The position numbers were made by a program, and so were the translations under genes. Under the pieces are notes generated by a model. It was given only the letters and a program-made list of their open reading frames with translations. It was not told the origin of the DNA and made no database searches. DNA of 62,471 nucleotides, counting the filler, from Polymyxa betae A26-41 (lineage: Eukaryota > Protista > Endomyxa: Phytomyxea), in the NCBI GenBank assembly GCA_003693705.1. It is 6 parts of 6 records of this genome, joined end to end, with 100 filler letters (N's around TTAATTAATTAA, not from the genome) between each part and the next. Parts side by side here need not be neighbours in the genome. Positions count along the whole stretch, not along the records: positions 18,443 to 31,054 come from RBZT01000103.1; 5 more parts are not named here. One strand, written 5' to 3'. Shown piece by piece: positions 1 through 62,471 of this stretch (positions are counted from its first letter, which is position 1; each line of letters opens with the position of its first letter).

Positions 1-1413
1 CGCGCTTAGTTGCGCGAGGAGACTCACAGCAACATGGAATAAATTCCGACGAGACATATGCGCCTGTCGCTCACTGACGCTTTTCACGTTCTAGTCGCAA
101 TGGCTGCGCATCTGGACCTTGATCTCGAGCATGTTGACATTACAACAGCATACCTGTACGGTACAATCGATACCGAAATATTCATGAAACAGCCCCCAGG
201 CTGTAAAGCCAAAGGCAACACTCAAAAAGTTTGCAAATTAAATAAATTCATCTACGGATTAAAGCAAGCTGGTCGAATTTGGAATTCAACTTTCCACAAT
301 TTTTTATTAGAATGTGGCCTAATTCGTTTGCATTTCTGACGAATGCGTGTACCGGTTGAACTTGTTCAACGGCAAAACTTTCATTGTACTACTATATGTA
401 GATGATTTGATAGTCGCCAGTGACTCAAAAACAGCGAATTAAAACAGCGTATTCAAGAGCGGTTTAAAGTCAAAATCCTAGGGCCCCTCAATTCCTTTTT
501 AAACATTGAGGTAATACGGGACCGCCCCAATAGGAAAATCTGGCTAAAACAAACCCAATATACTGAAGACATACTGTCAGATTTCGCAATGCATGACTGC
601 AATCCAGTTCGCATTCCGGAAATAGCCAGCACACGTCTGCACTCAGGACAAAGTCCGAAGTCAGATACTGAAATCGAACTGATGGCGAAGAAGCCATACC
701 GCGCCGCAGTCGGATCGCTAATATACTTAGCATCGAAAACAAGGCCAGATACTGCGCACGCAGTTCAAAAAGTCGTGCAATTTTGCGAAAACCCAGGAAT
801 TCTACACTGGTACGCAATAAAAAGAATATTTGCCTATTTGAAAGGGACGAAAGAATATGGTCTGCAGTTCGACGGCAATTCCGAACTGCTGAAAGCCTAT
901 TTCAACGAATCTCCCACGAACTGCCCAACATCAGCAATGTTCTCAGATTCTGATTGGGCAAATGACCCCGATAGGAGAAAATCAGTCGGCGGTTATTTCT
1001 TTATGTTACATGGAGGCACAGTAGACTATAATTGTAAAAGGTTTACCAATACACCATTATCTTCTACAGAAGCAGAATGGTATGCCGCCTGCGAATCCGC
1101 AAAACACGGAAAATGGCTCCGAAACCTACTTCACGAAATTGGTTTTCCAATGCAGTCACCACTGGTCATATTGGAAGACAATCAGGGTTGCATATCCTAT
1201 GGCCATCGCAGCCTGAACCAGTCTTCAATGAAGCATATTGACCTAAAATATCACTTTCTCAAAGAGGAAAACGCTCACGGTGTTCTCTCATTAAAGAGAG
1301 TCGAATCAGCGAGAAATATCGCTGACATATTCACCAAAGCCCTCCCAGGGCCGCATTTCCAGGAGTTACGGACTTTACTAAATGTAAAGGAAGTCCATAT
1401 ATCCTCCAACTGA
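1..1413 (+). mobile_element. Ty1/copia pol 3' part (RT + RNase H), disrupted
   Basis: RT motifs HVDITTAYLYG, YGLKQAGRIW and YVDD (~394-405). RNase H motifs SDSDWA, LSSTEAEW, EDNQGCI, KHIDLKYHF, NIADIFTKAL. Stops/frameshifts between 339 and 589. Confidence 0.95.
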
Positions 1414-1662
1414 AAAGCTCGCAGCAATTGGTTTTAGTTTTTAGTGGGTATTTGTTCAATAACTTAAGTGTCCCACAGTACCACGCAGTTTTCCCAAAAC
1501 TGCGTGCGTCTCCGTAAATGGATTTTCTAATTTTTTTCCCCAATTCCTGCGCAGCGTGCTGCACCATTAACATCCTCAAATTCATGACTAACCTTTACAA
1601 GATTTCCATTCGCTTCTCAACTCCAGTTAAGAGATTCTACGAACTCTCAACTGAGGGGGCCG

Positions 1663-1872
1663 TGTTGGAATGGAAATTAGGGTCTTAGGGTTTGATCGGA
1701 AGGTGACTCAGGATCGATTCCGCAGTCCGACGAGTCAAGACTTCCCTTTCCGGTCAAGACTGCCCTTTCCGGTCCCGATCGGACCTTCCGTCGTGAATAT
1801 ATGGAAATAAATGGACACACTTGATTTCTCTTACATTGTGATACTTCTCGTTTATTAGAACTTTCACTATCA
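1663..1872 (+). repeat. 3' LTR of the copia element, preceded by a polypurine tract
   Basis: GAGGGGG PPT at 1653-1659, then TGTTGGAA...CTATCA with an internal AATAAA (1806). Same head (TGTTGGAATG) and similar length as the LTR at 36989-37195. Confidence 0.75.
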
Positions 1873-4603
1873 GCACCACTTCCAAGACGTTTTTGGCAAA
1901 ATGTCTTGCGAAAGCTCTGCGATCAGAGAGAGTTGCTATTTTCACGTAACTTTACCACGCAAATTTGGGCTTGTGGACTCCTGCGTTTTTTCAGGAAGGT
2001 TTGGCAGGGGGATCGCATGAAAATGCAGACTTACGGAATTGCGGTGTATAGAACTGTTAGAAAGCACCCGAGCTTACTCAGCATTGGGGAGAACTGGGTC
2101 ATGGGCACGTGGATGTCCCTCAAGGCGACCATACACCAAAATTCATGGAGCTTGGACTGATTCTTTTGGAGGAGAGCCGACGCCTCATTGTGGACGCTGA
2201 CAACTCGTGGTTGTTTGTCGATGATGACTGGGTCAGTTCCAGAGCACAAGATGTTCAAGTTTAGACTTTGAGTCAGAGGAAGGCTGGCGAGGAGGGACAC
2301 ACAGCTGATGTCTTGGCTGATACACATTCTCGTATTGTAATAGCAAGTAAGCTATGTGTGAGAGGTGCGAAAAAAGAGAAATCTGTTACCTGTTCAAGCT
2401 ACTGACAGACCATCACGCTGGATCTCTTCGAAGCTGTGGTGTGACTCAAGATCGGGGATACGGGAACCCTGAATTGTATTGAAAACGGTTCAGGGCGGAT
2501 TGGGGTGCGCCTTCATCATGCCGCAACACCTTATGAATCACCACCCCTATGCCTCAGAAACACAGCTTCAGGCATCGAAAGCTGCTGTCACCTTTAATAA
2601 GGCAAGAAAGAACCAATCTACTTTCGAGATCGGCCAAAGTGATGATGAGCCTGACGCAAATGATGAAGTTGATGATATTGACACTGACGGAATGGCAATC
2701 GGTTTGTCTGAAGTTGAATTCGAAACGGAAATACGAGGTCAATCTGATAACTGGGTAATGCCAGACGCACATTTGCTTAGGGCAGATGTTTGGGCGGCTT
2801 CGAAAAAGGTCAAAGTTGTTGGACAATCTAATGCTGCTCCAATGCAGGTATTCGCCATTGCCGTTCGCGAGCGTGTTGATCAGAAAGCGTGTAAAATTTT
2901 GAGGTTTTACATCGCGTGGCCCAGTATTCCTTCATTTCTTCACAAATGGATGGCGGTTTATAATCCTATAAGCAAATGCAATACAAAAAATACTTTGTTC
3001 TTTCCAGAAGATTCTGCTGTTGCGAAGACCCAGTCACGTGTTTTTATTGAAGAAAAAGTTGCGGGCCTGTTCATCCCTCTGACGGCTGGGCAACGATGCG
3101 CAGACTGGTTTCAGCTGCGAAGCTATCGCTGCACTGCCACTATGGCAGCATTTCTCGTTCGTCTTGACCCGCTCGCTCACAGGTTCTTGTCGCGTTCTGG
3201 TTCAATTAATGCTTCTGACGTTCCCGATTCCGCTGGCATTATGCACATGTTTGTGAAATCGTGGTTTCATCGACACTCATCAACAGATATTATGCGAAGA
3301 GGAACGAAAAATGAAGCTCAAATTTTTGAAGCCATTTCAGACCTGAGCATTGTCGACCACATCTGTGAGGTTGGCTTGACACAAGGCCCTTCAATGGGCT
3401 GCAGCTTCCCCTGATGGTATAGCGATGATCTCGATTCCTACTGGGTTTTCCCTTGTGTTGTCGAGATCAAGAGCGCGATCGTTGACTCCAACGCTGACAC
3501 AGCTGTAGCTGTTCGTAACAGATACGGCACGTTGATCTACTTGAACGTTGAGGACGATGTTTGGTGGGAAGCAATTCCTAAAGAGCATCGGGCGCAGCTG
3601 CTGCATCAGGTATAGAGATGTGTGTGATAATCAACGACGTGATCCTGTAACAACATGATCTACAGGTTTGTATCTCTGATTTCAACTACTTTATCTACTG
3701 CAAGACTCGGGCAATTTATTGTGCAGTTGGGTACGTCCCGAATACGCAAAAGAAGCCTTCATCAGCGCTCTCACCAACGTGGGAAATTCTCTGCTTGACT
3801 GGGCGCTCACGGACGTCAGGCACCAGGATGTTGTCCTGCCGGCATGGATCGAGAAATCAGACTCAGATATTTTTCGTTCGCATGATCGCTTTTGGAGAAT
3901 GATTCAGGACACTGTTCAGTTGAAGGGACCATTGAAACCTGTCAAAGTCTTTAAGCACGCTGCGCAATCCCTTTATTCAGAGACGAAAGGTGGAGTTGAT
4001 GGTGCCACTGACTATTTAGCTCAACTATCATTACCACTGGCAAACTTGCCTTTCGAGGTTAAATTCGTGCTGAGGTCGGTATTCATGGTTGTCATCAACG
4101 CATGCATCGCATACAGAATGCATAGTCGACGAGATTTGGTTGATTGTGGTGATGAATTACTAAACAGATTGCTGAAAAATCTCAAGAGATCTGTGGCGAG
4201 AGTCGAATCAGTATCAGATTTTATATTCAAGGCCGGTAAGGAATTGCTAGTCGCTGCCCCAAATGTTCCGCCTCCAAACGCTGATGTTTCGACAAGTGAA
4301 ACTACCCAGGAACGCGGCTCGTTGACTAAAGAACAGGTGGCGTTATTGCAAGCAAAGGTTCCAATCAGGGAACCTTTGAAATTTTTCAACTTTGAGGACG
4401 GACAGCACTTACGACTTTCACGAGGCAATCACGTTCCCATTATGAACGCAACCGTCCCAAAGACAAATAAGCCTTTTACTCTTGGCAGAAGATGCGTTCT
4501 GTGTGTTCGGGAAGTTAAATCGTACTGCACCACCTGTCGCCAGTTTATGTGTGCATCCGTCCTAGGCTCTCAAAGAACAACCAGCGCCGTTACGTTTCTC
4601 TAA
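1873..4603 (+). mobile_element. piggyBac-like DDD transposase with an inserted YqaJ/lambda-exonuclease domain; pseudogene
   Basis: LFVDDD (2211-2228), DRGY (2450-2461), YSETKGGVDG (~3974-4003), VINACIAY and C-terminal CxxC-CxxC-C (4490-4552). Between them: GQRCADWFQLR, MRRGTKNE, ASPDG, VEIK, QLLHQ. GT-AG intron at 3610-3665. Confidence 0.7.
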
Positions 4604-6526
4604 CGAAAGAAGCTGGCTTCGACGAGAGATACAACTCGTCAAAAACAAAAGTCTTCGATTACGGATTGGCAACGAGAAAATCGACGGCAACGTCGTCTGA
4701 AATTGTCAGATTCGAATGCAGACCAAGATGCAAATCTTGCAGATGATCGAGATCGAACAGTTGACGATTCTGATGAGCAACTGTCCGATTGTGATGCAGA
4801 TATTGTTGACTAGGAGCTCGCCAACCACGTTTATCGTTCTTTTGGAGTCGAAGCGAGTACACACTCTTCAAAATGGCCCGAAGGGGCCAGAGAAGCATGT
4901 ATAAATTTCTTAGACCGGTTCCTACGACGTCACCCAGGGCATGAAATCACAACTATGCATCGTACTCGACTTTTAAGTGACGAACCTAAGAAGATTCAAC
5001 GGCGTTCTAATCGTAGATTGCAGAAAAAGGGTCTTTGAGATAATAAGAATATATTCTTAATATAGAAAATCTCCGATGTGCGCCCTATCAAATTCAAAAT
5101 CAATTTCTGAAGCAACCGACAGGGCAACAGAGAATATTTTTTTGGAACTGATTTGGGGAGAGCATTGCAGCCATCACTAAAAAAATCGAGTTGATTACGC
5201 TCTGCTTTCTCGCTATGTACAGCAATCCAAATTGCTATTCGGAATATATTCTTAATATCTCCGTGGCTTAGGGATATGGATCAACGACCTTTCCTTTTCA
5301 TCCATGTGATCTACGGTAGCATTTTCTTTGCACTCCATTTTCTTGTTCTTTTGAATCCTTTCTTGCTCATGTTGAGAGGAGTATACTATACGCCGTTATT
5401 TGACCGTACCAACGATATCATGTATTTACTATTTACTGAAACCTTCAAATCACGATCACTTGCATCGTTTTAATTTCTGGCCTTGGTGGTCAAAACTTAA
5501 AGAGTCGGTATTAGCTAGGTGGCTGAATTCACATACAAGGACTCCAAAAAAATCCAAGCGAGTCTTGGGGAAAACAGTAATCAAGAGGAGCATCAGTGCC
5601 GTCCGCATCAACATTGCCTGCTTCCTTGAGTAGTAAATTTTTCTTCCTTGCAGAATTTGCTTTGGACTTCATATTGGTAAATTTATCGGAAAGCTCTGTC
5701 AATAAAATCACTGTACTTGTGGGACGGCAATTGTGGATCAAACCACTACGAGCCAACGCTAACGTCGCAGCTGCTTTAGGCATATTCTTTAGAATTTACA
5801 TTTCCGGTTTCCTCAAGATTTGAGGCGGCTATGGTACCACTGTACCGTATAGGAAGAGCCCAATAGAATCGTTATACACAGAATTCCGTGGGCAGATCTT
5901 GTCGCTCTGTGAACAACCACAATGAGAAGCGGAATGTTTTCCATAACATCCACGCACTCTCTGGCGGAGTCATAGAAACATTGCGATAGAAGTGACGAAT
6001 TTTTGAAAGATCTCTAAAGAATCTTTAACAGATACCGAAGATTCTCCAGACCTTGCTTAGTGAATATTCTGAAAATCTGCAAAAAATGTTCTGAAGTTCA
6101 GCATTATAGCTCTCACAGAAGATGTAATGTGTTCTGGGAATTCTGCTATGCAGCCTATATGGAAGCTGGATCGAGCTTTTCATGTGGTATTTATTGCCAA
6201 CATCGAGCTAGTCTTATGCATCAAACAAAAGTTTATTCAATAGAGAGATCCGTTAACTATCTCCGCGTTTCGCTCCGGTTTAGGCAGACGTTGCACAATC
6301 CCTGCGATTTTGGTGTCGTTCCGTAAATTGTTGGATACATTTCGTGCTTCATCCCGTCTGAACTTTGCATATCATGGAAAGCAGTGGCCAAATGACAAGC
6401 TGTGTCGATTCAATGCTGGACTACCTACTGATGGCCAAATTAGCTAAGGCACTGTCATTGGCTTCACGAACTCTTTTCTAATTGATCGATCGCTAAGAGA
6501 GTCAGCAGTCTGTCGATCACAACGCG

Positions 6527-7850
6527 ATGGTTAGAGATATGCTTGCGACCATGAAGATCGTTCCGGATATGTCTCGAACAATAACAAATTTTACTGTTGG
6601 TGACTTTGAAGAGCTATGCACTATTTTCTGTCCAATGATTGCGATGCATGCCGGTCAACCGGCGAGGTTATATTTCAAAAGAGAGGAAGGCCACACAAAC
6701 ATTCGCCCCAGCAGAGGCTACTGAGGTTTGTCTTGTACTTAAAGCACGACAATACAGCAGTGTTCGAGGCCCACCAATGAAACTGGGCCAAAGCTCTGTG
6801 TGTGATGACGCTGTGTTGTTGCATCGTGCATTGATTTTTCTTGGCATCATGAACTACATTGGCCTAGCTTCAATGAGAGATTCCAACTCGGCGAAGTGTT
6901 TTTTGAGTTTCCAGGTTAAATCGGTGTCATAGACGGGACTTTATGAAAGATTAAAAGACCCAGTGGTGCAAATGTTAACCACAAGCAATACTATAATGGC
7001 AGAAAACCGATATATTGCCTTAACAATCTTGTGATTATCGATCACCAAGGTCAGTCCATTTATGTGGACCCGGATACCTGGCACTTTCCACGATGTTAAT
7101 TGCTTGAAACACCCTGATACAAACAAGAACTGGCAGCAATACTTCACCATTGCTGAAAATTATCAGTAATATCATCTGGGTGACCCGGGATACATGGGCG
7201 AAGATAGTTTCTGAATGAGAAGGGAAGATCGTCGTGAAATCCCAGATAACGCTGACTCAAGCGAATTTTCGGCTATCGATGCCTATAGCAAATGCATGCT
7301 GGTTACAGAATCAAAGTTGAATGTGGAATAGCGAAAGTTCAAAAGGATGATGAAACGCTGTGAAGTTAGCAAGGAGAATTTCCTTTGATGTTTAAAGCAG
7401 CTGCAATTCTTATCACTTTTATTCATCGACGAAGACTCGATTTCTCAACCGATTTAGGTCAGTATTGCTCAGATGATAGTGATGAATGCGGATGGGAATG
7501 CTGTTAAAAGACGTCTGAAGACGACTTGTCTTCTGACTTGAACTACGAATATTAATCTTGAGGTTAGACAGCCAATAACTGAATGAGCTGTATTATTATG
7601 AAATGCGAATTATATAGGAAAAGTATACTAGGGGACATTCATATATGGGCAAACTCCGCTGCGGACTTTTTAACTACTAGTGATCTTGCCACGCTCCACT
7701 GTGTTGGCCCGGTCTCCCTCGTTCACCTTCGCAACTCAGGTCGGACCGCCCTTCTTTGTAATGAACGTCTGGCTGTCCCGGGTCGCCAGGTACTGACAGC
7801 GCCGCCCTTACAGAGCTCACCGTTGCATTTCCAACAAAGGTGACTATTGA
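6527..7850 (+). mobile_element. PIF/Harbinger-type (DDE_Tnp_4) transposase pseudogene
   Basis: Across frameshifts: IGVIDGT (~6920), YYNGRK, PGTFHDVNCL (~7078), LGDPGYMG (~7176), HAGYRIKVE (~7295), FIHRRR. The C-terminus (W-E-G-D-Y-stop) is split by a solo LTR. Confidence 0.75.
7502..7836 (-). repeat. solo LTR (same family as 16864-17189)
   Basis: TGTTGGAAATGCA...TTAACA on the minus strand, colinear with 16864-17189. Degenerate 5-bp TSD aatgc/aaggt. Confidence 0.85.
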
Positions 7851-7888
7851 CTTCGGTTGCGACAAACATTTATCAATCCATCATTGGT

Positions 7889-8500
7889 TTAGTTCTGGCC
7901 TGAAAGTCTTCTTCCAAATCCCACCAAGCTGAATGGCATTTGGAATTGCCTTTGTTGCCTTCTTGAATTTATCAGCAGCTTCTGTTCAGGTGGCTTCGAT
8001 CCATCGTTTCCTACTGCTAACGCTTCGTTGACAGAAGGTTCAGGGGCATTTACAACTCTCTTAGACTCAATTAGTTTCAGCCGCTGGCTTTGTTTATTTT
8101 GCTGTGCGAATGTTTTCGACTCTTTGACTTTTTGAATGAAGTCGTTATTCCGAAGCGCTGCTGTCTCTGTGCCCTTAGTATCAGATGTGCCCGTGTCTAG
8201 ATCTTTCAAAGTCGACTTCACTTGGTTGAAGCTGCATTCGGGAATTGTAATCTTGAAATCGTTCATCATCTGAAATAACGTTAGCACTATGTTTGTGAAG
8301 AAACCAAACATTTTACCTTTTTCCAAGCGATAAAAGGGATGCTCTGGGTGACATCCTTCCTGGTCTTGCTGTATTCAGCAAAACGACAGTGATAAGAAGA
8401 CATCAATGACATGAATTTCTCGTTCAACGATAGAGCCCGGCTGCGTTTCACTAAAGACGATTGTTCAGAGTTAGGAGAAGCGATAGCAGATGTCAGTGGT
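7889..8500 (-). pseudogene. probable Harbinger accessory (Myb/SANT-like) ORF, disrupted
   Basis: Convergent with the transposase, the usual two-ORF Harbinger layout. Helical segment ending ...IAWKKV. No strong motif. Confidence 0.35.
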
Positions 8501-11500
8501 AAAGGTAATGGAGACGTTACGCTAGAGGAATCTACGCCATCAAGCTCCAAAGCAAGGTTATCCATCAGCAGCGAGAAACTGGGAGCGAGATTCTGATTAT
8601 CTACGTTTTCGGAGGTCGACCGAGTTTGGCCGCGAAATTTTCTTCGCAGGAACTGCGCTGGCTGCGCTCCCGGGGTCGGAGTGAAACTCGTAGTCAATTC
8701 GCAGCGATTACTATAGGTCTTCAAGATTATACTTATCCCTCTGATAGAGCTACACAAGTTGTTTCAGACGCCACTGAAAGCAATGAAGATATGAGAAAAC
8801 AATGCGATTTATCAGCGAACGCGCTATATAGAGAGAACGATAGCTACTGGCCTGCTTGACACAGAAAGGCTTTGGCCGAAGGAGTCTCGGTCTTTTTTCC
8901 TTCTGTAATGTTCTGCAAGCGCGCTGTCGCTTCCTGACGATACAAGATTGTCAACAATCAGAATATTGCAGATCGATGCTAGCCCGTTACAAGATTGTTC
9001 GGCCAACATGTACACGCATAAAGGATTCTTGCATCTATATTCTGCTTGATCGATTACATGCAGGAATAGATTTTTGAAAGGTCGCATCTTTGAAATCAAA
9101 TTAATGAGAGAAATATCAATATGCCTATACTAGCTTGGCGTAACCGAAGCAAGAGCAATATAAAAATTCGCATCGAAGAACAAAAAGTGATAAAGCAAAA
9201 ACGAGAAATGTTTTTCCCTTCTGAAAGTTAGAAGTTAAGTTAAAGCGCTTTGCAAGCAATCGTAAATACCTTGATTTGATTGCTTGAAGCATGCTAGCCC
9301 TTTCAACCTGAAGAGAGATATTGGTATAATTCGATTTCATTGGCACCTAGCGATGTACGTAAGGAACAAGATTCCATATATCGAAAATATTACGGTCTTT
9401 GCACTTGAACAGTGTTGATCGAAACTTCAATTGATTTTCCTCTCACAAACATCTTTCATAGCTCTTCCATTATTGTACACTGCTGTTTGTTTGGTAATTG
9501 CGCTTCGATGTTTGGGCATTCTGATAAGGATGCACATGAAATCAATTAAAGTTTCGATCTGCGATACTGATAATCTAAGGCGAGGTTCTTCACGCAAACA
9601 TGCCTGCTCAAATTTCGGAGTGCAATCATCAAACTAAAAACAATGTACACGATTGGGATCAGCTGTGAGAGATGGCAGTGAGTGGGACATCATTTGAGGT
9701 TTCGAACTACGAGGTAGACTGACACGAGATGTAACGGCGAGGTACCGACCTTATTGATATATGTGGCAGAAGCAACGCGAGTCGCGCGTCGTTCTGGTAC
9801 AGCAGACAGCACCCAGCAGTTATCGTCGTCCGTTGACGGTCATGCCAACCGGCAGTCCTTGGAAACGCTAGCAATTTGAGCAATACGACCACGTTAACGA
9901 ATCAATCAACTGTCCGTTCACCTAAACGCGTCTAGCTAAACTGTCATAATCGCCGAGCGCAAAAACTTGCAAATTTCCGGGAATAAAACTGCGCCACTCA
10001 GGAAATTCTGCTCTGTCTAGCTCAATCTATTACAGGCGTCCCACCAAGTCCCCCACGATCCACCCTCCCTGTTTATTATCATACTCCATCAAAAGTTCTC
10101 TCTCATCATATTTGACTCCCACGCCGCCTGAGCCGTATTGATCTCGGCTGCCGTCGGTGCGTGCTGGTGGTAAGGATGGACGTACACGTGGTATGGACAG
10201 CGAGCAGAATCGGCTGTGTGCCCCGTGACAATGTTGTTTCCGTTATTGGTGCAAGTTGTACATTCCGATAATTCTCCTCTGTCCTGATTATATTTTCTGT
10301 CTGATGCAATTCTTGTTTCCAGATCTTGTTCTTGTTGGGTCCGTCGGCTTCTACTTACCCATGGAGAACGTATTTGGGCCTGGTAAGCAGCTCGTTGCCC
10401 GAAGACTTGTAGATCTTGTTCGCTGAACTGAGGAACCGGCTGCGAGTAGTCGTTTTGACTCAACAGTGCGGTTAGCATCAACCTGTCTTGATTTGATCTG
10501 CTTATACATTCCTTCAATACTTCCGCTGTTCTGAGATTGTCCAAGATGCTTTTGTTCATAAGCAACTGGACTGAAGTTGCGGTTTCAGAAGTAATATCCA
10601 GATATTGCTTCGCAAGCTTTTCCAATACCGAGGGTTCTGTTTGCCTCTTACCGGAACACAATTCGCTGCTTTGTTCAGGAAAAACGCGCGCTGAAGTTTC
10701 TGCATCCCCTGTATGAATGTTCGCAGGATTCCACAGTCCCGACACGTACGTCACTGAGTTTCGGTCAATTTTTTACAGAATTCTATCGATGTTCATCTTT
10801 ACCTAAAAGAAGATGTTTGCAGTCATTTCTTTTTGAATAATCTGCACATTCACAACTGAATGTGTGTTGACAGGCGTTGAAAATGCTGAACGCTTTGCAA
10901 GAATCCATTACTGACTCCGCGTCCTCGACGTCCTCCTGGATTTGATAAGCATGTACTCCTGGACATATACAGTCGATTATCCCAGCTACTCGTTTTACGA
11001 GATACTTCACTTCGTGTCCGCCGACATAGAACGACTCCGTTTCTGTTTCAAAAGGAACTTTCGACACTTGGTCAGTCTTCATTAACAGCACATTCTTGAT
11101 TCGTTTTTTCAGCGTTGCACTGCAGCTAGCTCCTGGGAGCATGTTCAATTCATTCCTGTGAGTGTATTAAATTACCCCTGCTTTTCCAAAAATATTTGCA
11201 AGTCTTACCCTCTAAATTTTATGAAATCGTCTGCTTCAATTTGCACAAGTATTTCTATCAGTGTTCGCATATACCGGTTTCGCTTATTTGAATATACCCT
11301 TTTCAATAAGTTGTGGAATGCTTCGGCATGGGCGGTTGTGTCGGGAATTGAGGAATCTCTGTAGCAAACTGCCCATTGCTTTTTCCTGTCAGCATAGCTG
11401 TCGACGAAATATTGTACAAAGTCCGGTTCATTTTCCGCCCACTTGTTGACAAAATTTCCAATTTCTCTCTCAACGACTTCGGGCTTACGGTCCGTTCGTA

Positions 11501-12255
11501 TTTTTTTAAATGCTGGTATATATTGCTTTGGTGATGACGTTTCACTCCTTTTTTCCTAATCTAAGAAGTTCTGAACCGTATATGCGCCTTTCATCCCGCC
11601 AATACTTACATTCTCCTTCCAGTTCTTGTCGACATGCCACACGCACAGGTACCGGTGCGTCAGCGACAGGAAAACTGCAATAGCTTCCTTCCACGGTACG
11701 ATATCGTCATCTTGCAAAAGAATTGTTGGGTTAGCTTCCGGTTATCGTCGCTTTGCTTTTGTTGGCCACGTTCAATAGTTTGATTGAATTAACTACAACT
11801 GCATACCTGCAACGTCTTCCACAACGCAGCCAGTGCTTTTGAATCCTCACGTGAACTGCTGCAAAATACAGCCGGATATCCTCTGTTGTTTTGCTGGTCC
11901 ACAACAGATATAGTGAAAAGTTTACACCCGTATTGATTCGTGTTATGGGTTGAATCAATTACCATCACTCGATTCCCAAATCTAACAGTGGACGATTCCT
12001 GAAATTCAATTAAAGAATTCCTAGACTAAATTGACGCAACCTGTCACAGTGTCAAAAATTTTAGACTTCGACCTCCCAGATCTAGGATTTAGAATCGAGC
12101 CAGAGGACCCTTTCTAGATTCCTAATTATGTAAACAGGGCGCTGTATTAGATTCCTTAGATTCGAATCCGAATCTTTCCTGAAAACAGCCACCAACAGCG
12201 CCATGGACAAAGCCTTTCTAGATTCCTATTGGATAAACCTGGCGGTGTATTGAAT

Positions 12256-13130
12256 TCAAATCCTAATCTTTCTTGAAAAACAGGGCGTTGTATTAGATTT
12301 GAATTCTAATCTTTCTTTAAAACAGCCATCAACAGCGCCATGAATTCTCATGGCGCTGTCGTGCCTCCTCGCGGCGCTCCTCCCGTTCGAATGCCAGCTG
12401 GGCGGCGCACAGTTCCTCACGCTTTGCCTCAGCCTCGCGGCGTTCTTAGGCTTCGAGTTTCCATCGCACTTCTCGCTGCAATTCCGCTTCACGGCGTTCG
12501 TTAGCCTCCATGTTCACCATCAACATGATGCGGTCCTCTGAGTCTCCAGTATCCGTGATCTTGCGTTTGTGGCGCAGCGGTAAAGGCGTCACTGTTCCGG
12601 ACGAAGATGTGGGTGTCATCATACCAGGCGCTCCCGTGCGTGGTGTTGCCTTCTTCTCCGACTTCGTAGAAGACGTAACACGTGCTGCGGCAATTGGCGT
12701 GCTGTTAATGTCTCCTGATGCCTCAATTGGCGTGCTGTTAATGTCATCATTTTCAACATCCGAAACGTCGCCGAGCCACCATTCATCGGCATCGCCGTTG
12801 CTTTCCGGTTTTACTTCCTCGATGTCAGGCTCTGCAGGCATTGAGGTATATCCAGCATAACACGCGCATTGATCATTCGGTAAATTCTCTTGGCATCACG
12901 GATATGGTCTGGGCAGTTTGGTTCTCCAGTAGGGATCTTTAACTTCTTCTTAAGGGCCTCTCCCGAGCGGTTTGCCCTGTGGTTTTGTTGTAATCGTTAG
13001 CTACCAATTCCCGTTCATCTCCGCCTATCGGCTTGTATCTCATGCAGAGCATGTTCAGTATGTGGAGGTTGTCGATAGTGGAGTTCACAGCTCCTGCAAC
13101 TCACCCTTTTTTTATCTTTAGTTCAGACAT
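12256..13130 (-). pseudogene. Harbinger accessory protein (DUF6818/Myb-like N-terminus, coiled-coil C-terminus)
   Basis: KPIGGDE...RSGEALKKK...PTGEPNCPDHIRDAKRI (~12880-13035), followed by an acidic linker and an R/E-rich tail. Confidence 0.65.
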
Positions 13131-13420
13131 AGTTTAACGAAGTGAGCGTTTATTCGCTGCTGCTGCAGTGTTTATTCGCTGCAGCAGCAGATGAAGATAT
13201 TTTGAGGCTGGAAGCCAACATTAGCCGCATCTGAAACGTTGACCGACTGTTTCCGCTGCAGGGGAGCTGCATATGAAACGTTGACCGCGACAGATTCCGT
13301 TCCAGGGGAACTGTTTCTGAGAGGACTACTATCGTGTTGACAATAGATATCTGTTTGCCAAGTTTCTTGGATTGATAATGTGGCTCCTACTGCTTCTGTT
13401 AAAGGCTCGCAAACGCGCTC

Positions 13421-14600
13421 TTGTCAGGGGTGCGGCAAGAAAACGTAACAAGATCCCTAGGGCGTCGCTGTTATGGCCGGCCGATTCCCCATGACGCATG
13501 TTATGGGGTAGCGGGCACGATGCCGCGCTTCTGGTGGCTACAGGGTTTGACCACCTCGGTTTTCGTCAGATACTTGAACAATTTACGCCCCAGTACATTC
13601 GATACACGCCGCATTCGGACGACGGTTTTATTCGTCTGAGATACAGCAATAGGGGTCGACGTCGCCTAATGCGTCCTGAAGATTGCCTCGCTCTGGTTTT
13701 TCTCCTGGTGTCGGACCAAGTAGGAAAGCCGGACCGCCTGAATCCACGAGATTGCTAACTGCATGTCAACAGATGTCCAATTTGGGTGTGACGATGATTT
13801 TTGGAGTAACATCATCGGTTTGCGAAACCTGGTTGAAATTCGGCATTCACGTTTTCGATTCAGTCATGGTAAACATGACTGAATCCCGAATTGTTCTTCC
13901 AGATGAGGCGACAATGCCACAATTCATTGACGAAATTCGGCAAAGGCACAATCTGTTAGACAACTTCTGGGCTGTCGTTGACGGTCTCAAGCTCTATCTT
14001 TCATAATGCGGCGACTGCTTGATCAAAAACGCCTACTACAACGGGTGGACATCGGACTGCTATATCGATTACACCTGACGGCTGCATTGCGTTCAGGATA
14101 TTGAATGCTCCAGGTAAGTCGCTGTAAAATACGTAATCTGCTCTGAATGACCATGCCGTAGGGAGTTGGCATGACGCCGAAATTGCCAAAGCAGGGGGCT
14201 TTACGACATGTTCAATGCTATTTTCGAGAAATTCGGTGCCAAGGTCATCGCCGATTCCGCATTCCCTCAAGGCGGGTACGCCAGCATTGCTCGAGTATCG
14301 AAGGCGAACGAACCTAGTCCTAGGAATGCAAGGGAGTTAGGCTACGAGCAACAGCTGACCAGCGCCAGGCAGCCGGCTGAGTGTGGGGCATGCGTGCCTT
14401 GCAAGGGGGATTCCCGCGTCTGAAAGCTCGTTTTCCGTAGGACGAACGAGGTCACCGATGCGCCGTAATGCGCATGATTTCGGCGCTTCATAACGCGCGC
14501 ATGCGCATGGTTGGCATCAATCAGATCGGCAACGTGTACATGCCCGAATTGGAGCGTGAGGCGGAAGGTCTATTCAACCTTCCGCAGTGGAGTGAGGCTG
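13421..14600 (+). pseudogene. Harbinger DDE transposase, disrupted
   Basis: ALLVATGFD, FWAVVDGLKL, NAYYNGW, NAPG(intron)SWHDA, VIADSAFP, TSARQPAE, GMRALQGGFPRLK. Confidence 0.85.
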
Positions 14601-15860
14601 TCAGTGATTAATAAACTGCCGATCCAGTTTTATATTTCCCGAATCAACACTTTATTGAGAATTTAGGAATTGTCTGTCAAAAATGAATTTCGGGGACCCT
14701 TATATAGTTAGAACTTCCTAAGCCTCAATTTGCCAGTCACAGAAATTTAGTCTAGGAATTCCTTAATTGAATTTCAGGAACCGTCCAGTTAATATGATTA
14801 TTTATTTTGTTCTCTACTATTCTAATATAATACAAACCACTGGAAGCCTTAAATTAGAAAGAACCAGCTTTTAAACCGAAATTTGAAAATCAAACAGAAG
14901 AAAACCGGAAAACGTGAGAAGTAAACTTATAGAGCTATAATAATACCTTAGAAACATTTCACTCATAAACTTTGTTTGAATGACAACAATGAATTTCTGC
15001 TCTTTGAACCCATAATCCGTGGAGTCGGCGACGCCTGCTGCTGTTTGAAAGGTGAGCAGGAGCCAGAAACCAGATGGTTTTCGTATGTAAAATTACGCTT
15101 ATAACACAGAATAGGATCATATTCTTCTTTTTGCAAGGCCATAATGTACACATCAGGGCAAATTGCGTCATCCCCCAGACCGTGCAACCGACTCTTCATG
15201 TTCTGGACGTCTTTCATGGTGACCCACTCATTGCGGGTCGAATCCTGAGTTTGATACCAAAATGGAAATCAGCACTTCACAAATGGATTACCGATAAACT
15301 AGACTCCCGGGAGTTTCTGCTTCCCAGAGAATGATTAATTGAACGGATGATAGTTTCTCGTCGACTTTGTTCAGTAAATCCATCGTTATCTTTCGCCGGA
15401 TGAAATCAGATAGACGAGATGTCGCATTTCCCCAAGATCTGTTGGATCATGGCCGGTATATAGAGAAATGTATCGAGCCGCTACAGACCCATCAGAAGAA
15501 ATAGTAGTGAAGATGCGAGAAGCACAAGCTTCGTCCATTTTGCAAGATGGTTTAGTCGGAGATCAAATAGAGATTTGCCTAATCCTGATTTTAACCCCCA
15601 CCCCATGCTTGCCTTGTATCTTGTATCTTGGAAGAGATAAGTGAGATTAGAATTCATAGTATCATAGACATATCATGCGATTATATCACTACCGATTGAG
15701 AGTATCGAATAGGATTAGAATAGCGAAATGAGGCGTTTACCTTGGACGACGATGACAATGACTGGTGATTGTGCTGTGTCATCACCTTGTTCAGTGTGAG
15801 TCAATCTAAACCCTAACGAACCCTAAATGTTCTCGTGCCATCATTTCATTCATCAAATCA

Positions 15861-16198
15861 ATGCCAACTTCTCGCTGTGGAGCGCCAAAAAGAGTGATGG
15901 AACCCCTTGCCGTAAAATGGTTAAGGTCAGAGGTTCTCGCTGTAATTATCACGGAGGCGGGAAATCTAATCGTCGCCCAGTTCAGAGACAAATTTCACAA
16001 TCATCACACGAACATTCCGAAAATGTCATTGTTCCGGTTCAGAACTTCCAACGAGATGACATTAATCGTGTTGTTCGTAAAGCACCAGCGGACCGCTCTA
16101 ACAATGTTCCTAAGGTGCTGACCCCCTGTATTCCCGTTGTTTCTGTTCAGTCATCCGAACCCCTTACACCGAAAGAAGAAAGGAACTTGTCGAAATGA
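15861..16198 (+). pseudogene. small protein with an N-terminal C-x9-C-x9-C-x2-HGG zinc finger (1-nt frameshift)
   Basis: Joining the 15861 and 15827 ORF frames across the A-run at ~15887 gives MPTSRCGAPKKSDGTPCRKMVKVRGSRCNYHGG. Confidence 0.5.
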
Positions 16199-16322
16199 AG
16201 AAGGATTTGGTGGAAATTAAATCGTGTTTATTTAAGATTTTGACAAAGATGTGAATGCATTTCTATCAAGGGTATTAGGGGGTTGAGTAGAAACAAAACG
16301 AATTGTATTGATCAAATGATGA

Positions 16323-16544
16323 TTAGGGCAGTGGTGATTGTGTCGGTTCTTGACTTGTTTGTTCTTGACTGGAAAGACCGCCAAACGTTTCCATAAAGTA
16401 TTTGAAAGTGCCGTGAAGATTGTCAATTTTTTGGAGTTTATCGTCTTCATAGAGAACGCGTATAATGTCCGTTGCTATTTCCTCCAAATCGCCGTATCTT
16501 TCCTCATCTCGGAGAAACTGAATTGAAGCATAGATTTCGTCCAT
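16323..16544 (-). CDS. small acidic hypothetical protein (73 aa)
   Basis: ATG-initiated intronless ORF with protein-like composition; no recognised motif. Confidence 0.3.
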   Translation of the reverse strand: MDEIYASIQFLRDEERYGDLEEIATDIIRVLYEDDKLQKIDNLHGTFKYFMETFGGLSSQEQTSQEPTQSPLP

Positions 16545-16717
16545 CGTTGTAAACTTGTGATTATGACTAAACTACTATTGCAGTCCATAATCGACCGAAT
16601 TTTTACAATCAGTCATATCAGTGTGTTTTTTCGTGTTAGAAAGTATACAGTCAGTGTAGGGCTATGTCGGTCGTTCTGCATTAGGCGGTCAAAACGAATT
16701 CGTCGTTGTGTTGAATA

Positions 16718-17473
16718 TGAGCACCGAACGCATTGACAGCGAACGTCAAAAGTTTTTAAAACGATATAATGAAGTGAAGAAGGAACTACTTATGATTAAG
16801 GCTCAGATTGTGAAAAAGGAGTATCAGGATGACAAAACCCTACGAATTCAGTATTATGGGTTTTGTTGGAAATGCACCGGTGACCTCTGTAAGGGCTGCA
16901 ACTCATGGCAACTGGGACCAGCCAGATGTTCATCACAAGGAAGGGCGGGCGAACCTGAGTTGCGAGGGTGAACAAGAGAGACCGGGCTGACACTGTGGAG
17001 CGTGGCAAGAGCACTGGTAGGTGGAAAGTCCGCCGCGGAGTTTTGACATTATATGGAAGTCGCCTAGTATGCTTTATCCTATATAATTCTCATTTCATAA
17101 TAATACCGTTCATTCTGTTATTGGCTGTCTAACCTCAGGATCAATATTCGTAGTTCAAGTCAGAAGACAAGGTCTTCAGACTTTCAACAGGTTTCAGGAT
17201 AAACGTGCTATTGTTTTAAAATGCAAAGATGGAGCAGACAAGATTAAAATTTTTATCAAGGAACTGGATATTGAGTATAACTATATCGTCAATAATAACT
17301 TCATAGACGACGATGAGAAAACAGCATCACGTGTTCGCTCTGAAGTCAAAAAGAACTTGAATAACAAGAAGAAGAGAAGCAAATCGGAAGCGAAAAAACG
17401 GATACAGAAGGAAATCCTCGCTCGTGGTGCTAATGCTGATGTTGAGGAGATTATGCGCCTCGCAACTAAATAA
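16718..17473 (+). pseudogene. basic/coiled-coil hypothetical protein interrupted by a solo LTR
   Basis: Removing the LTR and one TSD joins ...QYYGF to QDKRAIVLN. After one further frameshift it reads to KIKIFIKELDIEY...EEIMRLATK-stop. Confidence 0.4.
16864..17189 (+). repeat. solo LTR with perfect 5-bp TSD (GGTTT)
   Basis: TGTTGGAAA...TTTCAACA, with GGTTT at 16859-16863 and 17190-17194. Confidence 0.9.
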
Positions 17474-17512
17474 ATATCTCTGACAATGACAATTGAATAC
17501 CACCCATACCAT

Positions 17513-17627
17513 AATCCAAAAATGACAAAAGATTTTTCAAAAATGACAAACCCTAATCCAAAAATGACAAACCCTAATCCAAAAATGACACATTAAAAGG
17601 TCTTTTAATACTTTTAATGTGTCATTT
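17513..17627. repeat. 21-bp-period tandem array ending in a 17-bp perfect hairpin
   Basis: CAAAAATGACA at 17517, 17538, 17559, 17580. Stem 17583-17599 pairs with 17611-17627 around an 11-nt loop. Confidence 0.9.
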
Positions 17628-17697
17628 GCGCTATTACTATGGAGGTCTTGGGTTCAATTCTGTGTGAGATTATTGTTTTTTTGTCATTTTTTCCAAT

Positions 17698-18105
17698 TCA
17701 AACCCTAAACCTATCATTTATATCATTCAACAAATTTTTCAAAATATCTACTGACTGCTTATGTCTTTCGCTATTATCCTCTATATTTTTCTGACAACGA
17801 ATAATTATATCATATAAACGTTCAATGCTAAATTCGTTTCCTTCGGCAATTTTCATATTTTCAACAACAATCATATCTATACCCGTGTCTTCAAAAACGC
17901 ATAATGCTAATTCCATTATAAAACTAGGATATTCCCATTCATTATATAATATACTATTCCATCTATAAATATAACTACCATTTTTATCATCAAATTTGTA
18001 AAATCCAATATTAAAAACTCCTATATCATCAATAATAAAATCAACACTGCCGACACCTTTACCAACATCTTCATCATCACATTTTAATCTTATTTTTCCA
18101 ATCAT
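17698..18105 (-). CDS. AT-rich intronless hypothetical protein (135 aa)
   Basis: Open ATG ORF in visibly AT-rich DNA, I/D/N/K-rich, unlike the host genes. Confidence 0.45.
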   Translation of the reverse strand: MIGKIRLKCDDEDVGKGVGSVDFIIDDIGVFNIGFYKFDDKNGSYIYRWNSILYNEWEYPSFIMELALCVFEDTGIDMIVVENMKIAEGNEFSIERLYDIIIRCQKNIEDNSERHKQSVDILKNLLNDINDRFRV

Positions 18106-18342
18106 TACAATTACCCTCTATTTATATTCTCAGTTTTTCCCCCATTTATATTTCAATATTTACCCCCGATTATTATTCTGTTTTCATTTCAAGTTGTCGG
18201 CGGGGTTTTATTCTTATTATATTTCCATGAAAAGGTGGAGGCAAAATGAAAAAGGTGGAGCCACTACATTAAAACATCCACACACTTTTTTATATATTTT
18301 ATTTTTTTTAGATTTCAAATTTATTAAAAATATAGTGTTTTT

Positions 18343-18442
18343 NNNNNNNNNNNNNNNNNNNNNNNNNNNNNNNNNNNNNNNNNNNNTTAATTAATTAANN
18401 NNNNNNNNNNNNNNNNNNNNNNNNNNNNNNNNNNNNNNNNNN
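18343..18442. other. artificial contig linker (also at 31055-31154, 37456-37555, 47827-47926, 59476-59575)
   Basis: N44-TTAATTAATTAA-N44, with stops in all six frames, identical at five sites. Confidence 0.97.
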
Positions 18443-18659
18443 GAGATGAGAAACGTATGAATTTTGGAGTTGATCGGAATGGTTGCGTGGAGGCCGCTCC
18501 TCGCCATTCATAGTAGGGAGACGAGGGGACCCGCGCAGTCCGTGACAGTTAGGGCTCTTCCCCTATAGGAATCGTCAGCAGTGGCGCAGCCCTCTGCGCA
18601 GCCCCTCAGGAAGGGCCAGTACGACTGCCTGGTGGTCGGCTGGGCGGCTGCGAGTACTG

Positions 18660-20340
18660 TCATGCTCAATGGGCATGACAGAAGTCCGGACTTGACCAAC
18701 ATCGCTCTTGCCATTGTCACCAATTTTCCGCCGATCACCTCCGACAGTCCGTTCTGGAACGGCATTTTCGTGTCCGAGAACTCCTGCCGCACACCCATTT
18801 CGTAGAGTTCCTTTCGTAGATTCTCGCTGGTGAATTTGCCTCATTGGTCAGCGCGAAACACCTCCACCCGATTGTTGCCGGAGCTCATTCTCTCCAGACG
18901 TTCCAGAATTGCAGTGGTGTGCAGCTCCTGTTCTCCTTTCCTGCTAAGATTCACCGTCACTGCAAATCCGCTTGCATGATCTGCGTAAACAGCAAAACAG
19001 TTCTTGCCATTATAGGATACTTTCGGCATCGACTGAAGGTCAGATCCGATCACCTGTAGTGGTCGCAGTTCACGAGTCCGCTGCTTCGGAATTTTGGCAA
19101 CGAGCAGGTTCGCTTCGACGCAGATCCTGCACTTGCATTTCGCCTCCCGCTCCTCGTCGATGACGATCCGCAAACCATCCACGGACTTTTTCGACTCCAT
19201 CGCCGCCAGCGTCTGCTCACAGAGATGACCCAGCCTGGAATGCGCCAGAACCATCGAAACTGTGCCTGGGGGTTGTCCTTGGTTTTGATCTGAGCTGAGG
19301 AGGGCCAAGGCCCCTCCTCTCAGCAAAAATCCTGCTCCCGAGAAAGGTCCGCATAAAGCAGACCCTGCCTCAGGGATGCAGTCAGCAGAACCGTACCGTC
19401 GGCGCCGATAATCTTCGACGATCGCGTAGTCTCCCTGTGCTCAGCTCCGGCACCCAGTTTCGTAAGCGCCGCCCTCACGGCAAACAAATTGACGACCGCG
19501 TCCGGAGCGTAGTTCACGTTTTTCATTGTGACAAGCTGCCCGTTAGCGGATTTCAATACAACATCACCCTTACCGTGAATCTCTATGCGATCACCGCCAA
19601 CGCCTCCGATAGACGGCCTCTTATCCTTGTCGAACATCTGGAGTCCGCCCTTGAAATGATCAGTATGGGTTGAGACGTGACCACAGGTCGCGGCTCCGTC
19701 CAACACCCAGTCGCGCAATCCCTTCCGCGGAGTTCCGTTGTCGCTGGACAGCGCCATTGACAGCATAGCCACATTTGCGCGGCCTCTGTCATTCTGCGCG
19801 TCCTTCTTCTTACTTCGACAATCGGCAGCTCGGTGGCCGACCTTTCCGCAGTCAAAGCAACGCCCTTTGAACGCTCCCCTACGGCGTCCGCGGCCCGCTG
19901 TCATCGCCAGTCCGGCGTCTGAGTCCGTGACATCACTAGTCACCGCCATCCGTCGTAAGAGTGAGATGACGTCATCGCGAACAGTGCTTGAGGTCAACTC
20001 CTTCGATGGTCCCGACAGTCGTCGATACCGGACCTGCTCCATGTCGTTTGGCAGGGACATGCACATGAGGACGCCCATCACGACGTCAGGCAGGGCGCGG
20101 TTCTCGTCAATGTCTTTCAGGCGCAGGGTCAGGTCGACCATGGCCTCAAAATGCTTCTTTGCCTCTGCAACCGACGCGTTACTGCGCAGGCGCATGCCGA
20201 ACAATTCAATAAGAAGCGTCGTTATGTCCTGACTCGTTTTCCCCGCGTACTCTGCTGATAAGGCCGCCCAAACCCCGGCTGGATCGTTAGCGAATGCCTT
20301 GATTAAAGTCAGCTGACTCAAATCGATGTTCCGCGTTATC
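18660..20340 (-). mobile_element. Ty1/copia fragment: gag-protease ORF, then integrase in the -1 frame
   Basis: Gag knuckle CFDCGKVGHRAADC, protease WVLDGAAT, GAG-pre-integrase HSRLGH..CRIC, integrase GSDL, FRADQ, PFQNGLSE...MARAML. Confidence 0.93.
19277..19332 (-). promoter_or_regulatory. -1 programmed ribosomal frameshift signal (slippery heptamer + H-type pseudoknot)
   Basis: G GAT TTT in the gag frame, 6-nt spacer containing the TGA stop. S1 GAGGAGGG/CCCTCCTC, S2 CCTTGG/CCAAGG. The downstream ORF is exactly -1. Confidence 0.75.
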
Positions 20341-20507
20341 GCCAGACTCCTTCTAGCAAGTTGCTGTATTTACAACAGGACAAAAAGAAAAAAACTCAAA
20401 AAATTGCTTTGTTAAATAGAGTATTGTATGCAAATCAGGGATCAACATTATGATATTAAAATTTTCTTCTAATGGATTCAGGTTCGTGTATGATCTCGTC
20501 GTAATCT

Positions 20508-20756
20508 GTTGAGTAACGGATCTCTGCTATCTATGATGGCAGAAGACGACAGGGACGCGGTTGAGCCTGCTCGAGGTTAACGCAGTACGGCCCGGCTGCA
20601 ACAATTCCGGGTGCTTGGGAGACCTGTCGAACCTGATACTAAAGAGCTGTTTGAATCTTTATTATCTTTCGCTGTTCTGTTACCGTATTCGCTTCGTCGT
20701 CGAGGATTCTATCAGTCAATCGATCAGTATGACCGTATGCGTGTATACGCTTGACA
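20508..20756 (-). repeat. probable 5' LTR of the copia fragment
   Basis: TGTCAAG...CTCAACA termini, AATAAA on the minus strand, located upstream of gag. PBS not clearly recognisable. Confidence 0.45.
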
Positions 20757-22156
20757 TATACATAGGGATTTCATTTCTCAGCGTTTTTGTTTTGTTTCAA
20801 ATGATTGTTCGCACTCCGTTCGAAACAACCACGCATCATACACAACTACCTACGAAACCGGCATAATCAGAAAATTCTTCAACTTTTTGACTGATTGCTT
20901 GGTCTGGATGAGCCTAGTTTTTGTTAGATGGCCTTGGTTTACAAGTTGCTACTATACCTGCGAGATATGAGCCTGAGCTCTTGCAACGTTTAAATAAAAC
21001 GTTTTCGCAAAAAGGGCACGAAATATTGCCATTCTCAAATTCGCAACCGTGACCATAAGAGCTGAAGGTGGACGACGATGGAACCGTTTGTCGACCCGCG
21101 CTGTCTTTGGTAGTTTCGAATTTTTTTGTAGAAGTGAGCACTGAAACTTTGCTTATTTTAAGATTTCGCCGGTTTGGTGATAAAAGATATTCTCAATCAG
21201 ATGCGACATTTTGTCTCGGGGTAAATTGGACCTGTCCTCCAAAACCTTAACACAGGTATCACAGGGCAAAGTTCAACATCGTAGATCAGTAAACTTGAAT
21301 TGTTCTTTATTCAACTATAAAAATATCTGGGATTACGAATACATTGCAGTCACAGGAGTAACCTCCTCCAGGGGCACAGCCTTGACAAACTAGATCTACA
21401 AAACTAATATCCGTATTCAAGGCCGGCGTCTCCGACCCTGATCGTGATCGTGTGCTGTACCATGTGACTGTGTACCTGGTCGCGTGGCCCCGTTGTCCTT
21501 TGTCTATCTTCATTACGTTTCTGCAATAAACTGGTGTTCCTTACCGCTGATCTTTTCGCTTGAGCGTTAATCATCTCATATTGCTTTTCTGGCTTTGTTC
21601 TGTAGACGTACTGCCAACTTTAATTGCGGTGTCCAGAATTTAATGGGCTTATGTTTTATTGTTTATCGTAGGAAATACACTGTTTCAGAATTTCGTTCAT
21701 TTGATTTAGTGTTACTTCAGCAAATTGTAATTCGTTCAATGATTTTTAAATCCTTTTTTCTTCAAACAACCCCAAAAATATGCTCTTTCCGGAAGTGGAT
21801 AAAGGAAATGACAACGCCGTGTCGATCGCAAAGAAATTATAGTTCGGAAAGCCTTCTTGTGTTGTGATGGAATCCATCGGCGTCTCGACAGCGGGATTCT
21901 CATCGACCGACGCGTTAGCAATCAGCTCGTCAACAGTATCAGGGGACTCTTACGCAAGCAAATTGTCCAGGTACGACTGGACATTTTGTTTCGGGGCGTC
22001 CTTTAGCCGTCCATGATTTAATCTCTTCTGTAGGAATCGTTGCGTGTGCTGTCCGACCGTCCCCGGAGAGCAAGTGCCTCCGGAGTTTTTGTAAACCAGC
22101 AAATTCTCGTCCGTCATATCCACAGACATAGACGGTCGTGTGTTTTTTAGGCATCG

Positions 22157-22900
22157 TTAGAGCGAAATAGGAGGTGTTAGAGTAGAGTGATCCATAGGCA
22201 TGGAGACAGTGATGGGCTTCAAGGGGTGATCACCCTGACGCACAATTGTATATCGCTGACAAGGATTAGGAGTGCAGAGCTTGAGATGCTGTTCGACGTC
22301 TCGAAGCATTGGATGGCCAAGGTTCGCCGACTCGCCCTTCTGGATGAGTCGCGCTACCGTTGCGATGACGCCGAAATGACCTTGTAAATGGGCCTGCTCG
22401 ATAACGCTAGCACGCTTGCGATTCTGGGACTGTAGGGACGAAGACGATCGCAGTCTCCTGCTGATGCAGCGTCTCAGCTGCATAAACTAAGGCTGTACGT
22501 GTCAATGCCGGTAACAGTCTGGATAAGGCATCAGATAGAATGTTCAAGATCCCTGGCCTGTGGATGATTTCAAAGTCGTGAGACAGGACGGCATTGATCC
22601 AGTTCGCAAGCGGGGGAGACACGTCTTTCTCGACAACCCAGCGTTGAACGTATTCTTCACAAGTCCTTATGGACGCCAATTCTAGGAGCGGCAGTATTAA
22701 AGACGTCTCCAGCTTGTTCAAGGGCGCTGTACAATGCAAAGCCATCATAGAAAGCTGGTTGCCCGTCCCTCATTGCCTTCGACGCGAAACCAGACTTCCT
22801 TGAGCAGTAATCGTTCCAAATTAATCAGTCTCGAGCGAAGGTGCTCTTCGTCCGGTGCAGCTACAATCCTGTGCAGAAAGACGTTCCCCTAGCCATCGCC
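22157..22900 (-). mobile_element. Ty3/gypsy pol relic (RNase H end + integrase HHCC finger)
   Basis: FEIIHRPGILNILSDALSR; AHLQGHFG...C....CQR; LKPI. Confidence 0.75.
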
Positions 22901-23387
22901 TGAATTAGAGTTGCCAGAGTATCTGCATCAGTTCTGGATTGGAATTCTTGGGGGATGAGGTGATTCTTTTTCTCAATGGATTGAATTCCTGACTTTCAAC
23001 AGATTCCAAGTCCCGACGAAACTCCGTGAGCCAGCCAGGGCGCAGCCAGCTGCTACCTACGCCTGGCGGATAGAAAATTATTATAACCAATCTTCCTTTC
23101 AAAGGGGCAAAACATTGCAGATTCAATTACACGCAACAAAATCAATTCTCCCAAGAATCACGTTGTACAACCTAAAAAATGCTAAAAACTGGTATATAAT
23201 CAGCAGCATGATGACTGATGAGAGGTAGCTGGTACTTATCAAATAAAAAATAAGAACTCTTTATTTAACAAAATTATAAAAAATTTCTTAATTTTGGTTT
23301 TACATACTAAACTAAATTTCCTTCCAATATGCAGATTACCAGGTACGTGAGCGCCAACCAAACTTTTGGTGTCGCAAATGCCGAGTC

Positions 23388-23830
23388 TTAGGGGGCGCAT
23401 TCGTGCAGCTCTATAAGAAAACAAACCGGTCAGTCGCCATGCTGGCCCTCCCCCGGCAGCTGATGGACGTACCGCGTTCCGATTCGCGCATCAAACGTCG
23501 AATTTGTTTGTTGGGGCAGCCAGCGCAGATGCAGGATTCGCCACACGGGCAGGGACGTTCGGAATCGCCGGCCTTGGCCACGTGACGCTCGACGGAGCGG
23601 GCGGGCGGTACGACCGCGGAGCGATGATGGTCCGGATCGCAACGGAAATCCAGCACGTCTGGGCCCAGATCCAGGACGGACTCGGCCGGCGTCACTTTAC
23701 AGACGCACGCGTCACCGACTGTTGGCGATTTAGCGGGACCCCGCTAGGGCAGGAGGAGGCCGTACTGGCCCCCCATCCCGAAGCAGCACCTACCGCAGCA
23801 GCCACAGACGAGTTCCTCGGAATCGGTCAT
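23388..23830 (-). CDS. small Cys-rich, metallothionein-like protein (3 exons)
   Basis: Phase-consistent GT-AG splicing gives MTDSEELVCGCC/VGDACVCK...RPCPCGESCICAGCPNKQ...ER/ELHECAP-stop. Confidence 0.6.
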
Positions 23831-24241
23831 GGAGGAGGCAGCGAGACAGTTTGGAGGCGCCTCTGAGGATGTTCATGGATTTTAGACGAGCAGGGTTTTA
23901 GGATTTTTGTCAGGGTTGCGCCCCAGTTGGGCTCCCATCACCTATTTAATCAATCCACAGACTTGTGATTTGATATCTTAACTGGAAATATTCACTTAAC
24001 AACATCTCTCCCAGAGGTCTCCATCGCTTAACCATAAACAAACGCTTGCTTCACACCGGGTAGCCTTCTGGGTTCATTTCTGTTGATTTCAAGAGAAAAT
24101 CATTTGTGAGCACAACTCAGACAGCCTTCTCTGTAGACTCTGTCATCTAATGATCTTCTTTGGCGTCGAAAACCACAATAAGTTTCGTAAACTGACCCAG
24201 CAGATCCGCTTAGAACGAAGATCTCAGCAGCGTGTTTATTA

Positions 24242-26469
<2,228 letters not shown>

Positions 26470-26532
26470 CGAATGAACGACGAAGAAGTACGCGAGGGCC
26501 GATCGAGATTTTTTCGAAGAATCTTGTTTATT

Positions 26533-29407
26533 TTAGGCCACGTAGCGGAAGGCGTTCTGATTCTTATCATCACGCTCGATGTATTCGCGGTCCACCAGGC
26601 TGCTGATGCGTTTGTGGATGTCTTCGACGGGAACTGGGAAGCCGCACTGATCCAAGCTATAGCGAATCAGCTCGGTCTGGCTGCAGGATTTCACGGCTTT
26701 CATGTGACGGACGAGAATGGCATCGATCTGATACATTCGATCAGACATAACCTGGGCAGTGACTTCTTCGGTTTCCGTCTTGGCTTCGATCGGTCGAGCG
26801 AAGGCTGAGATGCGGCGTGAAGGATGGCTGAAACTTCGATTAACTTGAAATTCGTCAATATCCACGACCTGCACGAAAACATTGAATTTTGTTATGAAAA
26901 GACCAAGATGACCTACAGGTCCTTTCTTCCTCTTCTTTAGCACTCTCAGTTTTTCTTTGCAGAAAGAACCTAGAGCGTGTTTTAGCTGGTCGTCTGGGAG
27001 ACCTGTCCTGTCCTTCAACGCAGTGTACGACAGAATATCTGGTGCATCGTTAAAGGCGAGAAGCACCAAAGCCTGATAGGGCGAGACGATCAGTTCCTTC
27101 TTGCCCTGTGGAAAATGCCCCGCGATAATAGCATTCGAAACATGATAGACCCAACTTAGTTTCCGGCCGCTATGGCGAGCGACGTAAAATCGTTCGAAGT
27201 CGCTTTGATACTGTAGGATAGGTTGTGGAATGATCAACGGCAAGGATTGTGGCTGATTGAGAGATTGTGGCCAGTGAGATGTAGTCAACACTGTTGGGCA
27301 GAACTCAAACGGTTCCGAGGGCAAGCCAGGGTATTGGGCCACGATCTCTTGCGATAGTTCGATATCCTTGAACATACCTTCCAGCTTGGTGGTAAATAAT
27401 GCTCCGCATTCGGTGCGAAGCTTGCTGAATAAAGGTGTCAAATAGTAAAATATCGACAACCAATGGCATGACCTGATCATATTGATTTCGGCAGCCTGGC
27501 TGCAGGATTCATTCAGTAGCAGTCGCTGCGCCAAGGCAGCTTTATAGAATGCCTCGAACATGTCTTTACCATGGACGAACTTAAAAATTACCATGCAGCG
27601 ACTCAACCTCGCTTCGAGCTCATGTTCCTGTAACACAGAATAAAAACCATAAGAAAAGAAAAAAGACCAAAGAAAACATGATAGAGCAGACATGAATCTT
27701 CATGGAACCTCTAAGCAGCCAGTTAATATGCTTTGAGAGTAGTTCGGCAGGAAGATTTCCGCGAGACTTGAAAACGGCCTCGAAGGCATCCTTGCAAGAA
27801 TGCTGCAGATCAACGGTCATCTCACCCTGGGTAAAGTCAGAGAGCAAAAACTAAAGCGATTTCCAGCATTGCAATACCGCTTGATGAACAACAGTATCAA
27901 TATTGTCCTTAAATTGCCCGACTCTGTCGATAACGTCGCCTTCTCCGATTGTAACAGTGTCGCCTTTCAAGATTTCCATGCTGCAATGCATGACGTAGTC
28001 ATGAAGCGCCAGCTTTATGCGATCTTGGCCCTTAGCACGAGATGCGAGCTGGAAGAACAAAGCCAGTGAAGATAGTGTAGAGGGCAATGCTGACATTAGC
28101 GCAGAGAAGCCGTTTTGAATCAAAGTCTAATGAAATAATTAGAAAGTGTTTGAAAATGTTTGATCCCTGAACGTTTGGAGAAAAAGGCAGACTAAGACAA
28201 TGAAACGGTAAAAAGTCTTTAAATTCACCCAAACATCCCCAACAACTGCAAGAAGAAAGAATTCAGAGAGCATTGCGCAAAACAATTATGCAAAATGAAA
28301 CAGGTAAAGCAAAGGTAAAGCTGACAGGTAGGTGCTGGGCTACCAGCTTTTGTTCAACAGAGGATATGGTGTGCGGGAGGGTATGTGCTTGCAGATATGC
28401 CTGGACTCGTGAAGTTTCTTGTTCCAAACGTGATCGCACATGCTCGAGGTAATTAGCAACGTTCATATCAGGAGCAGAACACATTGCAATGCCTTCTTGT
28501 TCATAGAACCTAGAGATGAAGCCGCTCAATATCCAGGATTTAAAAGTTTGAAAGTTTGAGTAGAAATGGCATTCGAAAAGCAGATTGGGAAAGAAAGAAA
28601 TTTCCAAGCAGTAGAATGATCATCAGACATAGGGCAAAAAGCAAAAAACACAAAGCTGAAACGTTACTCTTTTGTTTCCTTCAGAAACTCGGTCTCGATC
28701 ACTTCATATAAATTCAATTCGCAGGTCATATCGACAATATCTCGAACCAGACTTGAACTTTCATCCATATGATCGATGCCTTCGCGCTCTTCTCGGAATC
28801 GATCCATCAACGCGCAAATCATTCGGGGAAAAGCAGCGCCGCTCATCAGCTCGTTGCGAAAGATCTCTTTCCCCATGGTAGCAATCGCACCTGGCTTCAA
28901 TATGACCCTGTCCAGATACATAAAAATGCTGATAATCGTCGTCATCTGCCGACAGTGTGTCGTCCAGACAACATGGACCGCCTCAATCTGATCCCGATCG
29001 ATCGTCTCATGCAGAGCCTGAAGCTCTTCCTTACAATGCTTTTGATAATGCTCTCTCATCTGCGAATATGTCTCTTGACCTTGCTCTACATAGCAACTTT
29101 AACACAACAGCCCGAGCTTAAGCATCAACTCACTTAGCACGCATAGGTTCTGAACAGTCCTAAACAGACGTTCGCGGCCCTGGATGGCCCCAGTCGACGA
29201 CGCCGTGATAGCGATGAGCGCCTCTTGCAGCATCTCTTTAGCCGCCTTCTCATACTGAGAGGTATCAGGGGCGACATAGTCTCTAGGTAGAATGATGCGA
29301 CACTGGTGTTCAATGGGCTGATTGGGAGGCTGGGCTGGAGCCTCTGAGTCTTCATGAGCCATGGTCGATACGTTACCGCCTGTGCTCAGCTTTCGCTTCC
29401 GGTGCAT
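26533..29407 (-). CDS. CUL4: cullin, most like cullin-4 (multi-exon)
   Basis: IFMYLDR, FKFVHGKDMFEAFYK, KLRTECG..FTTKLEGMFKDIELS, GRKLSW, IDAILVRHMK (neddylation Lys), LVDREYIERD...FRYVA. Confidence 0.9.
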
Positions 29408-29465
29408 CGTCGTCACTCTTGGTGACAATGAGAACCTGCATCAAAGAGGCCGCGCTGTGTTCATC

Positions 29466-29625
29466 TCGCACTTTTTTGGTTCGCACTTTACTCTGGGCTC
29501 GAAAAACGTGTTCGCACTTTATTCTGGGTTCAAATGGAGAGACGTGTTCGCACTTTATTCAGGGTTCAAATGGAGAAACGTGTCCCCGCACTTTACTCTG
29601 GGATCAAATTGAGAAACATGATCGC
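29466..29625. repeat. ~36-bp tandem repeat (about 4 copies) upstream of the cullin
   Basis: Unit TTCGCACTTTATTCTGGGTTCAAATGGAGAAACGTG with variants; no unique spacers. Confidence 0.85.
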
Positions 29626-29869
29626 ATTTTTTGTGCAGATATCAACGCCTGTGCTCAGCAGCTTTCACTTCAGTTTTGAAACAATCAATCGTCATCACTG
29701 TTGGCGGCAAATGCAAACATCCATGTTGTTTGCAGAATTCACCCTCGTACCTTTGTGGATTCGCGATCAAGCGATAAAGAGCTCGCACTTTAAAACCAAC
29801 GTCGAGGTTCTCGATGCCAAGACCGGCACCTGCGATCGAGCAATCGGGCCAACTTTCTGTATCTTCTCC

Positions 29870-30400
29870 AGGATGGCTAGCAAACATTCTTCGGAGCTCG
29901 CACGAGTCTGCCTTGATCGTGCCCCAAAGAATGCAACCCTGACTTCGCCTGATGTACAGAAAAACGTGTCGGCAATGGCGTCGGAGGTCATGAAAAATAT
30001 TGTTCGAGAGCTCCGCAATAACTTCTTCTGCATTATGATTGACGAAACTCGAGACGAATCAGTCAAAGGCCAGATGTTATTGGTCGGCTCTGCCTGGTGA
30101 GAGAAGGGTTAAATTCAAAATAGATTCTTTGATATGGCTCTCCGACATTCGTTCCGAATCTTTACGGGAAGCCACTGTCACAGCCTGTTCATCGCCACGG
30201 CTTCACTATCAGTCATGTACGAAGGTCAGGGCTACCAATGGGCTCGGCGAGCTCAACGGCCTCCAGCCCATCTGCGCTTACATCTACTGCTCTGCTCATC
30301 GGCTGCAGCTGGCTCTGATGTTAATCGCTAAATCTCAAGTCAAGGTTTGTTTGTTCTTGAATGATGGAAATTCGATCTGTGTGGCCCCTGCGGCATGTTG
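29870..30400 (+). mobile_element. hAT transposase relic (DUF4371/ZMYM-like)
   Basis: APKNATLTSPDVQ, FCIMIDETRDESVKGQM, GQGY, YIYCSAHRLQLAL. Confidence 0.8.
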
Positions 30401-30710
30401 ACCGATAACGACAAACTCCGAGACGCTCAGGCAGCACAACTCCGTCATGACAACAATAATCACGAATGCACCCAGCGACTCCGTCCCTGCTGGCTTCGGC
30501 AAGACGCCCAGAACATTACTGTCACGAACGAGCCTCATTAACGCTGTTGAGGATGCGTCAGCATCCGNNNNNNNNNNNNNNNNNNNNNNNNNNNNNNNNN
30601 NNNNNNNNNNNNNNNNNNNNNNNNNNNNNNNNNNNNNNNNNNNNNNNNNNNNNNNNNNNNNNNNNNNNNNNNNNNNNNNNNNNNNNNNNNNNNNNNNNNN
30701 NNNNNNNNNN

Positions 30711-31054
30711 ATGCAACCAGAGGCAATCCAAGCAAACAGCTTAATCACAAAATCATTCAAAGGTGCCAAGCTGAACGACGAGAATTATACGATGTGGGCG
30801 TTCCAAATGAAGGTTCACCTGAAATCCATACGGCTATGGCACATCGTCGAGACAAGGCCATCTCAAAGTCAACATGAAAATGATGCCTGCTTTGCGGAAA
30901 TTGTCAACAACATCGAGGCGGATCAAGTTATGACTGTCATCGAGTGCAGAACTCCGGCCGACGCATGGAATGCACTAGAGCGTTCACACAGAGCCCGAAC
31001 ATTCTCACACGTGCAATTTATGAAGCAGGACTTTATTAACAAAACATTTAATGT
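30711..31054 (+). mobile_element. Ty1/copia gag N-terminus
   Basis: KLNDENYTMWAFQMKVHLKSIRLWHIV, TPADAWNALE. Bounded by gaps. Confidence 0.85.
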
Positions 31055-31154
31055 NNNNNNNNNNNNNNNNNNNNNNNNNNNNNNNNNNNNNNNNNNNNTT
31101 AATTAATTAANNNNNNNNNNNNNNNNNNNNNNNNNNNNNNNNNNNNNNNNNNNN

Positions 31155-31269
31155 CTCCGATGAACCGGAAACTCTCCAAGGTCCGAGCTATCCTCCGACT
31201 TTGGCTATATTTAAGGGCTTGTAATCTATCTAATATATTCATTCTGCATTCATCATTGCAATCTTAACA
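31155..31269 (+). repeat. partial LTR, inverted copy of the 34235-34400 family
   Basis: Shares AAGGGCTTGTAATC.ATCTAATAT...TCATTCTGCATTCATCATT with the reverse complement of 34235-34400. Confidence 0.8.
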
Positions 31270-31284
31270 TCGAGATCTCAAGTA

Positions 31285-34200
31285 GCGCTCTAAGCCCAAC
31301 GCTGTAACTTCTGAGCCACTGGCTTAGATACATTAGACTGGGAAAAGATCTGTGTTAGATTTTTATGATCAACATATAGCTTAAATGGTCTGTCGTTCAT
31401 TAGCAAATAATCAAGCTTATTCAAAGCATCAACTACTGCAAATCCTTCCTTCTCAACAATTGACCAATTCAATTGAGCGCCTGAGAATTTATGTCCACAA
31501 AATCCCAAAGGCTCGTGTCTTTGTTGCGCTACAGGTTTATCTAAATCCGATAATATAACGGTATCTGTGTAACTACTGCAGAACTATTTCTTTCATTAGC
31601 ATCAGTGTATACGCACTGAATCATATCTTTTTTAGGATATGACAAGTTCACATGATGAGCAATTGCTGCCTTAAGTTCCTCAAAGCCAACGCATGCAAAG
31701 GACTCCAGCCATATATTGAAAGCCTAACTTGTCTAGCAATCGTCTTAGTTCTACCTGGCTGTCCCTTCAAAGCTTCTTCAAAAATTTGCTGTAAAGCATA
31801 TACCTTAATTAGTATTAAACTCTGGGATACTCCTACTCATCCAATGAGCTGCCATAAGAAACTGCTGTAAGTCTCTTGCTGTTTTCGGCTGAGGTATCTC
31901 TATCAAAGCTTTAATTCGCGCTGGGTCATGAGACACTCCGCTAATAGAAAATATTCTACCACAGTACTTGACTTCAGTGGAAAAAAACTCACACTTTTCA
32001 ATATTGAATTTAATATTAAACTGTGAAGCCAACTGTAAAACACTTTCTAAAATGACAAACCACTGCTCTAACGTCGCATCATGTCCAAGCAAATCATCAA
32101 TCCAGATAATTAGCTTGTCTAATATCAAATCCTTGAATACTTCATGCATCCTGGATTGAAATTGAATAGCTGAATTCAAAGCTCCTTGAATAGATCTTCT
32201 CGGAGTGAAAACTGCGCTATCTGTCATAAAAGAGAACATCTCTTGACATTCTTCTGCTAACGGCATAAGCCAAAAACCCTTAAAAGCATCTAACTTAAAC
32301 CAATATTTAGAATCTCCCAAATGAGTAACAATGGACTCAAGAAAGGGCATTGGCCATTACAGCATGTAAATCAACACACATCCTGTGACCACCTCCTTCT
32401 TTTTTAACCACCAACACAGGTGAAGCCCACTCAGAATTGAGATTCTCATAAATCAAACCATTGGCAACTAAGTCATCCGTAAAATTTTTAAGAAATTGAC
32501 TTTGCTCCAGACTGTTTTTCCTAGGTTTGCATTTATATGGGTTAGCATTCGACTTAAGACTTGTTTTAAATGGAGTAACTTTGGCTGGAAAATCTGCTCC
32601 CATTTTGACCCTAAATACATCAGTGTACTTATAGAGTAAAGTTTTTAACTTAGAAATCCAGTGTTTATCTAAACCAGAATGACTTGCTCTTTCCATAGCT
32701 TTATCAATACTGCTTTGGAAAACCTCAGTCTCTGAATTACTAAGTACAGGCTCCATACTATTCTTCAATCCTGCCTGTTTCTGCCTTACACATGCCAAGT
32801 CATTTATAGCATTATAAGGATCAATCCCTAACGACTGTAAGATGTCATTACCTAAGATGATTTCATCTCCTGGCACATCCCAGACTAAGAATCGTCGATC
32901 CGTAACTAACACTCGTCCAGCCTGAGTAAGGATCTTGATATCTAAAGTCACAGTCTCAGAAACCTCTACAGTGCTTTTATTGTCTCCCAATTTAATCAAA
33001 ATCGGCTGATCCAGCTCTACAAGTTTCATGTCATCAAGTTCAGACTTGATCACTTCATTAAGCACACGCTTAGAAATAAGAGAAACCTGATTGGCACCGC
33101 TATCCAAGATTGCTGGAACTGTCATCCCTGATCCAATTTGAACTAGAGTAGTTCGATCAGTATTTAAGTTCAAAGCACAGACCAAAGTATAATCCGAAAC
33201 TTTCTTGGATTTTTTATTCAGCTGCGGACAAAGACGCCGAGGATGTCCAACTTCATGGCACTGGAATCAGGACACATTCTTGCACTTTTCCGCATCAATC
33301 GACTCCGATCGCGGGCGCTTCTTCGATGATGAGTTCAAGTCCTTTTTGCTTATTCTGGGACTTCGCGCGCTGGTCACTCGACCCCTTCGGTTTTCGCTGG
33401 TCAGTCTTGCCTGACAATGAAATCCGATTCTGGCACGTCAAAACACGATCAACCATAATCGCACAAGATTTAAGCTTATTATGGAATCGCCAAAGATTTT
33501 TACCCACCATACCATCATGCTCGATCTCAGCGCGCAACATCCCCTGTAGTTCTCGAGGCCGTGCAGCTCGTATCAGCATCCGGATCAGCTTGATTCGACC
33601 CTCCTCCGATTCGCGCATGCTCGACAGCTGGTACCGTTGCCAGTTATTTTCAAACGACTGCATAAACTTCTCAACTCCGGACAGCGACATTCCTGGAGTG
33701 AACTCCATCTTCAAACTGGCCATGGCAGCTTGAACATGATTAACACTGTCGGTCGATTCCTGAGCAAGTTGACGTCGAACATAGTCACTCAAGACTTTGT
33801 CCGTCAGCAAAGAAACCTCCATGAGTTCATCCAATTCCCAATTCGCGATGTAGAATAATTTGTCTGGATGAAACAGTGCGCGAAGAGGAATTGCATTCCC
33901 TGAAGCGATCATCCGAAGATAGTAATCGTTCGCTTGGACGTACCATGCGGCAAGTTCAGCACGGGAATTGCCGTTATACAGCGGCGGCGTCTCCTGGTTG
34001 ATTACGAATGCACCGTTAAAAAGATTCGGGGCTTGCTGCATCATTCGATCATGTTGACCGTTATCAGCAGCTGAATTACCAGGCTGCTGTTCACCTCCGT
34101 TATCGGCCGAATTTTGCGCCGACTGGTTCTCAACATTGTCTGTCATATTCACCATGTCAACCAGAGTATATCAGTTCTTGAAATGGCAAATAAGTGCAGC

Positions 34201-34400
34201 TAAAGATATCTTTGTAGCAAATCTACTAAATTGATGTTAGAGTTGTAATGATGAATGCAGAATGATTATATTAGATGGATTACAAGCCCTTATATATCAC
34301 TAAGATCGGAGGTTAGCTAGGAACTCGGAGAGTTTCCGATTAACGGAGTTTAGTCAGGTCCGATCGGAGGTTAGTCAAATATTGCGTATATATTGACACA
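31285..34400 (-). mobile_element. Ty3/gypsy element (5' LTR 34235-34400, gag, PR, RT, RNase H), disrupted and truncated
   Basis: gag 33295-34155 plus a frameshifted, damaged CCHC knuckle (FQCHEVGHPRRLC). ILDSGA, WASPVLVVKK, LDAFKGFW, WIDDLL, WSIVEKEGFAVV, VDHKNL. Confidence 0.93.
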
Positions 34401-35659
34401 TTTGCTAAATGAGCGACATACAAACATTTGTCGGTTAAGCATTGCGTAAAACCGGAATTTATAAGGAATGCATGGAATACAGAGTTCTAAATTCTACCGG
34501 CTTGTTTCAAACCGTAGATTGATTTTTGTAATATACAAACTTTGTTTCTATTTTCGTTTAAGTTGCAGCCGGGCGGTTGTCTCACATATATTTCCGTATC
34601 GATATCGCCGTAAAGATAGGCGGTTGTAATATCGATGTGTTCGAGCTCGAGATCGAGGTGAGCTGCGATTGCCATAAGTAGACGAAATGATGTAAAATTG
34701 TAAATCGTGCTACCGGGCGTATGTTTCGTTAAAGTCGGTATATCACTTTGAAAACCCACATCGAACCAACAATAGAACGTCCGGGAACCGGTGCGTCCAC
34801 CAGCGTCCAGATGCCGTTATCACTATGTGACGCGAGCTCCGATTCGATAGCTTGTTCCATTCCCTTGAATATGGGCTTTTCAGGGCCTCATTTATTGATT
34901 TAGGCATTGGAATTTTGTCAATGGAGCGCTGAACAGTCGCTGCCAAAGATTTAATGCAGCTGCTGTCAAGGTAAAAACCCAGATCGCGTTGTTTGCGTTT
35001 GCGGGTGGAGGTGAGTGCTGGCGCAGCCCTCTTCGAATCTGATAATGAACATGTTCCGCAGTCATTAATGGGACCACCAGTTAATGCTGTCGAAGAACTG
35101 TTTGGAAATGAATCGTTTATTTGAACGTCGAAATCATCAGTAGAGGCTGCCTGGTGAGGGCTACTTGGGAATTGAAATTCTTCCTCATCTTCAGATTCGG
35201 ATGACGAGTGCGGATAACAATTTTGCTGAAGGTCGCCGTCAGTGTACGAAGGATCGTTCGGTTCGTCGAATTCGGGATCGTTGAGTGGATCCGTTCGGCC
35301 GAGACTTGTGAATGGGAATCCTTCCTCATTAAAACGAACATCGCGACTTTCAAAAATGACGTCAGCTTCTGTCGTAAAGTATGTACCCACTACTCGTTTG
35401 AGAGTGACCTAGATAGGCGCATTTCACAGCTCTATCGCTGAGTTTATGCTGGCGCTGATTTCTAGGGATTAAAGAGAAAGCGGCACATCCAAAAATCCGT
35501 ATTTGGGATAAATCGGGTTTGCGCTTGAACCATATTTCGAATGGTGTTTTATTTTGTGGAAGTGATTTTGTTGGAGATCGATTATGGATGTATGCGGCGT
35601 GCTGCACCGCGTATGTCCAAAAAAAATTGCGGAACATTAACGTGATACATCATGCAGCG

Positions 35660-35833
35660 TGTGGTGTACATGAACTGGCTGGCGTGTGGTGACAAGCTTA
35701 TCAGAGGATCGGTCGAATCGGATGAATGTAGACGGTGATGAAGCGCGGTAGTATAAGAGAGAACATGAACTGTGGCATATTGGAAGAGAAATAAAATAGA
35801 GTTTCATTCGACAGAGATCTGATCCAGATTACA
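35660..35833 (+). repeat. solo-LTR-like insertion in the copia integrase
   Basis: TG...CA ends, AATAAA, AGCG duplicated. It splits integrase between LLDISR and CMMYH. Confidence 0.7.
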
Positions 35834-36744
35834 AAAGCGTGAAATATCAAGTAACGTTCGATTAATACGTTCGGACGATGCGTTTTCCTGAGAGCTATTA
35901 GGCATTGTACGCTCTAAGGTGATCCCGTTAAGTTGTAAAAAATTTAGAAACTCATTGGAGTTGAACTCGCCCCCTCCGTCCACACGGAGAATTCGCAGTT
36001 TTGTTTAGTGAAAAGTATTAACAGATTTTCTGTAATTTTTGAAGATTTGGAATGCCTCAGATTTGCTTGTCAAGCAGAATACCTGGACATAGTGGCTATA
36101 TTGGTCGAGTATTGCCATCATATATATTTCTCTATTGATGGTAGGTGGTAGGGGTCCGCACAGGTCAATTGAAACACGACCGAGGACTGCAGTGGCGCGA
36201 CGTTCAGGTTTACCGTGACTACGGAACGGTGTACGAGTACCTTTACCGTGTATACACGATTCACAGAAAGACGTTTTATTGCTTCCTGTAATTATAATGC
36301 CGGTGGCGCTGCCACGGAAAAGATGTTTCAGGCTGATAGAGTTCATGTGACCCATTCGTGCATGCCATATTGGCTCATGTTGCAGAATTTGAGAGAGCAA
36401 GTGTGTTAACTTGTGATTGAGTACTGCTTTCGGTTGGTGTTGAAGAAATGTAATAAAGATCTTCTTCTCGTTGACCGACTGCTATTAATTTTCGTTCTTC
36501 GGAGGTGAATAATTTCACACTGTTGGCGCCGAAGACTACATTCATTCCATTATCAGTGGCTGCGCTGACGGAGAGGTAGTTTCCGGATAATTCTGGAACG
36601 TAAATGGCGTTTTTAAAAACCATGTTCACTGGAAGTCTATCATCGGGCTGCTGGAGTTGCATTGAAGTGGATCCAGAACCGACAATGGTTAATTTGTGGT
36701 TTTAAGTATTGTAGTGAGCCAACAGCTTCGCGATAGCCAATGTA

Positions 36745-36806
36745 TCGGTTTGGGAACCAACTAAGCAATCTAAGCGCTTAGATTGCTTAGTTGGTTCCTA
36801 AACCGA
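36745..36806. repeat. 62-bp loop-less palindrome (1 mismatch)
   Basis: TCGGTTTGGGAACCAACTAAGCAATCTAAGC|GCTTAGATTGCTTAGTTGGTTCCTAAACCGA. Confidence 0.95.
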
Positions 36807-37555
36807 ATTTGTTTCATGAAGTCACGCTCAGTTTGTTTGAGGGCTCATTCCGGAGTGAAGTCGGGAATTTGGGATTTCCGGTGTTGGAGTCGGATTATAG
36901 TTTGTCATTTCTGTTTGACTTTGCAAATGCCGTTGTGTCCGAGTGGTCAAGGAGGAAGACTTGAAATCTGCTGGGCCCAAAATTAATATGTTATGTGATG
37001 GATCTAGGAGGAGACAAGAGACGAGAGAGAGGGGAACACGACTGATTTTATTCGCAGGGTCGGATCCAGCATGGTCAGTGCTGGAGCTGGAACGCCGCGA
37101 CGGACTTGGAGATTAGGGACTGAGAGGTATATAGGGAGTTCACGGTGAATCTAAACCCTAGAGCCCTAAACCCTGAACCCAAATACATTCCAACAGTTGA
37201 AGTCAGAAAATCACGATTTAACAGAAGAGGTTTTAATTTCTAGATAATATTAACCAGAAGAGTTGATTGTCGGAAGTCAAGCTTTTCCCACTGGGTTTTT
37301 AATGCGATATTCTGAAGTCAACTATAGAAGAATGCACTTAAACACACTGATCTTAGCAAAATCAAATTTTATTAAGCTTTTATTGTGTGTTAGAAGCGGT
37401 TTCACAAGAAGGAAGAGAGGGAAGCTAATTTCGAAGGAGGGGAATGTATCAACTTNNNNNNNNNNNNNNNNNNNNNNNNNNNNNNNNNNNNNNNNNNNNT
37501 TAATTAATTAANNNNNNNNNNNNNNNNNNNNNNNNNNNNNNNNNNNNNNNNNNNN

Positions 37556-38960
37556 GTCTAACTGTAGCTTGGTTTTTGATGGATTGTGGTCGCTATTGAG
37601 GATTGGCATCACCTTATGTTTTAATATGGTTTCATAGGCTTCATTATTGGCTAGTGTGATATCTAATGTGTTATTCTCTCTAGTTGGAATCCTTTTATCG
37701 TTTACTAGGTGTAAATGGAGTAGTACTTCGTCTTGATATCTGTGGCTTTCTGTGTGGTTGGCTCCAAATCTTTTATCGCGGGTATTCAAATCCCCTGTGA
37801 CTAATACTTTATGTGTGCGATTCGCGTTGCACCATTCGTCTATGAACTGAAGAAGATCTTTCCAGTATTCGCGCTTCTGGCAATGTGAGTCAACTCCGGC
37901 GCGATGTATGTGTGTACTAATAATAGTTCGCTATTTATGTTCAAGCATTGTGTCAGAACCCGTGGGTGGTTATTATCCAGGTCTGTCCTTATCTTTGTGA
38001 TATTAAGTCCTTGTCTCCAGAAGATCGCGCTTTGGGTGTCTGTATCGCTATAATCATAGAGAGGAAATCCCTGGATTTTTCTATAATGAGATGCATAGAA
38101 CGTCAAATGTGCTGTTTGATACTAATAACTCAAGTTGTGCTTTTTTCTCTGCGTTTAAAGAGCAGGCATTCCACTGTAAGATTTTCAAGGTATGTTGGTT
38201 TTCTACTGGATCTTCGGTTGCCTGGATCGAAATCTCAGAATGGGATTCGTGAGTATCATCGACGTGATCTATCTGCAGTCTATTAAAATAGTCGGTGATG
38301 TTTTCTGTCGTGGAGTTCCATTGCCTGGTGGTGGGAATCGAAAGATTCTATCTTTGGTTTCTTCGGTGCGGTGATTAAATGGTTTCTCCGAGCTATCAAG
38401 TCTCTGTACTTCATTCTCTATGTGTTGTTTTGGCGTTATTTCACTATCTTTGTTATTTTGATGGGTTTTGTGTTTTCTCGAAAAGAGGTGGTTTTGATTC
38501 CTGTGGTATAATCCGTTGCAAAATATGTAGAAACGATCATTGATTTTTAAGGTGAACATTTTCTGGCATAGATAATTGCTGAATATTGCTATTCGGGATG
38601 TTTTGTGGCGATCCATGAGATAAATAGTTCGAGTCCGAAGACTATTGTTTATTCGAGCCCGATGCCTATTGAATAATAGGGTCCGAAGACAATTGTATAA
38701 TCGAGTCCGAAGACTTGTATAATTTCGATCGAGATGCTCTCGAGATTGATCGGGTCCTTTTCCAGAGAATACTATGCGGTATTCTCGGAGAAAGAGACTT
38801 AGCAGGGACTGGAACAAGATCCAGCCTGCCCCGGACACCGCCAATGAAACTGACCTGCCTTGGGATAGTCCCAGAGAGTGATCAATCCGAGCGTCATTGC
38901 GGGGACCCCCTGGTCCCGCTCGGCTGGGGCCGGCGGACCGGTAAGGGGAGGGCATTGCCA
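37556..38960 (-). mobile_element. LINE 5' relic: APE-type endonuclease plus upstream remnant
   Basis: LKILQWNACSL (~38160-38192), VHTYIAP, VTGDLN, PTR..NTLDITL, SDHNP. Confidence 0.8.
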
Positions 38961-39098
38961 TGGTCGACGCTCTCGACCGACCGTTAGACCGACTCCGCTA
39001 CGTCGCCTGGGCCTCGAGACAGAGCTTGGACGCCGACGACGACCCGCTTGATGACGTCGAGACGCTCACACCAACCCCGCACTTTCGGAGTGAAAATC

Positions 39099-39740
39099 CA
39101 ATGATGTTGGATTTCCAGTACAGAAATCCTACCTAAAAAATTCAGTCTATAAATCGGGAGCACATTGAATTACATAATACAAAAGAGTTTGATAATGTAA
39201 CATGGGACTCCTAAATAAAATATTTAAACTGGGATAAGTTCAGCATACAGCCAGTCTTACACTCAAGTCTAAAGCCTTTGATGAAGATTTTCCGCTTTCA
39301 CACTCAGCATTCATCTTCATGTAATTGCTTATTTCATTGCAATGCATAATGGTCTGATTTGGCTTTGATAAAACCATAAAAGAATCTTGAACTGGTCGAA
39401 TATCAATGTCAATCAACAGCTATATATTTACAGCTAAATAATCCGCTACATGAAACGATTACAGAGGGGCGAGCTTACCTCGGACTGCTCGTCAGCCAGA
39501 CTATTGATGGATTGCCCCATAATGGTGTCATCAGGATTGGTGGCGTCGTATGTGACCAGCATTAAAAGGAAGATGCAGGAACAAAACATTTCAGCAAATG
39601 CGACCAATTGGATGAAATATCACCAAAATGTTGACAAAGTCCGTTTGCAGAGCAGTCCAAAAATCTCATTTTGAAGGCCCTGTGTTTGTATATATGTTTA
39701 TCACAGCCCTTGTTTGTAACTTATTCAGTTTTCATAATGA
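39099..39740 (+). repeat. ~640-bp segment duplicated in inverted orientation at 46915-47555
   Basis: Colinear shared blocks, e.g. CCAATGATGTTGGATTTCCAGT, AAAAGAATCTTGAACTGGTCGAATATCAATGTCAATCAACAGCTAT, ATTGATGGATTGCCCCATAATGGTGT. Confidence 0.9.
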
Positions 39741-40142
39741 TATTGCTGCTACAGCTGGCGAGACTGTTTCATGTTACAAACTTTTCAGACTCCGAGGCAA
39801 GATTTGGCGAACGATGATCTTTGAAAAGATTTGACAGGTACCCATCCCTGTCACCATTCATAGTCAGCTCTGTCTGTCCACAATGATCTGTCAGCTATTG
39901 ATCGTCCAGTGCGAATAAAACCTCACTTTATAGACAATCTTCTGTAAATCATGCGAATCTGATTCTAGAGTTGCGCTTTGTCCATTATTCCAGAGACAAT
40001 CGAGATGTTTGTCTATTCAGTGGCTGTTTGCATCAGCTCTGTATTTATTCAATGACGAGACCACGAAAGCGTCAACAGCGTTGCCGAGAAACAGCAGGCT
40101 CCGGTTTGACGCTGCGATTCATCACCAAAGCTCGGACAATCC

Positions 40143-40776
40143 TTAAGACCTGCATTGCTCACCGAAGAAAGCACCCAATGAAAATTCACTAAAAGCGATG
40201 TATAGCATGACGACGAGATGCTCGATGCAAACCCGAGAACGGCCGGAAACGATCCTGTCAGAACACAGATTTATAATATAAATACAGAAGGAAATTCGGG
40301 ACGATGAGTGCGTTAAAAAATCAATGTTGATGTCGTCATTGGGTCCGAGGAACAGCGCCGGGTTTGCATTAGGACAGAGCCGGTCCGCATCACGCATTTC
40401 GAAAGTCATGACGCGTTTGGCGTCCGCGAGGCGGAAGCGATCGTTGGTCTTGGTGGCGATCTGCTGTTTACACTGAAGGTTGAGGAGGCGGTTGCGGGCG
40501 AACTGGCACCTGATGGCCCCGACGCGGTCCGGGCTGTCGGCCGTGGCCACCCCCGGATTGTAGATGAGGCCCTCGGCACTGCCCGACGTTCGCACGATCT
40601 TGTTGAGCTGCGCCACCGACAGCGACGGTTACAGATGCGCTTGGCCTCGTTGACGGTGTTGGCGGCATCGCCACCGATCCGGCTGATATCGATGGCCTCG
40701 TAGCCCTCCACGGCCAACGTCACCGACACCAATGCTAATCCAATCAACAATTTCAAAATTCTTATAAACGTAATGA
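40143..40776 (-). pseudogene. small secreted protein (candidate effector); frameshift and apparent lost ATG
   Basis: Signal peptide-like FIRILKLLIGLALVSVTLA. Frames join at ~40628 (KRICN|PSLSVAQLNK). Four Cys in the mature part. Confidence 0.55.
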
Positions 40777-41219
40777 CCAAGTCGGGGGTGGTGCTGGCCC
40801 AAATACCCCAAGACCCCATCGCCCCATATTCGAGAGCATCGCAAACACAGATGATCTGGAGCTTTGATCTGGATTTCCCACAGCGATTGCTGTGAAACCC
40901 TAACCCTAAGCGAGAATGATGATGATGATGGGATTGGATTGCACTAGTTGTTGGCACCTTTCATGAGAATGGGGCGGCACAATAACCCCAGGGCGGGGCC
41001 TCTACCGAGGTCCAGGTCCTCCTACTTTGATAATTTCGGTGATAAATCAGCTCAGGATTGATGATCGTATTTCCGCCCTTCGGAGGGTTTCGGGACTTTG
41101 ACAGTGATGGCAGGGACTTGTTGGCCCAACCCTTCAGGGAGTTGAACCCTACCAGCAGGGGATCGTCTATCGAGATCCCCTGCTGGTTTCTCAGCTTTTA
41201 ATATCAATGCAGATATATT

Positions 41220-41480
41220 TCACAGCCAATGTTCGCTGCTTTGCGCCAAGATGATGCTTATCGAATGGAATTCTGGCTCTAACACACTTGGAGGGTTAGA
41301 ATCCGATTTGGTGGTGTGAAGTTCGAAACGAGGATGGCAACAAAAAGTTGCAAGAAACGGGCTAAACCCAGTCGAAGAGTGAGAAGTATTATTGTTCACA
41401 GATGCCATCAGGACCAGATCTCGATATTTTGGTCGAGAAAATGCCGGATGTTCTTCCAACAGATATAGAGTGATTACAGT
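41220..41480 (-). mobile_element. Ty3/gypsy integrase C-terminal relic
   Basis: NNTSHSSTGFSPF motif. Confidence 0.6.
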
Positions 41481-41846
41481 GGTTCTGTTGTCTATTCTGG
41501 AAAGATGACAGTGTTCTGTAGGTTATTGTTGAAGATGGTGAAGAATAAATGAAGATATCCTGCCAAGACGTTTCAGATCGAATTCCGCAATATCTGGAGC
41601 CAGGATTTTATTGACATTCACACAATTGACGGCGATTTTCCACCAATCTGGACAGAAATTTGTAAAAACCCCGCCAACCATCTGTATTCCTGACCATCAC
41701 GTCGCTTCCGAAACATTCCATTTTTTTCTGTTGCCTCTGTGTGAATGCAGACACGAAACCGTTTCTTAAAGAACCGGATTATCATCAAGGTACCTGGTAA
41801 AGATCTCTCCGTACTAACAATGATGCATGGTTGAGGTAGGGCCAGC

Positions 41847-43497
41847 ATGGCGACCATGACCATGATACGGTCTCTGGTATCACTTCCTCTTCTGCTTGTC
41901 ACTATCTCCGCTGATATCATCATTCGTTCGTCGAACTCTACAGAGATTATAATCCCGGCGTATGCAGCATCTCAATTTCTGGGTATAACGCCGAGGAATC
42001 CGGGTCCAGATGCTCCCGATATCATACGCAGTGGTATTATCTATCGAATAGATGCAGATGCATGCGATCTCCGTATCCAGATTCCAGAAGATTTCTCGAA
42101 TCGTGTTATATTTGTTCCAAGACCACTAAACTGCCCTAATTTCGTTATATACGATAGATTTGCAGATAGAAATGCTTCCGCCATCATCTGTAAGTATGAC
42201 AATCTCTCCTCTTTTTTAAACTTTCTACTCTATTTTGTAAATATTTCAAGTGCTCTCGCCAATTCCTTCTTCTCCGAGCTTATAGCCTTATACCATTATT
42301 ACAACAACCAGTTTGCAAACATGTAGTTATGTTACCTGATACCAGACCCTGATCATGTTATGTTACAGTAATCGCACGTCAAGAACCAGGTGGTTACTAC
42401 CATATCGGAAGTATGTATGATGATCGTCCGGCTTCTACACGGCCCAATCATACAGCCATGGTCGAGACCGTCGCACGCCCCGACCTCGCCGATCTTCTCG
42501 ACGCCGGCGGCGGGGTCGTACTGGTCCGCGCCGATCTGTCCTATCTGATGCGAATCCATCGTCTATGGTGGTATCAGACCATGAATCGTATAGTCCCATC
42601 ATTGCTCTATCTATTGAACGCGATCGTCGCCATCCGCCTGCTCTATGGGCACGCCGTACTGGTCCCGCACGGTCGCCGTAGCTCCGTGACTCTGATCCAT
42701 ATGGCTCTGATGCTCGCTCTGGTCCGTAATCTGATTATGGGCCCTATTTCGCGGTGGGCGGGTACTTCTCGGACCCCGCGCTACCCTTCGAGATTCAGTT
42801 CGCATTCGTCTCCCAACTGCTAGGGTTTCAGAACGCCATTTCCATCATCACCGCCCGTTTTTGGCATCAGATTGTATGTAAATGTGATGCGTCAGCTCAA
42901 TCCGTGGTCTTCTCTGCATCTGCTGCCTATATATTCGCTGTTATCGCTGTCCTTCTCGATATCATATTCGCATTCATGTTCATTACATACATATACAATA
43001 TAGGCAGTATTGATGTGCTGAAGTCGGCATTGGTCGTGGCCTTCACTGTCACCTTCTCGGTCGTACTGTACTTCACGATCAGTGTGGTTCGGTTCCAGGT
43101 GCGATTCACCGGAACCGGTGTCTTCAACACCTCCTCGCAACAATTCCTGTATCAGTTACGTCTTCGGGTCGTACTGTTCATCGTCTCTTCGTTTCTGTAT
43201 CTGGGTGGAATGTTATCGTAAATGATCTTATTAATGCATTCCGTGTTTGATTTACGAAGCACGTTCGCATTAATGCTCATCAATATATCGGCACCGTTAA
43301 GGTCTTTATGCACGATTATGATTCTGAAGCCACGCCCGACGGCGACGGTTTCACCACATAATGGATCATTGTTTAGGAATAAGAGGCCCATGTCATTACA
43401 AATACCAAATAATGTCCAGCGAAATTTGGGGATCCCCAGGCAATTGTCGCCCAATAGACCCCGTCAGAGTGAAATAATATTTAACAGAATGCGCTGA
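41847..43497 (+). pseudogene. signal peptide + PA-like ectodomain + ~7 TM receptor-like gene, disrupted
   Basis: N-terminal hydrophobic leader; DAC...RVIFVPR..C......A...NASAII (PA-like); GT-AG intron ~42190-42368; about seven hydrophobic segments. Frameshift at ~42745 and in-frame TAA at 43219. Confidence 0.65.
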
Positions 43498-44207
43498 ACG
43501 ATCTCAACTGCAATCTGGGTTTCGCAACTTCTGGAAGGACCATTTTTTTATGGCTTTGATTTCTGTAACATTTCCGAGATGCTTAACAAAACGCGGACAC
43601 GTTAATCTCCAGCGGCACAACCCAGCGGCGAAGCCCTGCCAGTTTCGTTACGCCTGTGTTCTCGCAAACAATGTCAACTGGAGCTTCTATCATATGGTCG
43701 ATGTGAAGAGCGTTAGGCCCCATCACTCATCTTCCAGCTAGTCTCTTGTCTAGCGCGGCCTCCAGGCCCTTGCTTCACCAGCCACTTTTGATCACTTTCC
43801 AAGGAATGGAAATAAATCAGTCACAGTATTGAACGATTCATTATTCCTTCGAGGAGCTATATTCTCCAAGCTCACATTGCATTAAATAATTGGAAATATT
43901 TGACTCCTTTTCGTAAATCTTGGCTCTGAATCCGAACTGAATTCGAACCAGCGTTCTTCCATTTTCATAGAATTCGCGTTTTTTTCTCAGAGTTTCGCAT
44001 TTTTTGCGAAATGTTTTTTATGCGGTAAACGTTTTTCTGTCGACCGAGAGGAGGCTGCGCTTCTGTCGACGGAGACGCAACCTCCTTTCACTCACTCTGC
44101 TTATGTCTTCTACTTTCTTTTTTCTATCCTCTACGAATAGATTTCTGTCTGTAAGCCTCGTGCGTTTCTTTGTCGATGTGGAATCGATTGCGGAAACCTG
44201 CGCAAAC

Positions 44208-45230
44208 ATGGATTACACGAGCCAGAAGACCGTTCCTGTCAGCTGCCTGACCGGTGAGCAGTGGAGCAAGCTCGTCGAGAAGGCAAAAGAAGACGAGGGC
44301 CGTTTGGCCCAAGCCAATAAAGTCGATATGACTGAGGCTTGGAACAGTCAAGTTCATTTCATTCTGGTCAGAAATTCACTTGATTTTCTGACTGTGCAGG
44401 GACTTACGCTGAAGAGCATTGACAAAGCAATTTCTGGTCCAAAACAAACCATGTACCGAAGTTCCTTTATTTTAGTAAATTGCTTGATTTCATTGTCGCA
44501 ATAGATGTGGGATGGAGATCGGTTCATCGACGCGTACGGATGCAAGTAGATGTAAATGCACCCTCCAGTCTGGAGAAGGATGGCATGGTCAGTGTTATTC
44601 GAATGCTATCTGGAAGATATGTATTTTTTTAAGCTGATTACTGTTTTGCTTAGATTTCCCGCCTGTGAACTCCTAAGTGCCGGTGAAGGTCAAGTGCACG
44701 AATCACTAGGCTCTATGATTCGAGTGATGGACTATTGAGCTTTTCGTCGTCGTTTTCACCGACATCGGGCAAACTTGGCGAAAGGAGTTTCAAGCACGCA
44801 GGCGCGTCGCTCTGGTGGTCGATGAAGCCATGCCGATGGGCGCTATCACAGGTTCAACTTCGAGAAGCTGTTTTGTCTCAGGACTTTATCATCCAGGTAG
44901 AGAACTTCTTCTGTCTTTCACAGATACTCAGGCGTGCAACTGTATGGTAACTGTCTCACACCCATTCAGGCCGACATGGGCGAAGCCAGCGCGTCGCTGG
45001 TGTCATGCAATGGCAAACCCTGCTACAAGATATGGCTTCTCTGGCCGAAACCCTCTTCCCAGACCGACCTCGCTAAGCAGGGGCGCATGAACAAGATTGG
45101 CGACTTGGACATGTTCTTCGGTCGCTTCGAAGACATCCGATTAACGATGACACGACCTTGCCATGCACGTGTTCGAACTAGAGCTAGCGAATCCAAAGTT
45201 TCCAATCGATCCAGAATCATTTTTTATTAA
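44208..45230 (+). pseudogene. multi-exon hypothetical gene, decayed, possibly OB-fold repeats
   Basis: GC-rich exon-like blocks separated by ~50-nt GT-AG introns, with internal stops. Only weak resemblance to RPA1-N. Confidence 0.25.
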
Positions 45231-45419
45231 ACCGTCCAACCGGGTTTCGAATCCATCGAATTGGTTTCGATTTCATAAACGGGATCCCATTATCTTCATT
45301 TGGCCCAATACAGTTCGTCGTTTGTTGAGTGGCAGAGTGACTGAGACTTTTTTGACAGAGTTGATCATTCATTGATGACGTCATACTTTTCTATAGGCAG
45401 CAGCTTACTTTGACCTGTT

Positions 45420-46915
45420 CCATCAGTTTGCTGAATATTCCAGTTATTCCTATATAGTTCCGCTGCAGATATTACCACCACGTTCCGGGCACTTTTTTGT
45501 TGGAGTGTACCGATTTACCAGCTAACCTTGAAAGTCTGAACAAATGCATCTTCACCTCAGTAAAGCCGTCGCCAAACACAAAAAAGCAGTTACCCGATAT
45601 AACGACAAGGGCATTACTAACTGAACAGACGGTAGCCTCAGAGCAGACGATGAAACTGATTCTCTTCTCACAGGCCTGCTTACATAACGCGATGGAGAGT
45701 CTCTGCCGACCACGTTTACGATTCCGATTTTCTAACCGATAGGAATATCACTGTGACCAATTTGCTGGACGCCAAAATTAAACTGGAAAAAACAAAACAA
45801 ATTCTGAAGTAGAGCTCAGCGAAAGTTATTTAAGTTCCAGAAGCTACATCAAGCTACGAACTAGAAATAAACTCCCTGCAGTACAGGTATAGCCAACGTA
45901 TACAAGGTACTATACCGTCTATACGTCCGAAGAATCAACAGATATCCATAGATTTTCAGCTCCCTTGTCATGCCTACAGCACCTTGTCACTCTCTTTTTA
46001 GAAACAGCAATGCGTCAATCGACTCGTAAGGGATTGCGAAAGAAATCTTGCCAAAATGGCTCGCAACAATACCGTCGAGGTACACTCTGTCCTGAGTCGC
46101 ACCACTCAATCAATCCCGGGAAGTAATGTCATTGATGCATTAGCGTAAGCAGTTACAACCGAAGGAGTACTTACACAACACGACACATTACTCAGTACCT
46201 CCCGATTACACCTCCGAAATAAGCACGAATAACAGTGCAGCGCTACCTAGACACAAAAAATCGACCCGAGTCAGTTAACTGGATATCCGGTGCGCAATCG
46301 TTGCAATCGCGACCCATCCTCATTGAATTACTAATAAAAGACAGACCGCACATGAATCGAGCTCGTACTGGACATACACGATGCAAAGCACATCTGAAAA
46401 ATATTGGAATTGAATCCAATATCTCATGTCGCTTCTGTTCAACTGAGAGCGAAACGCTTGAACACCTATTAAATTAACCCCCAAGAAATAACAGAATCTA
46501 GGCAAATACCGTAGTCAATACATCCAGACCCTCAAACTTAATCTCAACGTCACATTATGGAAACATAACAAACTTATTGCAAAACTGGTACGAAAAGCTG
46601 TAAAAAAATGGCTGTGATGTCTAGCCGCGATGTCTGAGAAATCTGGGATACCAGCAGGGGATAACGACAGCCTCTTGAAGGTACAGGGATCAGCTCCCTG
46701 TACATAGGATTGGGCCAATAATAGGGGGCTGCCGTCACTGTCAATATCTCGAAGTCTTCTGCAGGGCTGAATTGCGATGACATTACATGGGCTGATTTAT
46801 CTCGCAAATATTTAAGAGAGCCTGGACGTGTGTTCAGGCCCCGCACTCGGGTAACTGTGCCGCCCACCCCACCGCAAAGTGCGAACAAATAGTACAATAC
46901 AGTCCAATACAATCC
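45420..46915 (+). mobile_element. LINE 3' relic with RNase H and C-terminal CCHC finger
   Basis: IPGSNVIDALA (RNase H end), RARTGH...CRFC...ETLEHLL, and a TACAA-like tail at ~46892-46915. Confidence 0.7.
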
Positions 46916-47555
46916 ATCTTTATGCAAACTAATTCAGTTACAAACAAGCGCTGCTATAACGATTCATGGAAGCACAGCAACACCAAAAAAATATTGCTGG
47001 AATGCTGTGCCCACGGACATTTTCAACACTTGCGTGACATTTCATCCAACTGGTCGTATTTGCTGAAATGTTTTCTTCCTGCATCTTCCTCTTGATACTG
47101 GTCACATGCGACGCCACCACCCCTGATAACACCATTATGGGGCAATCCATCAATAGTGTTGGTAACGAACAGTCTGAGGTAAGCTCGTCCCTCTGTATTT
47201 GTTACATGTAGCGGATTATTTAGCTGTAAATGTATAGCTGTTGATTGACATTGATATTCGACCAGTTCAAGATTCTTTTATGTTTTTATCAAAGCAAAAT
47301 CCGCCTATTATGCATGGCAATGAAATACGCAATTGCAAGAAGATGAATGCTGAGTTTGAAAGCGGAACCTCTTCATCAAAGAGTCATTTGAGTGTAAGAC
47401 TGTCTGCATGCTGGAGATATTTCAGTTTGATATTCGATATAGGAGTTCCATGATACATATTCGAATCCTACTGTATGATGTTATTCAATGCGCTGCCCAT
47501 TTATAGACTGAATTTTTTATGTAGAATTTTTGCACTGGAAATCCAACATCATTGG
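46915..47555 (-). repeat. inverted copy of 39099-39740
   Basis: See 39099-39740. Confidence 0.9.
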
Positions 47556-47926
47556 TTTATATTTACACGCCATTCCAGACCTCTACTCACTCTGAAAATC
47601 AGCAATTGGCAGAATATATTCCGGGATTAGATTCAACTTCGAATTTGTCACCGCTTCAGGAATACGACCCTGCTAGGCGTACGACTAGTCGTAGAGATAA
47701 CTGCGCGTACGACTAGTCGTACACGCACTATTTGTGCGACCCCCTGACTCCCTCTGTGTTTCCTATAGAGGGGTTCCCAAATCGTTTCATCGTCGACATG
47801 TTGGCGCGGCTCTCCAGTCTTCTGCGNNNNNNNNNNNNNNNNNNNNNNNNNNNNNNNNNNNNNNNNNNNNTTAATTAATTAANNNNNNNNNNNNNNNNNN
47901 NNNNNNNNNNNNNNNNNNNNNNNNNN

Positions 47927-49883
47927 ACGCCCCGCTACCAGCTGCAGCGTTCATCTCATCTTTTGATGAAAATCCTGCACCTCCAGTTTCTGATGACGCT
48001 GCTCTTCCTGATTCCGATGATGACTCATCATCGGAATCTCCTCGAACGAAGAAGCGAAAACGTGCATCAGCTGGAGGAAAACCCCCGCGCTCCACATCTA
48101 CTCCACGAAGTGCTGGACTTCTACTTGCACAATCCTTGGACCGACTAGTAGAGGCTCAAGCGAACAAGACCAACCCTGATCTCTCCCACATCTCGAAGGC
48201 GATTGATCTTCTAAACTCCAGCTACGGAGATGTCCTCGATCCTGAAGAGCTTGCCATCGGCTACGATGTGCTCTCTGCACCGAACAAAGCTTTTATCTTT
48301 GTTGGTATTGGCGCCGGTCCTGCCCGAGATGCTTGGATCCGTCGACAGATCAGGCTTATGGAAATTGTAGATAACTTGTTTTAGTAGAGAAGATTTCGGT
48401 GCCGTCAACTACTTGATTTCAATACATTTTCCTTGAGATTTTATTGATTTTGCTTGTAACCGATGTAGTCCTCCCACATCTCTTTGGCAATAGCATCTAT
48501 CATTCTTTTCACGTTTCCGTCTACTATTACGGATCTTACAGCACGTTCCTGTCGGCGAGCTCGACCAAATCGAATCATGCGCTGTGCACGCTCACGAGCA
48601 GCTCGGTTCCAAAAATAAACATCTTGTTCGCGAACCAGAATAAGGTTGTGGAGAATACACAGCGCGTATACCAGTTTAGCCTATCCATAATTACAATTAC
48701 ATATGTACAGCAGAACGCAGACCAATTCCAACATTACCTGAGCGTCAAATGGATATTCAGGAGCTGCTGTCAGAATCGGGAACCGCTTTTTCAAAACGCC
48801 AAATATTCTCTCGATCGCGTTCCTAAGGCTGGCGTGCCTCAGGTTGAACAATTCGTTGGCATTTTGAGGCTCTTGATTCCCTAACGCCCATTCACGTAGG
48901 TGGTATAGCACACCACGATAGGGCGTTAGGCAATTGTGATCCAAGCCATACCCAGCGTCGCCAAGGTAATATTTTCCTTGAGGATAAACAAATCCCTTGG
49001 ACAGCGGGTCGACAAGAACACCAGCATCCGAGCCGATCCTTCCCATCCAGCCAAGACATAAACAATTTTCAAATCGAATGAGCATGCAGCCAGAACATTC
49101 TGGCTGTATTACCCTTTACGATTCCGAAAAGGATGGGCACATCCCTTCTGGGGCTTTGCTGGAATATGTGTTCCGTCCAAGGCTCCAACGCAGTCTTTGA
49201 AATAAGGAAAGAACCGGGGATCATCCTGGATTTTATCTGGCACAATGCCAATGCCAGGAAGATGAATAGCATCTGGTCCCAATGCGACAATGGCATTGAG
49301 AACCTCGTAAAAGTACCTGAATTTCATTAAAAGACCATATTAATGAATTGCATAGATTTATTACTTATTTATTGTCCAGCCGCTTCGTTGAAAACGTTCT
49401 TGACAGTTTCGATTCGTGGCGTTCTGTCCAATAATGTACAGAAATATACAGAGTTTCTCATCAACAGAAACATATCGGCTGTCTTGGAGAAGCTCCTTGG
49501 TCAGCAATACTCCTCGGATTGAGAAATAGGTAGATTTCGTCATCCGAAGATTCTCTCGAAAACGTCGAGGGTTCCCTTTGATCAGTTCTTCGACCCACGC
49601 TTGCCCAGTCAAAGAGGACGTGCGACATGGCTCCTTCAATATGAAAGCGGCTGCATACCAGATAACAGCAGCTAAAGCTACGATAACAGATAAATCCATA
49701 AAAAAAATGCAGAAAATGGGATATTTATTTGCGCCACGTTTTGAAAACGGAGCCAAAACGGAGGCCAGACCTCCGTTCTCAAAACGGCCGTTTTGTCCCG
49801 TTTTCCGAAAACGGAGCTCCATTTGGTTACCAAACGTCAAAATTGCGCAAAACGGCCGTTTGGAAGTGTTACCAAACGCACTC
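47927..49883. mobile_element. PIF/Harbinger element: transposase (-, 48441-49699), convergent accessory ORF end (+, to 48384), one TIR
   Basis: VDEKLCIFLY, FQRSG.TI, CVGALDGTHIP, YYLGDAGYG, NLRHASLRNAIERIFGVLKKRFPIL. Terminus GAGTGCGTTTGGTAAC (minus strand) next to TTA at 49884-49886. Confidence 0.92.
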
Positions 49884-50830
49884 TTAATTCCCTTTTCCCT
49901 TTAACATTCTCTTTGAAGTCTCTTTCGTCTCTATCGTAGAGTCGACCAGTTAGCTCCGTTTCGGTCCCGGATTTCGTTCTCGTTGTGGCGTCCACGAAGA
50001 TCAGCAGACAGCGGCCGTGCTCGATCACGACGGCCACCAGCTGTGATCGAAACGCTGCACCTCGAGCGATTCCATCTGTTCCTGTCGTTGTCGATCTTCT
50101 GCCAGGCCTTTATCTGGGACCTGATCGGCAGCCACTGTCCATCAGCTGACGACGCCCGCATATGCTCAGTCCTGGCCGTTGCTAATTTTGTTTCGCTTTT
50201 GAAACTCGGAGTGAAATAGTCTTATTTCCGTGATTGTATTTTCTTTCTTGGGCGGATATTTCCTCTCTCGAAAACTGCTTTTTATCTGCTCTCTGGAACT
50301 CGTCGTCATTAACTACTACAATCGAATTGATCAGTTTTCACATGTTTAATCAAGTCGCTGCAGTAAGCACTATAACGTTTATTCTCTCAGAAGTTCTATA
50401 ATTGAGAACGCTTTGGAGTCAGTAGTTATATCATCGACTTATCTAAAGCAGACAATCAACCCAGCTATTCAGGAAGCCTTGACGTGGCGTAACATCCTTT
50501 GACGAGCTTTTACATGACAATTCCCGATCAAACATGATACGATTTCATCGCAAAATGGCAACCAGCCGAATAATTAGGAGGAAAAGCTCTAGCTCAATCA
50601 TGTTAATAAACCGTTTTACAAGCTAGACTAGAACACCAAATATTTTCGGATCTGTTCGGTTTGCTCGTCTAGGTAGTCTTCTCCATTGTACAAATCATAC
50701 TATTCATCGCAAGACTTTGAGCTCAGCAAATACATTTGAAGATCATCACCAACATAAATTCTGAGCATCTGATTACCATTGTCTGATTTTATCCTATGGA
50801 TGATGTTAAAAATGATTTTCAAGTGGTCTA

Positions 50831-53457
50831 TCGTCGCGGACATCTTAACTGTCATAAACTGACCGGATTGTTGCAAACTGAATCCAAAAGTGCGTACGCA
50901 GAAAACGTTATTGCGTGACTTCGCAATAAAAATTGCGGACGCAAAATCTCAGTTTTCTATTTAGAGCTCCTCTCTGTTCCACCACGACGGGATCGTTCGG
51001 TGACTTTTAAACTTGCGAACAGCACGCTCCACATCTTTAACTGATAAAAATTCTCCGTTTTTCTCCCGATATGCATCCATATATCTACAGTTATGCAAAG
51101 TTAAGCAAACAAAACCATAACGCCAAATAGTACCAACCTAAAGCATTTTCGAGTGAATCGGCGAATCTGGATAATGGAAACAGAAGATAAAGCCAAGGGT
51201 AATATATTGACCAAACAGTTAAAAGAATAATTGCAATGCAAACGAGTGTAATGTTTAACAGCTCCCCAAAACATTTCAATAAAATTAAATTCGCAATGAA
51301 ATTTTGGAAAGAAATCAATAGCGAAACCACTATAAGCCGTCACAGTTTCGGTCAGCCATTCCTTTTGCGCGAGGAAATCAGGCTGGCTCTTGAGAAGATT
51401 CAAAGCTTCTTGCCGCTTCATTCCTTCTCTCCAGAGATTTCTCTTTTTTAAATTGTCCGTAAACCCTTCTGCTCACCCTTCGCATTGCTGTTCGAGTGGA
51501 CGATCCGCTGACCAGTTTCGCTGATAAACCAACCATCTCTCATTACTACCTTTATGTTTGCCCCTCCATCCTTTAGATTGAACCTTGAAGCCACCAGCGC
51601 GTCAGGAGCGAAAGCATGATGATTCGCTGAATTATCAAACATAAATAAAGCATCACAATCTGGATGAAGGATCTGAAATATTGGCAAAGCTTTCTGTTCT
51701 GTCTGTTTCACAAGATCAGCATTCGTCCAGTATCCCTCCGCATTGCTCCCAGGTTTGATAATACAGGTTGAATCCCATAATTGCTCAGGATATTGGCTTC
51801 TCTGTTCATGAGACAAACGAAGTAGCCCATGGCACTCGAACAAAAATGCAGAGACCATAAGAGACTTACCAGCACCTTTAGGGCGGATTTGTCTGTGATC
51901 CTCCTCAAACCATCCCGTTTTGCCTCCGTCATTGCTCTGAAAACAAGACTCGTCATGGACAACCATAATGAGTGGCTTGGTATTTGCTGGCATTTCATGC
52001 AGTGTTCGAATCTCCATGTTTTCCCCTTCGTAAATGGACATTCTTTGCAGGTTGATCTCCATTGCTTTTAGAAACTGCTTGCGATACTCAACCACATCTT
52101 CACGCTCATGACCGTCGAAATACATTCCTTTGGATGATAGATCTCCGACTTTGTAATTTAAAATGTGAAGCCATCGTGTTGCTGTTCTTTCGCTGATCTC
52201 AATGGCAACCGGAAGCCCAATGATTGTGTGTAGATGGCTGTTTACCCATTCAGAAAAACTCTTACCTGATATTGCATTTGATTTGATCTCTGCGAGCGAA
52301 GCCACTGACGGCAAACATTCTGAGTGTTTTCGTCAACGATGATCGATTTCGTCTTGATATAACAGCCCTGATTGATTTCAGGGAGACGGTTTTCTTTCAA
52401 GAAGAATTCAGCCCAGATACGGATGCTTCGTCCTCTGCGTTCCTTGTTCATTCCGGGGAAAATGGAATGTGCAATATCTTCCGAACTTTTAACACGAGGC
52501 CTTTTACTCTGCAGCGCTTTGATAAATCTATAAATGCAAATCAGTCTCAAAAAATCGTTCTTTGATGTGGTTCTTAGTGATTTTTCAAAGCCCCTATTGC
52601 CAGAATCGATGTGAAACGTCTGCTCAAGTATCCGCAATGAATTCGAGATTGCATCATCAGGAGCTGGATCAGGAATTGCAGACTGAGCAGGACCCTCAGG
52701 CTCAGCTGTAAGTGGACATTGTTTGATATTCCATAAATCAAATAAAGTTTTGCTTCCGTGCATCTGTTTCGCCCGCTTATGAATCTCCGATTTACGCCTC
52801 CAGGTAGTCCATCGGCTAGTTCCAATATGGGGCCTTCTGTCAATTGACCGCGCTTCTGGAACCCATTTTAGCTTCAGCGACTCGATCTCCCCATCAGAAA
52901 GGCAAATAGGCTCAGTATCATCTTCGGCTGGCCAATATGGAAGTTCGTCGTTATCCGAATCTTCAGAATCTGGACGCTGGCTCTCTGCAATTTCAATAGC
53001 AGCGGCGGAGCCGCCCTCAGAGCGCAAAGAACCCTCTTAGCTCTTTCCGCATTCATTCGAGTCAGGTGAGCGAAAAGCTTTCGCTTTCGAGGCATGGCGA
53101 ACGATAGAAGTCTGCCGCACCGCGCCAGGATGATCAAAATCAAGTTAAAAAAGAAATGCGCACTCTCCGGACTTCTCTGACAGCGCACTATTTTCCCTAC
53201 ACTGACGCACTTTATTTTGCTAGTGAGAAACCTAGATATGCGCCTATTGGTGCATTCCGACGGTCCCCTTACAACTAAAAACCATTAAAACTGCGCGAGT
53301 ATTTGGAAATTTAAAAAACCGGGGCCGTTGTTTTGTTCCTTTCGACGAGATCTATTCGAAAACGGCCTTTGATATTGGCAGAAGGGTTGCCCGGGCAAGC
53401 CTTATTGAATCATGTTACTCCCTTAGTAATCTATGACAGTTAAGATGTCCGCGACGG
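50831..53457 (-). mobile_element. full-length IS630/Tc1/mariner-related element with 26-bp TIRs and TA TSD; transposase frameshifted
   Basis: TIR (T/C)CGTCGCGGACATCTTAACTGTCATA at both ends, flanked by TA. ORF from 53095: FDGHERED, VHDESCF, FDNSANH, PKFHCEFNFIE.FWG. Confidence 0.9.
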
Positions 53458-53567
53458 TAGACAAATGGGCATTTTCGTACAAAAAATCCTAAACAGAATG
53501 AATACTAAGCAGAGATTGCGGTGCCTGATAGCATTATGATAACTGTATTATGAGAACAATGACTTTG

Positions 53568-55466
53568 TTATCTTGATATGACAACAGGCACATTATTATG
53601 TTGATTGCCCTGATAACGAGCACTTGCGTTTAGATTATTTGCCTGACCGGGCATTCTTCGAAACGCACGATGAAAACAGCGGGCAGCAAAGCGGCCAATC
53701 AGAGCTAGAACCACCAAGGCAGCGAAGACGACCCCAATAATGATTAAACGATAAAATGCCAAACTGTTGAACCAGGAAGGAGAAGGAAACTGAACATTTC
53801 TTGGAGGGAATACAGCCGCTAACCCAATCCCTACAAAAGCGCTGCATTAAAATTCCAATCTATAATTGGAGGGAGAGTTTACAATGTCGCACTTGGCTGG
53901 GACCGTTATCTCTCGGTAGCACAGCCGGTCTCACAGCATCGGCTGGAGTAGTGGGATCTTCTAAACTGAAAACTGATAGGAAATTGAGCATGAACACGTC
54001 GCCGAGAATCCACATGCTATTGTCCATGAAAGGCGTGATTCCAATATGGCAAGCTAATAATAAGTTGTAAATATCCAGAATGGAATGTCAATCGAAAACC
54101 CATTCGGATGAAATAAGCCTAAAAAAAAGCTTACTCCATTTATCATCACCGCGATATGCATATTGCTCCGGTTTCAGATCGAATCGTTTCGAACCGATTG
54201 TCACTGACAGTACAGGTAGTGACAGAACCCGCCAACATTCTATCGCGCCAGAGGAGTCGACGTTTCCAGCAAGCCTGTAAATTTCAGCAACAACACCTGA
54301 ATAAATGTTAGGAATGTTATAATCCTAATATGCAACGTTGCTCAGAAATACAAAAGCTACTAGAAACTTTGGATAAGAAAAACAAAGGTGATAAATTTCA
54401 AAACCATTTAACATACTCTGAGGGCCAAGAATAAAACTTGTTCCGCTGTCAATTACCACGGCCGTGTTGGACGAGACAGTAACTCCATTGAATGCCACTG
54501 TTAACGATGGAAGCATCCAATATGGCAAAGCCCAAGCATTTTTCGTCTCAAAAGACTGGAACCAGGTCAACGATGTATTCGCAGAACCAGCAATATGGCT
54601 TTCATCAAAGCCCCCCATAGTCTATCCATCATGGATTCAGAATCCAACTTAAAAAAGAGTAAAGCCTCACCATGGAGCCTCCGTCAGCACTATCGGAGAG
54701 ATACATTGAGAACATTCGTCGTTCTCCTTGTCCGGAGGCGATTGCTTTATCCAGTGTTGATTGGACAAACGATGAGTTAGGTCCCATACCCACAAGGCCA
54801 TCAAAAGCGTGCTGCTCTGGAAAACCGCTCTGATATTCGACCAGACCTACAGAAGTTATGAGCATGCCAAATACTTCACAAAATATTACATTTTGACAAA
54901 GCAACAAAAATTCGAAAACGAGCAATATTTACAACGAAACAGTGAGAAAAACTTATAGCGGAAAAATAAGCATGATGGGAAAGCCAGAATAAATGTTGCA
55001 AAAAAACGCATATGATCAAACCGAGCAGAGATCGTTTTGCAGACTTACCGATATTGATAATGGAATTAGTCGATAATTCTCCAAAGGAGACATTGTCTTG
55101 GCCAAAAACGCCAGAAACAGAACTGGATAGATAGTTGACCTGAAACGGTTTTGAGGTCTGCTGAAAAGTAGTCGATGACGATGGCCGGAATCCAGACGAT
55201 GTACATCGCGCCACCGAACTACAATATGACGTGGTTGGGAACCAGGTCTCATAAGAGCCTGTGTCGAATAAAACTGGTATAGTCTGTCCTGGGGTACCAG
55301 CTGCCACATCGCCATAAAACTGGACGCCTTCGAAGTTTTTCAGCGTCGCCGTCGACGATGACGGCCCGGTATCCAGCGGCCGGAATCGTGCTCGCAACGG
55401 GATTTGAAGAAGGCCATGAGCAGCGGCGACCAGCAGGAGCAGAACGCTTGACAAGAGCGTCTGCAT
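53568..55466 (-). CDS. pepsin-family (A1) aspartic protease with signal peptide and C-terminal TM; copy 1 (5-bp duplication frameshift at ~54078)
   Basis: FYG....GTPGQ...VLFDTGS, FDGLVGMG, VIDSGTS, WILGDVFM, GIGLA, then the TM segment LIIIGVVFAALVVLALIG. Confidence 0.88.
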
Positions 55467-56260
55467 AATGGTGGGCGCGACACCATAGAGACGATAGCAG
55501 CGGGTAGCAGATAGAGAGGCAGAGCAATAAGAAGTAGTAACAGGGAGAAGAGGCCCCACTCAATACAGGCTGCATCAGATTTGGGAGGTCGCGCCTTCCT
55601 GCCTCTTCCACCGCTGAACTCAAAATGAAACACAAACTACGCAGGTGAGGGACCCTGAGAGAGAAGGATCCCAATTCTATCAATGCCTGCGGATGACGAC
55701 GTAAACCCCAATACAGGATTCGCACCTCTTGTACCGTACCGGTAACTTAATTTGGAATCGATAGTTCTTTACGCAACAAAAAGGTTGAGGAAAGGTGCGA
55801 TGTTACAGTTCGGCAAATCTCATTTCTTTGAAAGTGGCGACATCGCCTCTGCAGTAAATCGTCTTGATCTTTACAGCAATTTACGGAAGATGCATCAATT
55901 TGGCTCCTAGTTTCTAAGAATCATGGCTTGTTGTCGTGTATATGAGATAATCAAAGCATGACCCGATGGAAGTGATTCTATGAGAACACGATACTAACAG
56001 GAGAGAAGCAAAGTTATGTACTCTGATTCTACAAAGAAGCAGAAAACAAATTCCCAGATGTGTCATGGTCTCATGGAGGATGAATCCACCTCTGAAACTG
56101 ATAATGAGACAACAAACATATCTGGAAAATGATGACAATGAGGAGGGAATTTTATTGCATAAAGATGAGATGGAATGACCTTTTTGTTTGACCTTCAACC
56201 TTTGTATTCTGTACTACAACTGCGACATTGATTTTCGTGGTTTGTTGATGATGCATGGCT

Positions 56261-56919
56261 TTAAACAAGAAAAACGTCATAACTAGCCTCTTCTAGGACC
56301 ATGGAGGTAGAGGAAATCGATGGTGGATGTCGTGGAGTTCTATCGTCGTATAGTTCTTCAGTAGCTGAATGTCGATGGTTAATACGCTGAGCTCCATATT
56401 TCGTGCTCTTATTCTTGTTGACATGAACGATTCCCTCAAGATACTTCACATATAGAGTGAATCCACATTGCAACATCGCATCCTGAGTATAGACTCAATC
56501 AGCATTCACGAAGATCACGAACAAATGGAGCAACAATGTGAAATGTTTGACAAGTTGCTGTTCTACGAAAATGAAAATTTCAATTTGGTCAGTACTGATG
56601 GACAGAGTCTGAAACGTTGCAGGGCATGTTTTGTAACAGAAAACACAACGTTACTTACAAGAGAATCAGTACCGGTCATGGTCTTACGCTTCTCAGCGAT
56701 TAGACGTTCAGCTGCTTCACATGTTATGAACCCAATATAGTCAGATGTAAGCTCTTGGACCAGCTCTTTGGCTTCACGACTGATCTTGGCGCTGTCTGGT
56801 AGAGCGATCTTCATTAGGCGGGCGATATTGGCAACAGGGAGTAGGTGATTGGCGTCATGGACGATCTCAACCAGGCATGGTCGTGGACAAATCGGTGTCT
56901 GTCCTTGAGGATCCGCCAT
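56261..56919 (-). CDS. NFYB: NF-YB/HAP3-like histone-fold protein (multi-exon; 3' end uncertain)
   Basis: LLPVANIARLMKIALPDSAKISREAKELVQE..S.YIGFITCEA.....EKRKTM.G; a later exon reads DAMLQCGF..Y. Confidence 0.8.
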
Positions 56920-57309
56920 GGATTTCGATTCGAATATTCAGTGACGAGGTGCTTTGATGACGTCAAATAGGCAATGGCCGAAATCATCCACAGCCATATC
57001 TCAAGGTTCGGTCACAAGCCCGATTGTATCCGAAGCCGAAATGTAGTTTGAAATCCTTTTGGGGTTAATAAAGGGATTTACATCCAATACCAATATCAAT
57101 CTAAATAAATCGAATTCGATCTTCTTGATAGTTAGAAAAGGCAAATTGTGTAACAGATTACTATAAGTACCTTCAAATCATACTCAAGCAAACGGCGTTT
57201 CCTTCATGAAGATTCGAAAATAACGACCAGTATATTTAACAATGCAGAAGTTCAAAAACGTTTTCACCAAACACGTGGCTTTGCGAAGATGTCGAGGTTT
57301 TAAAGACAA

Positions 57310-58690
57310 TCATTTGAGGACAATCAAAGCTAGAACAGCCAAGGCAGCGAAGACGATCTCAACAATGATTAGACGATAAAATGCCAAACTGTTGAACCAG
57401 GAAGGAGAAGGGAACTGAGCACTTCTTGGAGGGGATACTGCCGCTAACCCAATCCCTACAAAAGCGCTGTCTCAAAATTCCAATATATAACTGGAGGGAA
57501 GAGTTTTACAATGTCGCACTTGGCGGGGACCGTTATCCTTCGGCAGCACAGCAGGTCTCACAGCATCGGCTGGAGTAGTGGGATCCTCAAAGCTGAAAAC
57601 TGATAGGAAATTGAGCATGAACACGTCGCCGAGAATCCACATGCTGTTGTCACCGAAAGGTGTGATTACAATATGGCAAGCTGATAATAGGTCGTAAATA
57701 TCCAGAATGTCAATGGATAACCCATTCGGATGGAATAAGCCTAAAAAAAGGCTTACTCCATTTATCATCACCGCGATATGCGTATTGCTCCGGTTTCAGA
57801 TCGAATCGTTTCGAACCGATTGTCAACGACAGTACAGGTAGTGACAGAACCCGCCAACATTCTATCGCGCCAGAGGAGTCGACATTTCCAGCAAGCCTGT
57901 AAATTTCAACAACCGCACCTGAATAAATCGTTAACGAATGTTATAATCCTAATATGTAGAGTTACTCAGAAATACAAAAGCTAGTAAAAACTTTACGGCG
58001 AAAGACAAAGATGGCAAATTTCTAAAGCCAATTTTGGCGTACTCTGAGGGCCAGTAATGAAGCTTGTTCCGCTGTCAAATACCACGGCCGTGTTGGACGA
58101 GACAGTATCTCCATTGAAAGCCACTGTTAACGATGGAAGCATCCAATATGGCAAAGCCCAAGCATTTTTCGTCTCAAAAGACTGAAACCAGGTCAACGAT
58201 GCATTCGCAGAATCAGCGATATGGCTTTCATCAAAGCCCCCCATAGTCTATCCATCATGAATTCAGAATCCAAAGTCAAAAAATTCCACAAAGTGTAAAG
58301 CCTCACAATGGAGCCTCCGTCAGCACTATCGGAGAGATACATTGAGAACATTCGTCGTTCTCCTTGTCCGGTGGCGATCGCTTTATCCAGCGTTGATTGG
58401 ACAAATGATGAGTTAGGTCCCATACCTACAAGGCCATCAAAAGCGCGCTGCTCTGGAAAACCGGTCTGAGTTTCGACCAGACCTACAGAGGTTATGAGCA
58501 TGCCGAATACTTCACAAAATATTACATTTTGACAAAGCAACAAAAATTCGAAAACGAGCAATGTTTACTACGAAACAGCGAGAAAAACTAGAGCACAAAT
58601 ATAATGCATGATGGGAAAGCCAGAATGACTGTTGCAAAAACGCATACTATTATCAAACCGAGCAGAGATTGTTGAGAGCTATAGCCCGAA
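57310..58690 (-). CDS. aspartic protease paralogue, copy 2 (5' part lost in the N gap)
   Basis: Closely similar in exons and introns to 53700-55040. FDSGTS, WILGDVFM, TM, then an early stop. Confidence 0.85.
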
Positions 58691-60183
58691 NNNNNNNNNN
58701 NNNNNNNNNNNNNNNNNNNNNNNNNNNNNNNNNNNNNNNNNNNNNNNNNNNNNNNNNNNNNNNNNNNNNNNNNNNNNNNNNNNNNNNNNNNNNNNNNNNN
58801 NNNNNNNNNNNNNNNNNNNNNNNNAAGTGAACTCTCCTAGCCTTCACGGTTATAAGAACTGCGGATGAGAAAACGGACACCGTCCTCGCCATCCACGGAC
58901 AACGGTATCTCAGTGGCGTCACAGGCAGGGGTGAGCCATGAGTCGGCCTCCATCTGAGTCGCCTTTTCAACACGTTTCTGTTGTCCAAGTATTGTTACAT
59001 TCCAATAATCCCCATTCTCTTCATACTAACAGTTTCATTCGGGCTGATTGTTATAAACAACAGGAAGCGTCTCAGAAGCCCAGCTTATCTGAAATTCTCT
59101 CTCTAAATCTCGAGCTCTCTTTAGGCTCAACTTTTGCTCACGTTCAGGAATCCCTGGGCCAAGTATTCCTTCCAACAGATAATCAACTTCTCACAAACAG
59201 CGTCCATCAGGCTGCTTGTGACCAGCAACAAATCGGCTGCAAAAGGAAACGCGACCCTCAAACCCCAACGCCGTATGAAAGCTTTGACGAGATGTTTGAT
59301 CATAATGTTCCCGATATCATTGACTATTCTAGTCTATGTCTCTTTCTAGTAATCAGCTCTATCAATCAGTGATCTGTTGGTCATGTTTTTGTATTAGATG
59401 AAGGAACCGAATGATGAAGAGAGACGAATTTTCGAAGAGCTGCCGATGGCTTCTATTTCGGAAGGTTTTTCTGTCNNNNNNNNNNNNNNNNNNNNNNNNN
59501 NNNNNNNNNNNNNNNNNNNTTAATTAATTAANNNNNNNNNNNNNNNNNNNNNNNNNNNNNNNNNNNNNNNNNNNNGGCTGGTATGACCTATGATCTTGTA
59601 GCGCAGACACTTTCGAGTCTCCGATATTTCCTGATCACCAGCCTTTCAAATGCATGCAACGGATTGAGATTTCACAAAAGTTTTCCCAAGCTGATAAGGG
59701 ATAACTGATGATTGAAAGCCAGAAAACATCAGAGCATGCTTTTGTGTCGCAATTGAGAGCACATGAAGGACTCGAATGGAATTCACGATTTTGTTCAAAA
59801 TCACAAATGAATTGCAGACTTGGGAGAGACCTGATTCAAGAGTTCAGCTATGGACATTACAAAAGAAGGAAAAAGTGAAATAGTAAGCGAATCTATTTTG
59901 AAACCAGCTTGATTAGCGATGGACAATAGAAACGCTGCTACAAAGCGTATGTCTATCGAAGCAACTTCTATACGCGTCATGATCAGATTGAGTCGAAACA
60001 AAATATGGGCTGGTATGACCTGCGATCATGAATCAAACTGTTTACTTTTGACGCAATGACTGGTAGCGGCTGGTTCAACATCGATGTTGACTTTACGCTC
60101 CAATAATGAAGGCACACCAAATACATTAGAATCGAGCAAAATCCAATGGACCGATCGTGCGCAGTATCCCGGAAAAAAACACT

Positions 60184-60480
60184 GAATTGTTGTCAGACGA
60201 GAAAGGGTTTGGAACTGGAATGAGTTCTAAAGCGTGCGTGTGTATCATGGCAAACAGACAACAATGCTTCCGGTGCAATTATCGTCTGTCAGCGCTATTG
60301 ACATCTTTAGACTACACAAACAGTGCGCTAACGGTAGAACTGTTAGACGGGAGAGGGTTTTGAACTGGAATGTGTTTGAAGAAGTGTTTTATTTGATAGC
60401 ATGCAAGCGGAAGGCAATGCTTCCGGTTGAATTAGCGTGAATCAACGCTATTGATATCTCGAGCTAGATCTAACAGCGCT
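60184..60480. repeat. degenerate ~150-bp tandem duplication
   Basis: Blocks AGACG.GA.AGGGTTT.GAACTGGAATG, CAATGCTTCCGGT and CGCTATTGA each occur twice in order. Confidence 0.7.
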
Positions 60481-60503
60481 CATAGGCTAACAAGAACGCA
60501 GTA

Positions 60504-60576
60504 GCCGACATAGCTCAGTTGGGAGAGCGTACGACTGAAGATCGTAAGGTCGCGTGTTCGATCCACGCTGGTGGCA
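60504..60576 (+). tRNA. tRNA-Phe(GAA)
   Basis: 73-nt cloverleaf: D-arm GCTCAGTTGGGAGAGC, anticodon loop CTGAAGA, T-loop GTTCGATCC. Followed by TTT-rich terminator. Confidence 0.92.
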
Positions 60577-60737
60577 ATTTATTTTGAATCCTTCAGGCGG
60601 CGCAGAGCTCTTTTACACTCTCTATGAAAACCTGCATTATTTTCCATTTTGTGCTCCATCTCACTACATGCCAATGGAATTTTAAAACACCAAAAATGAA
60701 TTATGTGGCAAAAGTGGTGGTCTCAGCAAAAGTTTAT

Positions 60738-60809
60738 AGGAGCCACTGGGATTTGAACCCAGGACCTGAGGATCTGCAATCCTCCGCTCTGCCGCTGAGC
60801 TATAACTCC
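60738..60809 (-). tRNA. tRNA-Cys(GCA)
   Basis: 72-nt cloverleaf GGAGTTA...TGGCTCCT, anticodon stem GAGGA/TCCTC with loop TTGCAGA, GGTTCAAATCC, U discriminator. Confidence 0.92.
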
Positions 60810-61506
60810 TTTTGCTTTTTAAATGTTCATTTTACCCCATCCCATCATAATCGAGAGTTTGTAACCTCTGATTGCTTCTGCAGCTTGAGTATATACTGTC
60901 ATTGTCCTCTTCAACATCGGATACCTGAGATTGTGAAAGGCTGAAGCCCTCGTCCCTGCAGAGATCTGGACCTGCTTATCCGTGCCCATGCCGAGTTCGT
61001 CCCAACAAACAATTCCTGTTGGTCACTTTCCGAGTCTGGCCTGATGAAGTGGAGTCGTGATCTTTGTATGAATCTCGGAATATTTGCGAAATGTTCATTA
61101 ATTGCCATCAAAAGATTTTTTTTTCATTGCAAAATCTGGCATTCTCCTGCCTGGGTTTTTCATTTTGAGATCACTGCTGCGGAACCCTTCGAATGAAAAC
61201 TTCTCAACCTGTAGACTGCATAATTTTGAGATTTTGTTTGTGCCGCAAACCGCGAGAGCCACATTTCTACAATGTTTCGAGCAGCCTATTCATCAAGTCA
61301 TTCGAATCTACCAAACAATTACGGCAAACTGCAAATGACCATATTGCTCCTTGGGCAGGTTCAAGCTCTCTTTATGGCTTCATGGCTTCTGATGAATTGC
61401 AATCCCTCATTAACCAATCTCAGAACAGCGTGATCCGTCGCAAAACAAACGATATGGACAATACTCACATTTTGTTCTCTTTCGGTGAATGCACGAAAAA
61501 GTACTG

Positions 61507-61546
61507 TTCCGATACGGGAACTCGAACCCCTGTCTCCAATGTGAAA
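61507..61546 (-). pseudogene. 3' half of a tRNA-Glu(TTC)-like sequence
   Basis: TTTTCAC...GGAGACAGGGGTTCGAGTTCCCGTATCGGAA. No recognisable 5' half. Confidence 0.5.
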
Positions 61547-62471
61547 AGGAAGTTTTATGACATTGTTTTCCCTCTTGGCGGAGTCGCTATGCAGCTGTTT
61601 GCACGAATAATAGCGCGTTCGTTTTGAAACAACTATTAATTCTATAATTGAAATGAACAAACAGGTCCTAGGGCATGGCTGATGCTTCGCCAAAACGGAG
61701 AGGCTTTTCCTGTGGTTGAGATGATTGTGCTGTATGACTGATGGAATAGCTGGAAATAGAATTGACTGCAATGTTCTATTCCAGGACATGAACATAGACG
61801 CTGGTCCGCTTCGTTTCTAGGTCGAACCGACAAAAGGAGGCCTTCTTCCGTGATTATAAAAATTTTAAAAATCAATTTTCTCGCCAGTAATTATTATTGT
61901 TGCTCACACTTGGCGTAGGTCTCCTCAAACCTGAAACAACATGTTGTGAGTTTGCTTTGTGAAACATGCTCAGCTCAACATTTGCAGTTCTATGATAGGT
62001 GCGCAGCCGACATCTGCAGCAGTCTGCAGCACTGATCTGTGAGCTTTATCTCTAGCAGACAGCACAGCTTTCGAATATCATTGCTAAGGTCATTTCACAA
62101 TGAAGCAAGATTGTGCCAGCCAAAACGCCACGTTCGTTATCATTGTGAATTTAGCCCATAGTGAGACACATATCCCGGTCTGTCCTACAGATGAGACGTG
62201 AGAAAATATTTTAACTTTTTCTGCATTGTTGTTACAATCCAAAGACATCAAATATTCTTTGTCAACTCAATTTAGGATTCTGCATTGTCGGGGTGTCTGA
62301 TTGGCCACGCTTGGTTAAACAGATTGGCCTACACGGTGATTCATAAATTCAGGAAAAGGTGTTTTCAGTATCTTTGACAGTCTGCACTCGCAGAGCCCAT
62401 TAGAATCGGATGTGTCACAATTATCCCGATGCCATCAAACTGGCATTCAGTGCTAGACGGAGTCGAGTTTG

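What the first reader, a model, noticed from the sequence alone, without database searches (positions are those of the whole stretch)
19277..19332. -1 frameshift cassette (G_GAU_UUU + H-type pseudoknot) after the protease of a Ty1/copia element
Seen on the minus strand: CAG GAT TTT TGC TGA, then GAGGAGGG-G-CCTTGG-CCCTCCTC-AGCTCAGATCAAAA-CCAAGG. This gives a heptamer in the correct phase, a 6-nt spacer, 8-bp S1, 1-nt L1, 6-bp S2 and a 14-nt A-rich loop. The integrase ORF is exactly -1. Known: G_GAU_UUU is a functional slippery site in some plant RNA viruses. Most copia elements have one ORF, or use splicing, readthrough or +1 shifting at the gag/protease boundary. Inference: this lineage makes abundant Gag-PR and rare Gag-PR-IN-RT, so the apparent frameshift mutation is programmed. 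Similar layouts may exist in algal copia elements.
Basis: partly seen in the sequence, partly recalled or inferred. Interest (0 to 1): 0.8.

Follow-up and report, generated by a model that had tools for sequence, protein, structure and literature searches.

The report
Conserved -1 frameshift signal in copia retrotransposons
The slippery site and pseudoknot are real and are kept, with compensating base changes, in nine diverged members of a Ty1/copia retrotransposon clade, including an intact Plasmodiophora brassicae element, so they are very probably a programmed -1 frameshift signal between protease and integrase; the window's own copy is a dead fragment.

Summary
On the minus strand, G_GAU_UUU (19332-19326) lies in phase with a gag-CCHC-protease ORF. 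A 6-nt spacer holding that ORF's UGA follows. Then come an 8-bp S1, a 1-nt L1, a 6-bp S2 and a 14-nt A-rich L3. Integrase continues in the -1 frame.

- Nine of ten homologous Gag-PR proteins (41-79% identity) end within 0-2 codons of the same Q-D/Y-F.
- All nine distinct DNA copies have IN-RT in the -1 frame. Two of these ORF2s are complete (1087 and 1090 aa).
- In one copy the two frames overlap by only 16 nt, which pins the shift to the heptamer.
- Every copy has G[G/U]AUUU[U/C], a 4-6 nt spacer and a pseudoknot that almost no shuffled or native control window equals.
- S1 and S2 show compensatory double changes.
- Close ORF2 relatives lack gag and PR. More distant copia relatives are single-ORF polyproteins.

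The window copy is a 1.7-kb fragment cut at both ends. Its integrase has an in-frame stop and a Glu-to-Lys change at the catalytic residue. One element is from Plasmodiophora brassicae; an algal host is not shown. I found no paper describing this. Frameshifting itself is untested.

The parts
19320..20321 (-). ORF1 remnant: copia gag (N-terminal 70-85 codons missing), CCHC zinc knuckle and protease beta-barrel. It ends ...QDFC then UGA. Homology to relatives reaches 20357.
19326..19332 (-). Slippery heptamer G_GAU_UUU in the zero-frame phase (codons GAU, UUU).
   Evidence: G[G/U]AUUU[U/C] is present in all 9 family members.
19320..19325 (-). 6-nt spacer UGCUGA. Its last three bases are the ORF1 stop codon, one codon after the heptamer.
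19312..19319 (-). Pseudoknot stem 1, 5' arm GAGGAGGG.
19311..19311 (-). Loop 1 (G).
19305..19310 (-). Stem 2, 5' arm CCUUGG, lying in the S1 hairpin loop.
19297..19304 (-). Stem 1, 3' arm CCCUCCUC.
19283..19296 (-). Loop 3, 14 nt and A-rich at its 3' end. The motif AUC(C)AAAC recurs in relatives.
19277..19282 (-). Stem 2, 3' arm CCAAGG.
18681..19326 (-). ORF2 remnant in the -1 frame: PR-IN linker, HHCC (GAG-pre-integrase) domain and part of the integrase core. It has an in-frame stop at 18843-18841 and Lys in place of the catalytic Glu (codon 18837-18835). It is cut at about 18681.
18443..18680 (.). Very high-copy repeat that ends the copia fragment. It is not part of the element.
   Evidence: depth is 100 to 3000 times single copy, and contigs of all four runs diverge at 18680/18681.

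Best explanation
The cassette is the programmed -1 ribosomal frameshift signal of a distinct clade of Ty1/copia LTR retrotransposons. These elements encode Gag-PR in ORF1 and IN-RT-RH in a -1 ORF2. In the proposed mechanism, a ribosome decoding GAU (P site) and UUU or UUC (A site) is stalled by an H-type pseudoknot that starts 4-6 nt downstream. tRNA-Phe re-pairs perfectly on U_UUY, while the P-site tRNA re-pairs only partly (GAU to GGA) or poorly (UAU to GUA). A minority of ribosomes then continue as ...Q-D-F-L-L-R-G-G... into integrase. The rest terminate one codon later, at the foot of the pseudoknot, and release Gag-PR. This would set a high Gag-PR to Gag-PR-IN-RT ratio. What is shown: the frame layout, the conserved heptamer, the spacing, the structure and its covariation. 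What is inferred: that slippage occurs, how efficient it is, and the product ratio. The copy in this window is an inactivated fragment truncated at both ends, and it merely preserves the signal.
For: (1) In alignment A1, 9 of 10 Gag-PR homologues (41-79% identity) stop 0-2 codons after the same QDF or QYF.
(2) ORF2 is in the -1 frame in all 9 distinct DNA copies. It is 1087 aa (L003) and 1090 aa (L004) when complete, and open to the contig end over 573-963 aa in L001, L002, L005 and L008. The +1 frame closes after 2-128 codons in every copy.
(3) The overlap of the two frames is only 16 nt in L007 and 28 nt in L008, and it contains the heptamer.
(4) The heptamer is GGAUUUU in five elements, GGAUUUC in two, GUAUUUC in one and GUAUUUU in one. 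The AUUU core and the first G are invariant.
(5) Eight elements were put through the constrained search. Each has a pseudoknot of -17 to -25 kcal/mol with a 4-6 nt spacer, equalled by 0-4 of 300 dinucleotide shuffles and by 0-1 of 216-649 native windows. The ninth element, L013, shows the same structure.
(6) Covariation on five in-register sequences: 94% of cells are paired, 5 pairs have changes on both sides, 0 of 500 shuffles reach the observed values, and slid controls give 34-67% pairing. Across the wider family S2 changes from CCUUGG/CCAAGG to CUUUGG/CCAAAG, GCUGG/CCAGC, GCCUCG/CGAGGC and UGAUG/CAUCA.
(7) ORF2 has no conserved AUG ahead of the integrase zinc finger. In L003 the first Met of the -1 frame lies inside the HHCC domain.
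(8) Close ORF2 relatives (38-54% identity, 925-1079 aa) carry only IN and RT domains. Relatives at 32% identity or less are single gag-PR-IN-RT polyproteins of 1112-1542 aa, apart from one 663-aa IN-RT protein.
(9) G_GAU_UUU followed by one codon and a stop is an experimentally studied -1 site in pea enation mosaic virus 2 (PMC5009743; PMC4737148).
(10) In the host genome, a sister subfamily of about 9 copies and about 87% identity crosses the site with no net length change. No laid contig has an indel in the T run.
Against: There is no experimental or expression evidence: no RNA run holds the stretch. The heptamer is non-canonical at the P site, and the GUAUUUY variants offer almost no P-site re-pairing. 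S1 is a polypurine arm against a polypyrimidine arm, so pairing in several registers is easy, and some of its conservation may come from the encoded GGALA peptide. S2 is weak in the two most divergent members (L009 at -2.7 kcal/mol; L010 has shuffle p about 0.15). One relative (P0004) has a fused frame. The nested fold z-score is unremarkable. Only nine DNA copies were available, and several are closely related.
Confidence: 0.85

Rival explanations
1. The frame break is an accidental 1-nt deletion in a dead copy, and the heptamer and pseudoknot are coincidences.
For: The window copy is clearly dead. It is truncated at both ends, has an in-frame stop, and has the catalytic Glu replaced by Lys. 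One relative, P0004, reads through the site.
Against: The same break, heptamer and structure occur in 8 other diverged elements. Two of these have complete ORF2s of 1087 and 1090 aa. P0004 is itself a broken ORF: it lacks the gag N-terminus and stops early in IN.
Confidence: 0.02
2. The two-ORF layout is real, but ORF2 is expressed by another route: termination-reinitiation, internal entry, splicing or transcriptional slippage. The conserved structure would then serve another role, such as packaging, dimerisation or a central polypurine tract for plus-strand priming.
For: The ORF1 stop sits right at the structure, as in some reinitiation systems. The S1 5' arm is a 7-9 nt purine run in most members, which resembles a polypurine tract. 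The P-site re-pairing is poor in the GUAUUUY members.
Against: There is no conserved AUG before the integrase zinc finger. The U run is only 3-5 nt, too short for efficient polymerase slippage. The 16-nt overlap in L007 leaves no room for an intron. The 4-6 nt spacing from an in-phase U_UUY is what tandem or A-site slippage requires. L010 keeps a stem that is not polypurine, and the 3' arms covary.
Confidence: 0.08
3. Frameshifting is programmed, but the stimulator is only the S1 hairpin. The S2 loop-to-downstream pairing would be fortuitous or a by-product of coding.
For: S2 alone is modest. It is matched by 0.1-15% of downstream shuffles per sequence, and it is weakest in L009 and L010. Within the core clade S2 hardly varies, so it gives little covariation there (5 of 6 pairs never vary). 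In L010 an alternative inner hairpin competes with S2.
Against: An S2 exists in all nine elements even though the loop sequences differ. Double changes keep the pairing in L008, L004 and L010. L1 of 0-2 nt and L3 of 14-16 nt are held nearly constant in seven members.
Confidence: 0.12

Closest known systems
Pea enation mosaic virus 2 (umbravirus) -1 PRF site G_GAU_UUU_UGG_UAG; the same heptamer is reported in other RNA viruses
   Same: Identical heptamer in the same phase. A zero-frame stop codon lies one codon after the heptamer; in PEMV2 that stop matters for efficiency (PMC5009743; PMC4737148).
   Different: Those are RNA viruses that express an RNA polymerase, and the PEMV2 abstract describes three hairpins near the recoding site. 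Here the host is an LTR retrotransposon with a compact H-type pseudoknot 4-6 nt downstream. Some members use GUAUUUY or a C at position 7.
Retroviral and Ty3/gypsy gag-pro-pol -1 PRF (own knowledge: Rous sarcoma virus with PR in the gag frame, MMTV and SRV-1 gag-pro pseudoknots; 28 of 51 surveyed animal LTR elements have pol in -1, PMC5009743)
   Same: A retroelement in which a heptamer plus a downstream pseudoknot would set the ratio of structural to enzymatic proteins. As in RSV, the protease is made with Gag and the shift comes after it. The short L1 and long A-rich L3 resemble the classic retroviral pseudoknots.
   Different: The element is of the Ty1/copia type (order PR-IN-RT-RH), so the shift lies at the PR/IN junction. 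The heptamer is not of the XXXYYYZ type. The sequences are unrelated.
Known Ty1/copia strategies: Ty1 +1 frameshift, Tca2 stop codon with a 3' pseudoknot, copia/EVD/BARE1 splicing, single-ORF Ty5, Sirevirus +1 layouts (PMC5580714; PMC2194720; PMC2829016)
   Same: The same superfamily and the same need for an excess of Gag over Pol. Tca2 also has a pseudoknot next to the gag stop.
   Different: Those act at the gag/PR boundary or at the RNA level, and none is a -1 slip. Here the direction is -1, the boundary is PR/IN, and the signal is a slippery site plus a pseudoknot. The more distant copia relatives of this clade are single-ORF.

Membership tests
Programmed -1 ribosomal frameshift signal | The downstream ORF is in the -1 frame, overlaps the upstream ORF, and has no start of its own. 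| tested here: met
   ORF2 is -1 in all 9 elements. The overlap is 16-742 nt, with minima of 16 nt (L007) and 28 nt (L008). There is no conserved AUG before the IN zinc finger.
Programmed -1 ribosomal frameshift signal | A slippery heptamer X_XXY_YYZ in the zero-frame phase. | tested here: inconclusive
   The phase is correct, and the A-site part U_UUY is conserved in 9 of 9 elements. The P-site part is GGA or GUA, not XXX. GGAUUUU is a known functional variant (PEMV2). I know of no precedent for GUAUUUY.
Programmed -1 ribosomal frameshift signal | A stable downstream structure about 5-9 nt after the heptamer, conserved with covariation. | tested here: met
   The spacer is 4-6 nt. Controls were 0-4 of 300 shuffles and 0-1 native windows. 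Five pairs have double changes, and 0 of 500 shuffles reach the observed values.
Programmed -1 ribosomal frameshift signal | A trans-frame protein is produced at a defined efficiency. | not testable with these tools
   No RNA run holds the stretch. No proteomic or reporter data are available.
H-type RNA pseudoknot | The hairpin loop of S1 pairs with sequence 3' of S1, with loop lengths able to span the grooves. | tested here: met
   In the window S1 is 8 bp, L1 1 nt, S2 6 bp, L2 0 nt and L3 14 nt. The same plan holds in 7 of 9 members; L010 and L009 deviate. The three-dimensional fold is not testable here.
Ty1/copia (Pseudoviridae) LTR retrotransposon | Domain order gag - protease - integrase - RT (RVT_2) - RNase H. 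| tested here: met
   The window has Retrotran_gag_2, zf-CCHC and Pol_BBD, then gag_pre-integrs. Relatives add rve, SH3_retrovirus and RVT_2 in that order. RNase H was not scored separately.
Ty1/copia (Pseudoviridae) LTR retrotransposon | Flanking long terminal repeats, a primer-binding site and a polypurine tract. | not tested
   The window copy is truncated at both ends, there are no long repeats in the piece, and the relatives' contigs end at the internal region.

The most novel reading that the evidence does not exclude
A clade of Ty1/copia elements in Plasmodiophora brassicae and unidentified eukaryotes in public metagenome assemblies would be the first in Pseudoviridae shown to use a genuine -1 ribosomal frameshift with a conserved H-type pseudoknot. 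The shift lies at the protease/integrase junction, so Gag-PR would be the bulk product. The tolerated GUAUUUY variants and the conserved stop one codon downstream suggest that slippage depends mainly on the A-site tRNA-Phe, with termination context as part of the signal.
Probability: 0.75. Interest if true: 0.65.

Novelty: new variant of a known kind. Interest (0 to 1): 0.6.

Why it matters
Copia-type elements are usually described as single-ORF, or as using +1 shifting, readthrough or splicing to make excess Gag. This clade would add classic retrovirus-style -1 frameshifting to that list, at an unusual place (after the protease). It offers a compact pseudoknot, supported by covariation, that can be tested directly in a reporter.

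There is also a practical use for annotation. The P. brassicae gene PBRA_002079 is ORF2 of such an element, called from an internal Met. Recognising the signal lets such pairs of ORFs be annotated as one Gag-PR-IN-RT product instead of as 'broken' elements.

Tried and rejected
- The nested MFE fold of the 81-nt region gave z = -0.37. This is not informative, because pseudoknots are not modelled and purine/pyrimidine-rich shuffles fold well.
- The metagenome-contig scan with the Gag-PR alignment returned only a duplicate of L010.
- DNA could not be fetched for P0001, P0004 and P0006. The 'six T' state of P0004 is therefore inferred from its protein only.
- The MAFFT alignment of all eight sequences (A2) was not in structural register for L004, L009 and L010. 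Column-wise pair counting was therefore limited to five gapless sequences (A3), and the rest were handled by a per-sequence constrained search.
- The P. brassicae locus L012 holds only a rearranged gag remnant without the site.
- Rfam at gathering thresholds found nothing in the piece.
- Identifying the host through its cullin-4 failed: the best identity to anything was 42%. Run and organism names were coded.
- No RNA runs were on record, so expression could not be examined.
- Gao et al. 2003 (PMC1370496) is not held. Its content is cited only through PMC5009743 and PMC2829016.
- I rejected the idea that the second copia gag at 30447-31054 belongs to the same family, because it has no similarity to P0003.

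Full report
**What is in the window.** Read on the minus strand, the sequence runs CAG GAT TTT TGC TGA and then continues into the structure.
- The heptamer G_GAT_TTT is at 19332-19326.
- The spacer TGCTGA is at 19325-19320, and its last three bases are the stop of ORF 19320..20321.
- S1 is GAGGAGGG (19319-19312) paired with CCCTCCTC (19304-19297).
- L1 is a single G (19311).
- S2 is CCTTGG (19310-19305) paired with CCAAGG (19282-19277).
- L3 is a 14-nt loop, A-rich at its 3' end (19296-19283).

ORF1 (333 aa) carries Retrotran_gag_2, a CCHC knuckle and the Pol beta-barrel (protease) domain. The frame starting at 19326 carries the GAG-pre-integrase domain and is -1 relative to ORF1.

**This copy is a fossil.**
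- tblastn with relatives shows that only gag residues from about 70-85 onward (20357-19323) and ORF2 residues of about 10-230 (19284 to about 18640) are present.
- Where relatives read FRADQGGE[F/Y]TS, the window reads FRADQ-stop-GKFTS. That is an in-frame stop at 18843-18841 and a Lys at the catalytic Glu of the D,D35E triad.
- Contigs of four public runs all diverge at 18680/18681. To the left of that point lies a repeat whose depth is 100 to 3000 times the single-copy depth.
- A contig from another sample of the same organism carries sense codons at both damaged integrase positions, so those two lesions are private to this copy or strain.

**Is the frame break programmed?** The word search with ORF1 found ten alignable homologues at 41-79% identity. 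In alignment A1, nine of them end 0-2 residues after the same Q-D/Y-F. The tenth (P0004) continues as QDF-LLRGGALALL, which is exactly the predicted -1 product. P0004 is itself a partial ORF: it lacks the gag N-terminus and stops early in integrase, on a 2-kb contig whose DNA could not be fetched.

DNA was obtained for eight further distinct elements: L001 (with L002, another contig encoding the same ORF1 protein), L003, L004 (L005 and L006 encode the same ORF1 protein), L007, L008, L009, L010 and L013.
- In every one, ORF2 is in the -1 frame.
- ORF2 is complete at 1087 aa in L003 and 1090 aa in L004.
- It is open to the contig end in L001, L002, L005 and L008.
- The window in which both frames are open is only 16 nt in L007 and 28 nt in L008, and in both cases it contains the heptamer.

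The change of frame therefore has to happen at the heptamer, and intact elements depend on it.

**The signal across the family.**
- Heptamers: GGAUUUU in the window, L001, L007, L010 and L013; GGAUUUC in L004 and L008; GUAUUUC in L003; GUAUUUU in L009.
- The first G and the AUUU core are invariant.
- The P-site codon always ends in U, although C would be synonymous.
- The zero-frame stop follows after one codon; in L010 it follows after two.

A constrained search for an H-type pseudoknot was run on eight elements. The constraints were: spacer 4-9 nt, S1 5-10 bp, S2 4-8 bp from the S1 loop, and L3 4-25 nt. It found one in every element, with spacers of 4-6 nt and summed helix energies of -17.4 to -24.7 kcal/mol. 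Of 300 dinucleotide shuffles per sequence, 0-4 did as well. Of 216-649 other windows in the same loci, 0-1 did as well. L013 has the same structure.

**Covariation.** Five sequences align without gaps (A3). Five pairs show changes on both sides. None of 500 shuffles reaches the observed pairing, double-change or covariation values. Sliding the 3' partners by 1-3 columns drops pairing to 34-67%.
- In S1, L001 swaps G-C for C-G at one position.
- In S1, L013 changes three positions on both sides in the same register.
- In the wider family, S2 is CCUUGG/CCAAGG, CUUUGG/CCAAAG (L008), an extended GCCUUGGC/GCCAAGGC (L003), GCUGG/CCAGC (L004), GCCUCG/CGAGGC (L010) and UGAUG/CAUCA (L009).
- With S1 held fixed, an S2 as good arises in 0.1-15% of downstream shuffles per sequence.

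S2 is therefore well supported in the core clade and weaker in L009 and L010. S1 is a purine-rich arm against a pyrimidine-rich arm and can slip register, which is a caveat for column-wise counting. L010 keeps a stem of quite different sequence (CUGACGA/UCGUCAG).

**Other routes to ORF2.**
- There is no conserved AUG ahead of the integrase HHCC finger. In L003 the first Met of the -1 frame lies inside that domain, and the P. brassicae annotation starts 131 residues into ORF2.
- The U run is only 3-5 nt, which is too short for efficient polymerase slippage.
- The 16-nt overlap in L007 leaves no room for an intron.
- The 4-6 nt distance from an in-phase U_UUY to a stable pseudoknot is the geometry of -1 PRF. 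That last point is inference from established knowledge of -1 PRF.

**Clade and host.** A search with the L003 ORF2 found relatives at 38-54% identity. They are 925-1079 aa long and carry integrase and RVT_2 domains but no gag or protease domains. Relatives at 32% identity or less are almost all single polyproteins of 1112-1542 aa with gag through RT. The two-ORF layout therefore marks a clade.

One member is from a named organism. PBRA_002079 of Plasmodiophora brassicae is 100% identical to residues 132-1087 of the L004 ORF2, so L004 is an intact P. brassicae element. Another P. brassicae locus (L012) is only a gag remnant.

The window's own host is not identified. The piece also carries an intron-containing cullin-4 gene whose best match anywhere is 42% identical, a kinase gene, a hAT-like ORF and an unrelated copia gag. 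An algal origin is not supported by anything I saw.

**Evidence from reads (contigs only).**
- A second sample of the same organism reproduces 19306-19481 without any difference.
- No laid contig shows an insertion or deletion in the T run.
- A sister subfamily at about nine times the single-copy depth and about 87% identity is collinear with the window from 19079 to 19742, with no net length change. It keeps the same frame relation.
- No RNA run was on record, so expression is untested.

**Comparison with what is known.**
- G_GAU_UUU is the shift site of pea enation mosaic virus 2. There it is also followed by one codon and a stop, and that stop matters for efficiency (PMC5009743; PMC4737148).
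- Frameshifting of -1 with a pseudoknot is standard in retroviruses and in many animal LTR elements (PMC5009743).
- From my own knowledge, Rous sarcoma virus likewise makes its protease in the gag frame and shifts after it.
- For Ty1/copia, the strategies described in the papers I could read are +1 shifting (Ty1), a stop codon with a pseudoknot (Tca2), splicing (copia, EVD, BARE1), a single ORF with Pol degradation (Ty5) and odd +1 layouts in Sireviruses.
- Six full-text searches found no description of -1 PRF at the PR/IN junction of a copia element. That library is incomplete, and the key 2003 survey is not held.

**Verdict.** The window copy is dead, the host is not shown to be algal, and neither frameshifting nor its efficiency has been measured. 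I rate it a new variant of a known kind, with moderate-to-high interest for people working on recoding and transposons.

Noticed in passing
window 18443-18680: A very high-copy repeat. Its summed contig depth is 100 to 3000 times single copy in two samples of the host, and it is also present in runs labelled as two other organisms. Contigs diverge at 18680/18681, where it cuts off the copia integrase. There was no Rfam match.
   Followed up: partly
window about 19690-19720 (minus strand, ORF1 residues 205-215); alignment A1: The protease active-site motif is D-[G/S/N]-A-x-T-C-G-H (LDGAATCGH in the window) throughout the family, where I would expect the usual retropepsin D-[S/T]-G. It is conserved, so it is presumably functional, but it is unusual.
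   Followed up: no
L004:1527-4787 and P0145: The Plasmodiophora brassicae gene PBRA_002079 (956 aa) is ORF2 of an intact element of this clade, annotated from an internal Met. It is 100% identical to L004 ORF2 residues 132-1087. Its upstream 131 codons and the Gag-PR ORF are not part of that gene model.
   Followed up: yes
P0004 (ENA ERZ27252091, 2087-nt contig; no DNA available): This is the only relative whose ORF runs through the site as QDF-LLRGGALALL, which is the exact predicted trans-frame sequence. It probably has one extra base in the T run of a decayed copy. This could not be checked at the DNA level.
   Followed up: partly
window 18835-18843: The in-frame stop and the Glu-to-Lys change in the integrase D,D35E motif are both absent from a contig of another sample of the same organism (run X1, depth about twice single copy).
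   Followed up: partly
all nine elements, loop 3 (window 19283-19296): The 3' half of loop 3 keeps an AUC(C)AAAC-like motif in seven of the nine elements, and L3 is 14 nt in five of them. This could reflect loop-helix contacts in the pseudoknot or the encoded HPNQG peptide. The two were not separated.
   Followed up: no
window 25741-31054: Gene context of the piece: a protein-kinase ORF (25741-26469, minus strand); a cullin-4 gene in at least two exons (26536-27693 and 28667-29059, minus strand) that is only 42% identical to anything in the database; a hAT-type DUF4371 ORF (29534-30097, plus strand) next to imperfect 36-nt direct repeats (29470-29610); and a second, unrelated copia gag cut by the piece edge (30447-31054, plus strand).
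   Followed up: partly
L013:5161-7119 and L012:9078-9907: hAT-family transposase genes (Dimer_Tnp_hAT) lie a few kb from the copia copies in two unrelated loci, and a hAT-like ORF lies in the window piece as well. This may be chance clustering of transposons.
   Followed up: no
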